From an uncultured Gammaproteobacteria bacterium (lineage in GTDB: Bacteria; Patescibacteriota; Microgenomatia; UBA10105; UBA927), in the NCBI GenBank assembly GCA_964527425.1, contig CAZGOA010000003.1, forward strand, positions 29,941 through 93,940: a DNA stretch of 64,000 nt, read 5' to 3'. Made by a program: the position numbers and the translations under genes. This document shows, piece by piece, positions 1-64,000 of this stretch (positions within the stretch are counted from its first letter, which is position 1; every line of letters begins with the position of its first letter). The notes beneath the pieces are model-generated. The model saw only the letters and a list, made by a program, of their open reading frames with translations. It searched no databases and was not told the origin of the DNA.

Positions 1-1
1 G

Positions 2-298
2 GTACTATCTGATAAACAGGTAGCCCCAGGTGTTGTTATTCCATCCACACCAATTGGTATGCTGGAAATGGAAGATGAAGAAGGAATAGACACAAAAATC
101 GTTGCTGTTCCAACGTTAAAGATTGATCCGATTTATGGAGTATATACGGATATTGCTGATATTCCACAGGCAATTAAAGACAAAATGAAACATTTCTTTG
201 AACACTATAAAGAGCTGGAACCAGGAAAATGGGTAAAAATTAAAGACTGGAAAGGCAAAGCTGAAGCTGTTGCAGCTATTAAAAAAGCAATGAAATAG
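2..298 (+). CDS. ppa: inorganic pyrophosphatase, C-terminal part (5' end lies outside window)
   Basis: Frame-2 translation from the window edge (VLSDKQVAPGVVIPSTPIGMLEMEDEEGIDTKIVAVPT...HFFEHYKELEPGKWVKIKDW) matches the conserved C-terminal half of family I PPases. Confidence 0.75.
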   Translation, partial: VLSDKQVAPGVVIPSTPIGMLEMEDEEGIDTKIVAVPTLKIDPIYGVYTDIADIPQAIKDKMKHFFEHYKELEPGKWVKIKDWKGKAEAVAAIKKAMK

Positions 299-320
299 AA
301 AGTGAACATATGAAAAAACT

Positions 321-2855
321 ATGGATATAGGCAAAATCATATCATCTGAAATAGTTACAGAAATGCAGAAATCGTATCTGGATTATGCAATGTCTGTTAT
401 TGTTGCTCGAGCATTGCCGGATGTACGCGACGGATTAAAGCCGGTACATCGACGCATTCTTTTTGCAATGCAGCAAAAAGGTTTATACCATACAGGACGA
501 TATACAAAGAGTGCAAATGTTGTTGGAGAAGTATTAGGAAAATTACATCCTCATGGAGATGCTCCTGTGTATGAAGCCATGGTGCGTTTAGCGCAAGAAT
601 TTTCCATGCGTTATCCACTTATTGATGGTCAGGGGAACTTTGGATCAATCGATGGTGACCCGCCAGCAGCCATGCGGTACACCGAGTGCCGCCTTGCTTC
701 TATTGCAGGGGAAATGCTTACTGATATCGAAAAAGAAACAGTTACCTTTAGTCCGAATTATGACAATACCATAGAAGAACCAGATTATTTACCTGCAAAA
801 CTTCCTAATTTACTTCTTATGGGATCTGAAGGAATTGCAGTTGGAATGGCAACAAAAATTCCTCCGCATAATTTGACTGAAGTTATTGATGCAATTTCGT
901 TCATGATTGGTAAAGCAAAATTTGAAAAACCTGCTAAAACTTCTGAAGAAAATCAGGGAGAAGATCAAACATCTTCTCATGTTCAATTAACCTATGATGT
1001 GACAGTTGATGACTTAATGCAATTTATTCAGGGACCTGATTTTCCGACAGCAGGACAGATTTACGATATTTCTGAAATTAAGGCTGCTTACTCAACAGGT
1101 AAGGGACGCATTATTATGCGGGGTAAAGCTGAGATAGAAGAGGTTGGAGGGGGCAAATCGGCAATTATTATTACTGAATTGCCATATCAGGTGAATAAAG
1201 CAGTTCTGGTTGCTAAAATTGCTGATTTAGTAAAAGACAAGAAAATTGAGGGAATTTCTGATTTACGGGATGAATCTGATCGCCACGGAATCCGTGTTTA
1301 TGTGGAGCTTAAAAGAGATGCAAAACCCAAACAGGTATTAAATAACTTGTATAAGTATACACAACTTCAAAGCATGTTCCCTGTAAACGTAGTAGCCTTA
1401 GTTGATAACACTCCCCAAACGCTGAGTCTAACAACCATATTAGAACAATACTTAAAACATAGAATGGATGTAATTCGAAGGAGAAGCGAATACGAATTAA
1501 AAGAAGCAAGAGCAAGAGAACATATTTTGGAAGGATTAAAAATCGCCGTTGATCATATTGATGAGGTAATCAAAATCATTCGTGGAAGTGAAAGTGCAGA
1601 AGTTGCAAAAGGCAAACTGATGGACAAATTTAAATTGTCAGAGATTCAGGCTACAGCCATTTTGGATATGCAGCTTCGCAAATTAGCTGCTCTTGAACGA
1701 CAAAAAATTGAAGATGAACTGGCGATGGTACGTGAGACTATTGCATATTTACTTGACTTATTGGCCAACCCACCAAAGATGTTGAAAGTTATTCATGACG
1801 AATTAACAAAAATCAAAGAAAAATATGGTGATACAAGAAGAACTCGTGTATTTAAGAGTAAATTAGGTGAATTTACCGACGAACAGTTAATCCCTAACGA
1901 AGAAGTCATCATTACCATGAGTGAATCTGGATATATAAAACGGATGCCTCGTGGTACATTTAAACTTCAAGAGCGTGGAGGAAAAGGTGTTGTTGGGATG
2001 ACCACCAAAGAAGAAGACGCAATAGATCGGATTATTTCTGCACAAACGCACGATAATATGCTTATTTTCACTGACAAAGGAAAAGTGTATCAAGTACGTG
2101 TATGGGATATTCAGGAATCTTCAAGACAGGCTAAAGGTCAGGCAATTATCAACTTGATAAATATTGAATCTGGTGAACGGGTTACATCGATTTTAACCTA
2201 CAGCCTTAATAAAAATGAGCAAAAACAGGAAGGTGCACAATTTATTGTGATGGCAACTAAAAAAGGAACAGTAAAAAAGACGAAGTTAAGTGAATATGAG
2301 AATATCCGTCGAAGTGGACTTTTGGCTATTAAACTAGAATCCGGTGATGAATTATCATGGGTGAGAATATCCAGCGGTAAAGATGATATTTTGCTGGTTA
2401 CCTATGAAGGAAAATCCATCCGTTTTGCGGAATCTGAAGTAAGAGCAACGGGACGAGATACCATGGGTGTAAGAGGGATTAATTCTAAACCAAGCGATTA
2501 TATAACGAGTATGGATGTTATTGGTGCCAATATTAGTGAGCTTTCATTATTAACTATCATGGAAAAAGGAATTGGGAAGAAAACACCTGTTAAAGACTTT
2601 CCAAAACAAAAAAGAAGTGGTCAAGGTGTAAAGGTAGCAGAAGTCAAAGAAAAAACTGGAAAAATTGCAGTCTCACAATTAGTGGATTTAAAAACCGATA
2701 GTGTGATTATTACTTCGAATAAAGGCCAGGTTGTAAAATTACCGATTACCTCAATTCCTACACTAGGGAGAGCAACAAGTGGAGTAATACTGATGAGATT
2801 TACCAATAAAAATGATACAGTTGCTTCTGCTACATGTCTTAATACTACTAGCTAA
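321..2855 (+). CDS. gyrA: DNA gyrase subunit A
   Basis: 844 aa. N-terminal [29 protein letters not shown], the active-site Tyr region and the C-terminal beta-pinwheel repeats are typical GyrA. Confidence 0.95.
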
Positions 2856-2950
2856 CTAAGGAGTAACTTATTCAAACAAGAATCGGAAAATTTATCCAAG
2901 AAAATAGCGTTGTAGTGTTTTGATCCTTATTAGTTTTGGGTTTACGAAAC

Positions 2951-2959
2951 TGTTATAGT
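2951..2959 (+). promoter_or_regulatory. extended -10 element TGtTATAGT, 6 nt upstream of the bcp ATG at 2966 (candidate leaderless promoter)
   Basis: TGnTATAGT motif seen in sequence. The same architecture recurs at several other genes. Confidence 0.3.
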
Positions 2960-2965
2960 ATGGAT

Positions 2966-3415
2966 ATGATTGCACCAGACTTTAATCTTCCAGACCAGAA
3001 GGGAAATAACCATCGATTGTCTGATTATCAGGGTAAATGGAGGGTTGTTTATTTTTATCCTAAAGATCATACACCGACTTGTACTAAAGAGGCATGCAGT
3101 TTTCGGGATGCCAAAGAAGATTTTGTAAAACATGATGTGGTTGTTTTTGGAATTTCTGCAGATACGGTAAGCACTCATAAAAATTTTGCTGAAAAACATA
3201 ATGTATCGTTTCCATTACTGTCTGATACATCGATGGAGACTATAAAAGCATACGGAGCATGGGGCGGGAAACTATTGTTTGGCAGAAGTTTTTTGAGTAT
3301 TTTACGTAAAACCTTTTTAATAAATCCTACTGGCGAGATTGTGAAAGTATATGAAGGTATGGATGTCAAAACACATGCAAGCGAGATACTTGAAGATATA
3401 AAATCTTTAGCCTAA
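2966..3415 (+). CDS. bcp: thiol peroxidase / peroxiredoxin Bcp (AhpC/TSA family)
   Basis: APDFNLPDQ...VVYFYPKDHTPTCTKEACSFRD has the peroxidatic Cys in a T/PxxC context. The ORF track starts at 2936; I prefer the internal ATG at 2966 directly downstream of a -10 element. Confidence 0.8.
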   Translation: MIAPDFNLPDQKGNNHRLSDYQGKWRVVYFYPKDHTPTCTKEACSFRDAKEDFVKHDVVVFGISADTVSTHKNFAEKHNVSFPLLSDTSMETIKAYGAWGGKLLFGRSFLSILRKTFLINPTGEIVKVYEGMDVKTHASEILEDIKSLA

Positions 3416-3462
3416 CAAGACATAACATATACAGGTATCGAACTGATGTGTAATATGTGACT

Positions 3463-4302
3463 ATGGGAGTACGTATTGATGGTAAAAAAATAGCTGACGA
3501 GCTGTTAGCATCTCTTCGTGAACAGATAAAAGTCCACAATCTCCATCCACACCTTGAAGTAATTCTGGTTGGAAATGATCCAGGATCTCTTTCTTACATT
3601 AAACAGAAACAAAAAGCGGCAGAATCTATTGGTGCAACCGTTAATCTTACTCAATTTTCACCTTCAGTTACAAAAGATGAGATGATCAAGCAAATCCAAA
3701 GTTTGAATTCATCTTCTACAGTATCTGGAATTATTATTCAACGACCACTGCCAGCAGAAACAAAGATTCCAGCATCGGTTATTTCTTCTATTATTCCACA
3801 AAAGGATGTGGACGGATTTGTACCTCATTCTCGATATGAAGTACCTGTAGCAAAAGCGATTATTAAAATTCTTGAATATATTTTTTATAAAGAATTTGAT
3901 ACTCCACAAATAGATTTAATAAATTGGCTCAGAACTCAACGTGTCGTGATTATCGGTAAAGGGGAGACTGCTGGCAAGCCGATTTTACACTTGTTTGAAC
4001 GATTGTCTATCCCTGTTATTGTGATTGACCGTTCTACTCTTCACCCTCACGAGCTTATGAAAAACGCGACAATTCTTATTTCATGCGCAGGTTCTGCAGG
4101 TCTTATTACTGGGAAGCATATTCGGGATAGTTCTATTCTTATTGCAGTGGGATTAAGCAGGAGTGAGGGATCGTTAGTTGGAGATTATGATGAAGAGAAT
4201 ATTAGGGAAAAAGTTTCTTTCTATACACCAACGCCTGGTGGAGTAGGGCCAGTAAATGTTGCCTGTCTGATGGAAAATCTGGTGAAGGCGAGTGAGAGAT
4301 AA
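3463..4302 (+). CDS. folD: bifunctional methylenetetrahydrofolate dehydrogenase/cyclohydrolase
   Basis: MGVRIDGKKIADEL...ILVGNDPGSLSYIKQK...GPVNVACLMENL aligns with FolD. The start is moved to the M that aligns with FolD N-termini; TAATAT lies 6 nt upstream. Confidence 0.8.
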   Translation: MGVRIDGKKIADELLASLREQIKVHNLHPHLEVILVGNDPGSLSYIKQKQKAAESIGATVNLTQFSPSVTKDEMIKQIQSLNSSSTVSGIIIQRPLPAETKIPASVISSIIPQKDVDGFVPHSRYEVPVAKAIIKILEYIFYKEFDTPQIDLINWLRTQRVVIIGKGETAGKPILHLFERLSIPVIVIDRSTLHPHELMKNATILISCAGSAGLITGKHIRDSSILIAVGLSRSEGSLVGDYDEENIREKVSFYTPTPGGVGPVNVACLMENLVKASER

Positions 4303-4346
4303 ATTAATTCTTCTTAGTCAGGCAAACTCAGATTCGATCAGGAATA

Positions 4347-4391
4347 CTTCCGATCCGGGATCGGTAGCCTCATCCGATCCGGGGTCGGAAG
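4347..4391. repeat. palindromic interspersed repeat, module-2 type (CTTCCGATCCGGGATCGG-TAGCCTC-ATCCGATCCGGGGTCGGAAG)
   Basis: Self-complementary CCGATCCGGGATCGG core, shared with at least 8 other loci in the window. Confidence 0.8.
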
Positions 4392-4458
4392 AAACTAGCC
4401 TATAATATTTGTGTTATTCCTTATTTTTCGTTATACTATCTATCCCTATACACTATCT

Positions 4459-5505
4459 ATGAATGAACAAAAGTCATTTAAACCGGATAATTTAGAATTT
4501 CAGATGTATCTATCTCGATTCAGTAATGATCATCCAGGTGTACTGGAAACATTTTGGCGTGATCCTCTGTTTTTAGATCATGTAACTTCATTACATATTA
4601 ATCCTGAAGCTCTTTCAAAACTCCAGAGACATGAAGTTGCCGCGACATTGATTGCACCACCTAGAATGAGGGCGGCATTTATGCATGGACCTATGCGGGC
4701 AATCCTTAGTCGGGTTGATTATGAAGGATATAGTAAATACTTAACTGACTATGCTCAGAGTACAATTTCAGGACAACAGTCATTCACCCAATCAAGATTC
4801 AATAGTGATTCTTTGAAATTTGCTTTTCAAACGCTAAATCGATTAGTTGACCCCTTGGTGAATAGCTATGGACAGCCAGTCTCAGACCTTCTTAACAACG
4901 ATCCATATCTGAATGCCAGATTTCGACTCTATACAAACCTACAATACCCAGAGGATGTACTGCGGGATAGTTTTCAAACATCTTATACTACCTATCAAAC
5001 AATACTTGAACGCTGTATTACTCATGCAAACGGCAGTCATGAATTTTCTTATCTCCATGCATCTAGTAATAGGGTCCGAGAACTGGCACACATACGACTA
5101 TTAAAAATGACTGATATAGCTCAAATTGCCAAAGGTCTCACCAGAACCAGTAACGGATTTGTAACCCCAGAACTTGTTACTCAAAGACAGCTATATAAGT
5201 GTATAGAGCTAAAAGACGATCATTTCGGACTAACTCATTCAACGGTTCAGGAGCTTAACACTCACTTGCGAAACCATAACCGCAGTATGGGTGATCCTGA
5301 AGAAAACGAAGGGTATATTCCTGAACTAGGCACATCATCGGGTTGTCCATTTGGACATGAAGGAAGTCAGCAACCGAGATATTCAGATAATCCGCTCGAG
5401 GTACAATACCTTCCTGCTCATTTGCGTCAGGACATTGTTGAACCTATAGATATCATACATCAGTGGATTTGCTTACTGGCAGAAGCTTATAACCAACATA
5501 TATGA
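4459..5505 (+). CDS. hypothetical protein, paralog A of a tandem pair (C-terminal TSSGCPFGH motif)
   Basis: Long ORF with no recognisable family. Its stop overlaps the start of the next gene (ATGA). It shares the motif ...TSSGCPFGHEGSQQPRYSD with the downstream paralog. Start set at MNEQKSF; the track ORF begins at 4411. Confidence 0.5.
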   Translation: MNEQKSFKPDNLEFQMYLSRFSNDHPGVLETFWRDPLFLDHVTSLHINPEALSKLQRHEVAATLIAPPRMRAAFMHGPMRAILSRVDYEGYSKYLTDYAQSTISGQQSFTQSRFNSDSLKFAFQTLNRLVDPLVNSYGQPVSDLLNNDPYLNARFRLYTNLQYPEDVLRDSFQTSYTTYQTILERCITHANGSHEFSYLHASSNRVRELAHIRLLKMTDIAQIAKGLTRTSNGFVTPELVTQRQLYKCIELKDDHFGLTHSTVQELNTHLRNHNRSMGDPEENEGYIPELGTSSGCPFGHEGSQQPRYSDNPLEVQYLPAHLRQDIVEPIDIIHQWICLLAEAYNQHI

Positions 5506-6704
5506 GAGAAGTACTAACAAATAATCCAAATACTGACTATATCTCATTATTGATACAAGACGCAAAAGACCGTCCAGACGATTATCCCTGCAATGGAGTA
5601 CAAGATTATACTCACGATCTTCGAACGATAGCGGCGTCTATGCTGGCAGATACAAGACTTGGTATTGAAATTGTTCCATACGGAAACACCATTAGAGTCA
5701 CAGTGCAACATAACTTAGTCGGTGAGATTGAGGATATTCCTGATATCAACACTGTTGATGCACTTATGACTATATTAAAGACCCATTATGCACCGGATCA
5801 TCTAAGAGGAGATTTTCATAAAACTGTAACTAATCGTTTACTCAGACAGACTCATTTACCACAGATTACTCGTACTGATATTACCAGTTTGGAGAGTGAA
5901 GAACATGCTATTGAAATGGACTATCTTCCAGACTACTTAACTCAACCTCATCGCTTACTCAATGCACTGTTTGTTCGAGTTGAGCAAACAGAAAATATAC
6001 CTGAAATTTGGAATCGTATTATCAGCCCAGACATTCTCAAAAAAGAGCCGGTTATCGCATTCAGACTTTATCAGTATGCGTATTATAATTCGTTCGATAC
6101 AATTATTTCAGACGGTGTGATTGGACAGGTTAAAATTACTCGGGCACTGTTATTTAGCATTATTGAACGCCTCGATCGAACCAATCCCATATATTCACCA
6201 GATATTCCTACAGCGCTTCACGCTGCGCAGTATATTCTGCGAAGTAAAAATTTTATGCACATGATGTTTGAATTAACACAGATACCAAATGGACATCTGA
6301 TTCCAGGCATCCAACATCCGCTATTACCGGACAATAGATGGCAATACTTTACCTCTAGTCTCCGTATATCTGATGGGGATATTGCGTTTACCGATCAGTA
6401 CCGTGAAGAATTGGATCGGAATATAAAAACACATAATAATCGTTCAGGTACTCTTCCTGACACTTTACGCAATAAGCCATATACAGTGTTAGAAGCTGCA
6501 ACTACGTCAGGTTGCCCACTCGGTCACGGAGCACCCAGTAAACAAACGTTTTCTGATGACAGAAATAACATCGCTTTTTTCCCAGATAAAGCACTAACAT
6601 CTGTAAACAAACACCCGATTATTAGCCTTAATGATACGTTAATTGACCTGATTGACATGGTAATCACTGATAAAGAACTTCAACAATCATTATTAGCATC
6701 ATAG
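5502..6704 (+). CDS. hypothetical protein, paralog B of a tandem pair (C-terminal TTSGCPLGH motif)
   Basis: 400 aa ORF translationally coupled to the upstream gene. Conserved block EAATTSGCPLGHGAPSKQTFSD. Confidence 0.5.
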   Translation: MREVLTNNPNTDYISLLIQDAKDRPDDYPCNGVQDYTHDLRTIAASMLADTRLGIEIVPYGNTIRVTVQHNLVGEIEDIPDINTVDALMTILKTHYAPDHLRGDFHKTVTNRLLRQTHLPQITRTDITSLESEEHAIEMDYLPDYLTQPHRLLNALFVRVEQTENIPEIWNRIISPDILKKEPVIAFRLYQYAYYNSFDTIISDGVIGQVKITRALLFSIIERLDRTNPIYSPDIPTALHAAQYILRSKNFMHMMFELTQIPNGHLIPGIQHPLLPDNRWQYFTSSLRISDGDIAFTDQYREELDRNIKTHNNRSGTLPDTLRNKPYTVLEAATTSGCPLGHGAPSKQTFSDDRNNIAFFPDKALTSVNKHPIISLNDTLIDLIDMVITDKELQQSLLAS

Positions 6705-6741
6705 ATGCAGACAGACTATGGATATGCTATAACTAGAGTAT

Positions 6742-7479
6742 ATGAACTCAATAAAATCATATTTAGTTATTCCTGTAGTATTTTTTGCTTTATTGTTTGT
6801 TTATTCAAAAATTGGCGGTCCTATTCCGCTTTCTGTCAACAGTGTTGTCACACAAAAGATGGATGCATTCACGGTATCTGGCGAGGGTAAGGTAAGTATT
6901 TCTCCTGATATGGCTGTTGTGACTATTGGCGTGCAGACAACAGGCAATACTGTTAAAGCAACTCAAAATGATTTAAATCGTCGTATTAACGCTGTAAGTG
7001 AAGCAGTTAAGAGATTGGGTATTTCTGACGCTGACATTCAAACGAGTAACTATTCGATTTATCCAGACTATGATTTTCAAGCTCCTTTACAAAGAATAAC
7101 TGGATATAACGCATCGAGTAATTTGGTGATTAACATTAAAGATCTTGATAAAACGAACGACGTGATTGATGCCGCAACAGCTCAAGGTGCAAATAGCGTC
7201 AGTGGTGTCACTTTTGATGTTGAGGATAAAGAAAAAGCACAAAATGAAGCTCGGGAATTGGCAGTTACTGATGCAAAAAAGAAAGCACAGACAGCTGCAA
7301 ATATCGCAGGATTTTCACTTGGGAAAATTGTAAACTACTCAGAAAATTTTGGTGGGGGAGGCATTGGCCCGCTTCCATATATGGCACGTGATATTGCATT
7401 AGAATCAGTCAAAACAGACGTTCAACCAGGATCTCAGGAAATACTAGTCAATGTGTCATTGAGTTATGAGATACAGTAA
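6742..7479 (+). CDS. SIMPL-domain protein (DUF541; YggE/26 kDa periplasmic immunogenic protein-like)
   Basis: N-terminal signal/TM segment followed by a SIMPL-like domain (VSGEGKVSISPDMAVVTIGV...NYSIYPDYDF...DAKKKAQTAANIAG). Confidence 0.6.
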   Translation: MNSIKSYLVIPVVFFALLFVYSKIGGPIPLSVNSVVTQKMDAFTVSGEGKVSISPDMAVVTIGVQTTGNTVKATQNDLNRRINAVSEAVKRLGISDADIQTSNYSIYPDYDFQAPLQRITGYNASSNLVINIKDLDKTNDVIDAATAQGANSVSGVTFDVEDKEKAQNEARELAVTDAKKKAQTAANIAGFSLGKIVNYSENFGGGGIGPLPYMARDIALESVKTDVQPGSQEILVNVSLSYEIQ

Positions 7480-7487
7480 CTCGGAAA

Positions 7488-8426
7488 TTACTTACGGTGA
7501 AACTTCTGATGAATATCTCGAAGTTGGGGGTTGGTGACATGGGTGTAAATTTGGGTAGTTGAAACGTTTTTGTGACCTAACATTTCTTGAATAGCACGTA
7601 AGTCTGCTCCATTGTGAAGTAAATCTGTAGCATAACTGTGTCTGAGTCCATGAGGAGTTATTTTGATGGGTAGTTTTGCCTTTTTTACATACTTTTCTAC
7701 CATTCTCTGAACGCTTCTGGCAGATAGTCTTAAGGATTCACCATCTTTATCATCCGGATCGGGGGTTGGTCCGTTATATCGAATAAATAAGGCCTTAGAA
7801 TCATCTCTTCTGTTTGAAAGATAACGAGTAACCCACTCAACAGCTGAATCTGATAAAAAGACAACTCGTGCCCTTCTTCCTTTTCCTATAACGCCAAATT
7901 CTTTCCGTTCAAAATTGATTTGATCTCTATTCAAACTCACTAATTCTGAAACACGAAGTCCTGTTGAGAACAATAATTCCAGTATCGCTTTATCTCTTAG
8001 TCCTTCTTCTTCTGATAGAGAAGGCATATTCAGCAGTCGATCAACATCACTTCGTTCTAAAAATTTTATACTTCTGCTTTCAGCTTTGGCTAGATCAATT
8101 TTCTCTGGATGGACTGTTTCGACATCCCGTTTCATCATATATTTAAGAAAAGATCTGACAGCTATTAAATGGTAATTTTGGGTAACTCTTTTTAAACTTA
8201 AGCCTTTTTCATCGACATAACGCGATAAAAATAATCGGTATTCACGAATCCGATCTGCTGTGAGATGACTAACCTGTAGTTGTTCGGGAGAGGAGGGGAG
8301 AGTCTGAGCTAAAAATCCTATAAGTCGAGATAAATAATGATGGTAATTACGAACGGTTAGTTGAGAAACATTTCGTTCAATTTCGAGGTATTCTAAAAAC
8401 TGTTTAACTGCTTCTGTTAATGGCAT
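7488..8426 (-). CDS. tyrosine site-specific recombinase, XerC/XerD family
   Basis: C-terminal catalytic box HGLRHSYATDLLHNGADLRAIQEMLGHKNVSTTQIYTHV (R..H..R..Y). Confidence 0.8.
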   Translation of the reverse strand: MPLTEAVKQFLEYLEIERNVSQLTVRNYHHYLSRLIGFLAQTLPSSPEQLQVSHLTADRIREYRLFLSRYVDEKGLSLKRVTQNYHLIAVRSFLKYMMKRDVETVHPEKIDLAKAESRSIKFLERSDVDRLLNMPSLSEEEGLRDKAILELLFSTGLRVSELVSLNRDQINFERKEFGVIGKGRRARVVFLSDSAVEWVTRYLSNRRDDSKALFIRYNGPTPDPDDKDGESLRLSARSVQRMVEKYVKKAKLPIKITPHGLRHSYATDLLHNGADLRAIQEMLGHKNVSTTQIYTHVTNPQLRDIHQKFHRK

Positions 8427-8485
8427 TATTTATAATGTGCGACATCTGGATAGAAAAATCAAGTCTTAGGTGTAATTTTTTTATG

Positions 8486-9094
8486 TTACTCAATAGTCCA
8501 AATGACAGGACGTTTGCGAGCATATTCAACTTCGTATCGTTTATATTGACTAAATTTAGTGTATGGCCAAATAGATACCTTTTTATCTACATAGTTCCCA
8601 TGAATAAGGAGTGGTTCTTTATGTTCATCATATTGTAAAAAGAGTGCGAGATGAGGACCTGGATACTGTAATTTTAAAGCTCTTTCTAATGCATCATTTC
8701 CTCGTATCTCATTTGGAATAGCCCGAAATTCTTTAATATTAGCCTGAGCAAAAAAGAATATATCTCCTAGCTGTAAGGGTTCATCTACCAATAAAGGACG
8801 TACATAGGGATTGGGTAAAATCATATGAACTGGATCGAGGGTAGGGGGCAGTTTATACGTAAATAATCTCTCTAATAAATAGTGAACTACATACACACAA
8901 TTCACTTCTGTTTGACCTTTTAGATAATATGGAACCTGATCGGGACTTTGGTGATAGTTATACGGCGCTCCCATTATTTCTTGTATGGCGTGATGTTGAG
9001 AAGTTTCGTGATTGAAAAAAGTTGTCTCCTTTAGAATGCTGTTAACTATACTAAATGTATATTTTTCTGACAACCCAAGAACCAGATGACGCAT
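8486..9094 (-). CDS. NlpC/P60-like (C40 papain-fold) hydrolase, no signal peptide
   Basis: Pattern NCVYVVHYLL...LQLGDIFFF...HLALFLQYDEHKEPLLIHGN resembles the Cys...GDL-FF...H-G-Y...H core of NlpC/P60. The track start at 9121 is an artefact of the adjacent repeat (MNVCIRDR encoded by repeat DNA), so the start is moved to MRHLVLG. Confidence 0.4.
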   Translation of the reverse strand: MRHLVLGLSEKYTFSIVNSILKETTFFNHETSQHHAIQEIMGAPYNYHQSPDQVPYYLKGQTEVNCVYVVHYLLERLFTYKLPPTLDPVHMILPNPYVRPLLVDEPLQLGDIFFFAQANIKEFRAIPNEIRGNDALERALKLQYPGPHLALFLQYDEHKEPLLIHGNYVDKKVSIWPYTKFSQYKRYEVEYARKRPVIWTIE

Positions 9095-9097
9095 AGT

Positions 9098-9296
9098 TCG
9101 ATCCCGGATGCAGACATTCATCCGATCCCGGATCGAGGTAAGATCTCCTTAAAGTTAGTTCATCTCGATCCGGGATGCAGACATTCGTCCGATCCCGGAT
9201 CGGAGTAAGATCTCCATAAAGTTAATTCATCTCGATCCGGGATGCAGACATTCGTCCGATCCCGGATCGGTAGCCTCTTCCGATCCCGGATCGGAA
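9098..9296. repeat. tandem array: 3 x ~65 bp units (39 nt hairpin module plus 26 nt near-identical linker) ending in the TAGCCTC plus module-2 palindrome
   Basis: TTCGATCCCGGATGCAGACATTCATCCGATCCCGGATCGAGGTAAGATCTCCTTAAAGTTAGTTCA, followed by TCTCGATCCGGGATGCAGACATTCGTCCGATCCCGGATCGGAGTAAGATCTCCATAAAGTTAATTCA, followed by a third copy, then TAGCCTCTTCCGATCCCGGATCGGAA. Confidence 0.85.
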
Positions 9297-9322
9297 TAAT
9301 CAAGATCTGATACACTAAAGAT

Positions 9323-10639
9323 ATGCCTGCCTATACCAGTAAACTTGTTGATCCTGGCGTGTGTATTGTATTTGCCTATGCTCCTGCTGGATTGGGTCAC
9401 TTACGAGTGACTGATGCGCTGTATCATGGTCTACCTCAGGAATGCGATCCAATGCTTTTGCCTGATACTGCTGTGTCTGTTAAGACTCTCCATAGGTTGA
9501 CAAGTAGTAATCCTTTTGCAAAGCGTTTTTTTGAATGGTCTCAGCAAGGAGTACCAGAAACGATTATTACGAGAATATATCGTTTCATGCTTCATCAGGA
9601 TGCCCGTTTCATGCAGAAACGATTATTAGAGTTATTAAAACAACGAATTCAATTACCTCATACATTGGTTATTGTAGCCACTCATTATGGTATTGCTCAC
9701 CAGGTATCTGTAATAAAAAAAGATCTAGAACGTTTAGGAAATGTTCGAGTGTTGCTCGTTGTTCAAGTAACAGATGATAGTCCTCAGAAACTCTGGTACG
9801 TACCACATGCCGATTTACTCTGTGTGCCAAGTGAATTTACATATACATCACTACAGACATATGGTAGATTGGAACATTTAGGCAAAAGTCGAATTGTTAT
9901 TCTTCCATATCCTGTGAGTCCACGCCTATTACAACCACGTTCTCAGCAAGATATGGACTTAGCGATGCATCAAACTGATCCGTTAAGTCAGGTGCTTATT
10001 CATACGGTAATCCCAATATCAGGTGCTGCAGTCGGAATACCATATTTGAGAAAATTGATGCATAAACTTCATACATTAGAACCCAGAATGCGATTTCATA
10101 TTATTGTAAAACGCTCAATATTTACCCTATCTGCAATCCGATCCTGGAAACGAAAAGGATATATGTATGTATATGAATCTCGTTCTGATAGAGAGATTAT
10201 TGATCTATATGAACGTGTATATGAGCAGGAAAAAATTGTATTGGAGATAACTAAACCATCTGAACAGTCATTTAAAGCACTTATTCCGCCCAACAGGCAA
10301 GGGGGGAGTATTTTACTTTTTGCACCTCCTGTTGGAAGACAGGAGTATGATAATGTAAGTTTTTTACAGCGTAATGGGTTAATCCCGTCTGGTGAGGAAT
10401 ATAGACAATTGTGCGACGTCTTGAATTTAGAACAAAATAGACCTATTCCATTACCCATATCCCATTGGCGCGGGTTTAGACTTTCTGATGATCCAGTCAT
10501 TGCAGCTAAATGGATAAGTCGTGCATTAACATTTAGGATTTTTCAGTCTATGATTTCTGGGAAAGAACATAAACGCTCAGATGAAGTGAGTCCTGAGGGT
10601 GTTGAGGAATTCTGGAAGCAAGTGGTGTCGTTGTTATAA
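9323..10639 (+). CDS. GT-B glycosyltransferase, MGDG-synthase/UgtP-like (GT28-related)
   Basis: N-terminal APAGLGHLRVTDAL resembles the GGGH..AA.AL motif of MGDG/diglucosyl-DAG synthases. LWYVPHADLLCVPSE resembles the GT28 C-terminal region. Confidence 0.45.
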   Translation: MPAYTSKLVDPGVCIVFAYAPAGLGHLRVTDALYHGLPQECDPMLLPDTAVSVKTLHRLTSSNPFAKRFFEWSQQGVPETIITRIYRFMLHQDARFMQKRLLELLKQRIQLPHTLVIVATHYGIAHQVSVIKKDLERLGNVRVLLVVQVTDDSPQKLWYVPHADLLCVPSEFTYTSLQTYGRLEHLGKSRIVILPYPVSPRLLQPRSQQDMDLAMHQTDPLSQVLIHTVIPISGAAVGIPYLRKLMHKLHTLEPRMRFHIIVKRSIFTLSAIRSWKRKGYMYVYESRSDREIIDLYERVYEQEKIVLEITKPSEQSFKALIPPNRQGGSILLFAPPVGRQEYDNVSFLQRNGLIPSGEEYRQLCDVLNLEQNRPIPLPISHWRGFRLSDDPVIAAKWISRALTFRIFQSMISGKEHKRSDEVSPEGVEEFWKQVVSLL

Positions 10640-10900
10640 ATATTTTTTAAAAAATATTTGAAAAAAATAATTGTAAATTGTTTTTTTAGTCCTTTTGCCC
10701 GCCAAAAGGACTAAAAGCTCGTGAGCAGGTGAAAGAAGAATGATTTTTTCTCTCTCATTCGTTGGGAGACATGCTTCCCTCGCCAACACTAAAGGTTGGC
10801 CTCTCCCAACACTCATTCGTTCGAAAAACTCTATCATTCTTCTTTCAACGCTCACACTCAGTAAAATTATTATGATATATAAATCTGATATACTTTTGAG

Positions 10901-11812
10901 ATGACTCTTGGTATTAAGGTTGGGCCTCAGAAACAAAGTTTTAATGATCTGGAGCTTACACAAGCTCCATTTTGTGAAGTTTGGTATAACATCTGTAAAA
11001 AAGATGATTACACTGATTTATTTGAGATTGTAAAACGTCGAAATATGGAGGTTGGTCTTCATTTCTGGGGGCATTTAGACGATCAGACCTGGACAAATAT
11101 TGCTTACCCCGATAGTCGTGTCATTTCTGAGTCAATGGCTTTAATGAAAGAAACAATCGACATTGCTGCGACGCATCATTTTCAATATGTAAATATTCAT
11201 CCGAGTAACTATGCCTTATCAAAAATAGATTTTGAAAAACAATCATTTGAACTGTTAACGCCACCTGCACCTGATTCTGTCTGTGAGCAAACCTTTTTTG
11301 AACATCTTACGGCACTCAATACGCATGCTCACAATCGTGGTGTTGTTTTACTTATTGAAACGGTTCCACATTTAGATACGAATGGCTGGCGTGGAACTAG
11401 TCCCAGACTTAGACCTATTAACTTATATGCACCTGACAATTCACTTATCGTGAAAGCCTCTACAATGGGTTTCACGATCGCAAATGACTTCGGGCATACC
11501 AGTTGTACTGTGCAATCTGATAACCGGTCTATTATTTGGCAGCATCTTAATCGTATGACTCATCAATTATTTAACCAAACTCGTTTACTGCATCTTGCAT
11601 ATATTATTCCGCCATATAATGGCACTGATTATCATTCACATCTTGATGCAGATCAGTTTGAATCAGAACTGGCAGTACCGAATAAACAGGAATTAATACA
11701 ACTCCTACATCTCTTTAAAGACCGATCTGATGTCTGGGCTTTAGTTGAACCTGATGGCAGACATGTAGAAAACTATTTCTATGCTAAGAAACTTCTTGAT
11801 TTGGTCGAATAA
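10901..11812 (+). CDS. sugar phosphate isomerase/epimerase-like TIM-barrel protein (xylose isomerase-like fold)
   Basis: GLHFWGHL...YVNIHP...VLLIETVP...DFGHT pattern of AP-endonuclease-2/xylose-isomerase-like TIM barrels. Confidence 0.45.
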   Translation: MTLGIKVGPQKQSFNDLELTQAPFCEVWYNICKKDDYTDLFEIVKRRNMEVGLHFWGHLDDQTWTNIAYPDSRVISESMALMKETIDIAATHHFQYVNIHPSNYALSKIDFEKQSFELLTPPAPDSVCEQTFFEHLTALNTHAHNRGVVLLIETVPHLDTNGWRGTSPRLRPINLYAPDNSLIVKASTMGFTIANDFGHTSCTVQSDNRSIIWQHLNRMTHQLFNQTRLLHLAYIIPPYNGTDYHSHLDADQFESELAVPNKQELIQLLHLFKDRSDVWALVEPDGRHVENYFYAKKLLDLVE

Positions 11813-12832
11813 ACTCTTATTTCATCGTTTAGCTTGTCAGAATAATCTAATTCTGTATTTTTCACGCAAGAGCAGAGGTAACTTGAATCTGTTTAAAGCT
11901 AATACTGACGGTTTATGGCAGATATGATGATTTGAGTTCAAACAGAGCATAAAGCAGAAATACAAAAAGTACTGGTAATTAGAAATAAATAGACAAATAC
12001 CATACAAATAGGTACTGGAAGAAAGAGTTAAAATGAAACCTCTCTTGAGGCTAAATATCAATGTAGCGTCGCAAAAGTATTATTGTCCGACGTATATAGC
12101 TAGCTCACCTTGCCCTCAAAAATGAACACTTTTTGACCTTTATGAAAGTATATGATCAAACATAGATATTCTTGTTATTATGATTCTTCCCAAAGAACCT
12201 CATATACACTCTTTGCCTCCATATCATCTAATAGTAATCACGTAGAAAACACCATGCGTTCAAAAGCTAGTCAATAAGGCGGTGAGTGCTTGCGTCTAAT
12301 CTCAAGTGAGTGACAGCAATGTACAGGTAACTTACCTTTTAATTGCGGGGCAAAAGATTTTTGAGTAGGCAATTTTTGAGACACTTACAGATCGCTGGAA
12401 ACTGCTACTTTAGTCTGCATAAGCAATTCATATTTAGAGCGTTGCAACAGTCTAAATGACACTTTTTGAGGCTGTTTTACAACAAATTGGAACAATACGC
12501 TCTTTCGGGTTTTCTTAGATAGTTGAAATTTCATTGTTCTATCAATCTATTTGACACTTTTTGAGGCTATGATATATAAAAATGAATACATTCTGTTTCT
12601 TTTGAGGGGACATTTAGCAGTAAGGGTGTCGGGTTGATAAATTCTCCCTCACTACGCTCGAGAATAGATTAAATTGTGTAAATGATGAACTCAATACACT
12701 CAAATCAGGTCCTATAACATCGTGAAAACTTTATTAAATTTTCGTGAAAACTTATCCACATTAATATTATAGGCTTATAGTATAACTGTATCATACTATA
12801 TCATCTACTCCTCTCTCCTACTTCTTTTGAAC

Positions 12833-13669
12833 TTAAATAATGCCGTACCAGTTTGTTGTAATCACAAAGATAATCCCCACTATTATGGATACGCTTGCAA
12901 ATTCTATGACGGTCTTTTTATACATACGTTCTACGAGAAATTGTTGGGCCAATCCAGTAACACTATAAAAAATCGTTGTGATCAATAGAGCCTTTATTGA
13001 AGTTTTTACGGGCCAAAACGATAAAACCCATGCAAACTGCGTGAAAAGTACGGTTAATGCAGCAGTTAAATGATACAATCTACTACTCGCCTTTTCTGAT
13101 AATTCAATCGCCCACAAAATTTGAAACACTAACGGAGCACTAAGAAGCATTACCATTACTGTAGTAAACAGAGCATGCTCTCGTAGAGCAAATACTGTGG
13201 AAAGTAACAAAAAATAGGTAATGAGTGTTAGAAGAAACCCAACAGTATGTGCGGCTCTCAATAAGGCAATAGAGCGTTCTGCAGCCACGTTATATATATT
13301 TTCGGTAAGAAGTAACGCATACATTCCTAATATGTATAACGACGCAATTGGAATTCGGGTAATCCATCGAGTTGGGAGTAAAAAATAAAATAGTGTAACT
13401 GCTGCAGTAAACAACGTGGGTAGTGTTAAGAGAGTAACAAATTCTATGCCTTTTAAGTCACGGCGCAGGACAATTGCACTTCCAATGTATGTTAGAACAG
13501 ATAATACAATTGTCATTTGATAGCGATATTCTGGTATTAATTGTGTAAGAATAAGTCCTGCAGTCAGTATAAGACAAACAACCACAAATTCTTGGCGCTT
13601 GGTTAGACCAATGCTCCAGTCTTTAAACTGTATTAAGCTTAATCTTCGTCTCAAACGTATAAATCTCAT
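12833..13669 (-). CDS. hypothetical polytopic membrane protein
   Basis: 278 aa with at least 7 predicted hydrophobic helices and no recognisable motif. Confidence 0.5.
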   Translation of the reverse strand: MRFIRLRRRLSLIQFKDWSIGLTKRQEFVVVCLILTAGLILTQLIPEYRYQMTIVLSVLTYIGSAIVLRRDLKGIEFVTLLTLPTLFTAAVTLFYFLLPTRWITRIPIASLYILGMYALLLTENIYNVAAERSIALLRAAHTVGFLLTLITYFLLLSTVFALREHALFTTVMVMLLSAPLVFQILWAIELSEKASSRLYHLTAALTVLFTQFAWVLSFWPVKTSIKALLITTIFYSVTGLAQQFLVERMYKKTVIEFASVSIIVGIIFVITTNWYGII

Positions 13670-13741
13670 ACATTCTTTCGGATATCTCTCGATTATACAT
13701 GCTTGTTGCTAGATCTAAAAATATGCATGCTTATACACGTG

Positions 13742-14461
13742 TTAACTATTGGTGTAGACTCGCTGAACATCATCCAACTCTTGTAATAAATCAACAATCG
13801 TCTCTATCTTTGTTTGCGTAGATTCGGTAATTTGAATTGGGATTGTTGGGATAAACATTATCTCAGATGAGTCTACTGGAATTGTTCTTGCTTGAAGTTG
13901 ATGCAGAATTGTTTCGAATTGCTCTACCTCACTGATAACCTCAACTTCATTGTCGTAAAACGAAACGTCGCTAGCACCTATTTCGATAAGATAATCTAAT
14001 AGCTCATCATCTGTAAGAGATAGCGGTCTTTTAATGAGAATGATTCCAACTTTTTTAAATTGAAAGGCAACTGAACCTGGTGTCGCAAGACTACCTTCAT
14101 GATGATCAAATATATTTTTTATCTGTGACACAGTACGAGTTTTGTTCTCTGTGGCTGCTTCTATGAGAAATGCCACCCCTTGGGGCCCATACGCCTCATA
14201 CACTAACGATTCCATTTGGTCTTGCCCTCCCCCTTTCCCTTTTGCGATGGCGCGATCAATATTGTCTTTAGGCATGTTTACTTCTTTTGCTTTTTCGATA
14301 GCGAGTCGCAGTTTAAAGTTACTTTGTGGATCAGTTATGCCACCCCCTTCTTTCACTGCAATAGTAATACCCCGACTTGCTCGGGTAAAGGCTTTTGCTT
14401 TAACCACATCAGTTACTGCTTTTTGATGTTTTACTTTTGACCATTTTGAATGACCTGCCAT
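13742..14461 (-). CDS. YebC/PmpR family DNA-binding transcriptional regulator
   Basis: MAGHSKWSKVKHQKAVTDVVKAKAFTRASRGITIAVKEGGG...RAIAKGKGG is the YebC signature. The start is moved to the MAGHSKW Met. Confidence 0.85.
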   Translation of the reverse strand: MAGHSKWSKVKHQKAVTDVVKAKAFTRASRGITIAVKEGGGITDPQSNFKLRLAIEKAKEVNMPKDNIDRAIAKGKGGGQDQMESLVYEAYGPQGVAFLIEAATENKTRTVSQIKNIFDHHEGSLATPGSVAFQFKKVGIILIKRPLSLTDDELLDYLIEIGASDVSFYDNEVEVISEVEQFETILHQLQARTIPVDSSEIMFIPTIPIQITESTQTKIETIVDLLQELDDVQRVYTNS

Positions 14462-14567
14462 ATAATAAAATATATACTGTACAACCAATTCAGTTTTGTC
14501 TTGTTAATACTTGGTATTTTACTCGCTATATTGACTTTTCACAATAAAATCCATACACTCGATTCTC

Positions 14568-15272
14568 ATGAACGGAACGCCTGCAACCGCAGATAAAGCT
14601 ATTCAAGCAGCTCTCAATCAACAATGGGATTTAGCTGTAGAGTGCAATAACGCACTTCTCTCACTCAACGAACATGATATTGACGCCCTCAACAGGATTG
14701 GATTTGCATATATACATTTAGGAAAGCAAAAACAGGCAAAAGAAGTATTTGAAAAAGTATTAACTCTCGATAAATACAACCAAATCGCTCAGAGGAATCT
14801 TACCAAATTAAAAAATAAAGGAAATGTTGAGGTAAATGGAACGGTTGCCTCCCCTCTTATGTTTCTTGAAGAACCCGGTAAAACAAAAGTTGTGGCCTGT
14901 GTAAAACTTGCTCCGGCTGCAACTCTTGCTGCTGTTCGCTGCGGTCAAGAAGTTCATATGAAAGTGAAAAAACATACCATTGAAATACGAGATGATGAAC
15001 AGGTATATCTTGCTGCTCTTCCAGATGATATGTCTTTTAAGTTAAGCCGTTTAATTGATGGCGGAAACCAGTACGTATTGATCGTACGATCTGTTGGTAA
15101 GAATTCACTGAGTGTATTTATACGGGAAACTGTACGAGGCAAAAAGTTTGTCAATCAACCATCGTTTACCCCGACTTCTACTTATGTCCCAACGACTCGA
15201 GCTGAGGATCAAACGGAAAAGCCGGATACTTCTACAACGGGCGAAGAAGAACAAGAAAGTGGTAATGAGTAA
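14568..15272 (+). CDS. hypothetical protein with N-terminal TPR-like repeat and acidic S/T-rich tail
   Basis: LNRIGFAYIHLGKQKQAKEVFEKVLTLDKYNQIAQRNL is TPR-like. No other match. Confidence 0.4.
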   Translation: MNGTPATADKAIQAALNQQWDLAVECNNALLSLNEHDIDALNRIGFAYIHLGKQKQAKEVFEKVLTLDKYNQIAQRNLTKLKNKGNVEVNGTVASPLMFLEEPGKTKVVACVKLAPAATLAAVRCGQEVHMKVKKHTIEIRDDEQVYLAALPDDMSFKLSRLIDGGNQYVLIVRSVGKNSLSVFIRETVRGKKFVNQPSFTPTSTYVPTTRAEDQTEKPDTSTTGEEEQESGNE

Positions 15273-15284
15273 AAACGAAGTTTT

Positions 15285-16268
15285 TTAGTTAGTAATAAAT
15301 CGATCCGCAAAGGTTTTTCCTACTCGAATGGTTAAGTCTGCTTGCTGTTCCTCTTGAATTGTTTCATACTCACATTCAAAAAGAGACATGATACGTTTTG
15401 ATGTTATGCTATCCAGAGATTCTTGATTTCCTGTCATTACACACCCTAGAACTTGTGAATCAGTATCGTTCCCTACTGCAACGACATTAGCGCCTAATTT
15501 GCCAATCATGCGACCCACACGCGCACCGACTGCAGGAGTATTTGTTGTATTATACACTGCTACTCTCAGTGCTTCTTTTCTAACCTGCAATTCTTCAAAC
15601 GCATCCTGAGTACGAATATCAAAGGCTTGTCTGTCGAAACGCAAAAACCACGCACCATCAGGTCCTGTTTGTCTTACGAGTCCGCTACCTTCCTTAATTA
15701 TATATCGTTCAACTCGTTGCGGTTCCATATTTCTAATGCGCCACCATAGTCGTAAGTAGTCAGGAAAGGACATATTTGTATCAAACTTTTTTGTAAGAAA
15801 TGGCACCACATTCGTAAGGGTAATCGTTTCCTGAAGAATTGATATGGGGCCTGACCATTGGGCAAAATCACTTGTACTCGGTACTATGTAATATGGTATA
15901 TGAACTCCTAATTCCTCTGCAAAACTTTCTCTTAGTATGGCAGAAGGGCTGGATTCTGATTTTCCCAGTTGCCATAACGCATCAAGTCGATATTCACCAA
16001 GACCAAATACTCCACTGATATGCGCATCTTTTGTCATTTGGATAATAGTCCAAAAATTTCTGTTTTCATCATAGGAAACAACTTCTACCGGATCGCTTAT
16101 GGTCATAATAGTAAATCTTCCATTTTCAAATGGTTGACGAGCCAATAGCCATATTCCAATCCCTAACAAGCCTATAATCAAAAAGATAATAAAGAGAAAG
16201 CGAACAATTGGAGGAGTATAACGATCTTTACTTCGGGCAGAGGACATAACCTTTATCGTATCAGCCAT
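15285..16268 (-). CDS. membrane-anchored protein with LytR_C-like C-terminal domain
   Basis: One N-terminal TM helix. The C-terminal LRVAVYNTTNTPAVGARVGRMIGKLGANVVAVGN...DLTIRVG resembles the LytR_C domain. Confidence 0.4.
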   Translation of the reverse strand: MADTIKVMSSARSKDRYTPPIVRFLFIIFLIIGLLGIGIWLLARQPFENGRFTIMTISDPVEVVSYDENRNFWTIIQMTKDAHISGVFGLGEYRLDALWQLGKSESSPSAILRESFAEELGVHIPYYIVPSTSDFAQWSGPISILQETITLTNVVPFLTKKFDTNMSFPDYLRLWWRIRNMEPQRVERYIIKEGSGLVRQTGPDGAWFLRFDRQAFDIRTQDAFEELQVRKEALRVAVYNTTNTPAVGARVGRMIGKLGANVVAVGNDTDSQVLGCVMTGNQESLDSITSKRIMSLFECEYETIQEEQQADLTIRVGKTFADRFITN

Positions 16269-17428
16269 TGATGCTCTAACTCAAGGAGTGTTCCTTGTTC
16301 TATCGAGGTATGTATATCCCTTACAAGCCTGTGTAAGAAATACAGATTATGGATTGTTGCCAGTCTATAGGCAAGCAGTTCTCTGACTGAAAATAGATGG
16401 TGCAGGTATGCTTTTGAGTACGTGTTACATACGTAACACTGACAAGTCGTATCAATAGATGATGAATCGGCTTTGTGTGCGGCATTGGTAATATCAATCC
16501 ACCACTTCCCTTTTTGCTTTTGTCGGGTGTAAACGTAGCCACTACGTGCAAGTCGGGTTGCCTGAACACAGTCAAATGTATCTACTCCTGATTTTACTGC
16601 CTGAAAGATATCATCAATTTCACCTACTCCTAATAAATGTCTTGGTTTTTCTTTGGGAAGTATAGGTAAAACCCAGTTAAGCACGTTATACATATCTTGC
16701 TTGCTTTCTCCCACTGATACCCCACCTATAGCAATACCATCTGTATCGAGTTGAGAAATAAATTCTGCTGACTGTTTTCTTAAGTCTTCATAAATACTAC
16801 CTTGTATGGACCCGTACAATGCCTGATAAAGCCCCGTTGACTTATGCGCAAGTAGTCTATGAGCAGATACACTTCTTTGTGCCCAACGATGCGTTCGTTC
16901 CATTGAAGATGTTGCTTCCTCTTTCGTCACTCCATTTGGCGTACAATCATCAAATGCAATATGAATATCGCTTCCTAATTCCCACTGATATTGCATAGAA
17001 ACCTCTGGAGTAAAATCATGATAACTACCGTCCCAATGAGAACGAAACTTTACCCCTTCTTCTGATATGTTTACTAAATTTGGCTGTCCGTCATCTTTTT
17101 CTGCTTTGTGATTATTTGCTAGAGAAAATACCTGAAATCCTCCACTATCAGTAATGATAGGACCATTCCAACTCATGAACGTATGCAGTCCTCCCATTGT
17201 TTTAACTAATTCTATTCCTGGGCGCATAGCCATATGGTAGGTATTCACAAAAAACATTTGAGTTCCTACTTTTTGAATTTCTTCTGGTGTTAAAGATTTA
17301 ACTGTCGCCTGCGTTCCTACAGGAATAAACGCTGGTGTTTGAATATCTCCATGTGGAGTATGGATAACTCCTAAACGAGCATTTGTTTTTGTATCTTTGT
17401 GAATTTCAGTAAAGGAAAATGTGTTCAT
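16253..17428 (-). CDS. tgt: queuine tRNA-ribosyltransferase
   Basis: TPAFIPVGTQATVKSL...VNTYHMAMRPG...ITDSGGFQV...GGVSVGE plus C-terminal Zn-binding CxCxxC...H. Confidence 0.9.
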   Translation of the reverse strand: MNTFSFTEIHKDTKTNARLGVIHTPHGDIQTPAFIPVGTQATVKSLTPEEIQKVGTQMFFVNTYHMAMRPGIELVKTMGGLHTFMSWNGPIITDSGGFQVFSLANNHKAEKDDGQPNLVNISEEGVKFRSHWDGSYHDFTPEVSMQYQWELGSDIHIAFDDCTPNGVTKEEATSSMERTHRWAQRSVSAHRLLAHKSTGLYQALYGSIQGSIYEDLRKQSAEFISQLDTDGIAIGGVSVGESKQDMYNVLNWVLPILPKEKPRHLLGVGEIDDIFQAVKSGVDTFDCVQATRLARSGYVYTRQKQKGKWWIDITNAAHKADSSSIDTTCQCYVCNTYSKAYLHHLFSVRELLAYRLATIHNLYFLHRLVRDIHTSIEQGTLLELEHQWLIR

Positions 17429-17539
17429 ATACTGCGTTTAAAAGGTATGTATTGTAGTAATATTTCAGGTTTTAGAAACTATTATTGAAAACATTGTAAA
17501 ATTTGGGCATGGTCCTGTATCATCTGGACCAACATATCA

Positions 17540-18331
17540 TTATTGTACTGTTTTATGTAATGTTGATAGAACCTGCTGCATATCTTCTGGTATTGGAGCG
17601 TTTATATTCACAGACTCGCTTGTAGTGGGATGATTAAAAGTTATATTAGCAGCATGAAGCATGACCCTGGGAACCCAGGTGCGATCGTCTCTTGCTGTTT
17701 TGCGTCCTGCATAGAGATAATCACCTAATATAGGCCTGTTGATGTATTTTAGATGGACCCTAATCTGATGTGTGCGGCCAGTCTCTGGAAAACATTCTAC
17801 TAACTGATATCGTTCTTTTTTCTTTTTAACTTCTTTTGAGTAAGAAGCAAGCACCTTATATCTCGTTTGTGATTCTTTTCCATCGGGAACAACACCAAAT
17901 TGTTCTTTATTCCATGGTAATCTGCCAATTGGTGCATTGATTGTCCCCTCTTGAGACGGCATTAATTCATGAATGATAGCCAGATAACTTTTTTTAACAG
18001 TTCTATCCATAAACTGTTGTTTTAGCGCACTAAATGATTCTGGAGTTTTGGCTATTAACAAAATTCCCGAGGTTTCTTTATCTATACGGTGAACTATACC
18101 TGAACGATTATAAAATTCTACCACTGGATCATAGACTACTTCTTCACCTTCTGCTTTAACTGGCTTTACGTTAGTTATCCGAGGAGGATTATTCTTTAAC
18201 TCAGGAAATTTATCTTCTAACCAATCCTGTATCGTTTGAGTTTTAACAGATTGTGCCCTATTTACTACAACAGACGGCGGCTTGTTGATTACAAGCATTG
18301 CAGTATCTTCTAGTAAGATAGGTATATTCAT
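17540..18331 (-). CDS. RluA-family pseudouridine synthase (RluC/RluD-like)
   Basis: Catalytic HRIDKETSGILLIAKT motif and overall RluA-family layout. Confidence 0.85.
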   Translation of the reverse strand: MNIPILLEDTAMLVINKPPSVVVNRAQSVKTQTIQDWLEDKFPELKNNPPRITNVKPVKAEGEEVVYDPVVEFYNRSGIVHRIDKETSGILLIAKTPESFSALKQQFMDRTVKKSYLAIIHELMPSQEGTINAPIGRLPWNKEQFGVVPDGKESQTRYKVLASYSKEVKKKKERYQLVECFPETGRTHQIRVHLKYINRPILGDYLYAGRKTARDDRTWVPRVMLHAANITFNHPTTSESVNINAPIPEDMQQVLSTLHKTVQ

Positions 18332-18696
18332 GAAGTCGGCTGATCTGGCAGGACGATCGTTGCTGCAGCCGGAAACACTTTCAGTCGTTCTACGGGAATT
18401 GGTTTTCCGGTTTTCTCACAAATACCATATGTTCCTTCTTTAATTTTATTTAATGCTTTTTGAATGGCTTCTTGTTCTTGGATTAATTCTTCAATCTGTG
18501 CTTGTATTCGATCATGACCTTCTTCTTCTCTTGCTTCCAGATCATTTGCGGCATTGTCGTTTGCATGCTCTGGATCAACAAATGGATCTTGTGCTTTCAG
18601 TTCAGTTAGTCTCTGTAACTTCTCCTGAAGGCTCTGTTGAAGCTTCTCCTGTAATTCCATCAGTTCGCTGTGAGTTATGTGTGTCTGTTGTGTCAT
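18328..18696 (-). CDS. DksA/TraR-family C4 zinc-finger protein
   Basis: Coiled-coil N-terminus and C-terminal Zn-finger region (...GTYGICEKTGKPIPVERL...). Confidence 0.6.
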   Translation of the reverse strand: MTQQTHITHSELMELQEKLQQSLQEKLQRLTELKAQDPFVDPEHANDNAANDLEAREEEGHDRIQAQIEELIQEQEAIQKALNKIKEGTYGICEKTGKPIPVERLKVFPAAATIVLPDQPTS

Positions 18697-19471
18697 GTTT
18701 TACTCCTTTTCTGGAGAATAATTTCTCCATTAAACGTAACTTTATAATGAGTGATCCCATACTTTCTGCAAACACTAGTATAAGAATCCATTGGTTTACC
18801 GTAATTCCGTATACATAAATGCTCGCTTCTTTAAAAAATTCTAGTGAAAACAGAACAGGAGTTATAAGTGTAAGTATTGTAGCACCTAAAAGTCCAGCAG
18901 ACCATTTTTTATTCAGAGATCGTTTATGAAGGAATATGGTTATAAAACCAAGAAGTAACAATGCAATTACTTCATACAGTTGTACAGGATGACGCTTTCC
19001 GTCTACCCCTGGAAATCCAAAAGCCCATACTGCGTCTGTTACTCTTCCTAATTCTGAACCCTGGAAAAATAATCCGAGCGAAATTGGGATGAGTGTCCAC
19101 GGTAAGCAAATTGCAAATGCATCAAATACATGAGCAAAGCGGATATTATACTTTTTAGAGAGATAATAAAAAGTTATTAATACACCTAATAGTCCGCTGT
19201 AAAGCCATAATCCCGGCTGAACCCAAAATGCACCAATAAGGAGAACGCTTGGTTGAAAAAGTTGTGGATATAAGATTACAAAACCGATACGGGCAAAAAA
19301 CCCACCAACAATCGTCCCGTAAAAAGTCAGATCAAAGATGCGTTCTTCTAAGATACCTTGTGACCTGAGTTCCTTCCAAAATAAAAATGAAAAAATACAC
19401 CAGCCAAAAATAGCAAAGAGGTGTGCTGTATAAATACTTATTGGTCCTAATGTAAATAAGACTGGATACAT
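18602..19471 (-). CDS. lgt: prolipoprotein diacylglyceryl transferase
   Basis: Lgt signature blocks (...FGWCIFSFLFW..., GKRHPVQLYE) with a C-terminal hydrophilic tail. The 3' end overlaps the downstream dksA-like ORF by about 95 nt. Confidence 0.85.
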   Translation of the reverse strand: MYPVLFTLGPISIYTAHLFAIFGWCIFSFLFWKELRSQGILEERIFDLTFYGTIVGGFFARIGFVILYPQLFQPSVLLIGAFWVQPGLWLYSGLLGVLITFYYLSKKYNIRFAHVFDAFAICLPWTLIPISLGLFFQGSELGRVTDAVWAFGFPGVDGKRHPVQLYEVIALLLLGFITIFLHKRSLNKKWSAGLLGATILTLITPVLFSLEFFKEASIYVYGITVNQWILILVFAESMGSLIIKLRLMEKLFSRKGVKHDTTDTHNSQRTDGITGEASTEPSGEVTETN

Positions 19472-19482
19472 AATTCCTTTTT

Positions 19483-20772
19483 CTATATATGTTTTAAACG
19501 CCAGATTCCATACGTTGTTATAACTAATCCTAATCCTAACACAACTTTTCCAATACCTAATACATCAGCAAGAATTCCACCGGCAACTACAGGGATAATT
19601 CCTATTCCTCCGCCGAGTGCCGTTAAAATACCATAAATTCTTCCTTTTAAATCGTTGTCAGATTCTCTTTGAATTGTAGCGTTTGATGGAACATCTAACA
19701 AACTGTTCGCCAGTCCCAACAAAAAGAAAAGAAAAACTGAAAGTATGAGTGCAGTGTTTGCTGGAAGGTAATAACCAAATAATGCAGTTCGTTCTAATCT
19801 CACGAGTACTGCAATGAGTACAAGCAGAGTTCCTGCTGACAATAAACCTACTGTTGTTAATCTTCTCATGGAATACTGTTCTCCATAACTTCCAACCCAC
19901 AACGCACCTAACACAATACCTACAACCGCAGGTCCTAAGATAAGAACTGATGCATCGGTTACTTGTATTTGTAGTATTCTATCTGCAAATCCTGGGCCTA
20001 AGGCCCCTAAAATGGCAAGAACAATTTGGGTGGATGAAAGTAAAATAAGAGCGTCTAGGACATGTCGATGGTGCAGACAAAATTCTATGCCTTTTTTCAT
20101 ATCTGTCCAGAGCTGATTGATAAAGACATATCTATTTTTTCGGAGCATATTGATAAGCCCCATTACATCTTCTTTTTGTCGGGGTACTTGAAATACAAAC
20201 CATACAGCCGCAACGTATAGTAACAAGAGAATAAGAAAGGATCCTGACGCTCCTGTTAACTTAAGGACTGGTCCAGCTAAAATAAACCCCAGGGCGATAC
20301 TTGCAAAAAAGGTAAACGAGAAAAGGCTGTTTGCTGATAAAAGAAGTTTTTCGGGTATTAAACGTGGTATGAGTGGTGCTTCTGCCGGCAAATAGAATTG
20401 GCTGACGAGAGAATTAAGAAACATAACTCCATACACAGTAATAAGGTTATCCGGGAAAATAAACAGTGGAATAATCATTAATGCTCTACTGATATTACAG
20501 AAAGCTAATACTTTGCGTTTATCTGTATGATCTATCATGACCCCTGATAACATGCCGAATAAGACAGCGGGGACGCCGTATGTTAAAAAGAGAATTGAAA
20601 CTGCGGTGTTGCTTCGAGTAACCTCATAAATACGTAATGCAAGAATAGAAAGGAGCATGTTTGCTCCAATTTGTGAAAATAATTGACCTAACCAGAGATT
20701 TCGAAAAGATACTATAGATAAGGCTTGTTTTAATAGTGGACCGTGCAATGCCTTCTGCTCTGTTGCTGACAT
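19483..20772 (-). CDS. MFS transporter
   Basis: 12 predicted TM helices with an MFS-like layout. The start is moved to MSATEQK because the first 43 codons of the track ORF (MSASRIE...) are read from repeat DNA. Confidence 0.6.
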   Translation of the reverse strand: MSATEQKALHGPLLKQALSIVSFRNLWLGQLFSQIGANMLLSILALRIYEVTRSNTAVSILFLTYGVPAVLFGMLSGVMIDHTDKRKVLAFCNISRALMIIPLFIFPDNLITVYGVMFLNSLVSQFYLPAEAPLIPRLIPEKLLLSANSLFSFTFFASIALGFILAGPVLKLTGASGSFLILLLLYVAAVWFVFQVPRQKEDVMGLINMLRKNRYVFINQLWTDMKKGIEFCLHHRHVLDALILLSSTQIVLAILGALGPGFADRILQIQVTDASVLILGPAVVGIVLGALWVGSYGEQYSMRRLTTVGLLSAGTLLVLIAVLVRLERTALFGYYLPANTALILSVFLFFLLGLANSLLDVPSNATIQRESDNDLKGRIYGILTALGGGIGIIPVVAGGILADVLGIGKVVLGLGLVITTYGIWRLKHI

Positions 20773-20880
20773 TCCTTGAGTATACTGCAAAGACTGATGA
20801 GTAAAGAATAGGCGTTTTTTTACTGATTCGATCCTGCGATACGTACATGCTGGCGGACTGCAATGCTGTATATCCTTTGT

Positions 20881-20923
20881 TTCGATCCGGGATGCAGACA
20901 TCCGTTGAGATCCCGGATCGGAA
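20881..20923. repeat. solo hairpin module of the palindromic repeat family (TTCGATCCGGGATGCAGACATCCGTTGAGATCCCGGATCGG)
   Basis: Sequence identity to the repeat consensus. Lies immediately upstream of the MFS gene. Confidence 0.8.
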
Positions 20924-21012
20924 TGTTGCCCAGATAAGGTACGCTTCGGATCAGGTGTACTGTGTTTGATCAGGATATGCTTTTTTGTTGTTTCTGTTTA
21001 GAATAGATATAT

Positions 21013-21492
21013 ATGATGGCTACAGCTCATGCGTTGGTAGGATGTGCAATTGCGAGTAAAATTGCAGATCCCGTCTTGGCAGGTACACTTATTGTTTCTT
21101 CTCATTGGGTTATGGATTTGATCCCCCACTGGGACTTTGGTACTGATTGGGAAAAAAGATCTAAAGCTGCTACAGGAATGTTAGCATTAGGTGATACGGT
21201 ATTTGCGTTTCTTTTGTCTTTTATAGTATTTTCAACAGTTCTTTCCCCTGTTTGGATAATTATAGCCGTATCTCTTGCTAACTTACCTGATTGGGCTGAG
21301 GCTCCCTGGTTTATCTTTTTTGGGAAACAAGGTGAAAAAGCTGTGTCTCAGGGTTCTTTAATACGAAAGCTAAGTTATTGGACATATAAATATCAGGAAC
21401 TTTATGGTCATACGGTCGGGACGTTTCCCCATGGAGTGTTTACTCAGGTATTTACGGTAGGATTTTTCCTGTTATTACTTCAGTTTGTGTAG
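21013..21492 (+). CDS. hypothetical small membrane protein (His-rich N-terminus, possible membrane-bound metal-dependent hydrolase-like)
   Basis: 159 aa with 3 to 4 TM helices and HALVGCAIA...SSHWVMDLIPHWDFG. Confidence 0.35.
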   Translation: MMATAHALVGCAIASKIADPVLAGTLIVSSHWVMDLIPHWDFGTDWEKRSKAATGMLALGDTVFAFLLSFIVFSTVLSPVWIIIAVSLANLPDWAEAPWFIFFGKQGEKAVSQGSLIRKLSYWTYKYQELYGHTVGTFPHGVFTQVFTVGFFLLLLQFV

Positions 21493-21574
21493 ATGTATTT
21501 ATACGATAACTCCCATAGATATCATGTTATTTTGGTAGAAAAAGTACCAAAGTGTTGTGAGTGAATGTGTTATT

Positions 21575-21652
21575 TTCGATCCGGGATGCAGAAATACTTC
21601 CGATCCCGGATCGGGTGAGGCTACCGAAATTCTTCCGATCCGGGATCGGAAT
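21575..21652. repeat. composite repeat: hairpin module plus linker plus module-2 palindrome
   Basis: TTCGATCCGGGATGCAGAAATACTTCCGATCCCGGATCGG-GTGAGGCTACCGAAATT-CTTCCGATCCGGGATCGGAA. Overlaps the last ~11 codons of the minus-strand ORF 21621..22325. Confidence 0.8.
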
Positions 21653-22325
21653 ATTCTGGATGATTTATTCGATATTGTATTGCAGCTTGTTTCCCGATAT
21701 CTGTAAAAATTGATCTATATGCTTGTCTATGTTTTATGCGCTCAGGACGCGATATAGTGCTTGCTTGAGAGACAAGTGAGTCTTTTGTTGAGTCTAAAAT
21801 TCCATATAAATATTCTTTGACTCCATCTGTCGCATTATAAAAAGCAGGACTTCTATGACCTATTTTTTTATTCATAAATGGAATATACACAACATTATTG
21901 AGATTAAAGTGTCTTGCTAATTCATCAACTTTTTCTCTATTAAAACCTTGTGATTCAAATTCATCGATGACTACTATTGATTCACTCTTTGATACGTTTG
22001 TCGACCGAAGAAAATGTTCAATATCTCGAGGATTTAATTCCCCATCACGTTCTAGACTCATAAACTTCACTTGCGGCAATTTTCTTCCCAGTGAATCGGA
22101 TAAACTCTTTAGCATCCAATACACTGGACGTGCTGACCGGTCAAGAAAATAGAGTGTGTCGGGATTATGAGAGATGATCTTTTCATACAAACGAAGCAGC
22201 TGTTCCTGATACTGTTCTTTTTGCTTGGAAACAGATTCAAAAAAAACAGATAAATCTAGTTCTAACACTTCTGCACTTACTGTCTGATATTCTCCAGATC
22301 TATCCATATTTTTTATAAAAACCAT
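21621..22325 (-). CDS. hypothetical protein (weak phosphoribosyltransferase-like motif)
   Basis: SIVVIDEFESQG resembles a PRTase PRPP-binding loop. The last ~10 residues (...SDPGSEEFR) and the stop codon are encoded by repeat DNA. Confidence 0.35.
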   Translation of the reverse strand: MVFIKNMDRSGEYQTVSAEVLELDLSVFFESVSKQKEQYQEQLLRLYEKIISHNPDTLYFLDRSARPVYWMLKSLSDSLGRKLPQVKFMSLERDGELNPRDIEHFLRSTNVSKSESIVVIDEFESQGFNREKVDELARHFNLNNVVYIPFMNKKIGHRSPAFYNATDGVKEYLYGILDSTKDSLVSQASTISRPERIKHRQAYRSIFTDIGKQAAIQYRINHPEYSDPGSEEFR

Positions 22326-22356
22326 TCTACTCTTTTAACACAAACATCATACTGAT

Positions 22357-23847
22357 TTATGATCCATGTGTAAGTAAATACTGAATAATCATACGAACGC
22401 CAAAACCTGTCCCTCCATATGGTGTAAGTAGGCTATCTTTTTCAGCAAATGATGGACCTGCTATATCAACATGAGCCCACGGAATATCGGGAGAGACAAA
22501 TTCTTGCAAAAATAACGCGCCTTGTATGGCTCCGCCTGCTTTACCAGGGCCAATGTTTTTGATGTCTGCTACGTTTGATTTCATCATATCTTTATATTGT
22601 TTCGGTAAAGGTAATTCCCAAATACTCTCACCCGTTTTTTGAGCACTCTCAAATAATGCTTCCTTGAGCGTATTGTCATTTACAAACACCCCGGCAATAT
22701 CGTCTCCTAACGCTATAATACAAGCGCCTGTTAAGGTTGCAAAATCAAGAATAACGTCGGGTTTGAGCTTTTCTACGGCATATGATAACGCATCAGCAAG
22801 TACGACTCTTCCTTCTGCATCAGTGTTGAGAATCTCCATAGTTTTACCATTCATGGCAGTTAAAATATCACCAGGCTTAACTGCAAGTGGTCCCGGCATA
22901 TTTTCTGCACTGGCAATAAGTCCATGAACTGTACAGTCAGGAGCTATGTTGGAGATAACGGAAAAAACTGCCAAAACTAATGCTGCTCCTGCCATATCAC
23001 ACTTCATGATTTCCATACCTTTGCCTGTTTTAAGTGATAAGCCTCCTGAGTCAAACGTAATACCTTTTCCTACAAGCACAATGGTTTTGGTTCCTTTTCC
23101 TTTGTACGTAAGATGTATAAATTTAGGTTCTTGAGATGCTCCTTTTCCTATTCCTACTATACCTCCCATGCCTAACGCTTCCATTTCTTTGATGCTTAAG
23201 ACTTCACAAGAAATATCTTTCTGTTGCTTGGCAACTTCTTCTGCAACATTGGCTAAGTGAGTCGGGGTCATAGTAGAAGGAGGCTCATTAACAAGATCTC
23301 GCGCAAATAGGACGGCATTTGCTTCTGTTTCTGCTTTTTCTATATGTGAAGAAATAGCTGTATGGGTGAGAAAGTTGACTTCTTCTAATATATATTCGTT
23401 TTCTTCTTTCTTTTTATACTTGGAATATCGATACGAAGAAAGAAGAATACCTATAACTATTGATGAGGCAACAACTGGCTCGGTGACATCTCCTATCGAG
23501 CTTAACACTATTGAAATTCGTTTAGCATGAAGCTGTTCTGTTTTTTGAGCAATTACCGCTCCTAGAGCTTGCAGCGAATCTACTGTCCAGTCTTCTGCCT
23601 GACCTGCTCCAACTAGGAGTATATTGTGTATGGGAATTATGCCGTGTGTCTGAATAACTACTGATGATCGAGCTTTTGCGTTCCACTTTTGTTGTTTAAC
23701 GGTTGTCTGTAGCATGGTATCAAGTGTTTTATTTTGGGGAAGATATTGAGCAGTATTTGGTAAAAGCGTTTCGTCTTGCTGACAAAGGTAGATCAGTGCA
23801 TCTGGTGTGTTTTCGTTTGGCAATGAATGAGTGACTGTAAATTTCAT
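22357..23847 (-). CDS. pepA: leucyl aminopeptidase (M17 family)
   Basis: NTDAEGRVVLADAL signature and the M17 metal-ligand context. Confidence 0.85.
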   Translation of the reverse strand: MKFTVTHSLPNENTPDALIYLCQQDETLLPNTAQYLPQNKTLDTMLQTTVKQQKWNAKARSSVVIQTHGIIPIHNILLVGAGQAEDWTVDSLQALGAVIAQKTEQLHAKRISIVLSSIGDVTEPVVASSIVIGILLSSYRYSKYKKKEENEYILEEVNFLTHTAISSHIEKAETEANAVLFARDLVNEPPSTMTPTHLANVAEEVAKQQKDISCEVLSIKEMEALGMGGIVGIGKGASQEPKFIHLTYKGKGTKTIVLVGKGITFDSGGLSLKTGKGMEIMKCDMAGAALVLAVFSVISNIAPDCTVHGLIASAENMPGPLAVKPGDILTAMNGKTMEILNTDAEGRVVLADALSYAVEKLKPDVILDFATLTGACIIALGDDIAGVFVNDNTLKEALFESAQKTGESIWELPLPKQYKDMMKSNVADIKNIGPGKAGGAIQGALFLQEFVSPDIPWAHVDIAGPSFAEKDSLLTPYGGTGFGVRMIIQYLLTHGS

Positions 23848-23935
23848 AGTTGTTTAGCTGATTTATAAATAGTTGTTCTTGTGGTTTAGTATACTATTTG
23901 TCTGCCAGATATAAAGAGTATGAGATATTTAATGG

Positions 23936-24331
23936 TTAGCTGTGCGAAAGTTTATCCTGAAAATCAGAATCATATTTGCTATAATCCATTGTCAGTTCTT
24001 CACCCACATTGATATCTCTTGCTGCTACGTCTATTCCCTCGTCATCTTCTGGAACCGACTGATCAATACATGTAGGCTGATCTGAGTGATTTTGAAATCG
24101 TGTGTCATCAAAACACAAGATATACATTCCAGTTTTTTTATTGCGATAGCAGTACTTTAAACATTGTTCTTTTGCAGGGTCAGAGAGCTTTTGAAGTTGT
24201 TCTTCTGAAAATTTTAAATCAAATCCCGGTTGAAATTTCCATACTGGAGTTCCCTTTGGAATAAACTGGTCAGCAAATAATCCTATGCCGTGAATTTTAC
24301 TTGGACCAATAGAAGTTTTTACTAAAATCAT
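23936..24331 (-). CDS. SET-domain protein (putative lysine methyltransferase)
   Basis: 131 aa with GIGLFA...G..V...FQNHSDQPTC... SET-like blocks. Starts 16 nt downstream of tRNA-Leu. Confidence 0.6.
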   Translation of the reverse strand: MILVKTSIGPSKIHGIGLFADQFIPKGTPVWKFQPGFDLKFSEEQLQKLSDPAKEQCLKYCYRNKKTGMYILCFDDTRFQNHSDQPTCIDQSVPEDDEGIDVAARDINVGEELTMDYSKYDSDFQDKLSHS

Positions 24332-24346
24332 AACTTAACTCCTTTG

Positions 24347-24431
24347 TGCCAAGGGAGGGACTCGAACCCTCATGACCTGTTATAGTCACAGGTTTTTGAG
24401 ACCTGCGTGTCTACCATTCCACCACCTTGGC
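24347..24431 (-). tRNA. tRNA-Leu (anticodon CAA), type II with long variable arm
   Basis: The reverse complement, GCCAAGGTGGTGGAATGGTAGACACGCAGGTCTCAAAAACCTGTGACTATAACAGGTCATGAGGGTTCGAGTCCCTCCCTTGGCA, folds as a cloverleaf with anticodon loop CTCAAAA and GGTTCGAGTCC T-loop. No CCA is encoded. Confidence 0.8.
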
Positions 24432-24482
24432 ATGAGGTTCATTCTATCATAAAACAATAATTCCAATGAATTATATACTTCA

Positions 24483-24518
24483 ATCGGGATGGAGACATCC
24501 GTTCCGATCCCGGATCGG
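24483..24518. repeat. degenerate solo hairpin module (ATCGGGATGGAGACATCCGTTCCGATCCCGGATCGG)
   Basis: Matches the repeat consensus. Lies between tRNA-Leu and dnaB. Confidence 0.7.
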
Positions 24519-24541
24519 TGGAATAATGTAGGTTGCGGGCG

Positions 24542-25882
24542 TTAAATTGTAATTGTGTCTATTTGGTCTTTACTGACACCAAAAAACTTTATTCTGCTTC
24601 CGTGAAACATAAGATCTATCTCTCCTAGGGCACCGTTTCTGTGTTTGGCTACTCTCAGTTTGGTGGGTATTTGATCTCCCCATTGGGTCATATCTGATTC
24701 CTCTCGATATAAAAACATAACGACATCTGCATCTTGTTCGATAGAGCCTGATTCTCGCAAATCTGATAACTCAGGCACTTTGGTACCACGAGCTTCTACG
24801 GCACGCGATAATTGTGAACAAGCAAGGACAGGGATTCGTAATTCTCTAGCTAAATTTTTAAGACTTTGTGAGATTGCACCTACTTCTTGTACTCTACTTT
24901 CGTATCGCTTTCCGGCATCGCCGAGTTGGAGATAGTCAAATATTATCAGTTTTACACCATGTTCAACCTGAAGTCTTCTGGCTTTGGTACGCATTTCTAA
25001 TATAGAAATACCGGGAGTGTCATCAATAAAAATACGTGCCTCTGCTAGCTCTCCCATTGCATCTGAGAGACGTGCAAAATCATCATCTGTTAACTTACCT
25101 GTCTTTAGTCTCCAGGCATCGATGTCTGCTTGACCGACTAACAAACGGTCGACTAATTCTTCTTTACTCATTTCAAGTGAAAATATACCAACGGGCAGTT
25201 TTTCTTTTACTGCTACGTGCTGGGCAATGTTTAACACCATGGCTGTTTTCCCTGTACCCGGGCGTGCTGCTAGGATAATAAGGTTTGAATCCTGCATTCC
25301 TGATAATTTAAAATCCAAATCGGTAAATCCTGTTGTGACACCCCGGTATCCTCCTGCATGTTTGTTTAATTCATCTAATCTGTCAAAGGATTCTGTGAGT
25401 GTTTCTTTAATGTGAATAAAATCTCGTTTAGAGCTGTGTTGTGCAATGGCAAAAATTTCTTGTTCTGCCTCATCTAAAATGCTTTGCGCACTCCCTTCGT
25501 CTTTAAATGCAAGTTCTGTAAGTTTGGCTGAAGTGACAATCAATTTTCTTTTTAGAGAGAGTTCTTTAATAATATTTCCATATTGAAGTGCATGTGCGCT
25601 GGTTGGGACTATTCCTAATAATTCTGTTAAATATGCTGCCCCTCCTGCTGTTTTGAGTGTTCCTTCTTTTTTCATTTGTGAAGAAAGTGTAACGACATCA
25701 ACAGGCTCATGAGATTCAAACAGTGAGATCATTGCTTTGTAGATATCTCCATGACGACTGTTATAAAAATGCTCAGGACGCAAAAATTCTGCAACGGCAA
25801 TGAGAGCATCTTTATCGATAAGGATTGCTCCTAACAAAGACTGTTCTACTGTTTCATCGTGCGGAGGAACTTTGGGATTCAT
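24542..25882 (-). CDS. dnaB: replicative DNA helicase
   Basis: Walker A ARPGTGKT, and the DnaB N-terminal and RecA-like C-terminal domains. Confidence 0.9.
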   Translation of the reverse strand: MNPKVPPHDETVEQSLLGAILIDKDALIAVAEFLRPEHFYNSRHGDIYKAMISLFESHEPVDVVTLSSQMKKEGTLKTAGGAAYLTELLGIVPTSAHALQYGNIIKELSLKRKLIVTSAKLTELAFKDEGSAQSILDEAEQEIFAIAQHSSKRDFIHIKETLTESFDRLDELNKHAGGYRGVTTGFTDLDFKLSGMQDSNLIILAARPGTGKTAMVLNIAQHVAVKEKLPVGIFSLEMSKEELVDRLLVGQADIDAWRLKTGKLTDDDFARLSDAMGELAEARIFIDDTPGISILEMRTKARRLQVEHGVKLIIFDYLQLGDAGKRYESRVQEVGAISQSLKNLARELRIPVLACSQLSRAVEARGTKVPELSDLRESGSIEQDADVVMFLYREESDMTQWGDQIPTKLRVAKHRNGALGEIDLMFHGSRIKFFGVSKDQIDTITI

Positions 25883-25924
25883 AATATCTCATTTGTATGG
25901 CATTTCTAACGCACAACCATGTAG

Positions 25925-26572
25925 TTAGTTTTCTAACACAAGCACTTGCATTTGATCTGGAAGTTTATCTTTGGTTGTAGTGAGTTTTGCTTGTTTCGTA
26001 GGTTCTGCTCCTCCAAAAAGTTTTAGAAACGTTTCAAGATCTGTTAATTCTGAAAATACGTCTTTGTTGAGTTCTGGTCTATTAAAGTGCATTGGTATTA
26101 CTATTTTGGGCTCTATTTCTGTAATGAGTTCTGCCGCCTGCTTAGCAGTAATGGTATATACCCCACCGACAGGAATAAGCAGGATGTCTATATCACCAAT
26201 TTGTTCCGTTTCTTTGTCTGTGAGCAGTTCACCCAGATCACCTAAATGGGTAACATGAACTCCATCGATTTCTATGGAATAAATAGTATTCTTACCACGC
26301 TTTGCGCCCTTTTCACTATCATGATAGGAAGGGACTCCAATAATACCCACGCCTTTAACTTCATATTCGCCGGGTGCATCAATAATAAAAGGTGTGCCAG
26401 AAACTTGATCTGTTGCGTTATGATCTTCGTGTCCATGTGAAACGGTTACTATATCGGCTTCAACTTTTGGGAACTTAAGACCAACTGTTGCAGAATCAAA
26501 TGGATCTGTTACTACTGTTGTTTTTTTACCTTTTATTTTAAATGATGAATGTCCGAGATATGTTATTTCCAT
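25925..26572 (-). CDS. MBL-fold metallo-hydrolase
   Basis: HGHEDH motif and beta-lactamase-fold length. Confidence 0.7.
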   Translation of the reverse strand: MEITYLGHSSFKIKGKKTTVVTDPFDSATVGLKFPKVEADIVTVSHGHEDHNATDQVSGTPFIIDAPGEYEVKGVGIIGVPSYHDSEKGAKRGKNTIYSIEIDGVHVTHLGDLGELLTDKETEQIGDIDILLIPVGGVYTITAKQAAELITEIEPKIVIPMHFNRPELNKDVFSELTDLETFLKLFGGAEPTKQAKLTTTKDKLPDQMQVLVLEN

Positions 26573-26744
26573 AATTTGAAAAAATTAAGCTAACGTTACA
26601 TACAATCAAAACTGAGCAACATCGTATAGTTTATGCTGAGCGTTGTTTTGTATAGAGTTCAGTTTATATTTATTTTGAATTTATTATCTTATATCAGTTT
26701 CCCTTATGGCACGCAACCGGAACCTATGGTATAAAACCAGATAC

Positions 26745-27185
26745 ATGAACAAAGATGCTTTACTAGCTTCCGGGATTGGATTTGGTATAGGTTTGTTAAT
26801 TACTGGTGCAATTTTACTTGGTCCAACACTGGTAACACAGTTGACAACAAGAAGGCCTACACCAACTGGTGATGCGCAATCTGGAACACAACAAGCATTG
26901 GGAGCAAATACAAATAATGGAACATCTTCTACTACTGTCACGATTGATTCACCCTCTCCTGAGAGTATTATGACTCAGGATAGTGTGGAGGTATCAGGAA
27001 AAGCACCGGAAGGCAGCGTTATTGTTATTGCTGGGGATGTTGATGAAACTGCCTTGACTGTTGATTCTACAGGGACGTATAAAGGAACCATAGCACTCAA
27101 AGAGGGAAAAAATGAAATTAGTGTAAGCGGTATTCTGAATGGAAATCCTACCGTACAAAAACAAATTATTTTTTATACACCATAA
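26745..27185 (+). CDS. hypothetical membrane-anchored protein (Ig-like extracellular region)
   Basis: N-terminal TM helix then T/S-rich beta-type domain. Start set at MNKDALL, 8 nt downstream of TGGTATAAA. Confidence 0.4.
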   Translation: MNKDALLASGIGFGIGLLITGAILLGPTLVTQLTTRRPTPTGDAQSGTQQALGANTNNGTSSTTVTIDSPSPESIMTQDSVEVSGKAPEGSVIVIAGDVDETALTVDSTGTYKGTIALKEGKNEISVSGILNGNPTVQKQIIFYTP

Positions 27186-27187
27186 TT

Positions 27188-27958
27188 ATGAAAAAAACTG
27201 CATTTTTCATGGCGCTGTTAACCATCCTATCTACACCATTTGCGTTTGTAGCTGCACAAACGGATACACCTGAGATCACACCCACAATCAGCAGTAAGGT
27301 GGATGATCTGAAAGAACGTTTGGCAACACGAGTTGCAGAACTCAGGCAAACTACATCTAAAGCTATTTACGGAACAGTTTCTGCTGTAACGGTTACAACG
27401 TTAACTGTTGATACACAGCAAAAAGCCATGAAAATTGAATTAACTGATGATATAGAGGTGATTCAAATTATTCGCGGAAAAAGAACTTCTCTTTCAACCG
27501 ATGATATTGATAAAAATGACATCGTGACTGTAACGGGAGACTATGATGCAACGATTGATATTTTAAAAGCACGTACTATCTTTATTGAATCGACAGTTAA
27601 ACAAATACGGGTTCACGGAATCATTAATACTGTTAATAAAAACAACAATTCATTTACGATAACGGGTATTGATGGTGAAAAATATACTATAGACGTTGAA
27701 ACGACAACAAAAACAAATACCTGGGAAGATTCAGAAATTGTGAAGACTGGATTTTCTAAACTTGAAGAAGGTCAGTTTGTATCTGTGTTAGGTAATCCAG
27801 ATACAAAAGATGAGTCGTTTATAAACGCTTTACGTATTCTCCACTTTTCAATGCCAGGTACGACAACACCAACCCCAACTCTTGAGGCTACACCTACTGC
27901 TACAAAAAGCGCAACTCCTACTAGAAAAGCAACACCTACACCGACAGAAAATGAGTAA
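27188..27958 (+). CDS. hypothetical secreted protein with PT-rich C-terminus
   Basis: Signal peptide MKKTAFFMALLTILSTPFAFVAA and a TPTPT repeat tail. Confidence 0.45.
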   Translation: MKKTAFFMALLTILSTPFAFVAAQTDTPEITPTISSKVDDLKERLATRVAELRQTTSKAIYGTVSAVTVTTLTVDTQQKAMKIELTDDIEVIQIIRGKRTSLSTDDIDKNDIVTVTGDYDATIDILKARTIFIESTVKQIRVHGIINTVNKNNNSFTITGIDGEKYTIDVETTTKTNTWEDSEIVKTGFSKLEEGQFVSVLGNPDTKDESFINALRILHFSMPGTTTPTPTLEATPTATKSATPTRKATPTPTENE

Positions 27959-27991
27959 AGATGCGTTAGTACACGTACGTTAAATGTTGGT

Positions 27992-29068
27992 ATGAACATG
28001 TTTACACTTCCATCCGAAATCCATGCACTTTTTGTAACAAATCCTGTGAATGTGTATTATCTCACCGGATTTAGCAGCCTTTCTGCTCCAAACGAGAAAG
28101 ATGCGTTCCTTTTTATCACAAAAAACAAGTGGTATTTACTTACCTATGCGATGTATAAGGAAGAAGCAGAACGAGCGGTCTATGATAAAGAACATATTAC
28201 ACCAATGTATCTTTCGCAAAACACACCATTACGGGAAGCTTTGAGTTCTATTAAGCAAAATCACGAGATTAATGCTTTGGGTGTTGAATCGAGTTCTATA
28301 TTACTGAACGAATATCGTTTATTAACATCGATTTTTTCTACTGTATCAATCAATGAAAAATTATTCTGGATAGAACCTTCACGAGAAGTAAAAACAGAAA
28401 AAGAAGTTGAATACATTAAAAACGCTTGTGCAATTACTGATGAATGTTTAACTTATATTGAGCAAACGCTCAAAGATGGCATGAGTGAAAAAGATATTGC
28501 CTGGGAGATAGAATCGTTTATAAAACAACATGCCGCTGAACTCAGCTTTCCTCCGATTGTGGCATTTAACGAACATAGTGCAATACCACATCACATTGCT
28601 AGTACTGCTACTTCTTTGCAAAAACCCACTCTTGTCTTACTTGATTTTGGAGCAAAAATCCAAGAATATCATGCTGATATAACTCGTGTACTGTTTTGGG
28701 GAGAACCTAAAAAAGAATGGATCAATGCATATAGGAGTGTAAAACAAGCCAAAGATAAAGCAACTGAATATATACAAACTACAAAAGATCCTTCTGGAAA
28801 AACAGCAGATAGAATAGCCAGAGAACTATTAATTAAAGATGGCTATGAAAGTTTCCCTCACGGATTGGGACATGGTGTTGGTTTATCTATACATGAAGAC
28901 CCTCGCTTGAGCATGACAAGAGACGACTTACTAAAACAAAATATGGTATTTACGATTGAACCAGCTGTTTATATATCTCAACAATTTGGAATTCGTCTTG
29001 AAGATACTGTGTGGTATACAAATGAGAGACTTGTTCCGCTTACAAACTCCTCATACTACAAATTCTAA
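27992..29068 (+). CDS. pepP: Xaa-Pro aminopeptidase (M24B)
   Basis: HGLGHGVGLSIHEDP and the M24 pita-bread metal ligands. Confidence 0.8.
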   Translation: MNMFTLPSEIHALFVTNPVNVYYLTGFSSLSAPNEKDAFLFITKNKWYLLTYAMYKEEAERAVYDKEHITPMYLSQNTPLREALSSIKQNHEINALGVESSSILLNEYRLLTSIFSTVSINEKLFWIEPSREVKTEKEVEYIKNACAITDECLTYIEQTLKDGMSEKDIAWEIESFIKQHAAELSFPPIVAFNEHSAIPHHIASTATSLQKPTLVLLDFGAKIQEYHADITRVLFWGEPKKEWINAYRSVKQAKDKATEYIQTTKDPSGKTADRIARELLIKDGYESFPHGLGHGVGLSIHEDPRLSMTRDDLLKQNMVFTIEPAVYISQQFGIRLEDTVWYTNERLVPLTNSSYYKF

Positions 29069-29193
29069 ACCAATAAACAATAAATAAACTTATAGTATTT
29101 CCGCTCCGAGAGCGGAATAACCTGGATCGGAAGAACCTTTATTTAGGTGTAGGTGTGTTTTTTGAGTAGTAGAGAGTATCAATAAATAAGAAA

Positions 29194-30153
29194 CTATTTC
29201 GCAAATAACTGATTATAGTCAGTTGATGTTTTAAATTCTTCAAACCATGCACTGTCTCCGAGTGATCTGAGGATATCAAGTGATTCTTCAGTTAATGGAA
29301 GCGTAATATCTTCTAAAACTTGCCTAATGTGTTCGTGTTGTTGAGGTGTTGGATAAACCATATATGCTGCCCGTACTGAATAAAAATTTCCGGTATACCA
29401 CTCAACTGGATTCTTACCAGAAGATCGGATTTTTTCCTGTAAGGTAAATGCGATTATTTCGCTCATGCCTCGATAGAAGGCAATTTTTAAATATTCTTCA
29501 TGGTATTCTTCTGGAAGATGATCAAGTATTATTTGCGTCATTTCTCGTTTTCTTTCTACTGCAAGATTATATGCTGATTTGGGATCTTTAAACCTTGGCG
29601 AACTAAACAATTTATCATGCATTATACTCATTACTTTTTCCCGATCAGAGCTGGTATTAATCGAATCTTGAGCACTATAAATTAGGCTGTTATGTGCTTC
29701 AATGTTAAGATTCCATACTGTTTGTAGTGTTAATCCATGCGTTGCTTCATGAACAGAATTTGCAAGTAGTATTTTTAAATAATCAGGCATTTCTTGTTTT
29801 GTACTTTTTATGTCTTCTGCAATATCTGAAAAACCTACCACCCATTCACTTCTATCATCTTTTGTTACTACCATTTCAGGCTCTTGGTCTGCCTTTCTTG
29901 AATTATTATTTACTCGCACGCGAAGTATTATGCTTCTTGTAGAATGATCGAATGCTCCACCTTCCTGTGTAGAAGGATCGTTTAAGATATGTTCATTACT
30001 GTCAAGTTGAATGATAGTTAGTCTTTCAAAAGACTGTGGTACCAATTGCAGTGTTGACTGGAATAAAAATTCTTCCAGTCGAGATAGAATTGGCTCTTTT
30101 GGAGGCTTTATAGGTTCTGCAGAAACACCTACTTCGTAATTTTTATTGCCCAT
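29194..30153 (-). CDS. hypothetical protein with HExxH motif (possible metallopeptidase-like)
   Basis: SVHEATHGL is an HExxH match. Nothing else recognised. Confidence 0.35.
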   Translation of the reverse strand: MGNKNYEVGVSAEPIKPPKEPILSRLEEFLFQSTLQLVPQSFERLTIIQLDSNEHILNDPSTQEGGAFDHSTRSIILRVRVNNNSRKADQEPEMVVTKDDRSEWVVGFSDIAEDIKSTKQEMPDYLKILLANSVHEATHGLTLQTVWNLNIEAHNSLIYSAQDSINTSSDREKVMSIMHDKLFSSPRFKDPKSAYNLAVERKREMTQIILDHLPEEYHEEYLKIAFYRGMSEIIAFTLQEKIRSSGKNPVEWYTGNFYSVRAAYMVYPTPQQHEHIRQVLEDITLPLTEESLDILRSLGDSAWFEEFKTSTDYNQLFAK

Positions 30154-30214
30154 TCCCGGATTGTATCATATTATAGGTTATATCACATACTAGTAAGCTT
30201 GTTATAATGAGGAT

Positions 30215-30502
30215 ATGTCAACATACCCAACCAAAGAAATGAACGAGTTATTTGAAGCGATCGTAAGCATTTCAGACAAAAAAGAAGCAGCTAATTTTTT
30301 CAGAGACTTACTGACTCTTCCTGAAATAGAAGAATTTGCTAATCGATGGCAGATTGTAAAGCTGCTTGTGCAAAAAAAATCATATTTAGAGATTGCCAAT
30401 ACCTTGAATGTTTCTACAACGACAGTTACACGTGTTGCTCAATGGCTAAACAATGGAATGGGTGGATACAAAAAGATAGCTGAACGAATGTTTAAGAAGT
30501 GA
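30215..30502 (+). CDS. TrpR-like protein, YerC/YecD family
   Basis: 95 aa with FFRDLLTLPEIEEFANRWQIVKLL...NVSTTTVTRV; the length and motif match this family. Confidence 0.7.
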   Translation: MSTYPTKEMNELFEAIVSISDKKEAANFFRDLLTLPEIEEFANRWQIVKLLVQKKSYLEIANTLNVSTTTVTRVAQWLNNGMGGYKKIAERMFKK

Positions 30503-30775
30503 TTATTTATATGCTCCTTGGTGATGTAGAAAGTGTTTGAACCTGTTGGTGCAGTATAGTTATTCAAGTTTGTTAATTAACTCAGGATCACAACAGTAAA
30601 TACTACAAATTATTACCATTTATCAACACTAATCTTGACTCATGCATATCACTATGTTAACATACTAACACATGAACTTAACACGAATTCTTTATAGAGA
30701 GCATCATTACTCCCCTTCTTTGAAGAAGAGGGAGCTTCTTCAGAGCTAGTTATTAACTCACTTAATATAAAGTTT

Positions 30776-30799
30776 GCTCCCGTAAGGGAGTTTTTTTTT
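30776..30799 (+). terminator. rho-independent terminator-like hairpin (CTCCC-GTAA-GGGAG) followed by T9
   Basis: A perfect 5 bp GC-rich stem, a GNRA-like loop and a 9-T tract, 12 nt upstream of the 30812 ATG. Confidence 0.45.
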
Positions 30800-30811
30800 G
30801 CTAATTACACT

Positions 30812-31693
30812 ATGACAAAAGAAATTTATTTATCATATACATCTCTAAAAAAAATAGCTTCAAACAGATTCGCATTTGAGAGTGTGCTGCAAGCATCTCC
30901 TCACAGACGATTCTATTTTGTGAATAATCAGTGGAGCGTCAATACTCCAGAAAAACGTCCAGAAAAAACACGTATCGAAATGAATCTGGAACAATTTCGT
31001 AAGGCTCGTTCTGCATATACCATGTGGTGCAAACTGCAACCGTCGTTCACCTTTAACCCAGTATTTCCAGAGACAGTCATTGAACGATTCATGACAAACG
31101 AACTACTTACAATTTTTATCCCTTGGGGGGTAAGTGATAAAGATTATATTGCTGAACGTGAAACTCAGGCGCTCAATATAATTCAACAGGTCAATACTTA
31201 TTTCAACGAGAATGGTATAGGTACAAGAGTTTTGCTCATGCCTGCAGATATCTATGCGTTGGAAATTAATAATAAAGTACCGCCCACTATTGTGAATAAT
31301 TATTTTAATCTATTGACTTTAGAAGCGGAAAAACGCGATTTGCTTGTAAGACCATGGTCAACAATTAGAAAGAATAATCAAAGCAGGTACATTCATCTGG
31401 CAAACGAATTTTCCAATTTACGAATAGACGAAGTTATTTCTCAACCTGTGCGCAATAAAGCAGAACTCGCGGCATCTAAAAACAGTGGATTTACCAATCC
31501 TGAAGAGATACGACAAAGCGCATATAATTATCTGCGGGAGCGCATTTGTGAGGCAATAATCATTGAAGAAACACTTAAACCCATTAAAATTTCACTGGCA
31601 CCGAAACATAAGGATAATGATGTTGATATGAATTTACCGCGATTGTACATCTTTCCTGAACATCTCATACTGCCATGGAAAGGAAAGGTATGA
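30812..31693 (+). CDS. hypothetical protein
   Basis: 293 aa ORF with no recognised domain. Its 3' end overlaps the next gene by 19 nt. Confidence 0.45.
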   Translation: MTKEIYLSYTSLKKIASNRFAFESVLQASPHRRFYFVNNQWSVNTPEKRPEKTRIEMNLEQFRKARSAYTMWCKLQPSFTFNPVFPETVIERFMTNELLTIFIPWGVSDKDYIAERETQALNIIQQVNTYFNENGIGTRVLLMPADIYALEINNKVPPTIVNNYFNLLTLEAEKRDLLVRPWSTIRKNNQSRYIHLANEFSNLRIDEVISQPVRNKAELAASKNSGFTNPEEIRQSAYNYLRERICEAIIIEETLKPIKISLAPKHKDNDVDMNLPRLYIFPEHLILPWKGKV

Positions 31694-32574
31694 ATCGATT
31701 ACGAAACCTGATAACTCAAGCAATTGATTTACATGTACACGTGGGTCCTGAAATAATTCCCAGAAAATTTTTGACTCAAACACTTATTCTCAGTGAAAAA
31801 AATACATTAAAAGGAATGGCGCTGAAAAATCACTTTTTTTCTACAGTCCCTTTTATTGCTGAGCAAACTGAACCTGATCTAAGACTTATTGGATCAATAG
31901 TATTAAATCATTTTGTGGGTGGATTAAATCCAGATGCAATTTATGCTGCCAGTACTATTGCTTCAGATAAGTTTATTGTCTGGTTTCCAACTATTCATGC
32001 CTCTCAGTTTTTGAACAATAGTATTTGGGAAATTGCTCCGGAATGGGTAGGTAAGCGAAAAATATCTGTAAGATCAGCTCGTGATATAGCGGGTATTTCG
32101 ATCTGTACGGAACAGTTGGTACTTAACCCACAAGCAGTCAATGTGTTACACGCTATTAAATCTGCTCATGCTATTTTAGCCACAGGACATATTTCCTGGA
32201 ATGAAAGTCTTTTACTTATAAAAAAAGCATATGAGATAGGAATTACACAGAGTATTGTTACTCATCCACAATACCAAAAAATTATGATGCCTTTAGAAAC
32301 GCAAGAAACATTAATACAGTATGGTGCAATAATTGAACATTGTTATTCAATGTACAGCATTGATTCCATTCCTATTAAAAACATTGCCAATCAAATAAAA
32401 CACGTTGAGGCAAAACATTGTATTCTTTCCTCTGATGTAGGACAAACGTTCAGTCTGTCTCCGTCAGATGCCTTGTATGAATTTGCACGATTGCTGTTGA
32501 AACATGGCATTACCTACGAGGAGTTAGAACTTATGCTGGTTGTAAATCCCTTGAATATTGTTGATCAGACATAG
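31675..32574 (+). CDS. putative metal-dependent hydrolase (amidohydrolase/PHP-like TIM barrel)
   Basis: N-terminal IDLHVHVGPE (HxH metal-binding motif) with later His residues. Confidence 0.4.
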   Translation: MERKGMNRLRNLITQAIDLHVHVGPEIIPRKFLTQTLILSEKNTLKGMALKNHFFSTVPFIAEQTEPDLRLIGSIVLNHFVGGLNPDAIYAASTIASDKFIVWFPTIHASQFLNNSIWEIAPEWVGKRKISVRSARDIAGISICTEQLVLNPQAVNVLHAIKSAHAILATGHISWNESLLLIKKAYEIGITQSIVTHPQYQKIMMPLETQETLIQYGAIIEHCYSMYSIDSIPIKNIANQIKHVEAKHCILSSDVGQTFSLSPSDALYEFARLLLKHGITYEELELMLVVNPLNIVDQT

Positions 32575-32667
32575 GTTTATTACGTACTATTTATTGTACA
32601 GTTAAGTTAGGATTGATAGTATTATGTTGATAGAAGAACGACTTGAAATAGTGCGTTTTTAACAGCT

Positions 32668-33210
32668 ATGAACCAAACGATTACGAGTAAAAGTGGAAAA
32701 ACAATTACCTTACGCTTCCCTACTTTAGAGGATGTACAGGCTCTGTGGGAATACATCAATATGCTTTCTGAAGAACGCACATATATTAGCTATCAAGGCG
32801 AAGAAATTTCAATTGCTGAAGAAGAAACGTTTCTCAAAGACGTTATCGAGAAGATTGAAAAACATAAAAATGTAACACTGCTTGCGTTTGATGGGAACAA
32901 ACTGATAGGTATGGTTGATATCACTATGCAGTCTCGCATTGATAGACATATTGGGGTGTTTGGTATTACACTCCATCGTGATTATCGCAGTGATGGCCTT
33001 GGGAAACAAATGATGGATATAGTTATAACTATTGCAAAAGACCGTATTGAAGAACTTGAAATTATTACGTTAGGCATATTTGGAACCAATGGAAAAGCAT
33101 GCCAGCTATATGAAAAAATGGGATTTGAGACATATGGAGTTTTACCACAAGGTGTTAAATTAGAGAATGGGTATGTAGATCACATATACATGTATAAGAG
33201 AGTAAGATAA
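32668..33210 (+). CDS. GNAT family N-acetyltransferase
   Basis: ITLHRDYRSDGLGKQMM (motif A, Q/RxxGxG/A) with overall GNAT length. Confidence 0.7.
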   Translation: MNQTITSKSGKTITLRFPTLEDVQALWEYINMLSEERTYISYQGEEISIAEEETFLKDVIEKIEKHKNVTLLAFDGNKLIGMVDITMQSRIDRHIGVFGITLHRDYRSDGLGKQMMDIVITIAKDRIEELEIITLGIFGTNGKACQLYEKMGFETYGVLPQGVKLENGYVDHIYMYKRVR

Positions 33211-33241
33211 AATCTAAAAGAAATTTACTCTAGTATTATCT

Positions 33242-34450
33242 ATGATTCAAATACAGACACTAAAAGGATTTAGAGATTTTTTGCCGAAAGAGGCATTAAC
33301 TCGTCAAACCGTGATAGCAAAAATAAAAACTGTTTTTGAGCAGTACGGATTTGATCCTCTGGAAACTCCTGCATTGGAATATGCTGAAACGTTGATGGGT
33401 AAATATGGTGATGAAGGAGATAAACTTTTATATGTATTTAGGGATAATGGTGATAGGCATGTGGGTTTAAGATATGATCAGACTGTTCCCCTTTCTCGTG
33501 TGATAGCGCAATATCCTGACTTGCCACTTCCATTTAAGCGATATCAAATTCAACCTGTCTGGCGAGCTGAAAACACACAAAAAGGAAGATATCGTGAATT
33601 TCTCCAATGTGATATTGATACTGTTGGATCCTCTTCTCCGATTGCTGATGCTGAAATTATTGCCTGTGTGTTAACTATTGCCAAAGCATTAGGTCTTCCC
33701 TCTCCGGTAATCTCTGTCAATGATAGAACACTTTTTGATGCCATAGGTCTTTCTAAAAAAGAAATTATTATTATTGATAAATTGGATAAAATTGGAAAAG
33801 AGGCTGTCATAGAAGAATTGTCTAAATTGGATGCAACTCAACGATTTGAACAGTTAGAAGTAAGTCAAAAAACAGAGCGAATTAATCAAATATTCACCTA
33901 TTTAGCTGATGCAGGATTTGAGGAACATACAGATTTCAAATTTGATCCATTTTTAGCTCGTGGTCTTGATTATTACACTAGTACGATTTTTGAACTAAAA
34001 GATACCGCCTACCCTGCTGGTTCTCTTGCTGGCGGTGGAAGATATGACAAACTGATTGGGATGTTTTCGGGAAGAGAATTACCTGCAGTCGGAGTAGCAT
34101 TTGGGTTTGACCGATTAGTTGATGCCTTAACTGAACTTAAATTATTAGAGACAAAACAAACGGTAAGCAGAGTGCTAGTCACTGTTTTTTCTCCTGATTT
34201 ATTAGAACAGAGTGTTAATATTGTTAATGAATTGCGAAATAATGGCATTTCTACCGAATTGTATCTAGATCCTGAATCAAAACTCGAAAAACAAATAAAA
34301 TATGCTGATAAAAAAGGGATACCGTTTGTGGTAATTATTGGACCAGAGGAAGCTCAAAAGAGTGTGATAAATGTAAAACATATGCAGACACGAGAAGAAC
34401 AAAAAGGAATTACTGTTGAGCAGTTGATGTTACTACTTCGAGGCAGTTAA
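33242..34450 (+). CDS. hisS: histidyl-tRNA synthetase (class II)
   Basis: Motif 1/2 regions, LAGGGRYDKL (motif 3-like GGRYD) and a C-terminal anticodon-binding domain. Confidence 0.8.
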   Translation: MIQIQTLKGFRDFLPKEALTRQTVIAKIKTVFEQYGFDPLETPALEYAETLMGKYGDEGDKLLYVFRDNGDRHVGLRYDQTVPLSRVIAQYPDLPLPFKRYQIQPVWRAENTQKGRYREFLQCDIDTVGSSSPIADAEIIACVLTIAKALGLPSPVISVNDRTLFDAIGLSKKEIIIIDKLDKIGKEAVIEELSKLDATQRFEQLEVSQKTERINQIFTYLADAGFEEHTDFKFDPFLARGLDYYTSTIFELKDTAYPAGSLAGGGRYDKLIGMFSGRELPAVGVAFGFDRLVDALTELKLLETKQTVSRVLVTVFSPDLLEQSVNIVNELRNNGISTELYLDPESKLEKQIKYADKKGIPFVVIIGPEEAQKSVINVKHMQTREEQKGITVEQLMLLLRGS

Positions 34451-34527
34451 GTGTTTTTAAAACAACTTTTGTATTCTTATTAAACAGTGGGATTGATTGA
34501 ATTTATTGTCTCTCTGTTAGTGGTATA

Positions 34528-34974
34528 GTGGAGTTACATTTCATGGGAACCTATCTTTTCCCTTCATCAAACATGTATATCGCCAATTCTTTAATAAAGG
34601 GTGCAGGAAGAGGTGTGTTTGCCTCAAGACATATTGAAAAAGATGAAATGATTGAACGATGTCCAGTCATTATCCTGCAACAGCATGATATTCAGGTAAT
34701 AGAAAAGACAGAACTTATTAATTATTACTTTCAATGGGAGTCGAAAGCAAACTATTCTAAGGGTGCCATCTGTTTGGGTTTTGGATCAATCTATAATCAC
34801 TCATATGCTCCCAATGCGACATATAAAAAAATACTAAAAGAACGCTGTATTGAGTTTGTGGCCATATCACATATTCGAAAAGATGAAGAGATAACGGTGA
34901 ATTATAATAACGGAAATCCGGACGATAAGCGTGTTTTATGGATTAAATCTATCCCTCCACCTGCAGGATACTGA
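34528..34974 (+). CDS. SET-domain protein (second copy)
   Basis: GAGRGVFASRHIEKDEMI...NHSYAPNATY are SET signature blocks. The true start may be an internal ATG. Confidence 0.55.
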   Translation: MELHFMGTYLFPSSNMYIANSLIKGAGRGVFASRHIEKDEMIERCPVIILQQHDIQVIEKTELINYYFQWESKANYSKGAICLGFGSIYNHSYAPNATYKKILKERCIEFVAISHIRKDEEITVNYNNGNPDDKRVLWIKSIPPPAGY

Positions 34975-35029
34975 AAAAAAGAATCTGGACTAAACATATT
35001 TCGATCTTGTTTTCAGATTATTGTTTAAC

Positions 35030-35590
35030 TTAAGCATGAGAGCTATTATTGCCATTTCGAACTAATTTTCTTAGCAATTCCAAACGAGCACCTATATAAT
35101 ATAAATTACGAAGTTCATCGTATACTGTTTCGTTGTCAATTAATGTTTCTACTACGGTATTCACTTCAAAATCAAACTCATCAGAGTATCTTCCAGTCAA
35201 GATAAAGAATAATTTTTCAGATCCTAGTTGATCAAAACCTTTTAGAAATTGAGGATTTTCCCCAAGATAACTTAATTCAAATTCTCGTATACAAGATTGA
35301 ATTTTTTGTCCATCTGTTCCTGTACGATAATGATATTCTAAATCAGCGCTTCTGACTCCTAACCCAAACGCACGTTCATGGCTCATATCGAATTCGCTCT
35401 GACCAAATTGTTGCATAAGTAATGGTGAGTTGTTGATGACTTCGATAGATGGAAAATTCCGATCAGAAACCATAGGTATGATAGCTGGATCTTCTAAATA
35501 AGCACGATAGACTTCTAGGATATGTTGACGTATAGGGAAAGTGGGGATTTCTGCAGTCTGCGTAATAGCTTCTAATGATATATTTGCCAT
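35030..35590 (-). CDS. hypothetical protein
   Basis: 186 aa ORF with no family recognised. Confidence 0.4.
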   Translation of the reverse strand: MANISLEAITQTAEIPTFPIRQHILEVYRAYLEDPAIIPMVSDRNFPSIEVINNSPLLMQQFGQSEFDMSHERAFGLGVRSADLEYHYRTGTDGQKIQSCIREFELSYLGENPQFLKGFDQLGSEKLFFILTGRYSDEFDFEVNTVVETLIDNETVYDELRNLYYIGARLELLRKLVRNGNNSSHA

Positions 35591-35718
35591 GGCAACTATT
35601 TTACTCTTTTTTGAGGGTAAATACTAATTGTTTTTTCAATTTACACATACATTCTGAATTTTTTTTAGGGTTGATGCAATATAACTAAACCACGTACACT
35701 AGAACTATTCATCTGCCT

Positions 35719-36666
35719 ATGAAGAAACGGTCTCATGCTTTTGTATTACTGCTTATTACATCGATAATCTGGGGTGTTGCAGTCCCAGTTATTAAAGCAA
35801 CCGGAGTATCTTTTCCTCCTGCATTATTTCTAACGTACAGATTTTTGATTAGTACGATTGTGGGGGCTGTCTACTTTTATTTCAATCCATTGCAGATTTC
35901 GATGATTCGTAAAAAATGGCCGGAGGTACTCAAACATTCGTTGTTTACTGTTGGCCTTGGGTTAGGGTTTTTATTTCTCGGCTTAAATTATACCGATAGT
36001 GTAACCGGTGCTATTTTGGCAGCTACAGGGCCCATGTTTGCTGTGGTAGCAGGAGCGTGGTTTTTGCGTGAGAAGATTACTCAAAATGAAATTGTTGGTA
36101 TTGGTATCGCGATATTCGGATCAGGGATTATAACTGTGCCAACCGGACAATTATCGATTTCTTTAGAACTCTTGTCTCTCATGGGAGCTTTTTTTATTAT
36201 TGTATCTCGGTTTTTTGATGCTATTGGAGCAGTCTATGTAAAAAAATCATTAACAGCTGGCCTTCAGCCGGAAGCCATTGCCCATACCTCTTTTATCGTA
36301 GGATTTATTATCTTTTCACTGGTGAGTTTGTTTATTCTTCCGGTTGCATCAAGCGTAAATCAAATTGTTTCTGCCCCATTATCTGCACATTTAGGTGTGC
36401 TCTATATGGCGCTTATTTCTGGAACATTTGCCTATTCTTTACAGGCAAAAGCACTCTCTACGCTCCACATCGGTGAAGCAAGTATTTTTGCCTATATTAC
36501 TCCCCTTTGGGCAACGCCTGTTGCAGTAATCTGGTTAAAGGAAGGTATTTCGGTTAAATTTATTGTGGGTGCTACGATTATTGCTATTGGCGTTGCAATT
36601 GCCGAATATCATAAGAGAAAACGGAGAATACAACCGTCCGGCATAGTGAGAAAGCATAGAGTCTAG
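35719..36666 (+). CDS. EamA/DMT-family transporter
   Basis: 10 TM helices in two EamA-like halves. Confidence 0.7.
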   Translation: MKKRSHAFVLLLITSIIWGVAVPVIKATGVSFPPALFLTYRFLISTIVGAVYFYFNPLQISMIRKKWPEVLKHSLFTVGLGLGFLFLGLNYTDSVTGAILAATGPMFAVVAGAWFLREKITQNEIVGIGIAIFGSGIITVPTGQLSISLELLSLMGAFFIIVSRFFDAIGAVYVKKSLTAGLQPEAIAHTSFIVGFIIFSLVSLFILPVASSVNQIVSAPLSAHLGVLYMALISGTFAYSLQAKALSTLHIGEASIFAYITPLWATPVAVIWLKEGISVKFIVGATIIAIGVAIAEYHKRKRRIQPSGIVRKHRV

Positions 36667-36738
36667 TGTATTTATCTATCTTATTTACATAGACAAATGA
36701 ACAAATTTGTAAAATATATGTCAACAAACTACACTACC

Positions 36739-36747
36739 TGTTATAAT
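36739..36747 (+). promoter_or_regulatory. extended -10 TGTTATAAT, with a second TGGTATACT at ~36776-36784, upstream of rpmE
   Basis: Two TGnTATAnT elements. The second ends 8 nt before the ATG and there is no SD, which suggests a leaderless transcript. Confidence 0.3.
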
Positions 36748-36792
36748 CAAACTCTCGACTAATGCGAAACTATTTGGTATACTAACAATCTT

Positions 36793-37104
36793 ATGAAGCA
36801 AGGAATACACCCCCAATGGTATGATGAGGCAACGGTTTCGTGTGCTTGTGGCAACACGTTTACTGTTGGTGCTTCTAAACCTTCTATCAATATAGATATT
36901 TGTTCAAAATGTCATCCTTTCTTTACAGGGGAAATGAGATTTGTAGATACGATGGGTCGAGTTGAGAAATTCCAACAAAAACAACAATTTGCGAAGACTC
37001 AAAAACAAGTCCTGGATGACAAGAAAAAGAAGAAAGAAGAAAAAATACAAGCACAAAAGAATGCTCCAAAGTCTCTTCGTGAAATGTTAATGGGAATGAA
37101 GTAA
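36793..37104 (+). CDS. rpmE: 50S ribosomal protein L31 with Lys-rich C-terminal extension
   Basis: [23 protein letters not shown]...[10 protein letters not shown] is the L31 core; a KKKKKEEK-rich tail follows. Confidence 0.85.
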
Positions 37105-37155
37105 CAGAAATTTGTTGTACAACGTGTCAAACTACACTAACTAAACAAAATTCCT

Positions 37156-37848
37156 ATGAATACAAATGTTGCAATATTAGAGTTCCGAGCCGGCCCAGGT
37201 GGCGAGGAAGCAAAAATTTGGGCTAGTGATTTGCTTCGAATGTATACCCGATATGCCAATATCGTTGGCTGGAAAGTGAGTAGTGTGTCTGAAACTGCAA
37301 TTCGTATTAAGGGTGAAGATGTGTTTACAAAACTTCAATATGAAGCAGGTACACATAGAGTTCAACGCATTCCTACTACTGAACGACAGGGTCGTATTCA
37401 TACGTCTACTGCAACTGTTGCAGTACTCCCAGAAATATTGGAATCAGAAGTTGCTGTTCGAAATGAAGACCTTGAATGGGACTTTCATCGAGCGGGCGGC
37501 CACGGTGGACAAAATGTAAATAAGGTAAGCTCTGCTGTACGTTTAACGCATAAACCCAGTGGAATTGTTGTAACTTGTAGTAATGAGAGAGATCAATTTC
37601 AAAATAGACAAGTTGCCTTATCTATGCTTCGTGCCAAACTGTGGGAAGCTGAGGAAATCAAAAAAGCGGCAACGATGGCTGATGCCAGGTCTGTTATAGG
37701 TCGAGGTATGCGAGCTGAGAAAATACGTACCTATAACTACCCTCAAAACCGGGTAACTGATCACAGAATTAACAAATCATGGCATAATCTGGAAGATATT
37801 GTTGAAGGAAAGCTGCAAAAAGTCACTGAGGCTATGGTGGGTATCTGA
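37156..37848 (+). CDS. prfA: class-I peptide chain release factor, RF1-type, lacking N-terminal domain 1
   Basis: GGQ motif ([12 protein letters not shown]) and PxT-type codon-recognition motif ([14 protein letters not shown]). Only 230 aa, and it starts at the position equivalent to about residue 110 of RF1. Confidence 0.7.
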
Positions 37849-37871
37849 AGCTGTAGTGTTTAAACTCATAG

Positions 37872-37891
37872 TTCGATCCCGGGATCGGAAG
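37872..37891. repeat. module-2 palindrome (TTCGATCCCGGGATCGGAAG)
   Basis: Perfect palindrome between the convergent prfA-like and htrA genes. Confidence 0.75.
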
Positions 37892-37904
37892 AAGAGTTTA
37901 TTGT

Positions 37905-39086
37905 TTATTCTCCCTGATTTCCTAAGGTTATTTGGATGTCTTGTTCACTGCCATCTCTCCAGATACGTACTGTCACTTGATCCCCTACTTTTTTCTTTCC
38001 TATTACTTGCGCAAGTTCGGCGTTTTCACCACTTAATCTGACTCCATCAATCGTCATAATGATATCGTCTTCCTTAAGTCCTGCCTGATCTGCAGGACCG
38101 TTTTCTACGATTTCTATGATATATGCGCCTTCTGGGACGTCATTTAATAAAGCAACATCTTTTGATACGGTTCTGTATCTGACTCCTAAATATGGTCTAT
38201 TAAATTGTCCTGTTTGATTAAAGTTATCAACTGCTTCTTTAACGACATTAATGGGTATAGCAAATCCGATATTTTGACCTTGCGATGAAACTGCCGTATT
38301 CACACCAACGACTTGTCCTGCAGAATTAAGGAGCGGCCCTCCAGAGTTACCCGGATTTATGGCGGCATCTGTTTGAATGACATTATCCAGTCGTTCTACT
38401 GATCCCTCAAAGGGACTTCCTGCTGTGATTCCCCTTCCGACCCCTGAGATAACACCTGTTGTAACGGTTTGTCTGAATTCTCCTAAAGCAGTTCCGATCG
38501 CAATAGCTAACTGCCCTACTTTAATGTTGTCTGAATCTCCTAATTCTATAGGAGTTAAGCCTGTAGCATCTATTTTAACGATCGCTAAATCATTCACTGT
38601 ATCGCGGTATACTCTCTGAACGTCATACGATTTATCATCTGAGGTAATAATGCGATACTTCGAATCGGGATCATCAACAACATGACGATTGGTAACGATT
38701 AGGCCATCTGAAGAAAGGATAAACCCACTACCAATATCTTGTTCTATCTCTCGACTCTCTCCAGGAATACGTCTAAACCCACCAAAAGGGTCAAATGGGT
38801 TAATTTCAAACAAATTGCGTTGTCTTTGAGTTCTCGTGATCCCCACTGTCACTACAGACGGCTTTACTTTTTCTACTGCATCAATAATGACTGATTCTTC
38901 ATTCATGACACGGGTGTTTCCATCAACTATTTGTAGAGGGGGTGTTAGTGAATTGGATAGTTTGGGCAACGATATATTTGGTAGTTTGAAGTCTGACCAG
39001 GATAAACCAAAGGCTCCTGAACTTATAACGCCTCCAACAATAAGGAAAAAAAGTAGTATGCCAAGTAGTGTTTTTTGTGACTTCAT
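37905..39086 (-). CDS. htrA: HtrA/DegP-family serine protease with PDZ domain
   Basis: Catalytic GNSGGPLLN, a trypsin-like His/Asp context and a C-terminal PDZ. Start set at MKSQKTLLG, which has a signal anchor and an AGGAGA SD. Confidence 0.8.
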   Translation of the reverse strand: MKSQKTLLGILLFFLIVGGVISSGAFGLSWSDFKLPNISLPKLSNSLTPPLQIVDGNTRVMNEESVIIDAVEKVKPSVVTVGITRTQRQRNLFEINPFDPFGGFRRIPGESREIEQDIGSGFILSSDGLIVTNRHVVDDPDSKYRIITSDDKSYDVQRVYRDTVNDLAIVKIDATGLTPIELGDSDNIKVGQLAIAIGTALGEFRQTVTTGVISGVGRGITAGSPFEGSVERLDNVIQTDAAINPGNSGGPLLNSAGQVVGVNTAVSSQGQNIGFAIPINVVKEAVDNFNQTGQFNRPYLGVRYRTVSKDVALLNDVPEGAYIIEIVENGPADQAGLKEDDIIMTIDGVRLSGENAELAQVIGKKKVGDQVTVRIWRDGSEQDIQITLGNQGE

Positions 39087-39232
39087 ATATCTCCTTTCGA
39101 CAGTTAGTCTTGAAGATTCTGTATCAGAATTATGTATCTCGTTTCTTATTTTTACAAGGGTTATCTGAAAATTTGCTGAAATGTATTGTATTGTAAGTTT
39201 ATTAAAGCACGGTGTGTAAATCAACCTGATCT

Positions 39233-39428
39233 CTCGATGCAGAAATACTTCAGACCCTGGATCGGTTTAGGCTTCATCTCGATCCGGGATGCAGACATTC
39301 GTCCGATCCCGGATCGGTATAGGCTTCTCGGTGTTTGAATGCATAATTCGATCCCGGATGCAGACGTCCGTCCGATCCGGGATCGGTATAGGCTGTATAG
39401 GCTCGACTCTTCCGATCCGGGATCGGTA
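39233..39428. repeat. array of 3 hairpin modules (one degenerate) with GTATAGGCT-type linkers, ending in a module-2 palindrome
   Basis: CTCGATGCAGAAATACTTCAGACCCTGGATCGG...TCTCGATCCGGGATGCAGACATTCGTCCGATCCCGGATCGG...TTCGATCCCGGATGCAGACGTCCGTCCGATCCGGGATCGG...CTTCCGATCCGGGATCGGTAG. Confidence 0.85.
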
Positions 39429-39435
39429 GATATGT

Positions 39436-40731
39436 TTAGTTGAGGAGTTCTTCGATGGCTCTTGCGAGTTGACCGTCTGATGTTGCTGTGTATTGGGTCA
39501 TGGGAACTAATACGTCGGGTGTAATTCCTTTTTGAGCTATGGAATCACCTTTGGGGAGTAACCATTTGCCTGTAGTGATATGTACACTTGCACCTTGACC
39601 CAGTTCATAGGGGGTTTGAACTGTCCCTTTGCCGAACGTAGTCTCTCCAATAATAGTTGCTCTATTATAATCTTTGAGTGCTCCGGCCACGATTTCTGCT
39701 GCTGATGCGCTCCCTCTGTTGACTAATACAACCATAGGAATATCGAGTAGTCTGCCTCTTCTGTTCACTGACAGTCTATTCTCTGATCCATCACTATTTT
39801 TTTGTGAAACAACTGTTCCGGAATCTAAAAATTCGCTTGCGATAAACACAGCTCCTTCTAAGTAGCCGCCCGGATTATAGCGCATATCAAATACTAATCC
39901 CTTTAATGGTTGTTTTGCGTCCTCTGATAATATCTGATCAACTGCAAGTTTCCAGTCTTCGTTCGTGTGGTCACCAAAGCGTGATAACTTTATATAGGCT
40001 ACTCTCTCTGAACGAGTACGAATACTTGCTGATTCTGTTGCGGCTTCTATTTCTGTTATGGTATTAACTGGTTTAACCCAGGATTCTACTGACGGTACTA
40101 AAATTGTATTTCGTGTTACAACAATATCTTTGGGTTCTCTCTCTCCTTCGTGGAGAATATTGAGGGTAACTGGTGTACCTTTTTTGCCTCGAATGTTGGT
40201 AACAGCCTGTTGAATAGTCCAGCCTGTTGTGTCTTTGCCATCAACTTTGAGGATATAATCGCCCGGTAGTAACCCTGCTGCTTCTGCCGGACTTTTTTTG
40301 AGTGGAGATAAAATAATAATTCTGCCATCTTTTAAATCTAATTGGGCGCCAATACCTTCAAATTCTCCTCCAATATCTTCTTTAAATTCTTTATTTTCTT
40401 TTGGAGGTAAAAAGGTTGTATAAGGATCTTCTGAGGCTGCAACCATACCCGTTATTGCACCCCATAGCATTTTTTGCGTATCTAATGTTGCTGAATCGAC
40501 ATAGTGCTGAAACATTTTCTGCCAGACATTCCAAAACATGGAAAAATCTGCACTTACTGAGGATGGTGTTTGTATATTGGATACTTGAGTACTGCGTGTA
40601 GTTGAAGATAATTGAGGAAATTGGTTTCGTTCACCCAAACGATACCCTATGCCTCCTGCAAGGAGTATGAGAGCTAGAATAAGGACAGTTGACCTGATGC
40701 GAGAAAACGGCAGGATCATATCAATTAACAA
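39436..40731 (-). CDS. ctpA: C-terminal processing peptidase (S41, CtpA/Prc-like)
   Basis: PDZ domain plus S41 catalytic blocks (DMRYNPGGYL, GSASAAEIVAGAL...K). Confidence 0.8.
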   Translation of the reverse strand: MLIDMILPFSRIRSTVLILALILLAGGIGYRLGERNQFPQLSSTTRSTQVSNIQTPSSVSADFSMFWNVWQKMFQHYVDSATLDTQKMLWGAITGMVAASEDPYTTFLPPKENKEFKEDIGGEFEGIGAQLDLKDGRIIILSPLKKSPAEAAGLLPGDYILKVDGKDTTGWTIQQAVTNIRGKKGTPVTLNILHEGEREPKDIVVTRNTILVPSVESWVKPVNTITEIEAATESASIRTRSERVAYIKLSRFGDHTNEDWKLAVDQILSEDAKQPLKGLVFDMRYNPGGYLEGAVFIASEFLDSGTVVSQKNSDGSENRLSVNRRGRLLDIPMVVLVNRGSASAAEIVAGALKDYNRATIIGETTFGKGTVQTPYELGQGASVHITTGKWLLPKGDSIAQKGITPDVLVPMTQYTATSDGQLARAIEELLN

Positions 40732-40736
40732 TACAC

Positions 40737-40961
40737 TCAGCGGACAATAAATGGAAGCAGTCCAACTTGTCTGGCTTGCTTAATAGCTCTTGTAATAATG
40801 CGTTGCTGACTAGCGGTAACTCCTGTTTTTGCTCTTCCTAAAATTTTACCTCTCTCTGAAATAAATTTAGAAAGTAATGATACGTCTTTGTATCCTGGAA
40901 GTTTACCCTCTGGAAATACAAATGCTGCAACTTTTTTTTGTGGTTGTTTTCTTGGTCTCAT
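40737..40961 (-). CDS. rpsR: 30S ribosomal protein S18
   Basis: [29 protein letters not shown] is the S18 signature. Confidence 0.85.
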
Positions 40962-40972
40962 ATATACCTTTC

Positions 40973-41437
40973 TTAAAACGGAATGTCATCGACATTTACT
41001 TCTTCCGTTGGCGTTTTTTCTGGAGCAGGTTGTTTTTCTTGCTGAACTGGTTGCGGACGTGATTGAGATACTTCGTGGGTTGTACCTTCTTCTCTATTCA
41101 TTCTTGAATCGAGAATAATCATATCATCCATAACAATCTCAGTTATTGATTTTTGGTTGCCGTCTTGTCCGGTAAAACTTCTGGTTTGAAGTCTTCCTTC
41201 GACATATACTTTGCGACCTTTACTGAGTAATTGACTACAAAGTTCTGCAAGTTTGTTCCAGGAGACTAATCGATGATATTCTACATCTTCTTTTTTCTCA
41301 CCTGTTTCTGTTGTCCAGCTTCTGTTGGTAGCAAGTCCAATCGTGCATACGGCTGCGCCATTTGGCGTATATCTCAACTCCGGATCTCTTGTTAAATTTC
41401 CAATCAGTATTACTTTATTCAAACTTCGTGCTGCCAT
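40973..41437 (-). CDS. ssb: single-stranded DNA-binding protein
   Basis: OB-fold N-terminus ([30 protein letters not shown]...) and C-terminal acidic DDIPF tail. Confidence 0.85.
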
Positions 41438-41452
41438 ATATGTAGTCTACCT

Positions 41453-41740
41453 TCAAACTTCTTTGAGAGTCAATAAATAGCGAATGACATCTGATTGCAG
41501 TTTAATTTTCTGCTCAAGCTTTTGGCTATCTGCATGGTTAGCCTGAAAAGTAGCAAGTAAATAGACTGCTTCTGTTTGTTTTTTGATTTCGTATGCTAAT
41601 TGTTTTTTACCCCATACTTCTACGTTAAGATCATTTACATCTTGATCTGCAAGAAGTTTATCGACTAATTCTTTACTCTTTTTCTCATCGTCGTGAGGAA
41701 AAGATGGATTAACAACTAACATGAGTTCATACGTTCGCAT
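41453..41740 (-). CDS. rpsF: 30S ribosomal protein S6
   Basis: MRTYELMLVVNP...; the rpsF-ssb-rpsR gene order is conserved. Confidence 0.8.
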   Translation of the reverse strand: MRTYELMLVVNPSFPHDDEKKSKELVDKLLADQDVNDLNVEVWGKKQLAYEIKKQTEAVYLLATFQANHADSQKLEQKIKLQSDVIRYLLTLKEV

Positions 41741-41921
41741 AATGTATGAGATGATATCATGATTTATGCTCTGTTGACAAGCTATAATACGGGGTACAAA
41801 TTTTGTGAAGAACTCCTCTCAGATTGTAGTCAAAATTCAACGTCTCCCCTTTTCATATCACTTTTCATGACAATTCACATACTATATATCAGTATTAATG
41901 ACCTCTCGGTGAATAAATCAT

Positions 41922-43241
41922 TTATTCTATGGGGAATGTACTGCACAATGCTTTGACCTCTTTGGCAATTGAAAGGAATGCTTTGTTCTGCCAGACTTCT
42001 TCTTTAAACGTTTTCAGCCACTTTATACGTTCTGTTTTTTCTACTGGCAGATGGTAAGACGTACTTGCTTTGATAACTTGATCTATCCACTCGGCTATTT
42101 GCAGCATTTCTTGTGTTCTCATACCTCTGGCTGTAATAGCTGGTGTACCAAGTCGAACTCCTGATGGATAAAACGGTGAGGCAGTATCATGAGGAACCGT
42201 ATTTCTGTTGGCAACAATGCCTGCTGCTTCTAATGTTTCTGCAACAACAGTGCCTGTTAGGTTTTGTGGTCTTAAATCTACAACCATTAAATGGGTATCT
42301 GTTCCTCCGGTTGAAATAGTGTAGCCTTTTTTCATTAATGCTTGAGAAAGTGTTTTTGCATTATCTATCACTGCTTGTGCATATTCCTTGAATGCTGGAG
42401 TTTGAGATTCTTGTAACGCAATGGCAATTCCGGCTGTTACATTGTTGTGAGGACCTCCCTGGAGTCCTGGAATAATAGCTTTATCTATTGCTTCTCCCAT
42501 TTTGGGATCTTTTTCTAACCCTTCTTGAGTGACTAAAATAATAGCCCCTCTTGGTCCTCGCAAACTTTTGTGAGTCGTCATCATGACGACATGTGCATAT
42601 TCAACAGGAGATGGAATAACGTGTGCTGCTAATAATCCGGATAAATGTGACACATCGGCTACTAACAACGCTCCAATACTGTCTGCAATCTTGCGAAATC
42701 CTTTCCAATCCATCAGACGTGGATAGGCTGTAGTACCAATCATAAGCAGTTTTGGCTGTTCTTTTTTGGCAAGCTTTGCCACTTCTTCCATATCGATCAT
42801 GCCTTGTTCATTCACATCAAACTGTACAGATCTGAAGTATCTTCCTGAAAACGTAACTTCTGGATGACCATGAGTTAAATGCCCACCTCCTGAAAGTTTT
42901 AGTCCCATGACAGTGTCTCCTGGATTGACTAAAGCAAAGTAGATAGCACTATTTGCTGGGCTACCTGAATATGGTTGAACGTTTGCAAAGGGAACAGTAA
43001 ATACTTTTTTCGCTCTTTCGATAGCTAATAATTCTATTTCATCTATATATGTATTTCCTTGATAGTATCGTCTATTGGGGTATCCTTCTGAGTATTTATT
43101 GCCTAATACGGATCCGACTGCTTCTCTGACTGCCGGGAGGGCATAATTTTCACTGGGGATCATCATGAGGGTATCTTGCTGTCTTTGTTCTTCGAGGGTA
43201 ATGAGTGATGCGATATCAGGATCAACAGTTTTTAACTTCAT
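41922..43241 (-). CDS. glyA: serine hydroxymethyltransferase
   Basis: PLP-Lys region TTHKSLRGPRGA and overall SHMT similarity. Confidence 0.9.
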   Translation of the reverse strand: MKLKTVDPDIASLITLEEQRQQDTLMMIPSENYALPAVREAVGSVLGNKYSEGYPNRRYYQGNTYIDEIELLAIERAKKVFTVPFANVQPYSGSPANSAIYFALVNPGDTVMGLKLSGGGHLTHGHPEVTFSGRYFRSVQFDVNEQGMIDMEEVAKLAKKEQPKLLMIGTTAYPRLMDWKGFRKIADSIGALLVADVSHLSGLLAAHVIPSPVEYAHVVMMTTHKSLRGPRGAIILVTQEGLEKDPKMGEAIDKAIIPGLQGGPHNNVTAGIAIALQESQTPAFKEYAQAVIDNAKTLSQALMKKGYTISTGGTDTHLMVVDLRPQNLTGTVVAETLEAAGIVANRNTVPHDTASPFYPSGVRLGTPAITARGMRTQEMLQIAEWIDQVIKASTSYHLPVEKTERIKWLKTFKEEVWQNKAFLSIAKEVKALCSTFPIE

Positions 43242-43301
43242 ATTGAGACTATAACAAATTTTTTCTATTTAGGAAGTGGGATTATTGATAAGTAAATCGT
43301 C

Positions 43302-43826
43302 TCAACTGCCAAGTAAGACACTTCTAATGGTATTATCAGCAAAAGTTTGTTTAGAAAACTCGTATATTAATTGAGGATTTAAGTGAGATAAGTAATACAT
43401 GACAATAAACTGCTTTATTTCTCCTTCAGCATCTATCGATGTTGCAAACGTGAAAAAAAACGAAGGTAAATTGCCATCAAATGTACGGGGTTTACTATCT
43501 GGTATAGATTCCTCATCAACATGTGCTACTAGTTCAAGGTTAAAGATTGTATCCAGATATCCCTGCATAACAGCACTTCTGACACTACTAGGAAAATTTT
43601 CTACATAGAAAATACCTAACTTAATTTCTTTTTCTCCAGTAAAGCTAACTATAAAATCGAGAGAAGTTGTGACTTGAGTTCTATCATCAACAATCAACGT
43701 ATCCCCTGTAATTACAAATTTATCGTATCGATCACCAGAAGGTTTTCCATATTCGATAGCATGAATTAATGCCAGAAGTTCATTCCCTTCAAGCGGGGTT
43801 TGAGAATCTTGTTCTTTCTGACTCAT
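43302..43826 (-). CDS. hypothetical protein
   Basis: 174 aa ORF with no family recognised. Confidence 0.4.
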   Translation of the reverse strand: MSQKEQDSQTPLEGNELLALIHAIEYGKPSGDRYDKFVITGDTLIVDDRTQVTTSLDFIVSFTGEKEIKLGIFYVENFPSSVRSAVMQGYLDTIFNLELVAHVDEESIPDSKPRTFDGNLPSFFFTFATSIDAEGEIKQFIVMYYLSHLNPQLIYEFSKQTFADNTIRSVLLGS

Positions 43827-43921
43827 ATAAAAAGATTAAGTAAACGTACTAATTTGTACGTTAAATAATGTGGAAGTATAACATATGAAGGTGTTATAAA
43901 AAACACAAACTAGATTCTGTA

Positions 43922-44644
43922 TCAGAGTATTTGGTGATTTGTTAATGCTGAAATAATCTGTTTATGAATAACATCTTTAGGGAAAATATCGTTATCCTTA
44001 CAGCATTCGATAGTAACCCAATGACTGGTTTTTGCTAGTTCTCTATAGACTTTTTCTACTTCTTTTAAAAATTCTACATTTGCTTCGTGGATATCTTTTT
44101 TATCTGTCCCTAAATACTCACGTTGAGCTTTTTGTTCTATGAGTGTTTGAGAAACTGAAAACGGGACATGGAGATATAAAACCAGATCTTCTTTGGGAAT
44201 ACCAAACTGGTTATATTCCATATCAAAACTCCAATCAATAAACTTCTGCCTTTCTGACTCTGGAAGTTTAGCCCCCTGATACGCTGCGTTTGATGTTGCA
44301 TACCGATTAACTATAACGAGTTTGCCTTCTGAAAGTGCTTGATTGATTTCTTCTTTTGCCTGCCAGCGGTCTGCTGCATACGGAATACTGATAACGTATG
44401 GTGGAATATCGTTTATATTTCCAAATTCTCCTTTTAAGAATCTGCCTGCAAATGCTCCAAAAAAAGTTTTGTAGTACTGAGGAAAATCAAATGACTGATG
44501 AGGAATATTGTTCTGCTTGCAATGTTCTATTAGCAAAGAAAGTTGAGTACCCTTCCCTGCTCCATCGCTGCCTTCTATAACGATGAGTTTTCCTTTCTGT
44601 TTGTTCACATACTGATTTATACAGAGTTCTGAAACAGAGTACAA
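43922..44644 (-). CDS. thymidylate kinase-like nucleotide kinase
   Basis: P-loop LIVIEGSDGAGKGTQ and a downstream DRW...NAAYQG block resembling Tmk. Confidence 0.5.
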   Translation of the reverse strand: MYSVSELCINQYVNKQKGKLIVIEGSDGAGKGTQLSLLIEHCKQNNIPHQSFDFPQYYKTFFGAFAGRFLKGEFGNINDIPPYVISIPYAADRWQAKEEINQALSEGKLVIVNRYATSNAAYQGAKLPESERQKFIDWSFDMEYNQFGIPKEDLVLYLHVPFSVSQTLIEQKAQREYLGTDKKDIHEANVEFLKEVEKVYRELAKTSHWVTIECCKDNDIFPKDVIHKQIISALTNHQIL

Positions 44645-44728
44645 GAGATCATTCTATTTTATGTATCAAGCATGGCACGACCAAAGCGGTATAGATATCA
44701 AATTATGCTCATGTGATACAGTAAGTCT

Positions 44729-45523
44729 ATGAAACAAATACAAACTCTCCATACCATGACTGTTCCGACCCATCATAATATACTTCTCAAACAAACTTTG
44801 GATGAAATCAATGCTTCTGTTGAAATCCAAACGCTTTGGAATATTTTAAACGTCCAAGCGATGAATCGATTACATTTAACCGATCATGGTCCTATTCATT
44901 TTCAAATTGTTGCAAATATTGCATTAAGGATTGCCAGAATCTTCCACAAAAAGAGTATAGAATTTTCAGTCGTGAAAGATTTTGGTTTAACCAGTGATCA
45001 TGCCGAAGTTATTATTTTCCTTGCAAGCGTACTGCATGATATTGGTATGTCTGTTGCAAGAAGCGGACATGAAGAATTTAGCATTCCTCTTGCTAATTCT
45101 CTCCTTCACAAACATCTCAATTTTCTAACTGTGGTGGAAAAAACTATCATTATTTCAGAAACTCTCCATGCCATTATTAGTCACAGAAGAAATGGACAGC
45201 CGGTGACTATTGAAGCTGGCATTGTACGAATTGCCGATGCACTTGATATGAGTGAGGGCAGATCCAGAATCCCTTATGACTTAGGGAGTATAAATATTCA
45301 TTCCGTTTCTGCTCAAGCCATCGATAAAATCATCATTGGTGAAGGAGAGAAAAAACCTGTCACAATTACTGTTCAGATGAATAATTCTGCAGGCATTTTT
45401 CAGCTGGATGAGCTCTTAAAAGAAAAACTCACCGGTTCAGGGATTGAGCAGTATTTTGAAATTACCGCTCATATCAAAGGGACTTCTGAGAAAAAATTGT
45501 TGGATACTGTTTCTATCGCGTAA
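44729..45523 (+). CDS. HD-domain phosphohydrolase
   Basis: H...HD motif (HGPIHF...VLHDIG) and a later D. Confidence 0.55.
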   Translation: MKQIQTLHTMTVPTHHNILLKQTLDEINASVEIQTLWNILNVQAMNRLHLTDHGPIHFQIVANIALRIARIFHKKSIEFSVVKDFGLTSDHAEVIIFLASVLHDIGMSVARSGHEEFSIPLANSLLHKHLNFLTVVEKTIIISETLHAIISHRRNGQPVTIEAGIVRIADALDMSEGRSRIPYDLGSINIHSVSAQAIDKIIIGEGEKKPVTITVQMNNSAGIFQLDELLKEKLTGSGIEQYFEITAHIKGTSEKKLLDTVSIA

Positions 45524-45553
45524 TCTACCAACAACTGCTTACTTTACGAATGA

Positions 45554-46804
45554 TTGAGACTACAGTATTATCCCCTGTGGTACATATCCATGGGTGTAAG
45601 TCTTAAAGAACGAAGTTTATTTAATCTTTTTTTCCAGGAAATTCAACCTCGTTATGGATCTCATTTCCCAGAAATAACTCTCAGTAGTGTCGGTTTTATG
45701 CCAGAGGTGGAGTATATGGATTATGAGGTTTCTGTACTTGAGCAACTTGCTAATAAATCAGGCACGTACACTCCCATTGAAACTCTGAAACGACCGACAA
45801 AAATACAGCTTTCTTTGTCTTCTATGGAACAGATAATTCCATATTTACTGCATCGTTTATATGGCAGAGACTATCAGGAAGTTCATCCATTGTCAGATCA
45901 AGCTCTCAAGGCAGTTTATAGGGGAAATCTGCTTCATGTATTTCGAAGTGCTGTAGGTGCTGCTCAGGAAATGGAAAAAGGGAGAACACTCAAGCAGATT
46001 TTTCCGACCAAGCAACCAATGTATTTACTTCCTTTTGAAACACTGTTTAGCCATTCCAGATATGATACTACCTCGCCAAAAGACATCAGTAAACTTTGGA
46101 AAATGGTAAGTACTACAGATCTATTTATCAGCAATAGAAGTCTTCCGATGTTTCAGGGTATGGGATTTATCAACTACCCATCGATGGTTACTTATTACAA
46201 AAGCCGAGAGTTTCAACGTTTTGGAAGTGAATACATTGACTATGTACTCTCAGATGAACTACCACAAACCAATTCTGATAGGTCAAAACAATATTTTGAA
46301 CTAGATATCAGTATGATATTTGAAGAACTGAAATTGCAGCTACTACTCACGCTTGATCATGTAACAGTCAACTATGCTCCCAACAAAGAAGGAACACTTG
46401 TAATGAAAAACATTAAGGCAACTGATCTTAAAAGTGGACGCTTACATTTTTACGATCCAGTCAGTTATGAAGTATTTCTCCATCAGACAAGTCTTATGGA
46501 TTTTGCTGTGCTTTGTGCAACAAGTTCTCTTGCAAGCGGCAAACTAGAAACGGTTACTCCTCCAAGACCACTGATTCTTCGGCCTGCTCTAAGAAATTTC
46601 GATACAATGAAGCAACATCATGCATTTTCCTACCTTTATACCGGAAGTACTCCGTTTCAAACACTTGATTTTCATCATTCTGAACAATCTATACAAAATT
46701 TTCGACAATTTTTACATCTATTTAGTGGAGCAATATATACGTATGAAAATGATGTTCGAAATTTGCTGTCAAAACTGAGAAAAAGTAGAAGAAATAACCG
46801 CTAA
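45554..46804 (+). CDS. hypothetical protein
   Basis: 416 aa ORF immediately downstream of the HD protein. No family recognised. Confidence 0.45.
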   Translation: MRLQYYPLWYISMGVSLKERSLFNLFFQEIQPRYGSHFPEITLSSVGFMPEVEYMDYEVSVLEQLANKSGTYTPIETLKRPTKIQLSLSSMEQIIPYLLHRLYGRDYQEVHPLSDQALKAVYRGNLLHVFRSAVGAAQEMEKGRTLKQIFPTKQPMYLLPFETLFSHSRYDTTSPKDISKLWKMVSTTDLFISNRSLPMFQGMGFINYPSMVTYYKSREFQRFGSEYIDYVLSDELPQTNSDRSKQYFELDISMIFEELKLQLLLTLDHVTVNYAPNKEGTLVMKNIKATDLKSGRLHFYDPVSYEVFLHQTSLMDFAVLCATSSLASGKLETVTPPRPLILRPALRNFDTMKQHHAFSYLYTGSTPFQTLDFHHSEQSIQNFRQFLHLFSGAIYTYENDVRNLLSKLRKSRRNNR

Positions 46805-46945
46805 ATGTATGACATGATACTCATTTTTCAATCAGTGTATATGATATGCATTAATAGTTCGATTGGGTAGTAAACTAGTACCAATATATTATTCGTTTGA
46901 GTTATTGGGTATACGTATGTATGAGTATGGCAAAATTTTGCCGTA

Positions 46946-46954
46946 TGGTATAAT
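46946..46954 (+). promoter_or_regulatory. extended -10 promoter element TGGTATAAT upstream of the glmS leader
   Basis: A perfect TGnTATAAT about 65 nt upstream of the structured leader and about 370 nt upstream of the glmS ATG. Confidence 0.35.
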
Positions 46955-47021
46955 TTAGGAGTAAATCAGTTTCTGTATCATTTTTACTGTAGAAAAAGGA
47001 GGTTTAGAAGCAACAAAAACA

Positions 47022-47195
47022 ATAAGAGCGTGTGGTCCGTCTTCTTAGACGGAATACGAGGAAAGGGCCCCTATGGGGAATCGAACCCAAGATAAACTCT
47101 TGGAGAATCAGCGGAAACCCTTCGGTTGTAACGTACAATCGTGACAAATGACTAAAATCTTTCTGGTAACAGATTGGACAAAGGTTTTTTGAATA
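47022..47195 (+). ncRNA. structured 5' leader of glmS; candidate glmS ribozyme/riboswitch
   Basis: Five perfect or near-perfect hairpins (CCGUCU-ucuu-AGACGG, CCCC-uau-GGGG, GGG-aaucgaa-CCC, CCAAGA-uaaac-UCUUGG, GUUGUA-acg-UACAAU). ACGAGGAAAGGG plus the downstream CCCUUCGG resembles the glmS-ribozyme GACGAGGAGGAGG...CCUCC pseudoknot. GGACAAAGG resembles the conserved UGAACAAAG. Confidence 0.3.
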
Positions 47196-47322
47196 CGTTT
47201 GCTTCTTTATACTACTCATTACTACGATTTATCTTTAACGTATCTTGGAAGAATAATTGCTCAATTACTGCGTCCTAACATGAGGAATGTAATTATTCTG
47301 CAAGATACTCGACTTTACCTAT

Positions 47323-49101
47323 ATGTGTGGAATATTTGGATATGTTGGTCCTAAAACAAATGCTGCAAATGTAATCCTGAAAGGGTTGAAAACGCTTGAG
47401 TATAGAGGGTATGACTCCTGGGGTGTTGCTGTGGTTCCAAAAGACCCGAAAAAGCAGCATATTATGCTCAAAAAAAAGTCAGGGAAAATTGGTGATGCAA
47501 CGGTAACAGATTTGCCTGCTTCATCTTTTGGATTTGGCCATACTCGATGGGCTACGCATGGGGGTGTCACAGATGTAAATGCTCATCCTCATGTGGATTG
47601 TACGAAAAAAATCGCCATTATTCATAATGGAATCGTTGAAAATTATGAACAGCTAAAAGAAAAATTATCAAAAAAAGGTCATACATTTTCTTCTGAAACT
47701 GATACAGAAGTGATTGTCCACTTGATTGAGGAATATGCAAAAAAAACAATGTTTAGTAAAGCGGTACAAAAAGCCTTTAATGAATTGGTAGGATTAAATG
47801 CAATTATTGCTATTAATACTATTGACCAGGTTTTTGTTGCTGCGCGTAATGGATCCCCCTTGGTGATTGGATTTGGTGAGGATGAAAATTTTTTGGCGAG
47901 TGATGCTGCTGCAATTATTCCGTACACAAAGCAGGTTCACTACTTAGAAGATGGTGAAATGGCTCTGGTAGGAAAAAGTGGAGTTTCTATTTTTGAAGCC
48001 AAAACTGGCAAAAATATTCATCCGAAAAAACAACTCTTAACATGGACTGTTGCACAAGCAGAAAAAGGGAGATATCCATTTTTCATGTTAAAAGAAATTC
48101 ATGAACAACCTGGGATATTGGTTGATATAGCAACTAATAGTGTAAATCACGCAGAACATTTAGCCAATGCTATTAAACATTCATTTGGTGGATATTTAAT
48201 TGGCTGTGGGACTGCTGCTTTTGCATGTATTGCTGGCACATATTTATTTTCCAAAATTGCTAAGCGACATATGAACTGGGCTATAGGGAGTGAATTCCCC
48301 TATTCTCAAGATTTTTTGACGGGAAAAAGCTTAGTGATTGCTTTGTCTCAGTCAGGCGAAACCATGGACACCATTGAGGCTGTAAAGCAGGCTAAACAGA
48401 AAGGGGCAACCTTGGTTGCGATGGTAAATGTTTTGGGATCAACGCTGTACCGTATGGCGGATCACAAAATATTGCTTTCTGCTGGTCCAGAAAAAGGTGT
48501 TGCCTCTACAAAAGCGTTTACTGCCAAACTTGGTCATTTGTTATTACTTGCTACTGCGCTTGATAATAATGTCTCCTACGGAAAAACGTTAGTACTACAT
48601 GCGGCAAAAGCAACTCAAAAGATATTAAGAAAGGAGAATCGAGCAAAAATTGAGGAACTAGCTAACAAGATTATGAAGACTCCTCATATATATGTTGTAG
48701 GAAGGGGTCTTTCCTACCCTGCTTCTCTTGAAACAGCTCTGAAGATAAAAGAAATTTCTTATATTCATGCTGAAGGGTTAGCGGGTGGTGAGTTAAAACA
48801 TGGGGCTTTAGCGTTAGTTGAGAAAGGAACACCCTGTATTGTGATTGCACCACCTGATGAAACATATCAAGATACGCTGGCTGGGGCAATGGAAATGAAA
48901 GCGAGAGGTGGATATATTATTGGTCTTTCTAATAAACCACATGATGTGTTTGATTATTACTTACCTGTTCCGTATGTGCAGGAGGCAACTATTATTCCCA
49001 ATATTGTGACAGCACAATTATTGGCATATTACTTAACCATTCATAAAGGATTTGACCCTGATAAACCAAGGAATTTGGCTAAGAGTGTGACGGTAAAGTG
49101 A
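47323..49101 (+). CDS. glmS: glutamine--fructose-6-phosphate aminotransferase
   Basis: N-terminal MCGIFGYVG (Ntn Cys) followed by two SIS domains. Confidence 0.9.
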   Translation: MCGIFGYVGPKTNAANVILKGLKTLEYRGYDSWGVAVVPKDPKKQHIMLKKKSGKIGDATVTDLPASSFGFGHTRWATHGGVTDVNAHPHVDCTKKIAIIHNGIVENYEQLKEKLSKKGHTFSSETDTEVIVHLIEEYAKKTMFSKAVQKAFNELVGLNAIIAINTIDQVFVAARNGSPLVIGFGEDENFLASDAAAIIPYTKQVHYLEDGEMALVGKSGVSIFEAKTGKNIHPKKQLLTWTVAQAEKGRYPFFMLKEIHEQPGILVDIATNSVNHAEHLANAIKHSFGGYLIGCGTAAFACIAGTYLFSKIAKRHMNWAIGSEFPYSQDFLTGKSLVIALSQSGETMDTIEAVKQAKQKGATLVAMVNVLGSTLYRMADHKILLSAGPEKGVASTKAFTAKLGHLLLLATALDNNVSYGKTLVLHAAKATQKILRKENRAKIEELANKIMKTPHIYVVGRGLSYPASLETALKIKEISYIHAEGLAGGELKHGALALVEKGTPCIVIAPPDETYQDTLAGAMEMKARGGYIIGLSNKPHDVFDYYLPVPYVQEATIIPNIVTAQLLAYYLTIHKGFDPDKPRNLAKSVTVK

Positions 49102-49347
49102 GGATCTGTGCAGACAGTTTATCTTGATTAACCCGGTTTTTTTGTGTATTACGATCCGGGATGCAGACATTCGTCCGATCCCGGATCGGTGGAAGGATTA
49201 TCTGATAAACCAAGGAATTTGGCTAAAAGTGTGACGGTAAAGTGAAGATGTATAGGTACGGTTTATCTTGATTGTTCCGGTTTTTGATTATCACGATCCG
49301 GGATGCAGACATTCGTTGAGATTCAGGATCGGTAGCCTCAGCCTCTT
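49060..49347 (+). repeat. 2 x 144 bp tandem direct duplication of the glmS 3' end plus downstream hairpin module
   Basis: GATAAACCAAGGAATTTGGCTAA(G/A)AGTGTGACGGTAAAGTGA...TTTATCTTGATT...CGATCCGGGATGCAGACATTCG occurs twice, at 49060 and 49204. The second copy retains an out-of-context ...DKPRNLAKSVTVK stop remnant. Confidence 0.7.
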
Positions 49348-49368
49348 TCTTCCGATCCCGGATCGGAA
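49295..49368. repeat. hairpin module (degenerate right arm) plus TAGCCTC linker plus module-2 palindrome
   Basis: CGATCCGGGATGCAGACATTCGTTGAGATTCAGGATCGG-TAGCCTCAGCCTCTTT-CTTCCGATCCCGGATCGGAA. Confidence 0.8.
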
Positions 49369-49398
49369 TTTCTACGGGTTGGAATTTCTTCTAAAGAA

Positions 49399-49719
49399 TT
49401 ATAGTTGGCTTGCTTCTTCTTTGAGTGTTTGTAGGTCTTTTGCTCCTTCGTCATCTACGGTTGTATTTAACTCATTGAGCAATGTGTCTGCTGTGGCATC
49501 TCCTGTTAATGGAAGTGCAGAATTACTACTATCTGCAGTACCCGATGATGGCAAAGTTTTATCTGGTTTTGATCCAGTATTCCGCAAACTTGGTACCTGG
49601 TATGTTTTTTCTACAGCGGCTTTTGAAGATCCATACATAGAATGGTATGTTAGAACTCCGACAATAATAATCATAACTAAGGTAAGTACGATACCAATTA
49701 TTGTTCCCATGTTTTTCAT
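49399..49719 (-). CDS. hypothetical small membrane-anchored protein
   Basis: N-terminal TM helix then a low-complexity S/T-rich region. Confidence 0.4.
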   Translation of the reverse strand: MKNMGTIIGIVLTLVMIIIVGVLTYHSMYGSSKAAVEKTYQVPSLRNTGSKPDKTLPSSGTADSSNSALPLTGDATADTLLNELNTTVDDEGAKDLQTLKEEASQL

Positions 49720-49731
49720 AGATGTCCTCCT

Positions 49732-50523
49732 TTATTGCGTTGATTCAACAGCACTTGATGCAGACTTTCGGATACGGGCGATTGATTGAATAACGCTTGC
49801 TAGATCTTCTCTGGCCTTTTTTACTTTTTCCTGGGTGGCTTTGAGATCTGTTTCCAGTAGAGTTCTTACGCGTTCTACTGAATCTTTTAATTTATCTTCT
49901 GTGGTTACTCCGATAATATATTCTTTTCCTGCTTGTGTTGTAACGGCTGTTTTTGCAGCAGAGACTGAAACCTGAGCTGCTGATAAGGCTGTTTGAACTT
50001 GTGAAACATTTACGCCTTGAGCTGAGCGCTCAGAGAGAGTTTCTGAAATTTTCGTTATAACTTCTTCCATCTTGGCAACATGATTTGACATTGCTGTAGT
50101 TCTATTTGTGTTTACCGTACTAAACCGGTTATCAAGGTTTTCTACTATTTCTTTTTTACGTTCATCTTTTATTGTGTCCAGTCGATTTTGGAAATCTTCA
50201 CGGGCTTTGGTATATCGCTCTTTTGCCTGTTCTCTTTTTTCTTTTATTTGTTCATTAAGAAGTTCTTTTTTGGCTTTGTATTCTTCTTGAGTAGTTTTGC
50301 GAATTTGTTTTATAGCTTCTTTATTTTCTTTTCTCTCATTATTTTCTTTTCTATCTTTATTTTCATTTCTTTCTTTATTTTCTTTTCTATCTTCATCTAG
50401 ATCGTCTGATGACTTTTCTACTTCGAGGACTGCTTCTGTTTCATCTCCTAATACTGCAGGAGGCACTTGTGGCGTGCGGATTCCTAGACCGATTAATACA
50501 AGACCTAATAATTGTTCGAGCAT
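49732..50523 (-). CDS. hypothetical coiled-coil protein with (R/D)KENKE hexapeptide repeats
   Basis: DRKENKERNENKDRKENNERKENKE. The DNA shows 18-nt periodic repeats at ~50290-50400. Confidence 0.45.
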   Translation of the reverse strand: MLEQLLGLVLIGLGIRTPQVPPAVLGDETEAVLEVEKSSDDLDEDRKENKERNENKDRKENNERKENKEAIKQIRKTTQEEYKAKKELLNEQIKEKREQAKERYTKAREDFQNRLDTIKDERKKEIVENLDNRFSTVNTNRTTAMSNHVAKMEEVITKISETLSERSAQGVNVSQVQTALSAAQVSVSAAKTAVTTQAGKEYIIGVTTEDKLKDSVERVRTLLETDLKATQEKVKKAREDLASVIQSIARIRKSASSAVESTQ

Positions 50524-50574
50524 ATATCTCTAGTATGGGGTTATTTCTAAAGAGAAGTCAAGTTTAAACAAGGA

Positions 50575-51141
50575 TCATTCTTCCCCTATCTTACTTGCAA
50601 GTGGGCTCTTTTGTCCAACATATTTGGCTGACTTTTTTTTGTAGTATGGTACTTCTGCAGGGCTGGTTAACTGCATGAAAGAGAGTGAACAGATGCGCAT
50701 ACCTGGATGAAGCATGACAGGAATTCTCCCCATGTTTGCTAATTCGAGGGTGATGTTTCCTCTGAATCCGCATTCAATATTGGCTGCGGTTGAGTGCACT
50801 ACTATTCCTAATCTTCCTATTGATGATCTACCTTCTAAATGACCGGTTAAGTCATCGGGCATTTCTATGTATTCCATTGTCATTGCTAAAACGAATTCTC
50901 CGGGATGCATGGTAAAGGCTTCACCATTTTTGACGGTTATTTCTGTGGTGACGTCTTTTAAAGTGGCTGGATTTTGCGGATCTAGATAGGGTGTTTTACT
51001 ATGATTAAAGACTCTAAACGAGTTACCTAAGCGTAAATCCAACAGACATGAGCCAAGCTGAGACTCCAAGTCTGGCTCCGGATTGATTATCACCTTTTTG
51101 TTTTTAAGAGCAATTTTGATATCTTTATCTGAGAGAATCAT
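50575..51141 (-). CDS. dcd: dCTP deaminase
   Basis: MILSDKDIK...; the length and conserved blocks match the dCTP deaminase/dUTPase fold. Confidence 0.85.
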   Translation of the reverse strand: MILSDKDIKIALKNKKVIINPEPDLESQLGSCLLDLRLGNSFRVFNHSKTPYLDPQNPATLKDVTTEITVKNGEAFTMHPGEFVLAMTMEYIEMPDDLTGHLEGRSSIGRLGIVVHSTAANIECGFRGNITLELANMGRIPVMLHPGMRICSLSFMQLTSPAEVPYYKKKSAKYVGQKSPLASKIGEE

Positions 51142-51160
51142 GTAAAAACTATATCATACT

Positions 51161-51838
51161 ATGGGAGAAGGAAATCAAGATCAGGAGCCAAAACCACCTA
51201 AGTTACCTAAGACGTTAGAAAAACATTACGAAGTTTCCAAACAAACTACCAAGCTCATTAGAATGGCAATGAACGCTCTCGGGATACCAGAGGGACAACA
51301 AATACTCACTGCACATATTGGTTCTGGAGCGAGTCTTGAGGGTTTACACTCAATTTTTGAGCAACCTGATATCTTTCAATTATTCATAGATAATGACTAT
51401 TCAGAAATCGTGTATTATATTCCAGACGTTCTTAATAATCATCCGGAGCTTTTGAGTATTTTTCATAGCAAAGCGCAATGCAAACAGGTTGGTGGTGAAG
51501 AGCCAGAAGCGTATACAGTAAAGGAAGGCTGGCCAAGTGAAGTTAATCTGGCGATATTTAGATTTCCTAATAGAGATCTTGTAGATGCGGGGGTAGACAT
51601 CGGTGCTGAGCTTTATAAACACGCTGCAGATACATTTGGCGTGATCATCATTTCAGATAATAGCGAATGGTTGAATCAACTTGCTAATAATCTCCTCACT
51701 GGCTTTTCACAAAGTGCACAGCAAAATGATGTTCAAGCTTTACATATGTTTGATAGAAAGACTAAACTACCGTTAAGTTATTGGGGTCCACATCATGCTG
51801 CAGCAAACTTAAACATGATTATAACAAAACCATTATGA
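51161..51838 (+). CDS. hypothetical protein
   Basis: 225 aa ORF with no family recognised. Confidence 0.4.
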   Translation: MGEGNQDQEPKPPKLPKTLEKHYEVSKQTTKLIRMAMNALGIPEGQQILTAHIGSGASLEGLHSIFEQPDIFQLFIDNDYSEIVYYIPDVLNNHPELLSIFHSKAQCKQVGGEEPEAYTVKEGWPSEVNLAIFRFPNRDLVDAGVDIGAELYKHAADTFGVIIISDNSEWLNQLANNLLTGFSQSAQQNDVQALHMFDRKTKLPLSYWGPHHAAANLNMIITKPL

Positions 51839-52121
51839 ATGATGTGTCATCAGAAACACCACATATACCTGAACTATATCCAAAGCTTGACGCAAACCAA
51901 AAACAGTTTCTTGAAACATGGAAAACGCTTCTAGATACATTGCGCATTTTTGGATTAACATATCTTGTTTAGCATTGCATTTAAAATCAAACTTAAGAAC
52001 CTAACTCATATCTACTAAACCTAAATCAAGTTATTCAGCTAAATTCTTAGATGATTTGATAATAACAATTTGATTTGAAGGTTGATTTTTATATTTCGTC
52101 TGAGAATATCATAAGAATGAA

Positions 52122-52646
52122 TCACCCTGGTTTAAATTTTCTTTTTAGATATTCTTCCAATTGACGAGGATTATCGATAACAGTCACAGTAGTATTAATA
52201 ATATGTGTTACAACTGAATTCCAATCTGTACCAAAAGAAAAACTATCCCAGTAAAAAGTTGATTGCGTACTTTCGGTTTTGAATTTATACTGCACAGATT
52301 TTGGTTCAATTAATTCTCCATTATCACTCATAATGATAGAAAGTGCATATACTGCATCACGTATAATTTTATAATTTCTCTGAAGTTTATTTTCAGCTTC
52401 CGATCCCCATTTTTGTATACACAGAGGATATTCATTTTTACATTCATTTTTGTATTCATCAATTGTTTGTAGAGCTACATGCTTAAATAATTTAAATACT
52501 TTATTACGAATTGCTGGATTCTCTTCAGGCTCTTTTGTAGTTAGTAAACCTTGTTGCTCTAGTAATTGTTGATATCTGTTGAAATACTCCTCATCATATT
52601 TTTTTTCAAAGTTGGACATTGGAATATCATTTATACCTTCAGACAT
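52122..52646 (-). CDS. hypothetical protein
   Basis: 174 aa ORF with no family recognised. Confidence 0.4.
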   Translation of the reverse strand: MSEGINDIPMSNFEKKYDEEYFNRYQQLLEQQGLLTTKEPEENPAIRNKVFKLFKHVALQTIDEYKNECKNEYPLCIQKWGSEAENKLQRNYKIIRDAVYALSIIMSDNGELIEPKSVQYKFKTESTQSTFYWDSFSFGTDWNSVVTHIINTTVTVIDNPRQLEEYLKRKFKPG

Positions 52647-52719
52647 ATATAGCTATATTATCTCACTATTACGTTTTTATAAATATAATTTTTTATATCT
52701 GAAGTAACTTCTAGTACGA

Positions 52720-53727
52720 TCAACTAGTCTTCATCAGTAATGGCTTTATGTGTTTATTGTATGCCTCCGGTAAACCTATTTCTTGAAAATCATGCCAAAA
52801 TACGTGCCACCTACCTGATTGAATAACATACTTTTGGATTACTTCCTCAATATGAGACATTGGAATTCCATATGTTTCTATCATTCTCTGATCAAAATGC
52901 GAAATTATAATCCTGTACACTTCATTTTTATAAGATTCTTGCATCTGCGCTGTATTCTGATCAAACTGCAAAGACATCGCCTGCATGACCACCTGCTCTT
53001 CTAACGATATCGGAAACCCTAATTGAAACGTATTTCCAAGTTCTAAATAATGTGTGATATATGGCTCCATATTCGGATGAACCATGAGAATGTGATGAAG
53101 TTCAACGTCAGATATATGTTGGCCAAACTGATCAAGATGTTGGTTGAATTGACTACATTGATGACGTAAGTCAGCACCTATCATATGCACCATACTTCGA
53201 TATTCCCTAAATGCTGCGCGGCCTCGACGTTCGATCAATTGCTCAACGATTCTCTGTTTATAATCCTTCATCATATGAATCGTCTCGACAGATAGTTTCA
53301 TATCATATACTGCGACGTACACATTGGAATACGATTCTTGATGATTGAATCTATTCAGCCATTCTGTATCAAGCACTTCAAACAACGGTATCAACCCTTT
53401 TGGCAAAACCTGTCGCGCAGTAGTAATTTCATAACTATTACTATCAAAATCGTTATCTGGTGATAAATCTGGGGCATCATATCCACAGATTCCATACACA
53501 ACGGAAACTGATGGAGGTAAATTTCTTGTAAAGGTATTGTTATATATATTTGCAGCGATATCTTCTGTCACAGAAATTGGTAGCTCACAAACAATAACTC
53601 CTTGATTTGCTTCAAGTTTTCTCAGTAATTCTCTTGTCTCAAACGTTAATCCATGTTCATCGAGTTGATACTGAACCACATGACGTTCTGGTGAAAATGC
53701 CATAGATATGGAGCAGGTATGAATCAA
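52720..53727 (-). CDS. hypothetical protein
   Basis: 335 aa ORF with no family recognised. Confidence 0.4.
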   Translation of the reverse strand: MIHTCSISMAFSPERHVVQYQLDEHGLTFETRELLRKLEANQGVIVCELPISVTEDIAANIYNNTFTRNLPPSVSVVYGICGYDAPDLSPDNDFDSNSYEITTARQVLPKGLIPLFEVLDTEWLNRFNHQESYSNVYVAVYDMKLSVETIHMMKDYKQRIVEQLIERRGRAAFREYRSMVHMIGADLRHQCSQFNQHLDQFGQHISDVELHHILMVHPNMEPYITHYLELGNTFQLGFPISLEEQVVMQAMSLQFDQNTAQMQESYKNEVYRIIISHFDQRMIETYGIPMSHIEEVIQKYVIQSGRWHVFWHDFQEIGLPEAYNKHIKPLLMKTS

Positions 53728-53747
53728 TCAGTTACTTGTATTCGCTC

Positions 53748-54356
53748 TTATTTTACAAACTTATACGCGTAGGAAACAATAAGCATGACTAAAGTAACTG
53801 CAATCAAAATTGACCAGATAGAAATACCCTGAAGTGCAAGATGGGCAAAAACTAACCCAAGAGATATATACGTCAACTTGTGAATCCGATTCCACCAGAT
53901 TCCTAATGTTTTTGTAGAAAGATCATTGGACGTAACAAAAAGCAAAAATAAAAGGCTATGGGCAAAAATACCTGTAACGATATACCACGGGATCGGGAAA
54001 TGAATAGAACCTGAAGCGAGTACATCTGCTCCGTATAAAAACCAGATATGTGCAAATACAAACAGATACATCAAAATGCCAAGGTATCTTCTGTATACCA
54101 TGAGAATTTGCAGTAACTCATGTCGAATATTCAGTCGTCTGGCTATTCCAGGAAGCAGCGTTAGTATATACAGCACAATTGCTGCTTGTCCGAAGGTTTT
54201 TCCTGCCGAGAGTATGGTTAGGGCATATTGATTAAATGTATAAAGTGACCAGATACCAAATACTGTAAAAAGAAAGAGTACTATATAAAGAACTTTAAAC
54301 AGGAAAATCACCTGTTTTTGTTTGGTCATGGCTGTAAGATAAAGTGATGAGGGCAT
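53748..54356 (-). CDS. ferric-reductase-like transmembrane protein (MsrQ/YedZ-like heme-b membrane subunit)
   Basis: 6 TM helices with paired His (RRLNIRHELLQI..., FAHIW, FAHSLLF, HKLTY...FAHL) arranged as in MsrQ. Confidence 0.4.
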   Translation of the reverse strand: MPSSLYLTAMTKQKQVIFLFKVLYIVLFLFTVFGIWSLYTFNQYALTILSAGKTFGQAAIVLYILTLLPGIARRLNIRHELLQILMVYRRYLGILMYLFVFAHIWFLYGADVLASGSIHFPIPWYIVTGIFAHSLLFLLFVTSNDLSTKTLGIWWNRIHKLTYISLGLVFAHLALQGISIWSILIAVTLVMLIVSYAYKFVK

Positions 54357-54409
54357 ATGAGTATGTTCTATAGTATAACACTAAGGAAAGATAGTATCGT
54401 GAGTTAAGT

Positions 54410-55825
54410 ATGATAAAACGTTTCTTTTGGACAACTATTACAATTGTGTTCGTCTCATTGATACTCCGTGTGTTGTTTATCTCTGTGTTTCCGTTATTTA
54501 ATGACGAATCAATCTACATCCGTTGGGGAGTATTGATGAGTAAACATGAAGAATTGCGGTATGCTTCGTTAGGGTATTTTGGAAAACATCCCTTACCGTT
54601 TTGGCTGTTTGGAAGTGCTGCTTACCTTTTTCAACATCCGTATGCTGCTCGACTTATTAGTCTGAGTTTGTTTGTAATGAGTTGTATCTTTTTGGATCAA
54701 TTAATGAAACGTATGAATACGTCTCGTACGCAACGGTTGTTTGTGTTATGTGTGTTTTGCTTTTCTCCGCTTACTCTCCTTTTTCATTCAATGGCTCTCA
54801 TGGAAAGCTTAATTATTCCTTGTATGTTATTACTGATATTATTAAGCATTGCATATGCACGCTCGCCACGAATTGTATACATTCCCTTCATTGTCATTAC
54901 CGTCTTTTTGTTACTCTTATTGAAATATAACACTCTGCTTATCGCAGGAATTTTCCCGTTGATTCTGTGTATGCAGTATTGGAACGGAAGACATATACAA
55001 CGAATACTCTTGCATGGCATGGTATATGCCCTACTGTATACTGCGCTGCTGGCTCTTTTTTATACAAGCTTAGTATCTAATACCCATGAGGCACGAAAGT
55101 ATGTTTTTACACTGCAGGAAGTATTGCAGATTCCGGTTATGGCATGGGTTAGATCGCTTGGATTATTAGTTGGTGGAATATTATTTTATAGTCCGGTACA
55201 TATATTGCTAATCCGCAAAAGTAGACTTACTAAAGAATCGTTGTTATGTATTGTACTGTTTTTCTTAAGTACCTTCCCAATTGTGCTATTTGGTAAAATT
55301 GTGAGTTTTCGGTATTTCCTGCCAGGTGTAGTGTTTTTATATCCTTTATTAATTGAAGCGACCCGATACGCTTCTAAGCGTATATATGCTATAGCAAGTG
55401 GTATAAATATTGTTTTGTTTCTGTTATTTGTTTTTTCTCCTCCATTTATGTTTTCGTTTATTCCAGCTCATTCAGTTCTGGCAACAGAGAGAGATTATGT
55501 GTTTGGAAGAGCAGGCGGATATACAGCTCGTCAATTGGTTACATATCTAGATTCTGAGTATCCAACAAGCATACTTGTTGTTCCGGATGATCCTGGTAAT
55601 CCTATTGATTATTTGCATGCGTGGTACACTGCACAAAAAAGAACGATAGTAATTGCATCCTCTGAAGAAGATTTGCGCCAGATTGCAGCAGTTGCTGTTA
55701 GTGTACCTGTGTTGTATATCGATCGTGGAGAAAGAATTTCACCTGACTTAAAGACCCGACTTTCGTTGAACAAAACATTTTACTCACTGGATAAGAGCAG
55801 TACGATTGATGTGTTTGAGCTGTAG
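54410..55825 (+). CDS. GT-C family membrane glycosyltransferase (ArnT/PMT-like)
   Basis: About 11 TM helices and an early FNDESIY (DE motif in the first loop), typical of GT39/GT83. Confidence 0.45.
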   Translation: MIKRFFWTTITIVFVSLILRVLFISVFPLFNDESIYIRWGVLMSKHEELRYASLGYFGKHPLPFWLFGSAAYLFQHPYAARLISLSLFVMSCIFLDQLMKRMNTSRTQRLFVLCVFCFSPLTLLFHSMALMESLIIPCMLLLILLSIAYARSPRIVYIPFIVITVFLLLLLKYNTLLIAGIFPLILCMQYWNGRHIQRILLHGMVYALLYTALLALFYTSLVSNTHEARKYVFTLQEVLQIPVMAWVRSLGLLVGGILFYSPVHILLIRKSRLTKESLLCIVLFFLSTFPIVLFGKIVSFRYFLPGVVFLYPLLIEATRYASKRIYAIASGINIVLFLLFVFSPPFMFSFIPAHSVLATERDYVFGRAGGYTARQLVTYLDSEYPTSILVVPDDPGNPIDYLHAWYTAQKRTIVIASSEEDLRQIAAVAVSVPVLYIDRGERISPDLKTRLSLNKTFYSLDKSSTIDVFEL

Positions 55826-55879
55826 TGATAGTGTTTTTTGATGTATGTGATTACATTCCAGACTACAAACTCTTTACTG

Positions 55880-56305
55880 TTATTTGACAGGAATATTAAG
55901 CCCTTTGGTGTTGAGATAGTCTCTTACATCATCGGGAACATCCATGACTGAAAGTCTACTTTGAGTGACTAAACGAAAATGGGTAAATCTGCCTGTTTCT
56001 TTAATTTCTTTTAAGGTTATGTATGGCTCAGGAAATTTATGCAGAAAATGCATATCGACAAGCCAGCTTTTGGAATCGTCAGGATCTGGACGGGAATTTC
56101 CTACTATTTTAACTAGAGCTGTAATAGTGCCTTCTCCTCCACTATGATATAATAAACAAAGATCGCCAGGTTTCATAGATTTAAGAAAGATTACTGCTTG
56201 AGGATTTCTTACACCATTCCATGTAGTGTTACCTTCGAAAGCGAACTTATCTGTTGAGTACGTATGTGGATCAGTCTTAATGAGGAAGAGCTTCATGGAC
56301 GACAA
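55880..56305 (-). CDS. EVE-domain (PUA-like) protein
   Basis: 141 aa. ...WNGVRNPQAVIFLKSMKPGDLCLLYHSG... matches EVE domain blocks. Confidence 0.65.
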   Translation of the reverse strand: MSSMKLFLIKTDPHTYSTDKFAFEGNTTWNGVRNPQAVIFLKSMKPGDLCLLYHSGGEGTITALVKIVGNSRPDPDDSKSWLVDMHFLHKFPEPYITLKEIKETGRFTHFRLVTQSRLSVMDVPDDVRDYLNTKGLNIPVK

Positions 56306-56442
56306 ATTCTATCATATCATGTCTGTCAATAAAGCACACGACTTGTGTTTTTGTGAACAGATGCTAGGGTTAATAAAAGGCTAAAAAATATAGATTCAAA
56401 TTGAACTCAAAATATAGAGTGATTAAAGAAAGGAGGTGAACT

Positions 56443-56607
56443 ATGACATATACACAACAAATATATAACCAAGATAATCGTGAACCGATTTTAGAAATAT
56501 GGAGAAAAATTAATGAACGTGAAGAACGTCAACAATCATCATTGAATATGAGCCAAGAGGATCATGTTGATGAGGGAGACATGACGTCTTCACCGTCCAG
56601 TAACTAA
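56443..56607 (+). CDS. hypothetical small acidic protein (54 aa)
   Basis: Not in the ORF track because it is under 60 aa. Strong SD AAGGAGGTGA 5 nt upstream of the ATG. A hairpin (CACTCGTATTG...CAATACGAGTG) and T-rich tract lie downstream. Confidence 0.35.
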   Translation: MTYTQQIYNQDNREPILEIWRKINEREERQQSSLNMSQEDHVDEGDMTSSPSSN

Positions 56608-56728
56608 TCTTCACGTTCACTCGTATTGTTTATGATTCAATACGAGTGATACTCGGACTTATTTTTACTTCTTATTTTTTTTATTTGTTTTCCTTCTTTA
56701 CAAGAAAACCTAACACTTCTAGAGTAAA

Positions 56729-57304
56729 TTGGTGATGCGTACTAAAAAAGGGAAATTAACGGTGGTTGCCGGTCCAATGTTTTCCGGAAAGACAACCAAA
56801 TTAGTTGGAATGGTAAAGGTGTTTGAAAAAATGGGCCATACTGTTTTGACTGTCAAACCTCTGATTGATGATCGCTACGGTGGTAAGCAAGAAATTCATT
56901 CTCATGATCATTTAACAACTAAAGCAATTGCGGTTGATGGAGAACCAGCTGAAGCAATTATTGAGAAAATTTTGGCGTTTAAACCAGACGATATTATTTT
57001 TGATGAAGTGCAGTTTTTTGACAGTGAAAAAATAAAGAAGGTTATTCTGGCACTTAAAAAAAAGAAAATTCATGTGATTGCCGCAGGTCTTTTGTATGAT
57101 TATCAGCGTAAACCGTTCGGAGCAACGGCGGATCTTTTGGGACTTGCTGATGAGCGACTTGAGTTATATTCTGTGTGTCAGAAGTGTGGTTCTATCGCCC
57201 GTCACAGTGAGCGGCGAAAAGGAAGTAAAAAACAAACGATTGATGTGGGGGCTAGTGACAAATACATTGCTGTATGTGAAAGCTGTCACAAGATATATAC
57301 ATAG
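56729..57304 (+). CDS. tdk: thymidine kinase
   Basis: VVAGPMFSGKTTKL P-loop and a C-terminal Zn ribbon (CQKCG...CESCH). The true start may be the ATG at 56735; the track ORF begins with TTG/GTG. Confidence 0.85.
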   Translation: MVMRTKKGKLTVVAGPMFSGKTTKLVGMVKVFEKMGHTVLTVKPLIDDRYGGKQEIHSHDHLTTKAIAVDGEPAEAIIEKILAFKPDDIIFDEVQFFDSEKIKKVILALKKKKIHVIAAGLLYDYQRKPFGATADLLGLADERLELYSVCQKCGSIARHSERRKGSKKQTIDVGASDKYIAVCESCHKIYT

Positions 57305-57361
57305 AAACATAACGAGTGTGACAATGTTGTATAAACGTTTTAAAACATATAAGGAGGAACT

Positions 57362-57550
57362 ATGAGTAATCCAGAAATTAAAAAAATTGGTGAAATTACT
57401 GAAGTTTTAGGAGAAAGCGGAATTGTTTACCAAAATATTCAAGCAAATGAAGGTGCGTTAGGTAGTAAAGTGGGTAAAGTAATAAGAGTGGATCCTAAAC
57501 AAGCTACAATTCATTATGAAGAGCAATATGATAAGCGATATGAAGAGTAA
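57362..57550 (+). CDS. hypothetical small protein (62 aa)
   Basis: Strong SD TAAGGAGGAACT before the ATG. Overlaps the start of the udp-like gene by ~11 nt. Confidence 0.4.
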   Translation: MSNPEIKKIGEITEVLGESGIVYQNIQANEGALGSKVGKVIRVDPKQATIHYEEQYDKRYEE

Positions 57551-58376
57551 TAATTCAGCGTTGGCTCCCAAAACTGCATCAGGCAAGCAATATCATATTC
57601 AGTGTGGTGAGGGTGATGTTGCACGGTATGTCTTAATGCCGGGGGATCCGGACCGGGTTCCCTTGATTGCTAAACAATGGAGTAATGTAAACGATTTAGG
57701 GAGGCATCGGGAATATCACACGATTACAGGTAGTACTGGTGGTGTGCCAATCAGTGGTACATCGAGTGGTATCGGTGGACCATCGCTTGCTATAGCTGTT
57801 GATGAACTCTACAGAATCGGGGTGGATACAATTATCCGCGTTGGGTCAACAGGAGCGTTACAAAAAGGCATGGAACTGGGTGACTTGGTGATATCTACAG
57901 GGGCTGTACGGTTTGACGGGACAAGTCGGGATTTTATTATGCCGGAATTCCCTGCTCTGGCTCATTATGAGGTAGTTATGGCGTTAATACAGGCATGTGA
58001 AGAATTACGAGTACGCTATCACGTGGGTGTTACTGCTTCAACTGATACGTTTTATAGTGGACAAGGAAGACCAGGATTTAAGGACTACTTCCCTACTTTT
58101 AAAAAGACAATCTTAGAAGATATGCAGGCTGCTGGTGTAAAAAACTTTGAGATGGAGGCTTCTACCTTACTCACTATGGCAACGCTGTTTGGCAAGCGAG
58201 CTGGTTGTGTGTGTTTTGTGGTTGCAAATAGAGTGACGAATGAATTTAAGATCACTGATGAGATGGCAAACACGGCTGGACGTGTGGCTACAAGAGCTGT
58301 AGAGTTATTGGCCTCTTGGGACGCATGGAAGAACAAACAGAAGAAAGACTTTTTATATCCCGGGATGATGAAATAG
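57540..58376 (+). CDS. uridine phosphorylase-like (PNP/UDP family) nucleoside phosphorylase
   Basis: PNP/UDP-family fold with Udp-like blocks (QCGEGDVARYVLMPGDPDRV..., RVGSTGAL, FEMEAS). The start is chosen at the third in-frame ATG. Confidence 0.7.
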   Translation: MKSNNSALAPKTASGKQYHIQCGEGDVARYVLMPGDPDRVPLIAKQWSNVNDLGRHREYHTITGSTGGVPISGTSSGIGGPSLAIAVDELYRIGVDTIIRVGSTGALQKGMELGDLVISTGAVRFDGTSRDFIMPEFPALAHYEVVMALIQACEELRVRYHVGVTASTDTFYSGQGRPGFKDYFPTFKKTILEDMQAAGVKNFEMEASTLLTMATLFGKRAGCVCFVVANRVTNEFKITDEMANTAGRVATRAVELLASWDAWKNKQKKDFLYPGMMK

Positions 58377-58400
58377 TACATATGGGTTTATAATGAACTC

Positions 58401-58988
58401 ATGAAGACAACAATTCATTTAGTTCGTCACGGAGAAGTTCATAATCCTCAACAGATTTTTTATGGCAGAATACCGGGATATGTTTTAAGTGAAAACGGTA
58501 TACAACAAGTGCATAGACTGGGAAAACACCTTCAGCATAACAAGATTAAAAAAATTTATGCTAGTCCTTTAGATCGCACAAAACAAACAGCTCAAATTAT
58601 AGCTGAATATTTTCCGGAAATTGAAATTGTTCATGATGAACGACTCATTGAGGTAGATTCTCCGACTGAAGGGCAATTATTACATACATTATCTGGACAT
58701 AATTTTAATTTTTATCATGACAAATACCGTGGAAACGGTGAAACAATAAACGATATCGTTGAGAGAATGACGAGAGCTATTGATGAGTTTGCAACAATTC
58801 ACACTGGTGAAGAAATTATTGCTGTATCTCATGGTGATCCTATTATGATTACCCGCACTCACTATGGAAGAAAAGAGAAAGTACAATTTGCACATTTGCG
58901 TTCAGATGCATATATTGAAACGGCTCATGGAATAACACTTACGTTTGAACATGATACAGTAACAGTGAGTGATATTATTCCTGTTTAA
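58401..58988 (+). CDS. histidine phosphatase family protein (phosphoglycerate mutase-like)
   Basis: IHLVRHGEV (catalytic RHG) and a later H. Confidence 0.7.
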   Translation: MKTTIHLVRHGEVHNPQQIFYGRIPGYVLSENGIQQVHRLGKHLQHNKIKKIYASPLDRTKQTAQIIAEYFPEIEIVHDERLIEVDSPTEGQLLHTLSGHNFNFYHDKYRGNGETINDIVERMTRAIDEFATIHTGEEIIAVSHGDPIMITRTHYGRKEKVQFAHLRSDAYIETAHGITLTFEHDTVTVSDIIPV

Positions 58989-58999
58989 TAAAAGGACGT

Positions 59000-59383
59000 A
59001 TGAAATTTGATGATGCAACATTGAAACAGAAATTAACTGAGGAGCAGTATTATATTTGCCGGATGGGTGGAACTGAGCCTGCCTTTAGTGGGAAGTATTG
59101 GGATCATCATGAGCAAGGTGTGTATCATTGTGTTGTTTGTAATACTCCATTGTTTGAATCGTCTACTAAATTTGAGTCAGGTTCTGGTTGGCCTAGCTTT
59201 TTTCAACCGGTACATGATACTGCAATTAAACTCGAGTCCGATGAAAGTCATGGGATGATACGCACGGAGGTAAAGTGTAACACCTGTGATTCTCATTTAG
59301 GCCATGTGTTTTTGGATGGACCTAAACCTACGGGGAAGCGGTTTTGTATGAATTCTGCGGCTCTGGAGTTTGTAAAACAATAA
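59000..59383 (+). CDS. msrB: peptide-methionine (R)-S-oxide reductase
   Basis: YHCVVCNTPLF...SGSGWPSF...CNTCDSHLGHVF (2 CxxC motifs plus catalytic region). Confidence 0.9.
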   Translation: MKFDDATLKQKLTEEQYYICRMGGTEPAFSGKYWDHHEQGVYHCVVCNTPLFESSTKFESGSGWPSFFQPVHDTAIKLESDESHGMIRTEVKCNTCDSHLGHVFLDGPKPTGKRFCMNSAALEFVKQ

Positions 59384-59386
59384 TAC

Positions 59387-59896
59387 CTACTGGTTAGAAA
59401 TACCTTTTTTGTATTGGATGTTACCGATAACTGCACAAGCCAAAATCCCATCTATTAGTTTTTCTACTCTTTCGGGAGGCATGCTAAATGGTAATTCGGA
59501 AAGTTGTTTCTCTATAGCTGACCACGTTTGAGAACTATCTATTTCTACGTTTCCTGATGATAAATTTAACATAATTATCTCTTGAGTTATAGTGGCTATT
59601 TCTCTTGGATCATTCATACCCGTATTTGGACACAGGAATACGTTCGCAGCGTTACGATCAAATTGAATGAAGCCTTTTAAATAATTATTTGGCAGAAATT
59701 TATCAGGGTTAATTTGCCATTGATTATGTTGCATGTCTGCACCTACCGTAAAATCAGGCAGATTTCTTCCAGTGGTATAAGACTTTAATAATGCATCTGC
59801 AGGCGTATACAGCACCTCAGTTGGCTTAAATCCGGGAAGCACTACTTCAAACGTAGTACTAGTTAACGATTTTCTTTCGACTTCAAATAGACCCAT
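59387..59896 (-). CDS. hypothetical protein
   Basis: 169 aa ORF with no family recognised. Confidence 0.4.
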   Translation of the reverse strand: MGLFEVERKSLTSTTFEVVLPGFKPTEVLYTPADALLKSYTTGRNLPDFTVGADMQHNQWQINPDKFLPNNYLKGFIQFDRNAANVFLCPNTGMNDPREIATITQEIIMLNLSSGNVEIDSSQTWSAIEKQLSELPFSMPPERVEKLIDGILACAVIGNIQYKKGISNQ

Positions 59897-59962
59897 AGTT
59901 TATTATATAGTATAAAATGGTATAATACTCTAAATATAGGTAAAAATCAAAAAATTCCCTTT

Positions 59963-60766
59963 ATGAAAGCAAAAAAACGATATCCTATCAATAACTCTAA
60001 ACCGCATCATACCTCTTGGCAAGGCGTAAGTCGGTGGTATGCAGAGAGCACAAAAGATGCTGGCCATTACTACCATAAACACGTTGTTATTCCTGGGGTT
60101 CTTCAGTTATTGGATTTGCATAAAAAAGATAGCGTGCTGGATTTGGCTTGTGGGAGTGGTGTGTTGGCAAGAGCTTTACCCAAAGATATTGAATATATGG
60201 GTGTTGATATTGCGCCAACGCTTATTGATGAAGCAAAAAAACAAGATAGCCAGCCCAATCATCAGTATGTGTATGGAGATGTTACAAAACATACCTTAAC
60301 AACTCGTGATGGGAAGTTTCGTCAATTTAGTCATGTAACGTGTGTATTAGCACTTCAAAATATAAAAGAACCCTGGAAAGCAATAAAAACTGCTGCTAAA
60401 CATGTAAAGGCGGGAGGGATGTTTATTATCGTGATGAATCACCCGGCTTTTAGAATACCTCGTCAATCCTCATGGGGTGTGGATGAGGAAAATAAACTGC
60501 AGTATCGTAAAGTAAATCGGTATATGAGCTCATTGGAAATCCCGATGACGATGCATCCGGGGAAAGGTGCTTCTTCTCCGATCACCTGGTCGTATCACTA
60601 CCCACTTTCTTCGTATAGTGCCTGGTTAAAACAAGAAGGGTTTTTGATACGTGAGTTGCAAGAATGGACAAGTGATAAAGAAAGTGAAGGAAGAACAAAA
60701 AGAATGGAAGATAGAGCCAGAAACGAGATTCCATTATTTTTATGTATTGTGGCAATAAAAGTGTAA
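59963..60766 (+). CDS. class I SAM-dependent methyltransferase
   Basis: VLDLACGSGVLA (motif I) and a downstream acidic residue. Confidence 0.7.
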   Translation: MKAKKRYPINNSKPHHTSWQGVSRWYAESTKDAGHYYHKHVVIPGVLQLLDLHKKDSVLDLACGSGVLARALPKDIEYMGVDIAPTLIDEAKKQDSQPNHQYVYGDVTKHTLTTRDGKFRQFSHVTCVLALQNIKEPWKAIKTAAKHVKAGGMFIIVMNHPAFRIPRQSSWGVDEENKLQYRKVNRYMSSLEIPMTMHPGKGASSPITWSYHYPLSSYSAWLKQEGFLIRELQEWTSDKESEGRTKRMEDRARNEIPLFLCIVAIKV

Positions 60767-60769
60767 CTA

Positions 60770-61762
60770 CTACAACGCACTTCTAAAAAACTCCAGATCT
60801 CTTTCTACTACCGTATTCCAACTTCCTGACATATTGTGATCTGCTCCTGGATATCGGTAATAGGTGAAGTCTTTTTTATTATTTAGTAATGCTGCAAACT
60901 GATCGCTCCATGTGACAGGAACTGCATCGTCTGATGTACCTTGATGAAGAATGATCGGTCCTGATAAACGGTCTACATACGTTCTAAAGGTAAATTGATC
61001 TACATCATAGAGTCCTTCAAATCGGGCTAGTTCTCCTCTAAGAAATTTCCCCTGATCGGATAATTCATCAGTAAAATACAAAATTGAATATGGGAATGGT
61101 TTGGAAACTGGCGCCCAAAGCGTTGTCGGGAATGGTTTATTGGTAATTGCTAAGACTGTGAGAGCGATATGTCCCCCATTGCTGTGCCCCCAGATACCAA
61201 TACGATCAGGATCTGCTTTGGGTAGAGTTGAAACTGAAGAAAGTAAATCTAGTGCTGTTGTGTAGGTCTGGAAGCGTTCTTCCAATACAATAGTTGATGG
61301 CATCTCTGAGTCACCATAGCCCAAAAAATCAGGAGCTAGTGTTATATAGCCGTTTCTGGCGTACACTTGGCCACTTCTGCTTGTACCAATTCCGGTTTGA
61401 TATATTTCCCGATCTACATAGCCTCTGAATTGAAGGATTACCGGGAAAGGACCGTCGCCGTTAGGTATGTTGGCAAGTCCAGTTACCTTTTTGCCCTGGG
61501 TGGTATATGAAAATTTATACGAAGTATATGAATCAAATGATTCTATAACCTGATCAAGAGATATTGGACCTGCTTGAGGAGTTTGCTTAGATAACTCTAA
61601 TATTGAATACTTTAACAAAGGTCGAGGTATGTCAACTGCAGACTCTTGTGACAGTGGAGTGATACGTTGAAACGTTCGCATGTCATACAGATATACGAGT
61701 GAAACGGTACCAATTACTCCTAACATTATTCCCAGTACCAAGACCAACATATTGTGTTTCAC
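60770..61762 (-). CDS. alpha/beta hydrolase (dienelactone-hydrolase/peptidase S9-like), N-terminal TM anchor
   Basis: GHSNGGH nucleophile elbow and a downstream Asp/His. Confidence 0.6.
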   Translation of the reverse strand: MKHNMLVLVLGIMLGVIGTVSLVYLYDMRTFQRITPLSQESAVDIPRPLLKYSILELSKQTPQAGPISLDQVIESFDSYTSYKFSYTTQGKKVTGLANIPNGDGPFPVILQFRGYVDREIYQTGIGTSRSGQVYARNGYITLAPDFLGYGDSEMPSTIVLEERFQTYTTALDLLSSVSTLPKADPDRIGIWGHSNGGHIALTVLAITNKPFPTTLWAPVSKPFPYSILYFTDELSDQGKFLRGELARFEGLYDVDQFTFRTYVDRLSGPIILHQGTSDDAVPVTWSDQFAALLNNKKDFTYYRYPGADHNMSGSWNTVVERDLEFFRSAL

Positions 61763-61849
61763 CTCTATAGTGTATCAAACAAGAAACATTGACACTCCCT
61801 TTGTATTCTGTACAACAAAATAATACATGCGCTATAGTAGTGATTACGT

Positions 61850-62827
61850 ATGAAAAAACCTTTTTCTATTTCATCAACCATTCGACTTTTTATTACCGGA
61901 TTTGGTATGGGTACTGCGGATCTAGTGCCGGGGGTATCCGGGGGAACTATCGCTTTCTTGTCTGGTATTTATGAGGAACTACTCTACTCCATTAAACTCA
62001 TATCAGGAAAAGTCCTCAGAACCTTTCTCCAAGGGAACATCGTTGAAGCGATACGGATGGTTCCATTTACTTTTTTAGTTCCACTTGCCTTTGGATTATT
62101 TAGTGCAATTCTCGTGTTATCAAAATTATTCGCCTACCTTTTTGAATTCCATGCTGTTGTTACCTGGTCTTTTTTCTTCGGGTTAGTTCTGGCTTCTACA
62201 GTTGTTGTTGCCAAACGAATTACTAAGTGGTCTTTTGTTACTGTCGGTTTATTTCTGGTTTCTGCTGTTGCTGCGTATATATTAGTGGGTGCAGTACCAG
62301 TAGAAACCCCAAATACGCTGTTGTTTTTCTTTTTGAGTGGCATGATTGCAATTTGTGCCATGATTCTGCCTGGCATATCAGGATCATTTATGCTGCTGTT
62401 GATGGGTAAATATCAACAGTTATTGGCGGCAGTAAATTCTCGGGACGTACTCACGTTGCTTGTCTTTATGCTTGGAGCCGCTGTGGGAATTTCTCTTTTT
62501 TCAAGACTATTAACCTACCTTTTTGCGAAATATCATAATATTTTGGTCAGTATCTTAGCTGGGTTTATGCTTGGATCGATCAGAAAAATCTGGCCGTATA
62601 AGGAAGTGCTTATGACAAGAGTAAACAGTCATGGCGATATTGTTCCGGTAGTAGAAGCAAACATTCTTCCAGCACTTAACGCAGGAGTACTCTTTGCACT
62701 GCTGTTTGCTGTAGCAGGATTTTTTCTGGTAATGTGGATGGATAAATTTCAACTCACAAAAGAACAGCATAAAGATATTGAGGATAAAGATTTTAAAAAA
62801 ATCATGAAAGAAGCAGAATCAAGTTAA
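61850..62827 (+). CDS. DUF368 family membrane protein (PopT-like putative polyprenyl-phosphate transporter)
   Basis: GMGTADLVPGVSGGTIAFLSGIYEEL and a second PGISGSFMLL repeat are DUF368 hallmarks. Confidence 0.7.
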   Translation: MKKPFSISSTIRLFITGFGMGTADLVPGVSGGTIAFLSGIYEELLYSIKLISGKVLRTFLQGNIVEAIRMVPFTFLVPLAFGLFSAILVLSKLFAYLFEFHAVVTWSFFFGLVLASTVVVAKRITKWSFVTVGLFLVSAVAAYILVGAVPVETPNTLLFFFLSGMIAICAMILPGISGSFMLLLMGKYQQLLAAVNSRDVLTLLVFMLGAAVGISLFSRLLTYLFAKYHNILVSILAGFMLGSIRKIWPYKEVLMTRVNSHGDIVPVVEANILPALNAGVLFALLFAVAGFFLVMWMDKFQLTKEQHKDIEDKDFKKIMKEAESS

Positions 62828-63588
62828 TCAAGTTGCACCTGATTTTTTTTACGATCGTTGAGAATGAGCTGTTTTCGTAATTGAGGAGTCAAAAAAAATA
62901 CCTGAATATCTGAAGCACGTACTCGCCTTGTTCCTCCCCATAACCACGACACAATCTGAGAATCAAACGTATGAAAGGCTTTTCTATAGTTTGGAAAATT
63001 GACTATGTCCCAGGTAGGAAGTCCATTACGTGATAATAAGCGTACCAGATGACTGATGCCAAAAAGCGGTGCGTTACGGTACAACGCTAGTACTGATAAT
63101 CGATTAAATGAATCTATATATTTCTCAGGATTATCAAGAATCCAACAGAGATTCTGAAAATCTTCTTTTATTTGCTTAATTTTTGCAATTGGCATGGAAT
63201 GTCCTTCGTTTTTATTGAAGTTCAACACATGAAGCACCAAAAACCGATCAAACGGTTTTATGATATATGGATCTGTACTGCCATGACTTACCCTAAATGG
63301 TGAATCACCGACATACATATGTGGCTCAGCAATAATATTTCCAACTCGCACATAATCATTCCGGATATCCACATATTCGAGTGGTTGAGTCACTTGGTTT
63401 TCAGAACTACTTCCAGATATTGGCATGAGTGAGGAGCATGAAGAATTGCGGGCAGATCTTGCCAATCTGACTCTCTCATCCCTTTGAGCAGGTATTGATT
63501 GCATATACACACCGTATGGATGCCCTGTTTCAATCAAATGGTGTGGGAAGTCGATGTTTCTTCCTGATTCCTTTGTCTGTGCGCTCAT
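62824..63588 (-). CDS. hypothetical protein
   Basis: 254 aa ORF with no family recognised. Confidence 0.4.
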   Translation of the reverse strand: MSAQTKESGRNIDFPHHLIETGHPYGVYMQSIPAQRDERVRLARSARNSSCSSLMPISGSSSENQVTQPLEYVDIRNDYVRVGNIIAEPHMYVGDSPFRVSHGSTDPYIIKPFDRFLVLHVLNFNKNEGHSMPIAKIKQIKEDFQNLCWILDNPEKYIDSFNRLSVLALYRNAPLFGISHLVRLLSRNGLPTWDIVNFPNYRKAFHTFDSQIVSWLWGGTRRVRASDIQVFFLTPQLRKQLILNDRKKNQVQLD

Positions 63589-63644
63589 GAGTGCAATGAT
63601 GGGTTATGAACAAGTAAAGTTGAAGGCAGTGAATACTTTTTTAG

Positions 63645-63716
63645 TGGGTGTGCATAGAATCGAACTATGTACCTCTTTCTTATCAGGAAAGCGTTCTACC
63701 AATGAACTACACACCC
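63645..63716 (-). tRNA. tRNA-Ile (anticodon GAU)
   Basis: The reverse complement, GGGTGTGTAGTTCATTGGTAGAACGCTTTCCTGATAAGAAAGAGGTACATAGTTCGATTCTATGCACACCCA, folds as a 72 nt cloverleaf with anticodon loop CTGATAA. Confidence 0.75.
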
Positions 63717-63793
63717 AAATTGAGATTTATAAGAGCCTTATTGTATCATGGAAATAATCAAAAATTAAAGTATTATGAGGAACTCATCATCCC

Positions 63794-64000
63794 ATGTCTG
63801 AAAATCAAATCTTTGAAGGTGTCTACACCAAAGGAAATCCATTGAGTCATTCGAGTAGTTCTTCCAGAATTACAGGAATTTCTAATGAAATTATCGTCAG
63901 AGGACAAGAAGCAACAATTCATAAAGCAAATATACTTTCTGTTGGTTCATATGATGTAACTCAACATCCCCTACCTGTTGTAATAAGAAGAATGAGAAAT
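63794..64000 (+). CDS. hypothetical protein, N-terminal fragment (runs off window)
   Basis: Open frame from the ATG at ~63794 to the window end (MSENQIFEGVYTKGNPLSH...). No family recognised. Confidence 0.2.
   Translation, partial: MSENQIFEGVYTKGNPLSHSSSSSRITGISNEIIVRGQEATIHKANILSVGSYDVTQHPLPVVIRRMRN

Follow-up and report, generated by a model that had tools for sequence, protein, structure and literature searches.

A release factor 1 without domain 1 as the probable housekeeping prfA product of a Microgenomates bacterium

The prfA locus and its product

The DNA analysed here (the window) is a stretch of 64,000 nucleotides with 37.8% G+C that uses the standard genetic code. It contains a gene for peptide chain release factor 1 (RF1), prfA, which follows the ribosomal protein L31 gene rpmE on the same strand and converges on a gene for an HtrA/DegP-type serine protease (Table 1). 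rpmE and prfA are probably in one operon. This arrangement fits the position of the sole good promoter-like candidate for the pair, which lies only upstream of rpmE and is weak evidence, such sites being no commoner in the window than in shuffled sequence. A consensus scan finds no promoter-like site in the spacer between the two genes, and no Shine–Dalgarno-like sequence is evident before the prfA ATG when the spacer sequence is read.

Table 1 Features of the prfA locus (positions in the window)
Feature	Position	Strand	Description
Promoter-like site	36718..36747	+	ATGTCA-18-TATAAT, with TG before it; upstream of rpmE; 10/12 matches in consensus scan
rpmE	36793..37104	+	L31, 103 aa, Lys-rich C-terminal extension; Pfam PF01197
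rpmE-prfA spacer	37105..37155	+	51 nt, in-frame TAA inside; too short for domain 1
prfA	37156..37848	+	RF1 without domain 1; 230 aa, domains 2, 3 and 4 only; ATG start, TGA at 37846-37848
GxGG[DE]EA element	37192..37212	+	G13-P-G-G-E-E-A19, tip of the first domain 2 helix
PxT tripeptide anticodon	37372..37380	+	P73-T74-T75, read from sequence; PTTE with E76 at 37372-37383
RF-1 (GGQ) domain	37444..37767	+	PF00472, aa 97-204, 127 bits, profile positions 3-116 of 116
GGQ motif	37504-37512	+	G117-G118-Q119, invariant
prfA-htrA spacer	37849..37904	.	56 nt, between convergent genes; palindrome CGATCCCGGGATCG at 37874-37887
htrA	37905..39224	-	HtrA/DegP-type serine protease, Pfam Trypsin_2 and PDZ; convergent; conserved end of the prfA unit

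The reading frame of prfA is closed immediately upstream. An in-frame TAA (37138-37140) stands five codons 5′ of the ATG, and the codons between the two (CTA AAC AAA ATT CCT) include no ATG, GTG or TTG. A preliminary description of this DNA had concluded that there is no room upstream for a missing N terminus, and the stop codon, together with an rpmE gene only 51 nt away, bears this out.

Domain 1 is absent from the protein by Pfam matching and by alignment as well as by the upstream stop. The Pfam PCRF model is matched only at profile positions 100-194 of 194, at aa 4-88, leaving out positions 1-99, which correspond to domain 1. Two NCBIfam prfA models likewise match only at their own positions 105-339 of 347 and 113-346 of 361. 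The scores against the RF1 models NF001859 (322.7 bits, cutoff 400) and TIGR00019 (317.7 bits, cutoff 423.25) are under both curated equivalog cutoffs because domain 1 is missing. The RF2 model TIGR00020 scores below both (211.6 bits), so that the original assignment to the RF1 type, at 322 against 211 bits, is upheld.

The best PDB matches are all RF1 proteins, over residues 87-319 of Thermotoga maritima RF1 and 111-344 of Escherichia coli RF1. When aligned with MAFFT, the window protein has its M1 opposite D106 of E. coli RF1, Asn2 and Val5 opposite E108 and N110, and A6 opposite A111, where the conserved strand begins; the E. coli sequence used for numbering agrees with PDB 5j30 over all 360 residues. 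This places the start of the 230-residue protein at the equivalent of N110/A111, as the preliminary description had estimated with its figure of about residue 110. From there on, identity to canonical RF1 is 50-58%, and a loop in domain 2 carries a 10-residue deletion corresponding to E. coli residues 152-161. Several cryo-EM models of ribosome-bound E. coli RF1 themselves start at residues 97-110 and cover a span equal to that of the window protein.

An AlphaFold model of the window protein, from a shallow input alignment, is of only moderate confidence (pLDDT 66) with domain 4 poorly predicted, and its secondary structure fits that of release factors over domains 2 and 3 and a part of domain 4. 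In Foldseek searches this model matches RF1 and RF2 chains, the top TM-scores (0.62-0.63) belonging to compact forms of RF1 (1rq0 and 6orl).

The motifs of a class-I release factor are present in the truncated protein. The GxGG[DE]EA element forms the tip of the first domain 2 helix, the part that reads stop-codon U1 in solved RF1 complexes. G13, G15, G16, E18 and A19 of this element are invariant (alignment A2), and the element as a whole is conserved across 75 truncated sequences. The PxT tripeptide anticodon sits inside an HRVQR-P-x-T-E...RIHTS stretch in which P73, T75, E76 and R80-I-H-T-S84 are invariant in the alignment, whereas the middle residue of PxT can be T, V, K, E, S or L within the family. 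The motif is PTT, the SPF motif of RF2 is absent, and the open reading frame is uninterrupted and has no frameshift site. GGQ extends into an invariant GGQ-N-V-N-K block. PTTE and GGQ had both been recognized in the preliminary description and can be read directly as P73-T74-T75-E76 and G117-G118-Q119.

Orthologues and the loss of domain 1

The truncated form is widespread. At least 120 database relatives were found in a 5.8-billion-protein collection, and the best 120 matches, with 76-100% identity, are all 230-253 aa long. Those with a source name belong to Gottesmanbacteria and Patescibacteria metagenome-assembled genomes (MAGs) and are labelled 'peptide chain release factor 1', 'PCRF domain-containing protein' or 'peptide chain release factor-like protein'. 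In a collection of species-representative genomes a relative is encoded in 232 stretches, of which we took 80 loci (±6 kb), or 81 with the window, from Gottesmanbacteria and other Microgenomates. In 74 of these 81 loci, the window included, the E-[FI]-R strand has no more than 8-10 residues in front of it and a stop codon lies just upstream; the L31 gene is directly 5′, in several cases overlapping the prfA start by 1 or 4 nt. The comparison with orthologues proposed in the preliminary description thus reveals the same truncation in 74 of 81 related loci and in the best 120 database matches, and because orthologues share it, a sequencing frameshift is excluded.

The surroundings of the gene are conserved too. 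Of the 81 loci, 80 have rpmE directly 5′ of prfA and co-oriented with it, and 63 have htrA 3′ and convergent. Over 60-80 loci the order is hisS, EamA transporter gene, rpmE, prfA and then, convergent, htrA, S41 protease gene, rpsR, ssb and rpsF. The next gene after prfA is thus the protease and not prmC, as the preliminary description had stated, and no open reading frame with the NPPY motif of PrmC was found near prfA in any locus examined. In Southlakia epibionticum (Saccharibacteria) the order is prfA, prmC and a convergent trypsin-like peptidase gene (PMC10633639). Given that prmC occupies this slot in Southlakia and that only the 56-nt spacer is found there in the window, prmC is gone from between prfA and htrA.

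A longer RF1 occupies this slot in six of the 81 loci, all six being among the 80 with rpmE directly upstream. Two of these proteins (loci L074 and L077) have 113 residues before the conserved strand, which align with E. coli domain 1 in full. The other four (L067, L071, L079 and L076, the last from an Amesbacteria MAG) have about 75 residues, which cover only E. coli RF1 from about 45 to 105, that is, the end of helix α2 and α3. A further Amesbacteria protein (P0124; GenBank KKU58406.1) retains a 20-residue N-terminal stub. In the alignment these forms make a nested deletion series in which 113, about 75, 20 and 0 N-terminal residues remain, the window protein being of the last type. All four lengths have the domain 2 loop deletion in common, so that this deletion is older than the loss of domain 1. 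Because the longer RF1 proteins of sister lineages share its slot, the window gene is best regarded as an orthologous prfA. A search for full-length RF1 in Gottesmanbacteria gave no match at E <= 0.001, the Microgenomates domain-1 profile used being too weak for the 5.8-billion-sequence database.

In a neighbour-joining tree (207 columns, 60 bootstraps) Microgenomates RF1 proteins of whatever length form a single clade in 60/60 bootstraps, and the 20-residue Amesbacteria stub pairs with a 75-residue Amesbacteria form, also in 60/60. Monophyly of the Microgenomates short forms is weakly supported (33/60). A first neighbour-joining tree with a single outgroup had nested the full-length proteins within the truncated ones; the broader bootstrapped tree puts them in a basal position.

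Short RF1 proteins recur elsewhere in the candidate phyla radiation (CPR). Representatives from clustering at 50% identity include short proteins of 232 aa (P0127), 242 aa (P0167) and 269 aa (P0130), along with many CPR-like RF1 proteins of low G+C content with 42-85 N-terminal residues. A search with P0127 gave as its best 120 matches only RF1 proteins of 230-255 aa, and those with organism names come from Zambryskibacteria, Liptonbacteria, Colwellbacteria, Paceibacterota and Minisyncoccia. The short RF1 proteins of Paceibacteria begin MTTNKIILEIRAG, have the same N-terminal boundary as the window protein and are 49% identical to it. They make up a clade of their own in 51/60 bootstraps and are joined to the Microgenomates short forms in 0/60. 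Since these two short groups never join, and since the Amesbacteria stub pairs separately, domain 1 was lost completely at least twice, at the same boundary, with one further shortening. The alignment and trees together indicate that the loss of domain 1 in CPR bacteria is stepwise and has occurred more than once. The Paceibacteria and Parcubacteria proteins (for example P0377, P0388 and P0341), which databases also label 'PCRF domain-containing protein' or 'peptide chain release factor 1', resemble the window protein in domains and boundary but differ from it in belonging to a separate lineage, in mostly keeping the domain 2 loop and in their genomic context.

Four Paceibacteria/Minisyncoccia loci (L087-L090) also contain a gene for RF2. 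In these the truncated RF1, of 244-248 aa, starts 30 nt after a neighbouring gene, and rpmE and a prfB-ftsE-ftsX cluster lie about 2-5 kb away from it. The prfB gene has the +1 frameshift site CTT TGA C and encodes the SPF motif; joined across the shift, the RF2 product is 349 aa and aligns with Bacillus subtilis RF2 over residues 6-361 of 366, all of domain 1 included. As the neighbouring RF2 retains the whole of domain 1, the loss in these loci is specific to RF1. By analogy with these Paceibacteria, which represent another CPR class, the RF2 of the window lineage probably retains domain 1.

Functional constraint and alternative explanations

The stop codons in use call for an RF1 activity. 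The 64 long open reading frames of the window end in TAA (39), TGA (13) or TAG (12), and TAG is the stop in 93 of 618 such frames of the clade loci; because TAG terminates genes at these frequencies, a decoder of UAG is needed. UGA, too, is a true stop codon and thus requires an RF2 activity, because in the 11 prfA orthologues closed by TGA the protein ends 26-33 residues past TDHR, just where it ends in the 66 closed by TAA. Use of UGA as a sense codon, as a reason for the TGA at the end of the window prfA, is ruled out by this coincidence of orthologue ends and by the closure of 13 of the 64 long frames with TGA.

In an alignment of 75 truncated sequences with 60-90% identity, several segments are invariant or nearly so (38 to 75 sequences compared): GxGG[DE]EA, HRVQR-P-x-T-E and RIHTS, with which RF1 reads stop codons in its solved complexes, the catalytic loop GGQNVNK, and RTYN.PQ.RVTDHR in the C-terminal part. 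This pattern indicates that the truncated RF1 is under functional constraint and that all the elements known to read UAA and UAG and to hydrolyse peptidyl-tRNA are conserved in the window protein. Taking this together with orthology, we consider it very probable that the window gene is the orthologous housekeeping prfA of an uncultivated, ultra-small Gottesmanbacteria-like Microgenomates CPR bacterium and that its product lacks domain 1.

Compared with canonical RF1 (TIGR00019/NF001859), the window protein shares the PxT, GGQ, RIHTS and switch-loop regions and adjacency of its gene to rpmE. It lacks the equivalent of E. coli residues 1-105, a span made up of domain 1 together with the N-terminal portion of the LLPKDPDDERN linker, as well as the 10 residues of the domain 2 loop, and no prmC lies downstream.

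Release factors without domain 1 are already known as accessory proteins, among them PrfH and also ArfB, which lacks domains 1, 2 and 4. The window gene might accordingly be a paralogue for ribosome rescue or repair in a cell that has a canonical full-length RF1 encoded elsewhere, a reading favoured by its score under the curated RF1 cutoffs, by the name 'PCRF domain-containing protein' that NCBI gives to its relatives, and by the extent of our search for a second release factor, which spans the window, 80 loci ±6 kb and about 13 kb past the window ends. PrfH (RFH; TIGR03072), which acts with RtcB2 to repair ribosomes, likewise has a domain-2-like module and GGQ but no domain 1; its decoding region is changed, however, and its gene lies downstream of rtcB, whereas the window protein keeps PxT and its gene follows rpmE. 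The PrfH model gives 71.3 bits against a cutoff of 166.65 and matches only aa 96-195, and in the Foldseek results a solved PrfH chain comes no higher than 50th, with 27% identity. ArfB, ICT1 and C12orf65 share the GGQ domain with the window protein but have no decoding superdomain and end in a basic C-terminal tail, whereas the window protein has complete domains 2 and 4; the ArfB model NF006718 gives 53 bits against a cutoff of 100, over aa 96-132 only. These comparisons indicate that the window protein is neither PrfH nor ArfB nor RF2. All the other decoding residues are kept and invariant alongside PxT, and the slot and the clade are shared with full-length and intermediate RF1 proteins of sister lineages. 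No second class-I release factor is encoded in the 64-kb window, within ±6 kb at the 80 loci or in about 13 kb beyond the window ends, and the sole other release factor nearby in L087-L090 is RF2. The accessory role is thus improbable, and the PrfH-like option raised in the preliminary description is contradicted by the model score, which reaches the GGQ domain only, by the retained PxT, by rpmE rather than rtcB upstream and by the slot shared with full-length RF1 of sister lineages.

Somewhat less probable still is that domain 1 is supplied in trans by a separate helical protein, split off from RF1 or unrelated to it, that docks the truncated factor to the L11 stalk. Split genes are common in reduced genomes, and the retention of domain 1 by RF2 in related CPR bacteria suggests that the stalk contact still matters there. 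A phmmer --max search with five domain-1 queries, run on every open reading frame of 30 aa or more from the window and the 80 loci, about 0.9 Mb of related sequence, matched only the full-length RF1 proteins, which argues against a separate domain-1 frame at these loci, and none of the loci has a conserved co-directional small gene flanking prfA. We also considered the Lys-rich extension of L31 as a captured remnant of domain 1; this candidate is ruled out, the extension being present beside full-length RF1 as well. That the short gene is a decaying pseudogene, or results from misassembly, a frameshift or faulty gene calling, has a negligible probability. Frameshifts are frequent in single metagenome-derived sequences, and one relative (P0196) does carry one, after residue 127; against this, the identical architecture recurs across hundreds of assemblies made independently in separate projects, the in-frame stop is combined with a tight or overlapping junction with rpmE, and the functional motifs do not vary among sequences of 60-90% overall identity.

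A possible route of termination without domain 1

Through its helices α2 and α3, domain 1 is in contact with the N-terminal domain of L11, and through α2 with domain 3 of RF3 (PMC3677378). The consequences of removing domain 1 have been studied with an engineered truncated E. coli RF1 of the same domain 2-4 architecture (Mora, Zavialov, Ehrenberg and Buckingham 2003, as summarised in PMC1586002). By that summary, the construct is reported to keep codon specificity and release in vitro and to work in vivo, whereas its stimulation of nucleotide exchange on RF3 is abolished. It differs from the window protein in being a laboratory construct in a host that has RF3, whereas the truncation in the window is natural and fixed across large clades.

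The window protein consists of a decoding superdomain 2/4 and the GGQ domain 3, and would enter the A site at UAA and UAG. Codon reading would fall to the PxT loop together with the helix tip and the histidine of RIHTS, whereupon domain 3 would swing the GGQ loop into the peptidyl-transferase centre and the peptide would be released. There would be no domain 1 contact with the L11 N-terminal domain or with RF3, and the factor would leave the ribosome spontaneously or upon the action of RRF and EF-G rather than through RF3. A separate RF2, probably with domain 1 intact as in Paceibacteria, would decode UGA.

The gene table of Southlakia epibionticum bears on the role of RF3 in this scheme. It gives RF1 (1068 nt; a full-length protein of 355 aa) and RF2 (1083 nt) as essential and PrmC as non-essential, lists RRF and has no 'release factor 3' entry (PMC10633639). 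This one Saccharibacteria genome accords with a CPR background that lacks RF3, and by analogy the tie between RF1 truncation and RF3-less genomes raised in the preliminary description is plausible. Because a table without RF3 is combined here with a full-length RF1, the absence of RF3 would be at most permissive for truncation and not sufficient. RF2, RF3 and PrmC were not found within about 13 kb beyond the window ends, where gyrB and genes for a pyrophosphatase and type IV pilus proteins lie on one side and a signal-peptidase-like gene (a weak Peptidase_S26 match) and unnamed open reading frames on the other.

A broader and more doubtful suggestion, which we put forward only tentatively, is that termination at UAA and UAG on CPR ribosomes bypasses the route through the L11 stalk and RF3, on which RF2 would still depend, hence the repeated loss specific to RF1. 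If this is true, two class-I factors in one cell would differ in their docking and recycling mechanisms, with possible links to the disappearance of prmC from the prfA operon and to an altered GTPase-associated centre of the CPR ribosome.

The full-text literature, as covered here with most subscription journals outside it, yielded no description of a housekeeping RF1 without domain 1 in CPR bacteria, and the retrieved passages of the release factor survey of Burroughs and Aravind 2019 contain nothing on truncated CPR RF1. The role of domain 1 has so far been debated from laboratory truncations. Its natural removal from what appears to be the housekeeping RF1 in two very large bacterial groups provides a natural test of the minimal needs for termination of protein synthesis, and a ready system in which to study the purpose of domain 1, the better tolerance of its loss by RF1 than by RF2, and the recycling of RF1 where RF3 is lacking. 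It also adds a translation factor trait to the ribosomal oddities of the CPR.

The truncation has a practical side in annotation. Pipelines assign the name 'PCRF domain-containing protein' to these factors because their scores are under the curated RF1 thresholds, and marker-gene sets that use TIGR00019, which is on the bac120 list, may count prfA as missing in these lineages.

The prfA stop codon and flanking genes

The domain 1-less prfA gene of the window ends in TGA, and synthesis of RF1 is therefore terminated by the predicted RF2. Across 81 prfA orthologues the stop codon is TAA in 66, TGA in 11 and TAG in 2. In Saccharibacteria (Southlakia SEML1_0188-0190) the gene order is prfA, prmC and convergent htrA, whereas the window retains the arrangement of prfA and convergent htrA without prmC (37849-37904). 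Upstream of prfA, the C-terminus of L31 is extended by a Lys/Glu-rich stretch, about 35-40 residues long, that ends in a conserved motif (..PK[ST]L[KR]EM[LI]..). This extension is found throughout the related Microgenomates loci (L001-L080), independently of RF1 length.

Two RF1 proteins in the public databases have the look of sequencing or assembly errors: P0196, a truncated RF1 copy that loses frame after residue 127, and P0122, which is 477 aa long and has some 120 residues duplicated internally.

RF2 in Paceibacteria/Minisyncoccia

In the Paceibacteria/Minisyncoccia loci with truncated RF1 (L087, L088 and L090), prfB lies in the order prfB-ftsE-ftsX, adjoining rpmE. The gene keeps the classic site for +1 programmed frameshifting, CTT TGA C, with a G-rich stretch just before it. 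Automated gene calls either break the gene in two or place its start too far downstream, giving products of 311-325 aa compared with 349 aa for the reconstituted protein.

A repeated palindrome and other window features

The window contains 15 copies of the GC-rich palindrome CGATCC[C/G]GGATCG, where chance alone would give 0.04. The copies that were compared with the ORF map are mostly intergenic and frequently clustered; some lie within 47-nt direct repeats, and a 14-nt variant is located directly 3' of the prfA stop. The palindrome resembles either a family of terminator hairpins or an intergenic element of REP-like type.

The window also shows that one CPR genome encodes two small SET-domain proteins. 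Several large window ORFs have no Pfam match.

Coordinates of features in the window and in L087
Feature	Location	Coordinates	Strand	Pfam or remark
L31 with extension	window	36793-37104	+	
prfA stop, TGA	window	37846-37848	+	
Small SET-domain protein	window	34528-34974	+	PF00856, E = 4e-17
Small SET-domain protein	window	23936-24331	-	PF00856, E = 2e-13
YebC/TACO1-family protein	window	13742-14488	-	PF20772 + PF01709
Large ORFs	window	4411-5505, 5502-6704, 9323-10639, 29194-30153, 30812-31693		no match
Palindrome sites	window	4351-4387, 9123-9293, 20908-20920, 21601-21648, 24505-24517, 37874-37887, 39304-39425, 49176-49365		37874-37887 is the 14-nt variant
47-nt direct repeats	window	39227-39394		
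prfB (RF2)	L087	6799-8000	-	likewise in L088 and L090

Follow-up and report, generated by a model that had tools for sequence, protein, structure and literature searches.

A glmS self-cleaving ribozyme, assigned by family match, architecture and covariation, in the glmS leader of a Patescibacteria (CPR) bacterium of the Microgenomates

The classical glmS ribozyme (RF00234), a well-known RNA switch responding to a sugar, as it occurs in the Firmicutes Bacillus subtilis and B. anthracis and in Thermoanaerobacter tengcongensis, lies upstream of glmS on the strand of the gene, and in B. subtilis its cleavage is followed by decay of the mRNA through RNase J1. Structural variants of the ribozyme with additional stems in the catalytic core were reportedly described outside the Firmicutes, in Deinococcus-Thermus, by McCown, Roth and Breaker in 2011. 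Escherichia coli also exerts mRNA-level feedback on the same enzyme in response to glucosamine-6-phosphate (GlcN6P), but its GlmY/GlmZ-RapZ system uses trans-acting small RNAs and RNase E, has no cis ribozyme, and bears no sequence or structural relation to the element analyzed here. The STAB-SD or polypurine stabilisers of Bacillus, found in the cryIIIA and ermC leaders, combine a strong Shine-Dalgarno (SD) sequence near the 5′ end with a long leader and no start codon, and in organisms that have RNase J a strong SD can stabilise mRNAs even when no start codon follows it (PMC3997798). For the Patescibacteria (CPR), which have tiny genomes, we found in the literature no report of a native metabolite-sensing RNA, and a recent perspective on the group brings up riboswitches solely as tools that might one day serve in engineering. 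Full-text literature searches likewise found no paper linking glmS ribozymes to Patescibacteria or Microgenomates.

We analyzed a 64,000-nucleotide stretch of DNA (the window) in which a reading of the sequence had proposed a possible glmS ribozyme upstream of glmS. Infernal, the check suggested with that original prediction, returned an RF00234 match at 47016-47201 (+) with 54.8 bits (E 6.3e-10), untruncated over model positions 1-167 of 167, against a curated gathering score of 37 bits; a Lachnospiraceae example scores 80.4 bits. No Rfam family other than RF00234 matched at E ≤ 1 in the 11-kb stretch around the leader. The architecture was recovered by an unconstrained fold of the leader, and the whole leader proved more stable than shuffled sequences (z = -3.07, with 0/200 shuffles as stable), as expected of the clearly structured cis element that had been claimed. 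Its sequence is the same in three independent public assemblies. The prediction had also noted that glmS ribozymes are classically Gram-positive, so that finding one would be informative for the lineage; the host is an uncultivated, ultrasmall member of the Patescibacteria (CPR), Microgenomates. By family membership, architecture, covariation and gene context, as read from sequence, the structured leader before glmS is a genuine glmS self-cleaving ribozyme (RF00234), and it is an instance of a known RNA family in a lineage for which we found no published report. The features of the locus are as follows.

46925-46946, + strand: terminator-like hairpin after the upstream gene, overlapping the -35 region (consensus match only)
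46927-46954, + strand: predicted sigma-70-type promoter, ATGGCA-16 nt-TATAAT (10/12 matches, with TG extension)
46996-47002, + strand: orphan SD AAGGAGG, candidate 5′ mRNA stabiliser (motif scan; function putative)
47006-47013, + strand: 5′ strand AGAAGCAA of a candidate closing helix, P0 (unconstrained MFE and centroid folds)
47027/47028, + strand: predicted self-cleavage site A(-1)/G(+1), aligned to the consensus A/GCGCC (the slash marking cleavage)
47029-47032, + strand: P2.2 pseudoknot 5′ strand CGUG, pairing with 47110-47113
47036-47053, + strand: P1 hairpin of 7 bp with loop UCUU (RF00234 alignment and fold)
47055-47062, + strand: J1/2 catalytic core strand UACGAGGA, classical GACGAGGA (RF00234 alignment)
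47063-47067 and 47118-47122, + strand: P2 5′ strand AAGGG and 3′ strand CCCUU (RF00234 alignment and unconstrained fold)
47068-47078, + strand: inserted hairpin A, CCCC-UAU-GGGG, between P2 and the P2.1 3′ strand (unconstrained fold)
47080-47085, + strand: P2.1 3′ strand AUCGAA, B. subtilis U53-C54-G55-A56 (homology to the classical AUCGAA)
47087-47103, + strand: inserted hairpin B, CCAAGA-UAAAC-UCUUGG, an enlarged P2a (unconstrained fold)
47109-47117, + strand: CAGCG-GAAA, the P2.2 3′ strand and the cofactor-site counterparts (RF00234 alignment and PMC11602151)
47123-47141, + strand: P3 hairpin, CGGUUG (47123-28) with CAAUCG (47136-41) and loop L3 UAACGUA (RF00234 and covariation)
47145-47191, + strand: P4-P4.1 domain (RF00234 alignment and covariation)
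47194-47198, + strand: P3.1 pseudoknot 3′ strand UACGU, pairing with L3 at 47131-47135
47199-47206, + strand: candidate P0 3′ strand UUGCUUCU, directly abutting P3.1 and pairing with 47006-47013
47240-47308, + strand: long imperfect hairpin in the spacer between ribozyme and start codon (MFE -25.9 kcal/mol, z = -2.36)
47323-49101, + strand: glmS, glutamine--fructose-6-phosphate aminotransferase, 592 aa, starting Met-Cys (TIGR01135 631.6 bits, NF001484 652.2 bits)

The gene begins on the same strand 121 nt beyond the end of the match (47201 to the ATG at 47323); the downstream glmS had thus been called correctly, at a distance of about 130 nt that is here corrected. No SD sequence precedes its ATG, and SD sequences are hardly used in the genome of the window. 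Upstream, the perfect extended -10 that had been pointed out was found as TGGTATAAT at 46946-46954, with a predicted transcription start at about 46960-62. Since promoter-like sites in the surrounding 1-kb region are no more numerous than in shuffles, the promoter call is based on match quality and position only; relatives carry TTGACA-N17-TAGCAT or TACCAT at the equivalent position. The terminator-like hairpin has a 9-bp stem (GTATGGCAA-AATT-TTGCCGTAT), and the T-rich tail behind it is weak.

The window ribozyme has in common with the classical one its position and strand, the A/GCG site, the ACGAGGA core, P1, P2, P2.1, P2.2, P3/P3.1 and P4/P4.1, a purine-stack internal loop, and a GNRA L4 with a C-G receptor in P1; counterparts of the functionally critical residues listed in PMC11602151 are present. 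At the cleavage site A/GCG is kept, whereas positions 4-5 are UG and not the consensus CC, and this A/GCGUGUGG form occurs in all 31 ribozyme-bearing leaders, a motif that also served to collect them. The change from GCGCC to GCGUG gives P2.2 U.G and G.U pairs. In 22/22 sequences the C-G, G-C and U.G pairs of P2.2 are invariant, and the fourth pair is G.U in 20/22 but a G/A mismatch in the window and in L027, leaving the window with three pairs and a mismatch. P1 corresponds to the hairpin CCGUCU-ucuu-AGACGG (47037-42 / 47047-52) of the original prediction; its C47037-G47052 pair corresponds in the alignment to the conserved C-G pair that receives the L4 tetraloop, and the segment ranges from 18 to about 105 nt among relatives.

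The J1/2 strand is invariant in relatives except for its first base, which in the window is U and not the classical G. Within it C47057, G47058 and A47059 form P2.1 with 47081-47083; the B. subtilis equivalents A37, C38-G55, G39-C54 and A40 are described in PMC11602151. AUCGRA is kept in relatives, and the counterparts of C38-G55 and G39-C54 never vary, so that covariation speaks neither for nor against P2.1. A proposed hairpin GGG-aaucgaa-CCC was ruled out as a ribozyme helix by the RF00234 alignment and the fold, its AUCGAA (47080-85) being the P2.1 3′ strand. Similarly, the stretch described as core-like in 'AAUACGAGGAAAGGG ... CCCUUCGG' is the J1/2 catalytic strand, but the pairing taken there for a possible pseudoknot is the ordinary P2 helix, which covaries by changes on both sides in relatives (AGGGG:CCCCU, AUGGG:CCCAU and GAGGG:CCCUC). 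Beyond P2.2, G47114/A47115 correspond to the B. subtilis cofactor-site residues G67/A68 and are followed by AA where the consensus has UG, so that the junction reads GAAA and not GAUG; the equivalent of 47109-47117 in relatives is CUGCG-G-RNN, with GAAA in about ten of them. Altogether the window differs from the consensus at several highly conserved positions, with U,G for C4,C5, U for G36 and A,A for U69,G70, departures that are probably tolerated, most being clade-wide.

The two hairpins inserted in the P2 loop, which the classical ribozyme lacks, had both been picked out from the sequence (CCCC-uau-GGGG and CCAAGA-uaaac-UCUUGG), and both are recovered by folding without constraints, in the MFE as well as the centroid structure. 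The site of hairpin A, which is absent from the classical consensus, holds 38 nt where the RF00234 model expects 10, and was parsed at 2-41 nt in relatives; the hairpin B site was parsed at 5 to about 98 nt. Because of such insertions in the clade, 5 or 6 of 20 CPR ribozymes escape the Rfam model. The window is like the variants reported from Deinococcus-Thermus in having extra core stems and differs in lineage.

In the 3′ domains, P3 is 91.7% paired over 22 sequences, with three pairs changing on both sides. The proposed hairpin GUUGUA-acg-UACAAU is P3, wrongly extended into the loop that forms the P3.1 pseudoknot. P3.1 is 81.8% paired, with double-sided changes among relatives at 4/4 of its pairs; the two strands of the window are complementary over 6 bp, AACGUA (47130-35) with UACGUU (47194-99). 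P4 and P4.1 are 79.7% and 84.9% paired, respectively, with double-sided changes at all 14 pairs. The purine stack of the P4 internal loop comprises CUAAAAU (47152-58) and GACAAAGG (47177-84), and the core-like GGACAAAGG (47176-84) singled out earlier is the 3′ half of this conserved loop. The GNRA tetraloop is GUAA (47166-69); the roles of internal loop and tetraloop are described in PMC11602151, and the motifs present suggest that L4 would dock on the P1 C-G pair (C47037-G47052). Every sequence in the original list of helices is present, although some had been assigned to the wrong helix.

Comparison with the glmS leaders of relatives, also suggested at the outset, showed that the RNA is common to many of them and that P3, P3.1, P4 and P4.1 covary. 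The ribozyme was found in 30/61 relatives and is of the same type, with GCGUG in place of GCGCC after the cleavage site and extra core-loop hairpins; the other half of the 61 have no leader at all. In total 31 leaders have the core motifs in common, and 15 relatives give above-threshold RF00234 matches in the same position. Across 22 related leaders, 86.7% of helix cells are paired compared to 67.7% in shuffles (0/500), the fraction drops to 35-45% when the partners are slid, and 21/28 pairs, the P3.1 pseudoknot included, change on both sides. The median non-coding gap upstream of glmS is 401 nt at ribozyme loci and 12 nt in the ribozyme-less relatives. Even L034, the closest relative by GlmS (76% identity), is without the ribozyme, and its absence there and from half of the relatives indicates that it is dispensable in the lineage.

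Searches were also made in other collections. A three-block DNA pattern run against viral contigs gave, among the 120 matches listed, three real ribozymes (L212, L311 and L312). The metagenome pattern AGCGTGTGGN{12,42}ACGAGGA was too unspecific, 120 of the 120 matches listed being chance occurrences in GC-rich coding DNA. A search of viral contigs with the GlmS of L079 found no classical Firmicutes leaders, and the L079 ribozyme had no blastn match among plasmids.

Upstream of the ribozyme, the SD-like AAGGAGG that had been described as lacking an ORF is indeed an orphan, with no ATG, GTG or TTG 4-12 nt behind it. Of only 5 occurrences of the motif in the 64 kb, two serve small ORFs as true SDs, with 4-6 nt between motif and ATG. 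Among the ribozyme leaders 23/31 contain an SD-like 5-mer, against a background of 19%, and an SD-like leader tract was seen in 4/4 classical leaders examined. A leader peptide was rejected, since the CPR leaders conserve no start codon at a usable distance from the SD; in three classical leaders an AUG lies 3-4 nt after the SD tract, too close to serve. In relatives 6-10 nt separate the -10 box from the leader SD; the intact orphan SD of the window is about 36 nt away from the predicted transcription start, not at the extreme 5′ end. The window leader has the sequence hallmarks of a STAB-SD, a strong SD, complementary to the 16S 3′ end, near the predicted 5′ end with no start codon behind it, in a group of organisms that keeps RNase J, and would differ from the Bacillus stabilisers in being coupled to a ribozyme that cuts it off. 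Such an SD would stabilise the mRNA by binding the 30S ribosome as an obstacle to the 5′ exonuclease.

The window also departs from the classical ribozyme in the candidate helix P0 that would close leader and 3′ tail. Cognate leader-tail duplexes average -12.85 kcal/mol compared to -10.66 kcal/mol for non-cognate ones, and 0/20000 permutations reach the cognate mean; this test used short, position-defined blocks, as long leader and tail arms gave uninformative z-scores. Formal covariation of P0 is modest (80.7% paired versus 77.2% for shuffled sequences), and at each of the two proximal pairs 3 sequences show changes on both sides. We infer that the orphan SD and P0 may constitute a 5′ stabiliser that cleavage cuts off. 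Beyond this, we put forward tentatively, as possible though rather doubtful, that the CPR-type glmS ribozymes form a structural subclass of their own, in which a detachable module of 5′-end orphan SD and P0, protecting the 5′ end, acts as the expression platform and would be removed by cleavage besides the creation of a 5′-OH, and that the leader SD-like tract might be a general, overlooked part of glmS ribozyme function.

Taken as a whole, the leader is very probably a functional glmS ribozyme-riboswitch that exerts negative feedback on GlmS synthesis. Transcription from the extended -10 promoter (46946-54) would yield a leader of about 360 nt, in which 47028-47198 would fold into P1, the nested double pseudoknot P2/P2.1/P2.2, P3/P3.1 and P4/P4.1, with the two lineage-specific hairpins in the P2 loop. 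As GlcN6P, the product of GlmS, builds up, it would bind the core as catalytic cofactor and induce cleavage between A47027 and G47028; both this ligand and self-cleavage itself are presumed from family membership. The 5′-hydroxyl glmS mRNA would then be degraded by the 5′-to-3′ exonuclease RNase J, lowering GlmS. Cleavage would also detach the orphan SD (46996-47002) and the P0 strand (47006-13 : 47199-206), a module that would shield the intact transcript against decay from its 5′ end. The RNase J route and the stabilising role are both proposed by analogy. In PMC12641178, rnj is listed as one of the ribonucleases preserved in CPR, within a passage dealing with genes that at least 90% of CPR genomes retain. 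A Pfam scan of 10 window proteins detected no RNase J, and none of the remaining ORFs of the window is of the size expected for one.

The same parts would serve a different route if cleavage were classical but control mainly translational and not by RNase J decay, either because the anti-SD-like tail (47199-206) is freed or re-paired or because the leader SD is separated from the message. Such control would suit the pyrimidine-rich tail strand, the presence of an SD in the leader and the scarce use of SDs in the window genome. It would also suit at least nine relatives that enclose the glmS SD in a small UCUCC-GAA-GGAGG hairpin, and three relatives (L043, L065 and L019) in which only 9-15 nt separate the tail from an SD-less ATG. 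However, the glmS ATG of the window offers no SD for an anti-SD to sequester, the leader SD stays at least about 45 nt from that ATG even with all helices skipped, and it is present with or without the SD hairpin. An SD-like tract is carried also by the classical Firmicutes leaders, in the family on which RNase J1 acts as known from B. subtilis, and RNase J is among the enzymes preserved in CPR according to the passage cited above. We therefore regard translational control as unlikely. Two related schemes were rejected: a split ribosome-binding site, with P0 bringing the leader SD to the ATG, fails in the window on the distance just given, and the leader SD as an anti-anti-SD for the UCUCC-GAA-GGAGG hairpin is not a general mechanism, since the window and several relatives have a leader SD and no SD hairpin.

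It is very improbable that the element is a decaying or inactive relic, with family resemblance but neither cleavage nor regulation. Several highly conserved consensus positions are changed, P2.2 has a mismatch in the window, and about half of the relatives have lost the element, as a relic might lead one to expect; yet these departures are fixed throughout some 30 divergent loci, at which GlmS is only about 60-70% identical to that of the window, while the helices keep pairing via compensatory changes, which together indicate purifying selection on structure, and core residues and tertiary-contact motifs are intact. Hardest of all to credit is an active ribozyme responding to a cofactor other than GlcN6P owing to U4/G5 and GAAA for GAUG, for although the clade substitutions in P2.2 and in the strand after G67/A68 lie near the cofactor pocket, the regulated gene is glmS in every case, the residues contacting cofactor and scissile phosphate (G1, A37, C38-G55, G39-C54, G67 and A68) have unchanged counterparts, and the junction after G67/A68 varies freely in the clade (GGUA, GGUG, GAUG, GAAA and GAGA), which argues against a role in specificity.

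Existing knowledge of how glmS ribozymes work is unchanged by the finding of a probable functional ribozyme-riboswitch at this locus. For the biology of the organisms, it would mean that the cell-wall precursor GlcN6P is produced by at least some Microgenomates themselves, under regulation by RNA, and that they may have in common a logic of the Gram-positive type, with cleavage followed by RNase J decay and possibly with 5′ SD stabilisers. Within the group the ribozyme appears to be freely gained or lost, about half of the relatives being without it. It may also provide a candidate ligand-responsive part for genetic tools in CPR bacteria, which are hard to manipulate.

The original prediction held that a promoter and structured leader upstream of glmS might form a glmS ribozyme, and the refutation test named for it beforehand, a scan with RF00234, came out in favour of the ribozyme: a full-length, untruncated match (model positions 1-167) lies at 47016-47201 (+) and scores 54.8 bits against a gathering score of 37 (E 6.3e-10). 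It is one of three Rfam matches above gathering scores in the whole window, the other two being tRNAs, and a permissive rescan (E <= 1) of the 11 kb around the ribozyme found no further family. Since every sequence-level test of RF00234 membership was passed, the leader element is, as judged from sequence, a member of this known family. The following elements were assigned in the window:

47027/47028 (+): predicted cleavage site, between A47027 and G47028, from the Rfam alignment
47029-32 (+): 5' strand of P2.2
47036-42 / 47047-53 (+): P1, with loop UCUU
47055-62 (+): core strand UACGAGGA
47063-67 / 47118-22 (+): P2, AAGGG paired with CCCUU
47068-78 (+): inserted hairpin CCCC-UAU-GGGG, in the P2 loop on the 5' side of the P2.1 strand
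47080-85 (+): 3' strand of P2.1, AUCGAA
47087-103 (+): inserted hairpin CCAAGA-UAAAC-UCUUGG, in the P2 loop on the 3' side of the P2.1 strand
47109-15 (+): 3' strand of P2.2 and cofactor-site purines, CAGCG-GA
47123-28 / 47136-41 (+): P3, with loop UAACGUA
47145-91 (+): P4/P4.1, with internal-loop strands CUAAAAU and GACAAAGG and a GUAA tetraloop
47194-98 (+): 3' strand of P3.1

Each element listed as critical in a mutational scan of the B. subtilis ribozyme has a counterpart in the window, namely the P2-P2.1-P2.2 double pseudoknot, the A37.(C38-G55) triple, G39-C54, A40, G67/A68, the IL4 purine stack, P3/P3.1 and the L4 GNRA loop that docks on G33 in P1 (PMC11602151). The C47037-G47052 pair in P1 aligns with the conserved receptor pair. 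In the Rfam alignment, a stretch of 10 nt in the model is 38 nt long in the window, and the surplus corresponds to the two inserted hairpins. In an unconstrained ViennaRNA fold of 47004-47210, the MFE and centroid structures each contained P1, P3, P4/P4.1 and P2 together with the two inserted hairpins, and none of 200 shuffles was as stable (z = -3.07). Two details of the original prediction fell away: GGG-aaucgaa-CCC is no helix of the ribozyme fold, and what was read as a possible P2/P2.1 pseudoknot is simply the P2 helix.

The gene downstream, at 47323-49101 (+), is unambiguously GlmS (TIGR01135 631.6 bits, NF001484 652.2 bits) and begins with Met-Cys, as the amidotransferase requires. The extended -10 box (TGGTATAAT, 46946-54), the AAGGAGG without a start codon and the run of hairpins were all found in the sequence as predicted, and a promoter scan placed an ATGGCA partner at 16-nt spacing from the -10 box. 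The -35 region of this promoter coincides in part with a terminator-like hairpin at 46925-46946 (+), which follows the upstream ORF (45554-46804). The interval between the ribozyme and the glmS ATG holds a long, imperfect hairpin (47240-47308 (+), ~20 bp, -25.9 kcal/mol, z = -2.4), which lacks a U-tract and was ruled out as a terminator. Genes of nucleotide metabolism surround glmS and encode serine hydroxymethyltransferase, dTMP kinase and a dCTP deaminase-like protein (41922-44644 (-), 50575-51141 (-) and 56729-57304 (+)), one ORF resembles by eye a thymidine kinase through its GPMFSGKT P-loop, and genes for tRNA-Leu(CAA) and tRNA-Ile(GAT) are found at 24346-24431 (-) and 63644-63716 (-). 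Several neighbouring proteins matched no NCBIfam or Pfam family, and neighbours without assigned families are typical of Patescibacteria (CPR).

Of 39 relatives scanned with Rfam, 15 have an above-threshold RF00234 match immediately 5' of glmS, and anchoring on core motifs brought the number of ribozyme-bearing leaders to 31, including that of the window. All 31 of these leaders share, as a signature of the lineage, A/GCGUGUGG, the slash marking cleavage (classical form A/GCGCC), together with AUACGAGGA, AUCGRA and CUGCG-G-RNN. Rfam missed 6 of 20 complete ribozymes (L005, L008, L018, L021, L035 and L041), which have all core motifs and score below gathering; the sequence of L018 is interrupted by a stretch of N, and the other five have very large insertions in P1 or in the P2 loop. 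With five or six motif-complete ribozymes lost in this way, the public Rfam model under-detects the ribozymes of this clade. Hairpins of highly variable size occur at three sites in the CPR leaders, where the P1 segment spans 18 to ~105 nt and the segments preceding and following the P2.1 strand span 2-41 nt and 5 to ~98 nt, respectively.

We counted base pairs in an alignment of 22 leaders from which the hypervariable middle had been taken out. Standard pairs filled 86.7% of cells, compared to 67.7% in column shuffles (0/500 reached the observed value) and 35-45% with slid partners, and 21 of 28 pairs showed double-sided changes. P3 was 91.7% paired, P4 79.7%, P4.1 84.9% and P3.1 81.8%, with compensatory changes in all four pairs of P3.1. 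The first three P2.2 pairs were invariant (C-G, G-C, U.G); at the fourth, 20 sequences have G.U, and the window and L027 have a G/A mismatch. Compared to classical ribozymes, C5-G63 has become G5.U63, both sides having changed with pairing kept. P2 also covaries in relatives (AAGGG:CCCUU, AGGGG:CCCCU, AUGGG:CCCAU, GAGGG:CCCUC). The window ribozyme differs from the classical form in its P2.2 sequence, in three core or junction bases, in the two inserted hairpins and possibly in a closing helix. Variants with extra core stems were reportedly described by McCown et al. 2011 in Deinococcus-Thermus. Full-text searches of a partial literature collection, which leave novelty unproven, found no paper joining glmS ribozymes with CPR, Patescibacteria or Microgenomates, and a metagenome pattern scan for further ribozymes gave chance matches only.

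The putative closing helix joins AGAAGCAA (47006-13, just 3' of the orphan AAGGAGG) to the perfectly complementary UUGCUUCU (47199-206), which directly abuts the P3.1 strand, and it also appears in the unconstrained fold of 47004-47210. Corresponding pairs are AGAAGCGA:UCGCUUCU in L007, GGAAGCAG:CUGCUUCU in L001, GGGAGUAA:UUACUCCC in L013 and GAGAGCGG:CCGC(C)UCUC in many other relatives, and in 20 of 22 loci a distance of 12-16 nt separates the end of the leader strand from the cleavage site. Leaders pair better with their own tails than with those of other loci (-12.85 vs -10.66 kcal/mol; 0/20,000 permutations reached the cognate mean), and the two proximal pairs show G-C to A-U double changes, in three sequences each. 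The formal count in a gapless, sequence-anchored alignment was moderate (80.7% paired vs 77.2% in shuffles, 3/500; slid partners 40-70%). Since a purine and a pyrimidine strand can pair with each other in many registers, and many sequences are thrown out of register by bulges of one base, we call this helix a candidate, albeit a fairly probable one. No convincing equivalent was seen in the few classical leaders (n=4).

The orphan AAGGAGG (46996-47002) lies in a genome that hardly uses Shine-Dalgarno (SD) sequences: an SD-like 4-mer is present at -20 to -4 in 4 of 63 window ORFs (>=120 aa) vs 11% in random windows, and the glmS start codon is itself SD-less. Many starts lie 6-12 nt behind TATAAT-like boxes (e.g. 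4411, 30153(-), 51141(-), 58401), which suggests that leaderless or near-leaderless mRNAs are widespread. The motif is nonetheless recognised by the ribosome, since two of the five AAGGAGG copies in the 64 kb serve as true SDs for small ORFs, whose ATG codons (56444 and 57363) follow the motif after 4-6 nt. These ORFs (56430-56608 and 57351-57551 (+)) encode about 54 and 62 aa, and no other gene seen in the window is clearly SD-led. Of the 31 ribozyme leaders, 23 have a strong SD-like 5-mer, compared to 19% of random 63-nt windows. Its usual place in relatives is 30-41 nt ahead of the cleavage site and no more than 6-10 nt past the -10 box, which would put it right at the transcript's 5' end, and it is almost never followed by a start codon. 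In four classical (non-CPR) leaders (L079, L212, L311 and L312), an SD-like purine tract close to the promoter precedes the cleavage site by 30-55 nt; L079 has an orphan motif (TAAGGAGG, L079 2640-2660), and in the other three an AUG follows after only 3-4 nt. We infer that the leader fragment may act as a 5' stabiliser that is removed by ribozyme cleavage, a reading that the window's intact SD, ~36 nt from the predicted start site, fits less neatly than those of relatives. A conserved UCUCC-GAA-GGAGG mini-hairpin within the 25 nt before the glmS ATG, possibly a layer of translational control, encloses the glmS SD in many relatives (L004, L005, L006, L011, L013, L017, L018, L021 and L022) and is absent from the window.

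Going by family membership, the mechanism would be the classical one: glucosamine-6-phosphate would bind the ribozyme core and act as catalytic cofactor, the RNA would cleave itself between 47027 and 47028, and the 5'-OH glmS mRNA would then be degraded by RNase J. Such decay has been shown in B. subtilis (PMC5473149, PMC3997798), and a survey of >30,000 genomes mentions rnj as one of the ribonucleases kept by CPR, where it discusses genes that >=90% of CPR genomes retain (PMC12641178).

In a set of 185,579 species genomes, the best 68 GlmS loci (47-76% identity) all come from Patescibacteria MAGs, which mostly bear the names Gottesmanbacteria, Woesebacteria or Chisholmbacteria; Woesebacteria belong to the Microgenomates group of Patescibacteria (NCBI taxonomy). 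More than 30 third-party 'uncultured Gammaproteobacteria bacterium' assemblies (L004-L007, L009, L011 and others) are interleaved with Gottesmanbacteria and Woesebacteria by GlmS and ribozymes, and their label looks wrong. Among relatives with enough upstream sequence, the ribozyme is present in 30 and absent from 31, and the two groups separate cleanly by the median non-coding gap upstream of glmS (401 nt vs 12 nt). The closest GlmS relative, L034 (76% identity), falls in the ribozyme-less group. The ribozyme is thus real and selected where it is present, yet dispensable in the lineage.

Follow-up and report, generated by a model that had tools for sequence, protein, structure and literature searches.

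Integrative elements that enter the 3′ ends of genes regenerate the gene, as do the prophages and islands that tyrosine integrases place in tRNA and tmRNA genes. ICESt1 and its integrase-less CIME derivatives insert in the 3′ end of fda, and SCCmec, including the ccr-less pseudo-SCC elements, is associated with integration-site repeats at rlmH (orfX). The end of glmS is the target of TnsD, whose site extends over about 36 bp. In Tn7 and in CAST I-B, TnsD (attTn7) recognises the 3′-terminal part of glmS, which encodes the active site and was chosen for its conservation (PMC4046053, PMC10293859). A related example of gene-end integration is provided by the dusA-specific integrases (PMC4482086). 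The literature yielded no description of duplicated glmS tails, nor of glmS serving an integrase as its attachment site (attB), and very little is known about the entry of mobile DNA into the small genomes of CPR bacteria (Patescibacteria).

Here, we compare with these systems a duplicated glmS end located in the window, that is, the whole 64-kb stretch of DNA that was analysed, from an uncultured bacterium of the Microgenomates (CPR). The window glmS (47323..49101, plus strand, from the ORF list and its translation) encodes 592 amino acids, starting with MCGI and ending with DKPRNLAKSVTVK and a stop codon. The Pfam domains GATase_6/7 and SIS were found on a protein identical to this GlmS, and the 5′ leader of the gene holds a glmS ribozyme (47016..47201, plus strand; Rfam RF00234, 54.8 bits against a gathering score of 37). 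A convergent gene downstream (49399..49719, minus strand), encoding a predicted membrane protein of 106 amino acids with no Pfam family, served as the anchor for strain comparisons. No intrinsic terminator was found downstream of glmS, Rfam at E ≤ 1 gave no match in 48950-49450 except one chance lncRNA hit, and the region 3′ of the gene folds no better than shuffled sequence (z −1.15).

Directly at the gene end lies a tandem direct repeat of 144 bases (49058-49201 and 49202-~49336), which carries a spare copy of the last 14 glmS codons. The 42-nt tail at 49060-49101, GATAAACC...AAAGTGA, is present a second time at 49204-49245 (plus strand), where it forms an orphan copy ending likewise in DKPRNLAKSVTVK and a stop; the two differ by a single synonymous mismatch (G49083 versus A49227), and 0.00 such matches are expected by chance from shuffles of the window. 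The orphan downstream of the real stop is thus present as the first-pass annotation had described it. By itself, the 144-bp repeat does not evidently alter the GlmS protein. The gene-proximal copy completes an intact glmS, and the direct repeats that include the gene's 3′ end flank extra DNA. A repeat search of the window returned 84 nt at 86% identity with a spacing of 144 and 36 nt at 92% with a spacing of 142, and the 144-base repeat was not among the repeats listed by TRF.

The copies are unevenly alike. The first copy of the gene end (49046..49101, plus strand) runs from codon −18 to the stop, its near-perfect part being 49058-49101, which matches 49202-45 at 43 of 44 positions. Further upstream, degenerate homology continues for about 14 nt, with AAGGATTTGACCCT at 49046-49059 facing AAGGATTA, a three-base gap and TCT at 49193-49203 (plus strand), the latter being the remains of codons −18 to −15 that abut the first hairpin. 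After the real stop follows a non-coding segment, X1 (49102..49151, plus strand), and after the orphan its counterpart X2 (49246..49293, plus strand), the resident downstream segment; over these roughly 50 nt, 36 of 46 aligned bases agree (78%), with six gap columns. X1 contains a block, GTTTATCTTGATT, that is identical in X2, and, in its most divergent block, TGCAGACA, which resembles the hairpin loop. Each copy then ends in a palindromic module, the two being identical at 36 of 42 positions (86%). The first, hp1 (49152..49195), is intact, consisting of CGATCCGGGAT-N15-ATCCCGGATCG with the flank GTGGAA, and the duplication junction coincides with its end, between GGATCGGTGGAA and GGATT. The second, hp2 (49294..49369), has an intact left arm and a degenerate first right arm (ATTCAGGATCG), beyond which lies another module whose right arm (49355-49365) is intact; the length of hp2 differs among strains. 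With these piecewise figures, the overall identity of the repeat is nearer 83-88% than the approximately 90% estimated in the first-pass annotation. The orphan tail is much better conserved than the adjoining DNA (Fisher p = 0.0003 and 0.001). Two further resemblances were set aside: a 15/18 inverted match of X1 to glmS 48866-48883 is at chance level, and a 13-nt match of X2 to the glmS codons for VFDY in many species has E ~0.75, with hits that are not independent.

The same structure is present outside this assembly. A Logan contig (L099, from SRR36604289) is 100% identical over 49035-50318 and spans all of it, and the junction together with the second copy is present in four further samples (L093, L096, L097, L100). 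This answers the concern, raised in the first-pass annotation, that the repeat might be an assembly artefact. Since the 31-mers across the junction are absent from any single-copy allele, the repeat is not a merger of two haplotypes either. Comparison of single and duplicated states among related genomes, also suggested there, was informative: a 99.3%-identical strain (L094) lacks exactly 144 nt, its join point falling within AGTGTGACGGTAAAGTGA and its single tail being followed by X2. Empty and filled sites (the latter in the window and L099) therefore exist within one species. As diagnostic joins, GGATCGGTGGAAGGATTATCTGATAAACC would mark the filled site, GCTAAGAGTGTGACGGTAAAGTGAAGATGTATAGG the empty site, and GCTAAAAGTGTGACGGTAAAGTGAGGATCTGTGC the reciprocal product, an excised circle or a triplication. 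The hairpin region 3′ of glmS varies among strains that are 98-99% identical. For example, L095 has a 34-nt tandem duplication there, L098 has a canonical hairpin where that of the window is degenerate, and L184 carries a hybrid allele, whose first block is common with X2 and whose middle block is common with X1. Eight short-read contigs (L001-L008) all stop in the hairpin, 80 nt past the glmS stop. No contigs of the same species were found in the JGI metagenomes, where the best match had 69% amino acid identity.

The palindrome hp1 belongs to a genome-wide family whose motif was hit 37 times in 64 kb, where 0.44 hits would be expected. Its hairpin (49152-49188) has an intact 11-bp stem and a DNA fold of −13.9 kcal/mol (z −3.8); that of the second copy is degenerate (−5.8 kcal/mol). 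The hp1 flank GGATCGGTGGAA recurs at 24513-24524. As a short imperfect palindrome with many intergenic copies and a stable hairpin, the family is REP/BIME-like, and, as in palindromes of that type, the units of CGATCCGGGAT-N15-ATCCCGGATCG are at times arrayed (9099-9293) and variable in copy number among strains. This family accounts for the position of the junction and for the local variability, but not for the recurrence of glmS orphans in other species.

Such orphans, extra same-strand glmS tails downstream of the real stop, were found in 8 of about 144 other Microgenomates loci, and these eight lack the hairpin family of the window. They lie close to the gene at +56 to +60 nt in L024, L041, L073 and L079 and at +55 in L115, or far from it at +713 in L057, about +930 in L048 and +1623 in L118, the last two being partial. 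Orphan-bearing loci are scattered over the GlmS tree, with sisters that have an empty site, and about 95% of the related species have no orphan tail. As a control, 1,468 ORFs of the same loci were searched for repeats of their C-termini within 3 kb. Seven of the 13 repeats belong to glmS, and the other six lie 600-2000 nt off and resemble tandem paralogues. Orphan C-termini at short range occur for glmS only in this set, which includes about 70 ORFs of the hairpin-rich window. The glmS end in Microgenomates looks like a recurrent recombination site, not the place of a one-off slip.

The inserts differ in size and content. Retropepsin-like protease cassettes (Pfam PF13650) lie between the tails of L057 and L048, and a ParB-like gene of 503 amino acids lies between those of L118. 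The mini-inserts of five species have a conserved junction motif, TTCGRKGTAAACC, in common. The left boundaries of the orphans vary from codon −19 to −8, and the repeat of the window runs about 100 nt beyond the stop codon, unlike those of the other eight loci. Most of the differences among the orphans of L024, L073 and L079 are synonymous, and each of the three has retained a stop codon. For L073 and L079, an empty-site relative (L051) allows the two tails to be told apart: its tail and downstream flank match their orphan (4-6 differences in 36 nt) better than their tails in use, which differ from L051 at 8-9 positions, against a background divergence of 13-14%. This resemblance indicates that the inserted DNA brought a new tail; judged by sequence similarity, the orphan in this clade is clearly native and the tail in use foreign.

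Several other readings of the mini-inserts were rejected. Stop-codon read-through into the orphan conflicts with a TAA at 49129 in the window, and as a general reading with the spacing, which is in frame in the window, L041, L073 and L079, and out of frame in L024, L115 and L057. An origin of the spacer motif TTCGGGGTAAACC from an internal glmS motif (DETFGANLAG) found a 13/14 match only in an unrelated species (L025); the carriers' own glmS genes are unmatched and the hit count is near chance. A conserved RNA structure in five homologous mini-inserts is not apparent, with a consensus of only −5 kcal/mol and essentially no covariation, and L079 and L115 have lost the pairing of the tail start with the spacer (CCCCGAAACC/GGTTCGGGG).

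Integrases adjoin glmS tails in more distant relatives. In CPR bacteria using code 25, two homologous tyrosine integrases each lie beside such a tail (L091, L186). On an IMG/VR contig of 37.6 kb, two tails of at least 55 nt, identical to each other, lie 36.2 kb apart and bracket a 36-kb provirus. The tail nearer to glmS has a tyrosine integrase (PF00589, E = 3e-22) at a distance of 120 nt; the glmS body on this contig is truncated and does not share the reading frame of the tail. A 39%-identical homologue of the integrase on this contig, P0006, is followed by RHLAKSVTVK and a stop in the same convergent arrangement. Phages also carry mimics of the glmS tail (L092, L188-L190), and a phage ORF family (92 amino acids) has a variable body and an invariant C-terminus, LYDPDKPRNLAKSVTV. 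On the viral contig L188, a Cys/His-rich ORF of 212 amino acids with no family hit lies between two tails. No integrase was found within 10 kb on the tail-bearing phage contigs. Near the window glmS, Pfam searches of −3/+7 kb (ten flanking ORFs) revealed no integrase, transposase or phage gene, and the sole tyrosine recombinase in the window is Xer-like (7488-8426). In about 150 Microgenomates loci, phmmer searches with two tyrosine recombinases found no integrase within 4-10 kb of glmS, a systematic screen that covered tyrosine recombinases.

Three known routes were considered for the window and rejected. Integration at Xer/dif sites (IMEX-like) appears not to fit, as the window glmS is not at a GC-skew extremum and the repeats are coding tails of 40-57 nt rather than 28-nt dif-like sites. 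A Tn7-like insertion is contradicted by the lack of Tn7 genes and ends and of transposase-type domains in the ten flanking ORFs, and by a repeat that is 144 nt long and begins inside the coding region. Integron cassettes with attC sites are at odds with repeats that are direct copies of a coding tail with no conserved folded structure, and with the lack of an intI-like gene near glmS.

Our tentative preference is to read the window repeat as an attL/attR-like, gene-less remnant of an insertion inside the glmS tail, by which the tail was replaced. Recombination inside the last ~12-19 codons would have produced the strain-polymorphic insertion or duplication of 144 bp, as one member of a class of events that is specific to glmS and recurs among CPR bacteria. 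The incoming DNA would join within the tail and supply a replacement tail and stop codon, so that the essential glmS stays intact, and the displaced tail would remain downstream as an orphan; the two tails, the replacement and the displaced one, would then be attL/attR-like direct repeats. The likeliest agent of the class would be Campbell-type site-specific integration by elements with tyrosine integrases, such as phages, with the glmS tail as attB. In the window only a CIME-like remnant without genes, X1 and the hairpin, would be left, later reshaped by the REP-like family, and recombination between the tails could delete it to give the single-copy allele. We infer such an integrase-type event, not a local slip, as the origin of the 144-bp unit. 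Recurrence in loci without the hairpin, specificity for glmS, the foreign tail of L073/L079 and the conserved orphan together indicate a process aimed at the glmS tail itself, in which case the hairpin family would be a bystander or a secondary remodeller. The insertion reading is also favoured by the cargo between tails, the integrases beside tails in relatives, the tail sites of phages, and the empty and filled sites within the species. The same four observations, including the eight hairpin-free loci and the tail conservation in the window, do not support the earlier proposal that this family is the main cause; its role in placing the junction and in the variability of the region among strains stands.

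Some features of the window point the other way. The repeat continues past the stop codon, X1 is homologous to the resident X2 and has one block in common with the conspecific L184, each copy includes a hairpin native to the species, and L184 combines features of X1 and X2, all of which is expected from local duplication. In addition, integrases beside tails are limited to the code-25 relatives, and the window and all Microgenomates cases are without one; the truncated glmS of the provirus contig, the variable left boundaries of the orphans and the tail-bearing phage contigs free of integrases within 10 kb also count against the insertion reading. The main rival, a local tandem duplication much as the first-pass annotation proposed, is in our view rather unlikely. 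Illegitimate recombination or replication slippage, with breakpoints at the hairpin end and about 18 codons before the glmS stop, would have copied a unit of 144-147 nt in situ, and patchy conversion by other repeat copies would later have made X1 and X2 differ. The head-to-tail arrangement of homologous X segments with hairpins of the same family, a junction exactly at the end of a module, and the tandem duplication and hairpin variants of L095, L098 and L184 agree with this, as do the L184 blocks, which match X2 and then X1 as if both descended from one conspecific sequence, and the loop-like TGCAGACA in the most divergent block of X1. It leaves unexplained, however, why only glmS has orphan C-termini among the 1,468 ORFs and why they recur in hairpin-free species. 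Simple slippage also predicts an even spread of divergence, and the observed 2% in the tail against 14-22% elsewhere calls for extra assumptions.

The X1 segment may alternatively be regarded as an allele of X2, imported with the glmS 3′ end of a related strain and its downstream DNA in a process that involves no site-specific recombinase and leaves a heteroallelic tandem repeat. We consider this decidedly improbable. Import could proceed by one-sided homologous recombination that is anchored in the conserved glmS and completed by illegitimate joining at the hairpin (homology-facilitated illegitimate recombination), or by homing of a free-standing endonuclease cassette that was later lost. A foreign tail in use beside a native orphan in L073/L079, the variable left boundaries, including the partial tails of L048 and L118, the lack of integrases at the Microgenomates loci examined, the Cys/His-rich ORF of L188 and the ParB-like nuclease-domain gene of L118 are in line with import. 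Against it, other, equally conserved genes in the same loci have no orphans, two homologous integrases adjoin tails, and the junction motif common to five species indicates a defined site rather than random joins. A second tail maintained by the host for a function, for example as a decoy attachment site or a 3′-UTR RNA element, is very improbable. The coding-like conservation of orphans across species and a spacer motif of 13-16 nt conserved in four to five species would fit, but there is neither a conserved RNA structure nor an Rfam match, terminator or stable fold in the window, a single-copy strain exists, and the great majority of related species do without an orphan. An artefact, by merging of two haplotypes or a repeat-induced misjoin, could be suspected from the short-read contigs that break in the hairpin and from the allele-like X1 and X2; with an identical independent assembly, the junction in four further samples and k-mers that a single-copy allele cannot yield, its probability is negligible.

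Should the glmS tail prove a preferred attachment site in CPR bacteria, a second PRNLAKSVTVK with its stop downstream of the gene would mark elements, remnants and phages in metagenomes, and the candidate integrases and att sites could extend the very small genetic toolkit of this group. In annotation, short ORFs that end in the GlmS tail should be treated as orphans and not as genes. A bolder proposal, which we think unlikely, is a dedicated recombination system in CPR bacteria and their phages, converging on the glmS tail that TnsD uses but joining inside it and swapping it. Possible footprints are gene-less 'tail-swap' mini-inserts of 55-144 nt with the conserved junction motif, perhaps mobile in trans or retained as decoy attachment sites, single-gene cassettes bracketed by glmS tails, and the phage protein family in which nothing is invariant except the C-terminal 15 residues of GlmS. 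This family could represent an attP site contained within an ORF, or could mimic the GlmS catalytic tail at the protein level.

Returning to the preferred reading of an insertion inside the tail, a close parallel is with integrative elements in gene 3′ ends. As there, direct repeats of the target gene's end flank inserted DNA, the proximal copy preserves an intact gene while the distal one is left as an orphan, empty and filled sites occur within one species, integrase-less remnants persist, and in relatives (L091, L186) an integrase lies beside the repeat. Unlike in those elements, the gene end concerned is that of glmS in CPR bacteria, over its last 12-19 codons, several inserts are gene-free and only 55-144 nt long, and the 'element' DNA of the window is homologous to the resident downstream DNA. 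The repeats of SCCmec at rlmH likewise include a conserved gene's 3′ end and stop and bracket cargo modules, some without their own recombinase, that can be stacked or lost. However, SCCmec relies on serine recombinases and repeats of 15-18 nt in staphylococci, whereas the repeats here measure 40-57 nt and the only linked recombinases are of the tyrosine type. With Tn7, the likeness is in the target, since TnsD recognises the same glmS segment that is duplicated here. Insertion of Tn7 takes place about 25 bp past the stop, generates a 5-bp target duplication and leaves the glmS tail unduplicated; here, the join lies inside the coding tail, which is replaced. If correct, this would add a second, independent instance in which mobile elements home to the segment encoding the GlmS catalytic tail, by replacement of the gene end rather than by insertion downstream of it.

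The glmS gene (47323-49101, +) encodes 592 aa, beginning with MCGI and ending with DKPRNLAKSVTVK at the stop codon, and is preceded by a glmS ribozyme (47016-47201). It converges with a gene for a 106-aa protein (49399-49719, -), for which no Pfam family was found. The 297-nt spacer between the two contains the duplication. The 42-nt glmS tail (49060-49101) is repeated at 49204-49245 with one mismatch, which is synonymous, against a chance expectation of 0.00 matches. The homology runs on past the tail through ~50 nt of non-coding DNA (X1, 49102-49151, after the real tail; X2, 49246-49293, after the orphan tail) and then into a palindromic module. The first module (hp1, 49152-49188) is intact, with an 11-bp stem (-13.9 kcal/mol as DNA, z -3.8), and the second (hp2, 49294-49336) has a degenerate right arm. 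Agreement between the two copies is uneven, at 43/44 positions in the tail, 36/46 aligned bases plus 6 gap columns in the X segment, and 36/42 positions in the hairpin; by Fisher's test the tail stands apart from X (p = 0.0003) and from X and hairpin combined (p = 0.001). Before the orphan, the glmS codons that precede the tail persist as a degenerate trace (49193-49203, AAGGATTA, three gap positions and TCT, versus AAGGATTTGACCCT at 49046-49059), which directly abuts the end of hp1.

The first-pass annotation had reported a tandem duplication carrying the glmS 3' end, and had asked whether misassembly or merged haplotypes could account for it. The duplication proved real. Short-read Logan contigs with an identical GlmS all end 80 nt past the stop codon, inside hp1, as is expected of a genome-wide repeat. 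Among contigs anchored on the downstream gene, L099 (SRR36604289) is 100% identical to 49035-50318 and spans the whole structure, and four others (L093, L096, L097, L100) reach hp1 from the downstream gene, crossing copy 2 and the junction. A single-copy allele has no such junction sequence (hairpin arm plus TGGAAGGATTATCTGATAAACC), so that haplotype merging cannot produce it, and we give an artefact practically no credence.

Single-copy and duplicated states, which the annotation had proposed to look for in relatives, both exist. L094 (SRR25316602), 99.3% identical over 2.9 kb, continues from glmS directly into X2, with exactly 144 nt missing. Its tail has the copy-1 variant (G), and the allele difference therefore maps to 18 nt (AGTGTGACGGTAAAGTGA) common to both tails. 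Among other strains, the hairpin region of L095 contains an extra 34-nt tandem duplication, L098 shows a canonical hairpin, and in L184 (97.9% identical) the first downstream segment starts X2-like and goes on X1-like. In a sister species (L185, 87.7% DNA identity), a hairpin of this family stands 23 nt past the stop. The nearest species representatives are Candidatus Gottesmanbacteria and Woesebacteria MAGs (Microgenomates, Patescibacteria/CPR), with a best match of only 76% aa identity. Further downstream, a 263-aa ORF of unassigned function (49732-50523, -) contains an 18-nt tandem repeat (50318-50393, 4.2 copies, 87% matches); L095 and L098 have a 275-aa version, hence the repeat number is polymorphic.

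The hairpins belong to a family similar in behavior to REP/BIME repeats. Its motif CGATCCGGGAT and complement occur 37 times in the 64 kb, versus 0.44 expected, and modules lie at ~9 intergenic sites. The junction flank GGATCGGTGGAA is also the flank of the module copy at 24513-24524, which identifies the junction as a module end. An array at 9099-9293 consists of four modules with a period of ~67 nt. The window's one gene for a tyrosine recombinase (7488-8426, -; Xer-like, PF00589, E = 2e-46) lies 0.7 kb away. The earlier remark that repeat DNA at 21621-21660 supplies the end of a coding sequence is borne out, by eye only: in the 234-aa ORF at 21621-22325 (-), the last ~10 codons and the stop lie within a hairpin-repeat module, giving an IFRSRIGRIS-like C-terminus.

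Second glmS tails are not confined to this genome. Translations in all frames were searched for the tail peptide, covering 80 glmS loci of GTDB species representatives and 80 of JGI metagenomes. In eight loci a second tail follows the real stop, in every case on the same strand. It lies at +56 nt in L024, +60 nt in L041 (40 nt, 100% identical), +57 nt in L073 and L079, +55 nt in L115, and +713 nt in L057, with partial tails at ~+930 nt in L048 and +1623 nt in L118. None of the eight has the window's hairpin family. They are scattered on the GlmS tree, with sisters that have no orphan. As a control, the last 11 residues of each ORF of at least 150 aa in the same loci (1,468 ORFs) were searched 3 kb downstream. 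Seven of the 13 matches were glmS; the other six were 600-2000 nt distant and ended complete ORFs, and thus look like tandem paralogues. Orphan C-termini at short range therefore characterize glmS, not genes generally, nor hairpin-adjacent genes, because ~70 window ORFs were in the control. The C-terminal residue itself has changed lineage-wide in the Microgenomates GlmS proteins of these CPR loci, from the usual VTVE of non-CPR bacterial matches (L077-L087) to VTVK, sometimes VTVR.

Three Microgenomates loci allow the resident tail to be told from the newcomer. Over 900 nt of glmS, L051, L073 and L079 are pairwise about equidistant (DNA divergence 13-14%, at third codon positions 32-35%). The single tail of L051 is followed by DNA orthologous to that after the L073 and L079 orphans. 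The L051 tail differs from these orphans at 4 and 6 of 36 positions, versus 8-9 differences from the tails in use. Between themselves, the tails in use show 2 differences, against 10-12 to the orphans. Since the L051 tail and downstream DNA match the orphans, the orphan is the resident tail, and the 57-nt insert consists of a replacement tail, stop codon and 21-nt spacer. A spacer motif, TTCGRKGTAAACC, is common to L024, L073, L079 and L115, and weaker in L041. The orphans of L024, L073, L079 and L115 all keep the reading frame and stop codon, and those of the first three differ pairwise mainly at synonymous sites (8:3, 7:2, 5:2). Such orphans would either have been coding until recently, through repeated insertions, or be under constraint. 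A host function of the second tail seems to us very improbable.

Where the tails are farther apart, the DNA between them encodes a 76-aa ORF and a 134-aa retropepsin-like protease (L057), a 118-aa retropepsin-like protease on the other strand (L048; both Pfam PF13650/PF13975) or a 503-aa ParB-like protein (L118; PHROG 1033, E = 9e-11). In the two protease cassettes (L057 3128-3725, L048 3503-4299), which run in opposite directions, one or two small ORFs accompany the aspartyl protease gene (PF13650; DTGA/DSGA motif); this could be a selfish module of two genes, or one resembling a toxin-antitoxin system. Screening the flanks of the Microgenomates glmS loci turned up no tyrosine recombinase at any of them. 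An alternative that we consider unlikely is import by homology-facilitated illegitimate recombination or homing, with no dedicated recombinase involved.

A scan of IMG/VR for the glmS tail returned several contigs. In L091 (37.6 kb, code 25, UGA = Gly) the tail occurs twice on the same strand, at a distance of 36.2 kb, and the two copies, each at least 55 nt long, are identical. A glmS body, which lacks ~65 codons and is out of frame with the tail, adjoins one of them. A 305-aa tyrosine integrase (768-1706, +; PF00589, E = 3e-22) ends 120 nt from the glmS-side tail (1825-1863, -), convergent with it. This integrase has few homologues overall, and P0006 (39% identity) is the only close one in a collection of 5.8 billion proteins. 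P0006 is encoded on the 2.2-kb contig L186 (1114-2025, +), beside a phage NinG gene. Convergent and ~60 nt past its stop lies a tail ending in SSRHLAKSVTVK and a stop codon (~2085-2127, -); no glmS body precedes this tail. Both of these related integrases thus have a glmS tail beside them. The 8-mer ATCGGTTC, present in the L073/L079 spacer (5777-5790; 1833-1846) and the L091 tail-integrase region (~1786-1793), and GATCGGT at the window junction (49184-49190), are probably shared by chance.

Other phage-like contigs carry the tail as the end of an ORF. L092 (93.7 kb; 10913-11191, -) and L188 (112 kb; 6332-6613, -) encode homologous ORFs of 92-93 aa (47% identity, E = 4e-32). Four more members are P0011-P0014; the family, which is also seen on L189 (10001-10297) and L190 (5937-6236), spans 92-115 aa. 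The bodies are only 35-47% identical, yet all end in LYDPDKPRNLAKSVTV followed by K, R, Q or S, with synonymous variation at the DNA level. The ORFs lie at a module boundary (Rad51/KaiC-type ATPase, DUF5131, capsid protein), with no integrase within 10 kb and no Pfam or PHROG family. They could be ORFs that contain an attP, or proteins that mimic the catalytic tail of GlmS. On L188, a 212-aa basic Cys/His-rich ORF (5651-6286, -), HNH-like by eye and without Pfam or PHROG match, lies between two GlmS-tail sequences, namely the diverged tail of the family ORF and a second tail that serves the 212-aa ORF as its C-terminus (ENLAKSVTVR and stop), and is thus a tail-flanked cassette within a phage genome. 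Separately, the IMG/VR contigs L103 (5570-7099, -) and L187 (1203-2828, +) encode GlmS-like proteins of ~510 aa, in ORFs of 509 and 542 aa, with RPR[NS]LAKSVTVK at the end. The two genes lie in clusters of apparent sugar-biosynthesis genes, as judged by eye from translations, and seem to be auxiliary metabolic genes rather than attachment sites.

The second-tail loci have a common anatomy. A join falls inside the last 8-19 glmS codons, glmS is completed by a replacement tail and stop codon, and 17 nt to 36 kb of other DNA then precede the displaced tail. Campbell-type integration into a gene 3' end has this same layout, and the integrase-tail pairs show tyrosine integrases as the likely makers of at least some of these structures. 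On both grounds we read the structure in the window as an attL/attR-like, gene-less remnant of targeted recombination in the glmS tail, tentatively, with somewhat less than an even chance of being right. Recombination between the two tails would delete the remnant and yield the L094 allele.

The first-pass annotation had instead invoked the hairpin family as a remodeler of gene 3' ends. In this form, as a duplication that arose locally at the hairpin and was later altered by patchy conversion, the idea is possible but doubtful. The species' own hairpin stands exactly at the junction, the repeat extends past the stop codon, unlike in the other eight cases, and X1 resembles a conspecific X2 allele, as the L184 mosaic indicates; local duplication explains these three features better than targeted recombination does. 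It accounts, however, neither for the glmS specificity seen in the 1,468-ORF control, nor for recurrence in other species, which lack the hairpin, nor for the uneven divergence along the unit. The hairpin mechanism of the first-pass annotation is thus supported in part.

The known events closest to the targeted recombination we favor are integrase-driven insertions at gene 3' ends that regenerate the gene, as with tRNA/tmRNA-targeting integrases, ICESt1/CIME in fda and SCCmec in rlmH. CIME elements are integrase-less, and the proposed remnant in the window resembles them in this respect. Tn7 and CAST I-B recognize the same glmS segment through TnsD, but insert downstream and do not duplicate the tail (PMC4046053, PMC10293859). 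A Tn7-like element at the window glmS was rejected, as no Tn7 features are present. Neither glmS-tail duplications nor a use of glmS as an integrase attachment site turned up in full-text literature searches. The cross-species pattern and the GlmS-tail phage family are more interesting than the 144-bp repeat itself, which is best filed as a new case, at glmS of CPR bacteria, among the known gene-end attachment-site repeats.
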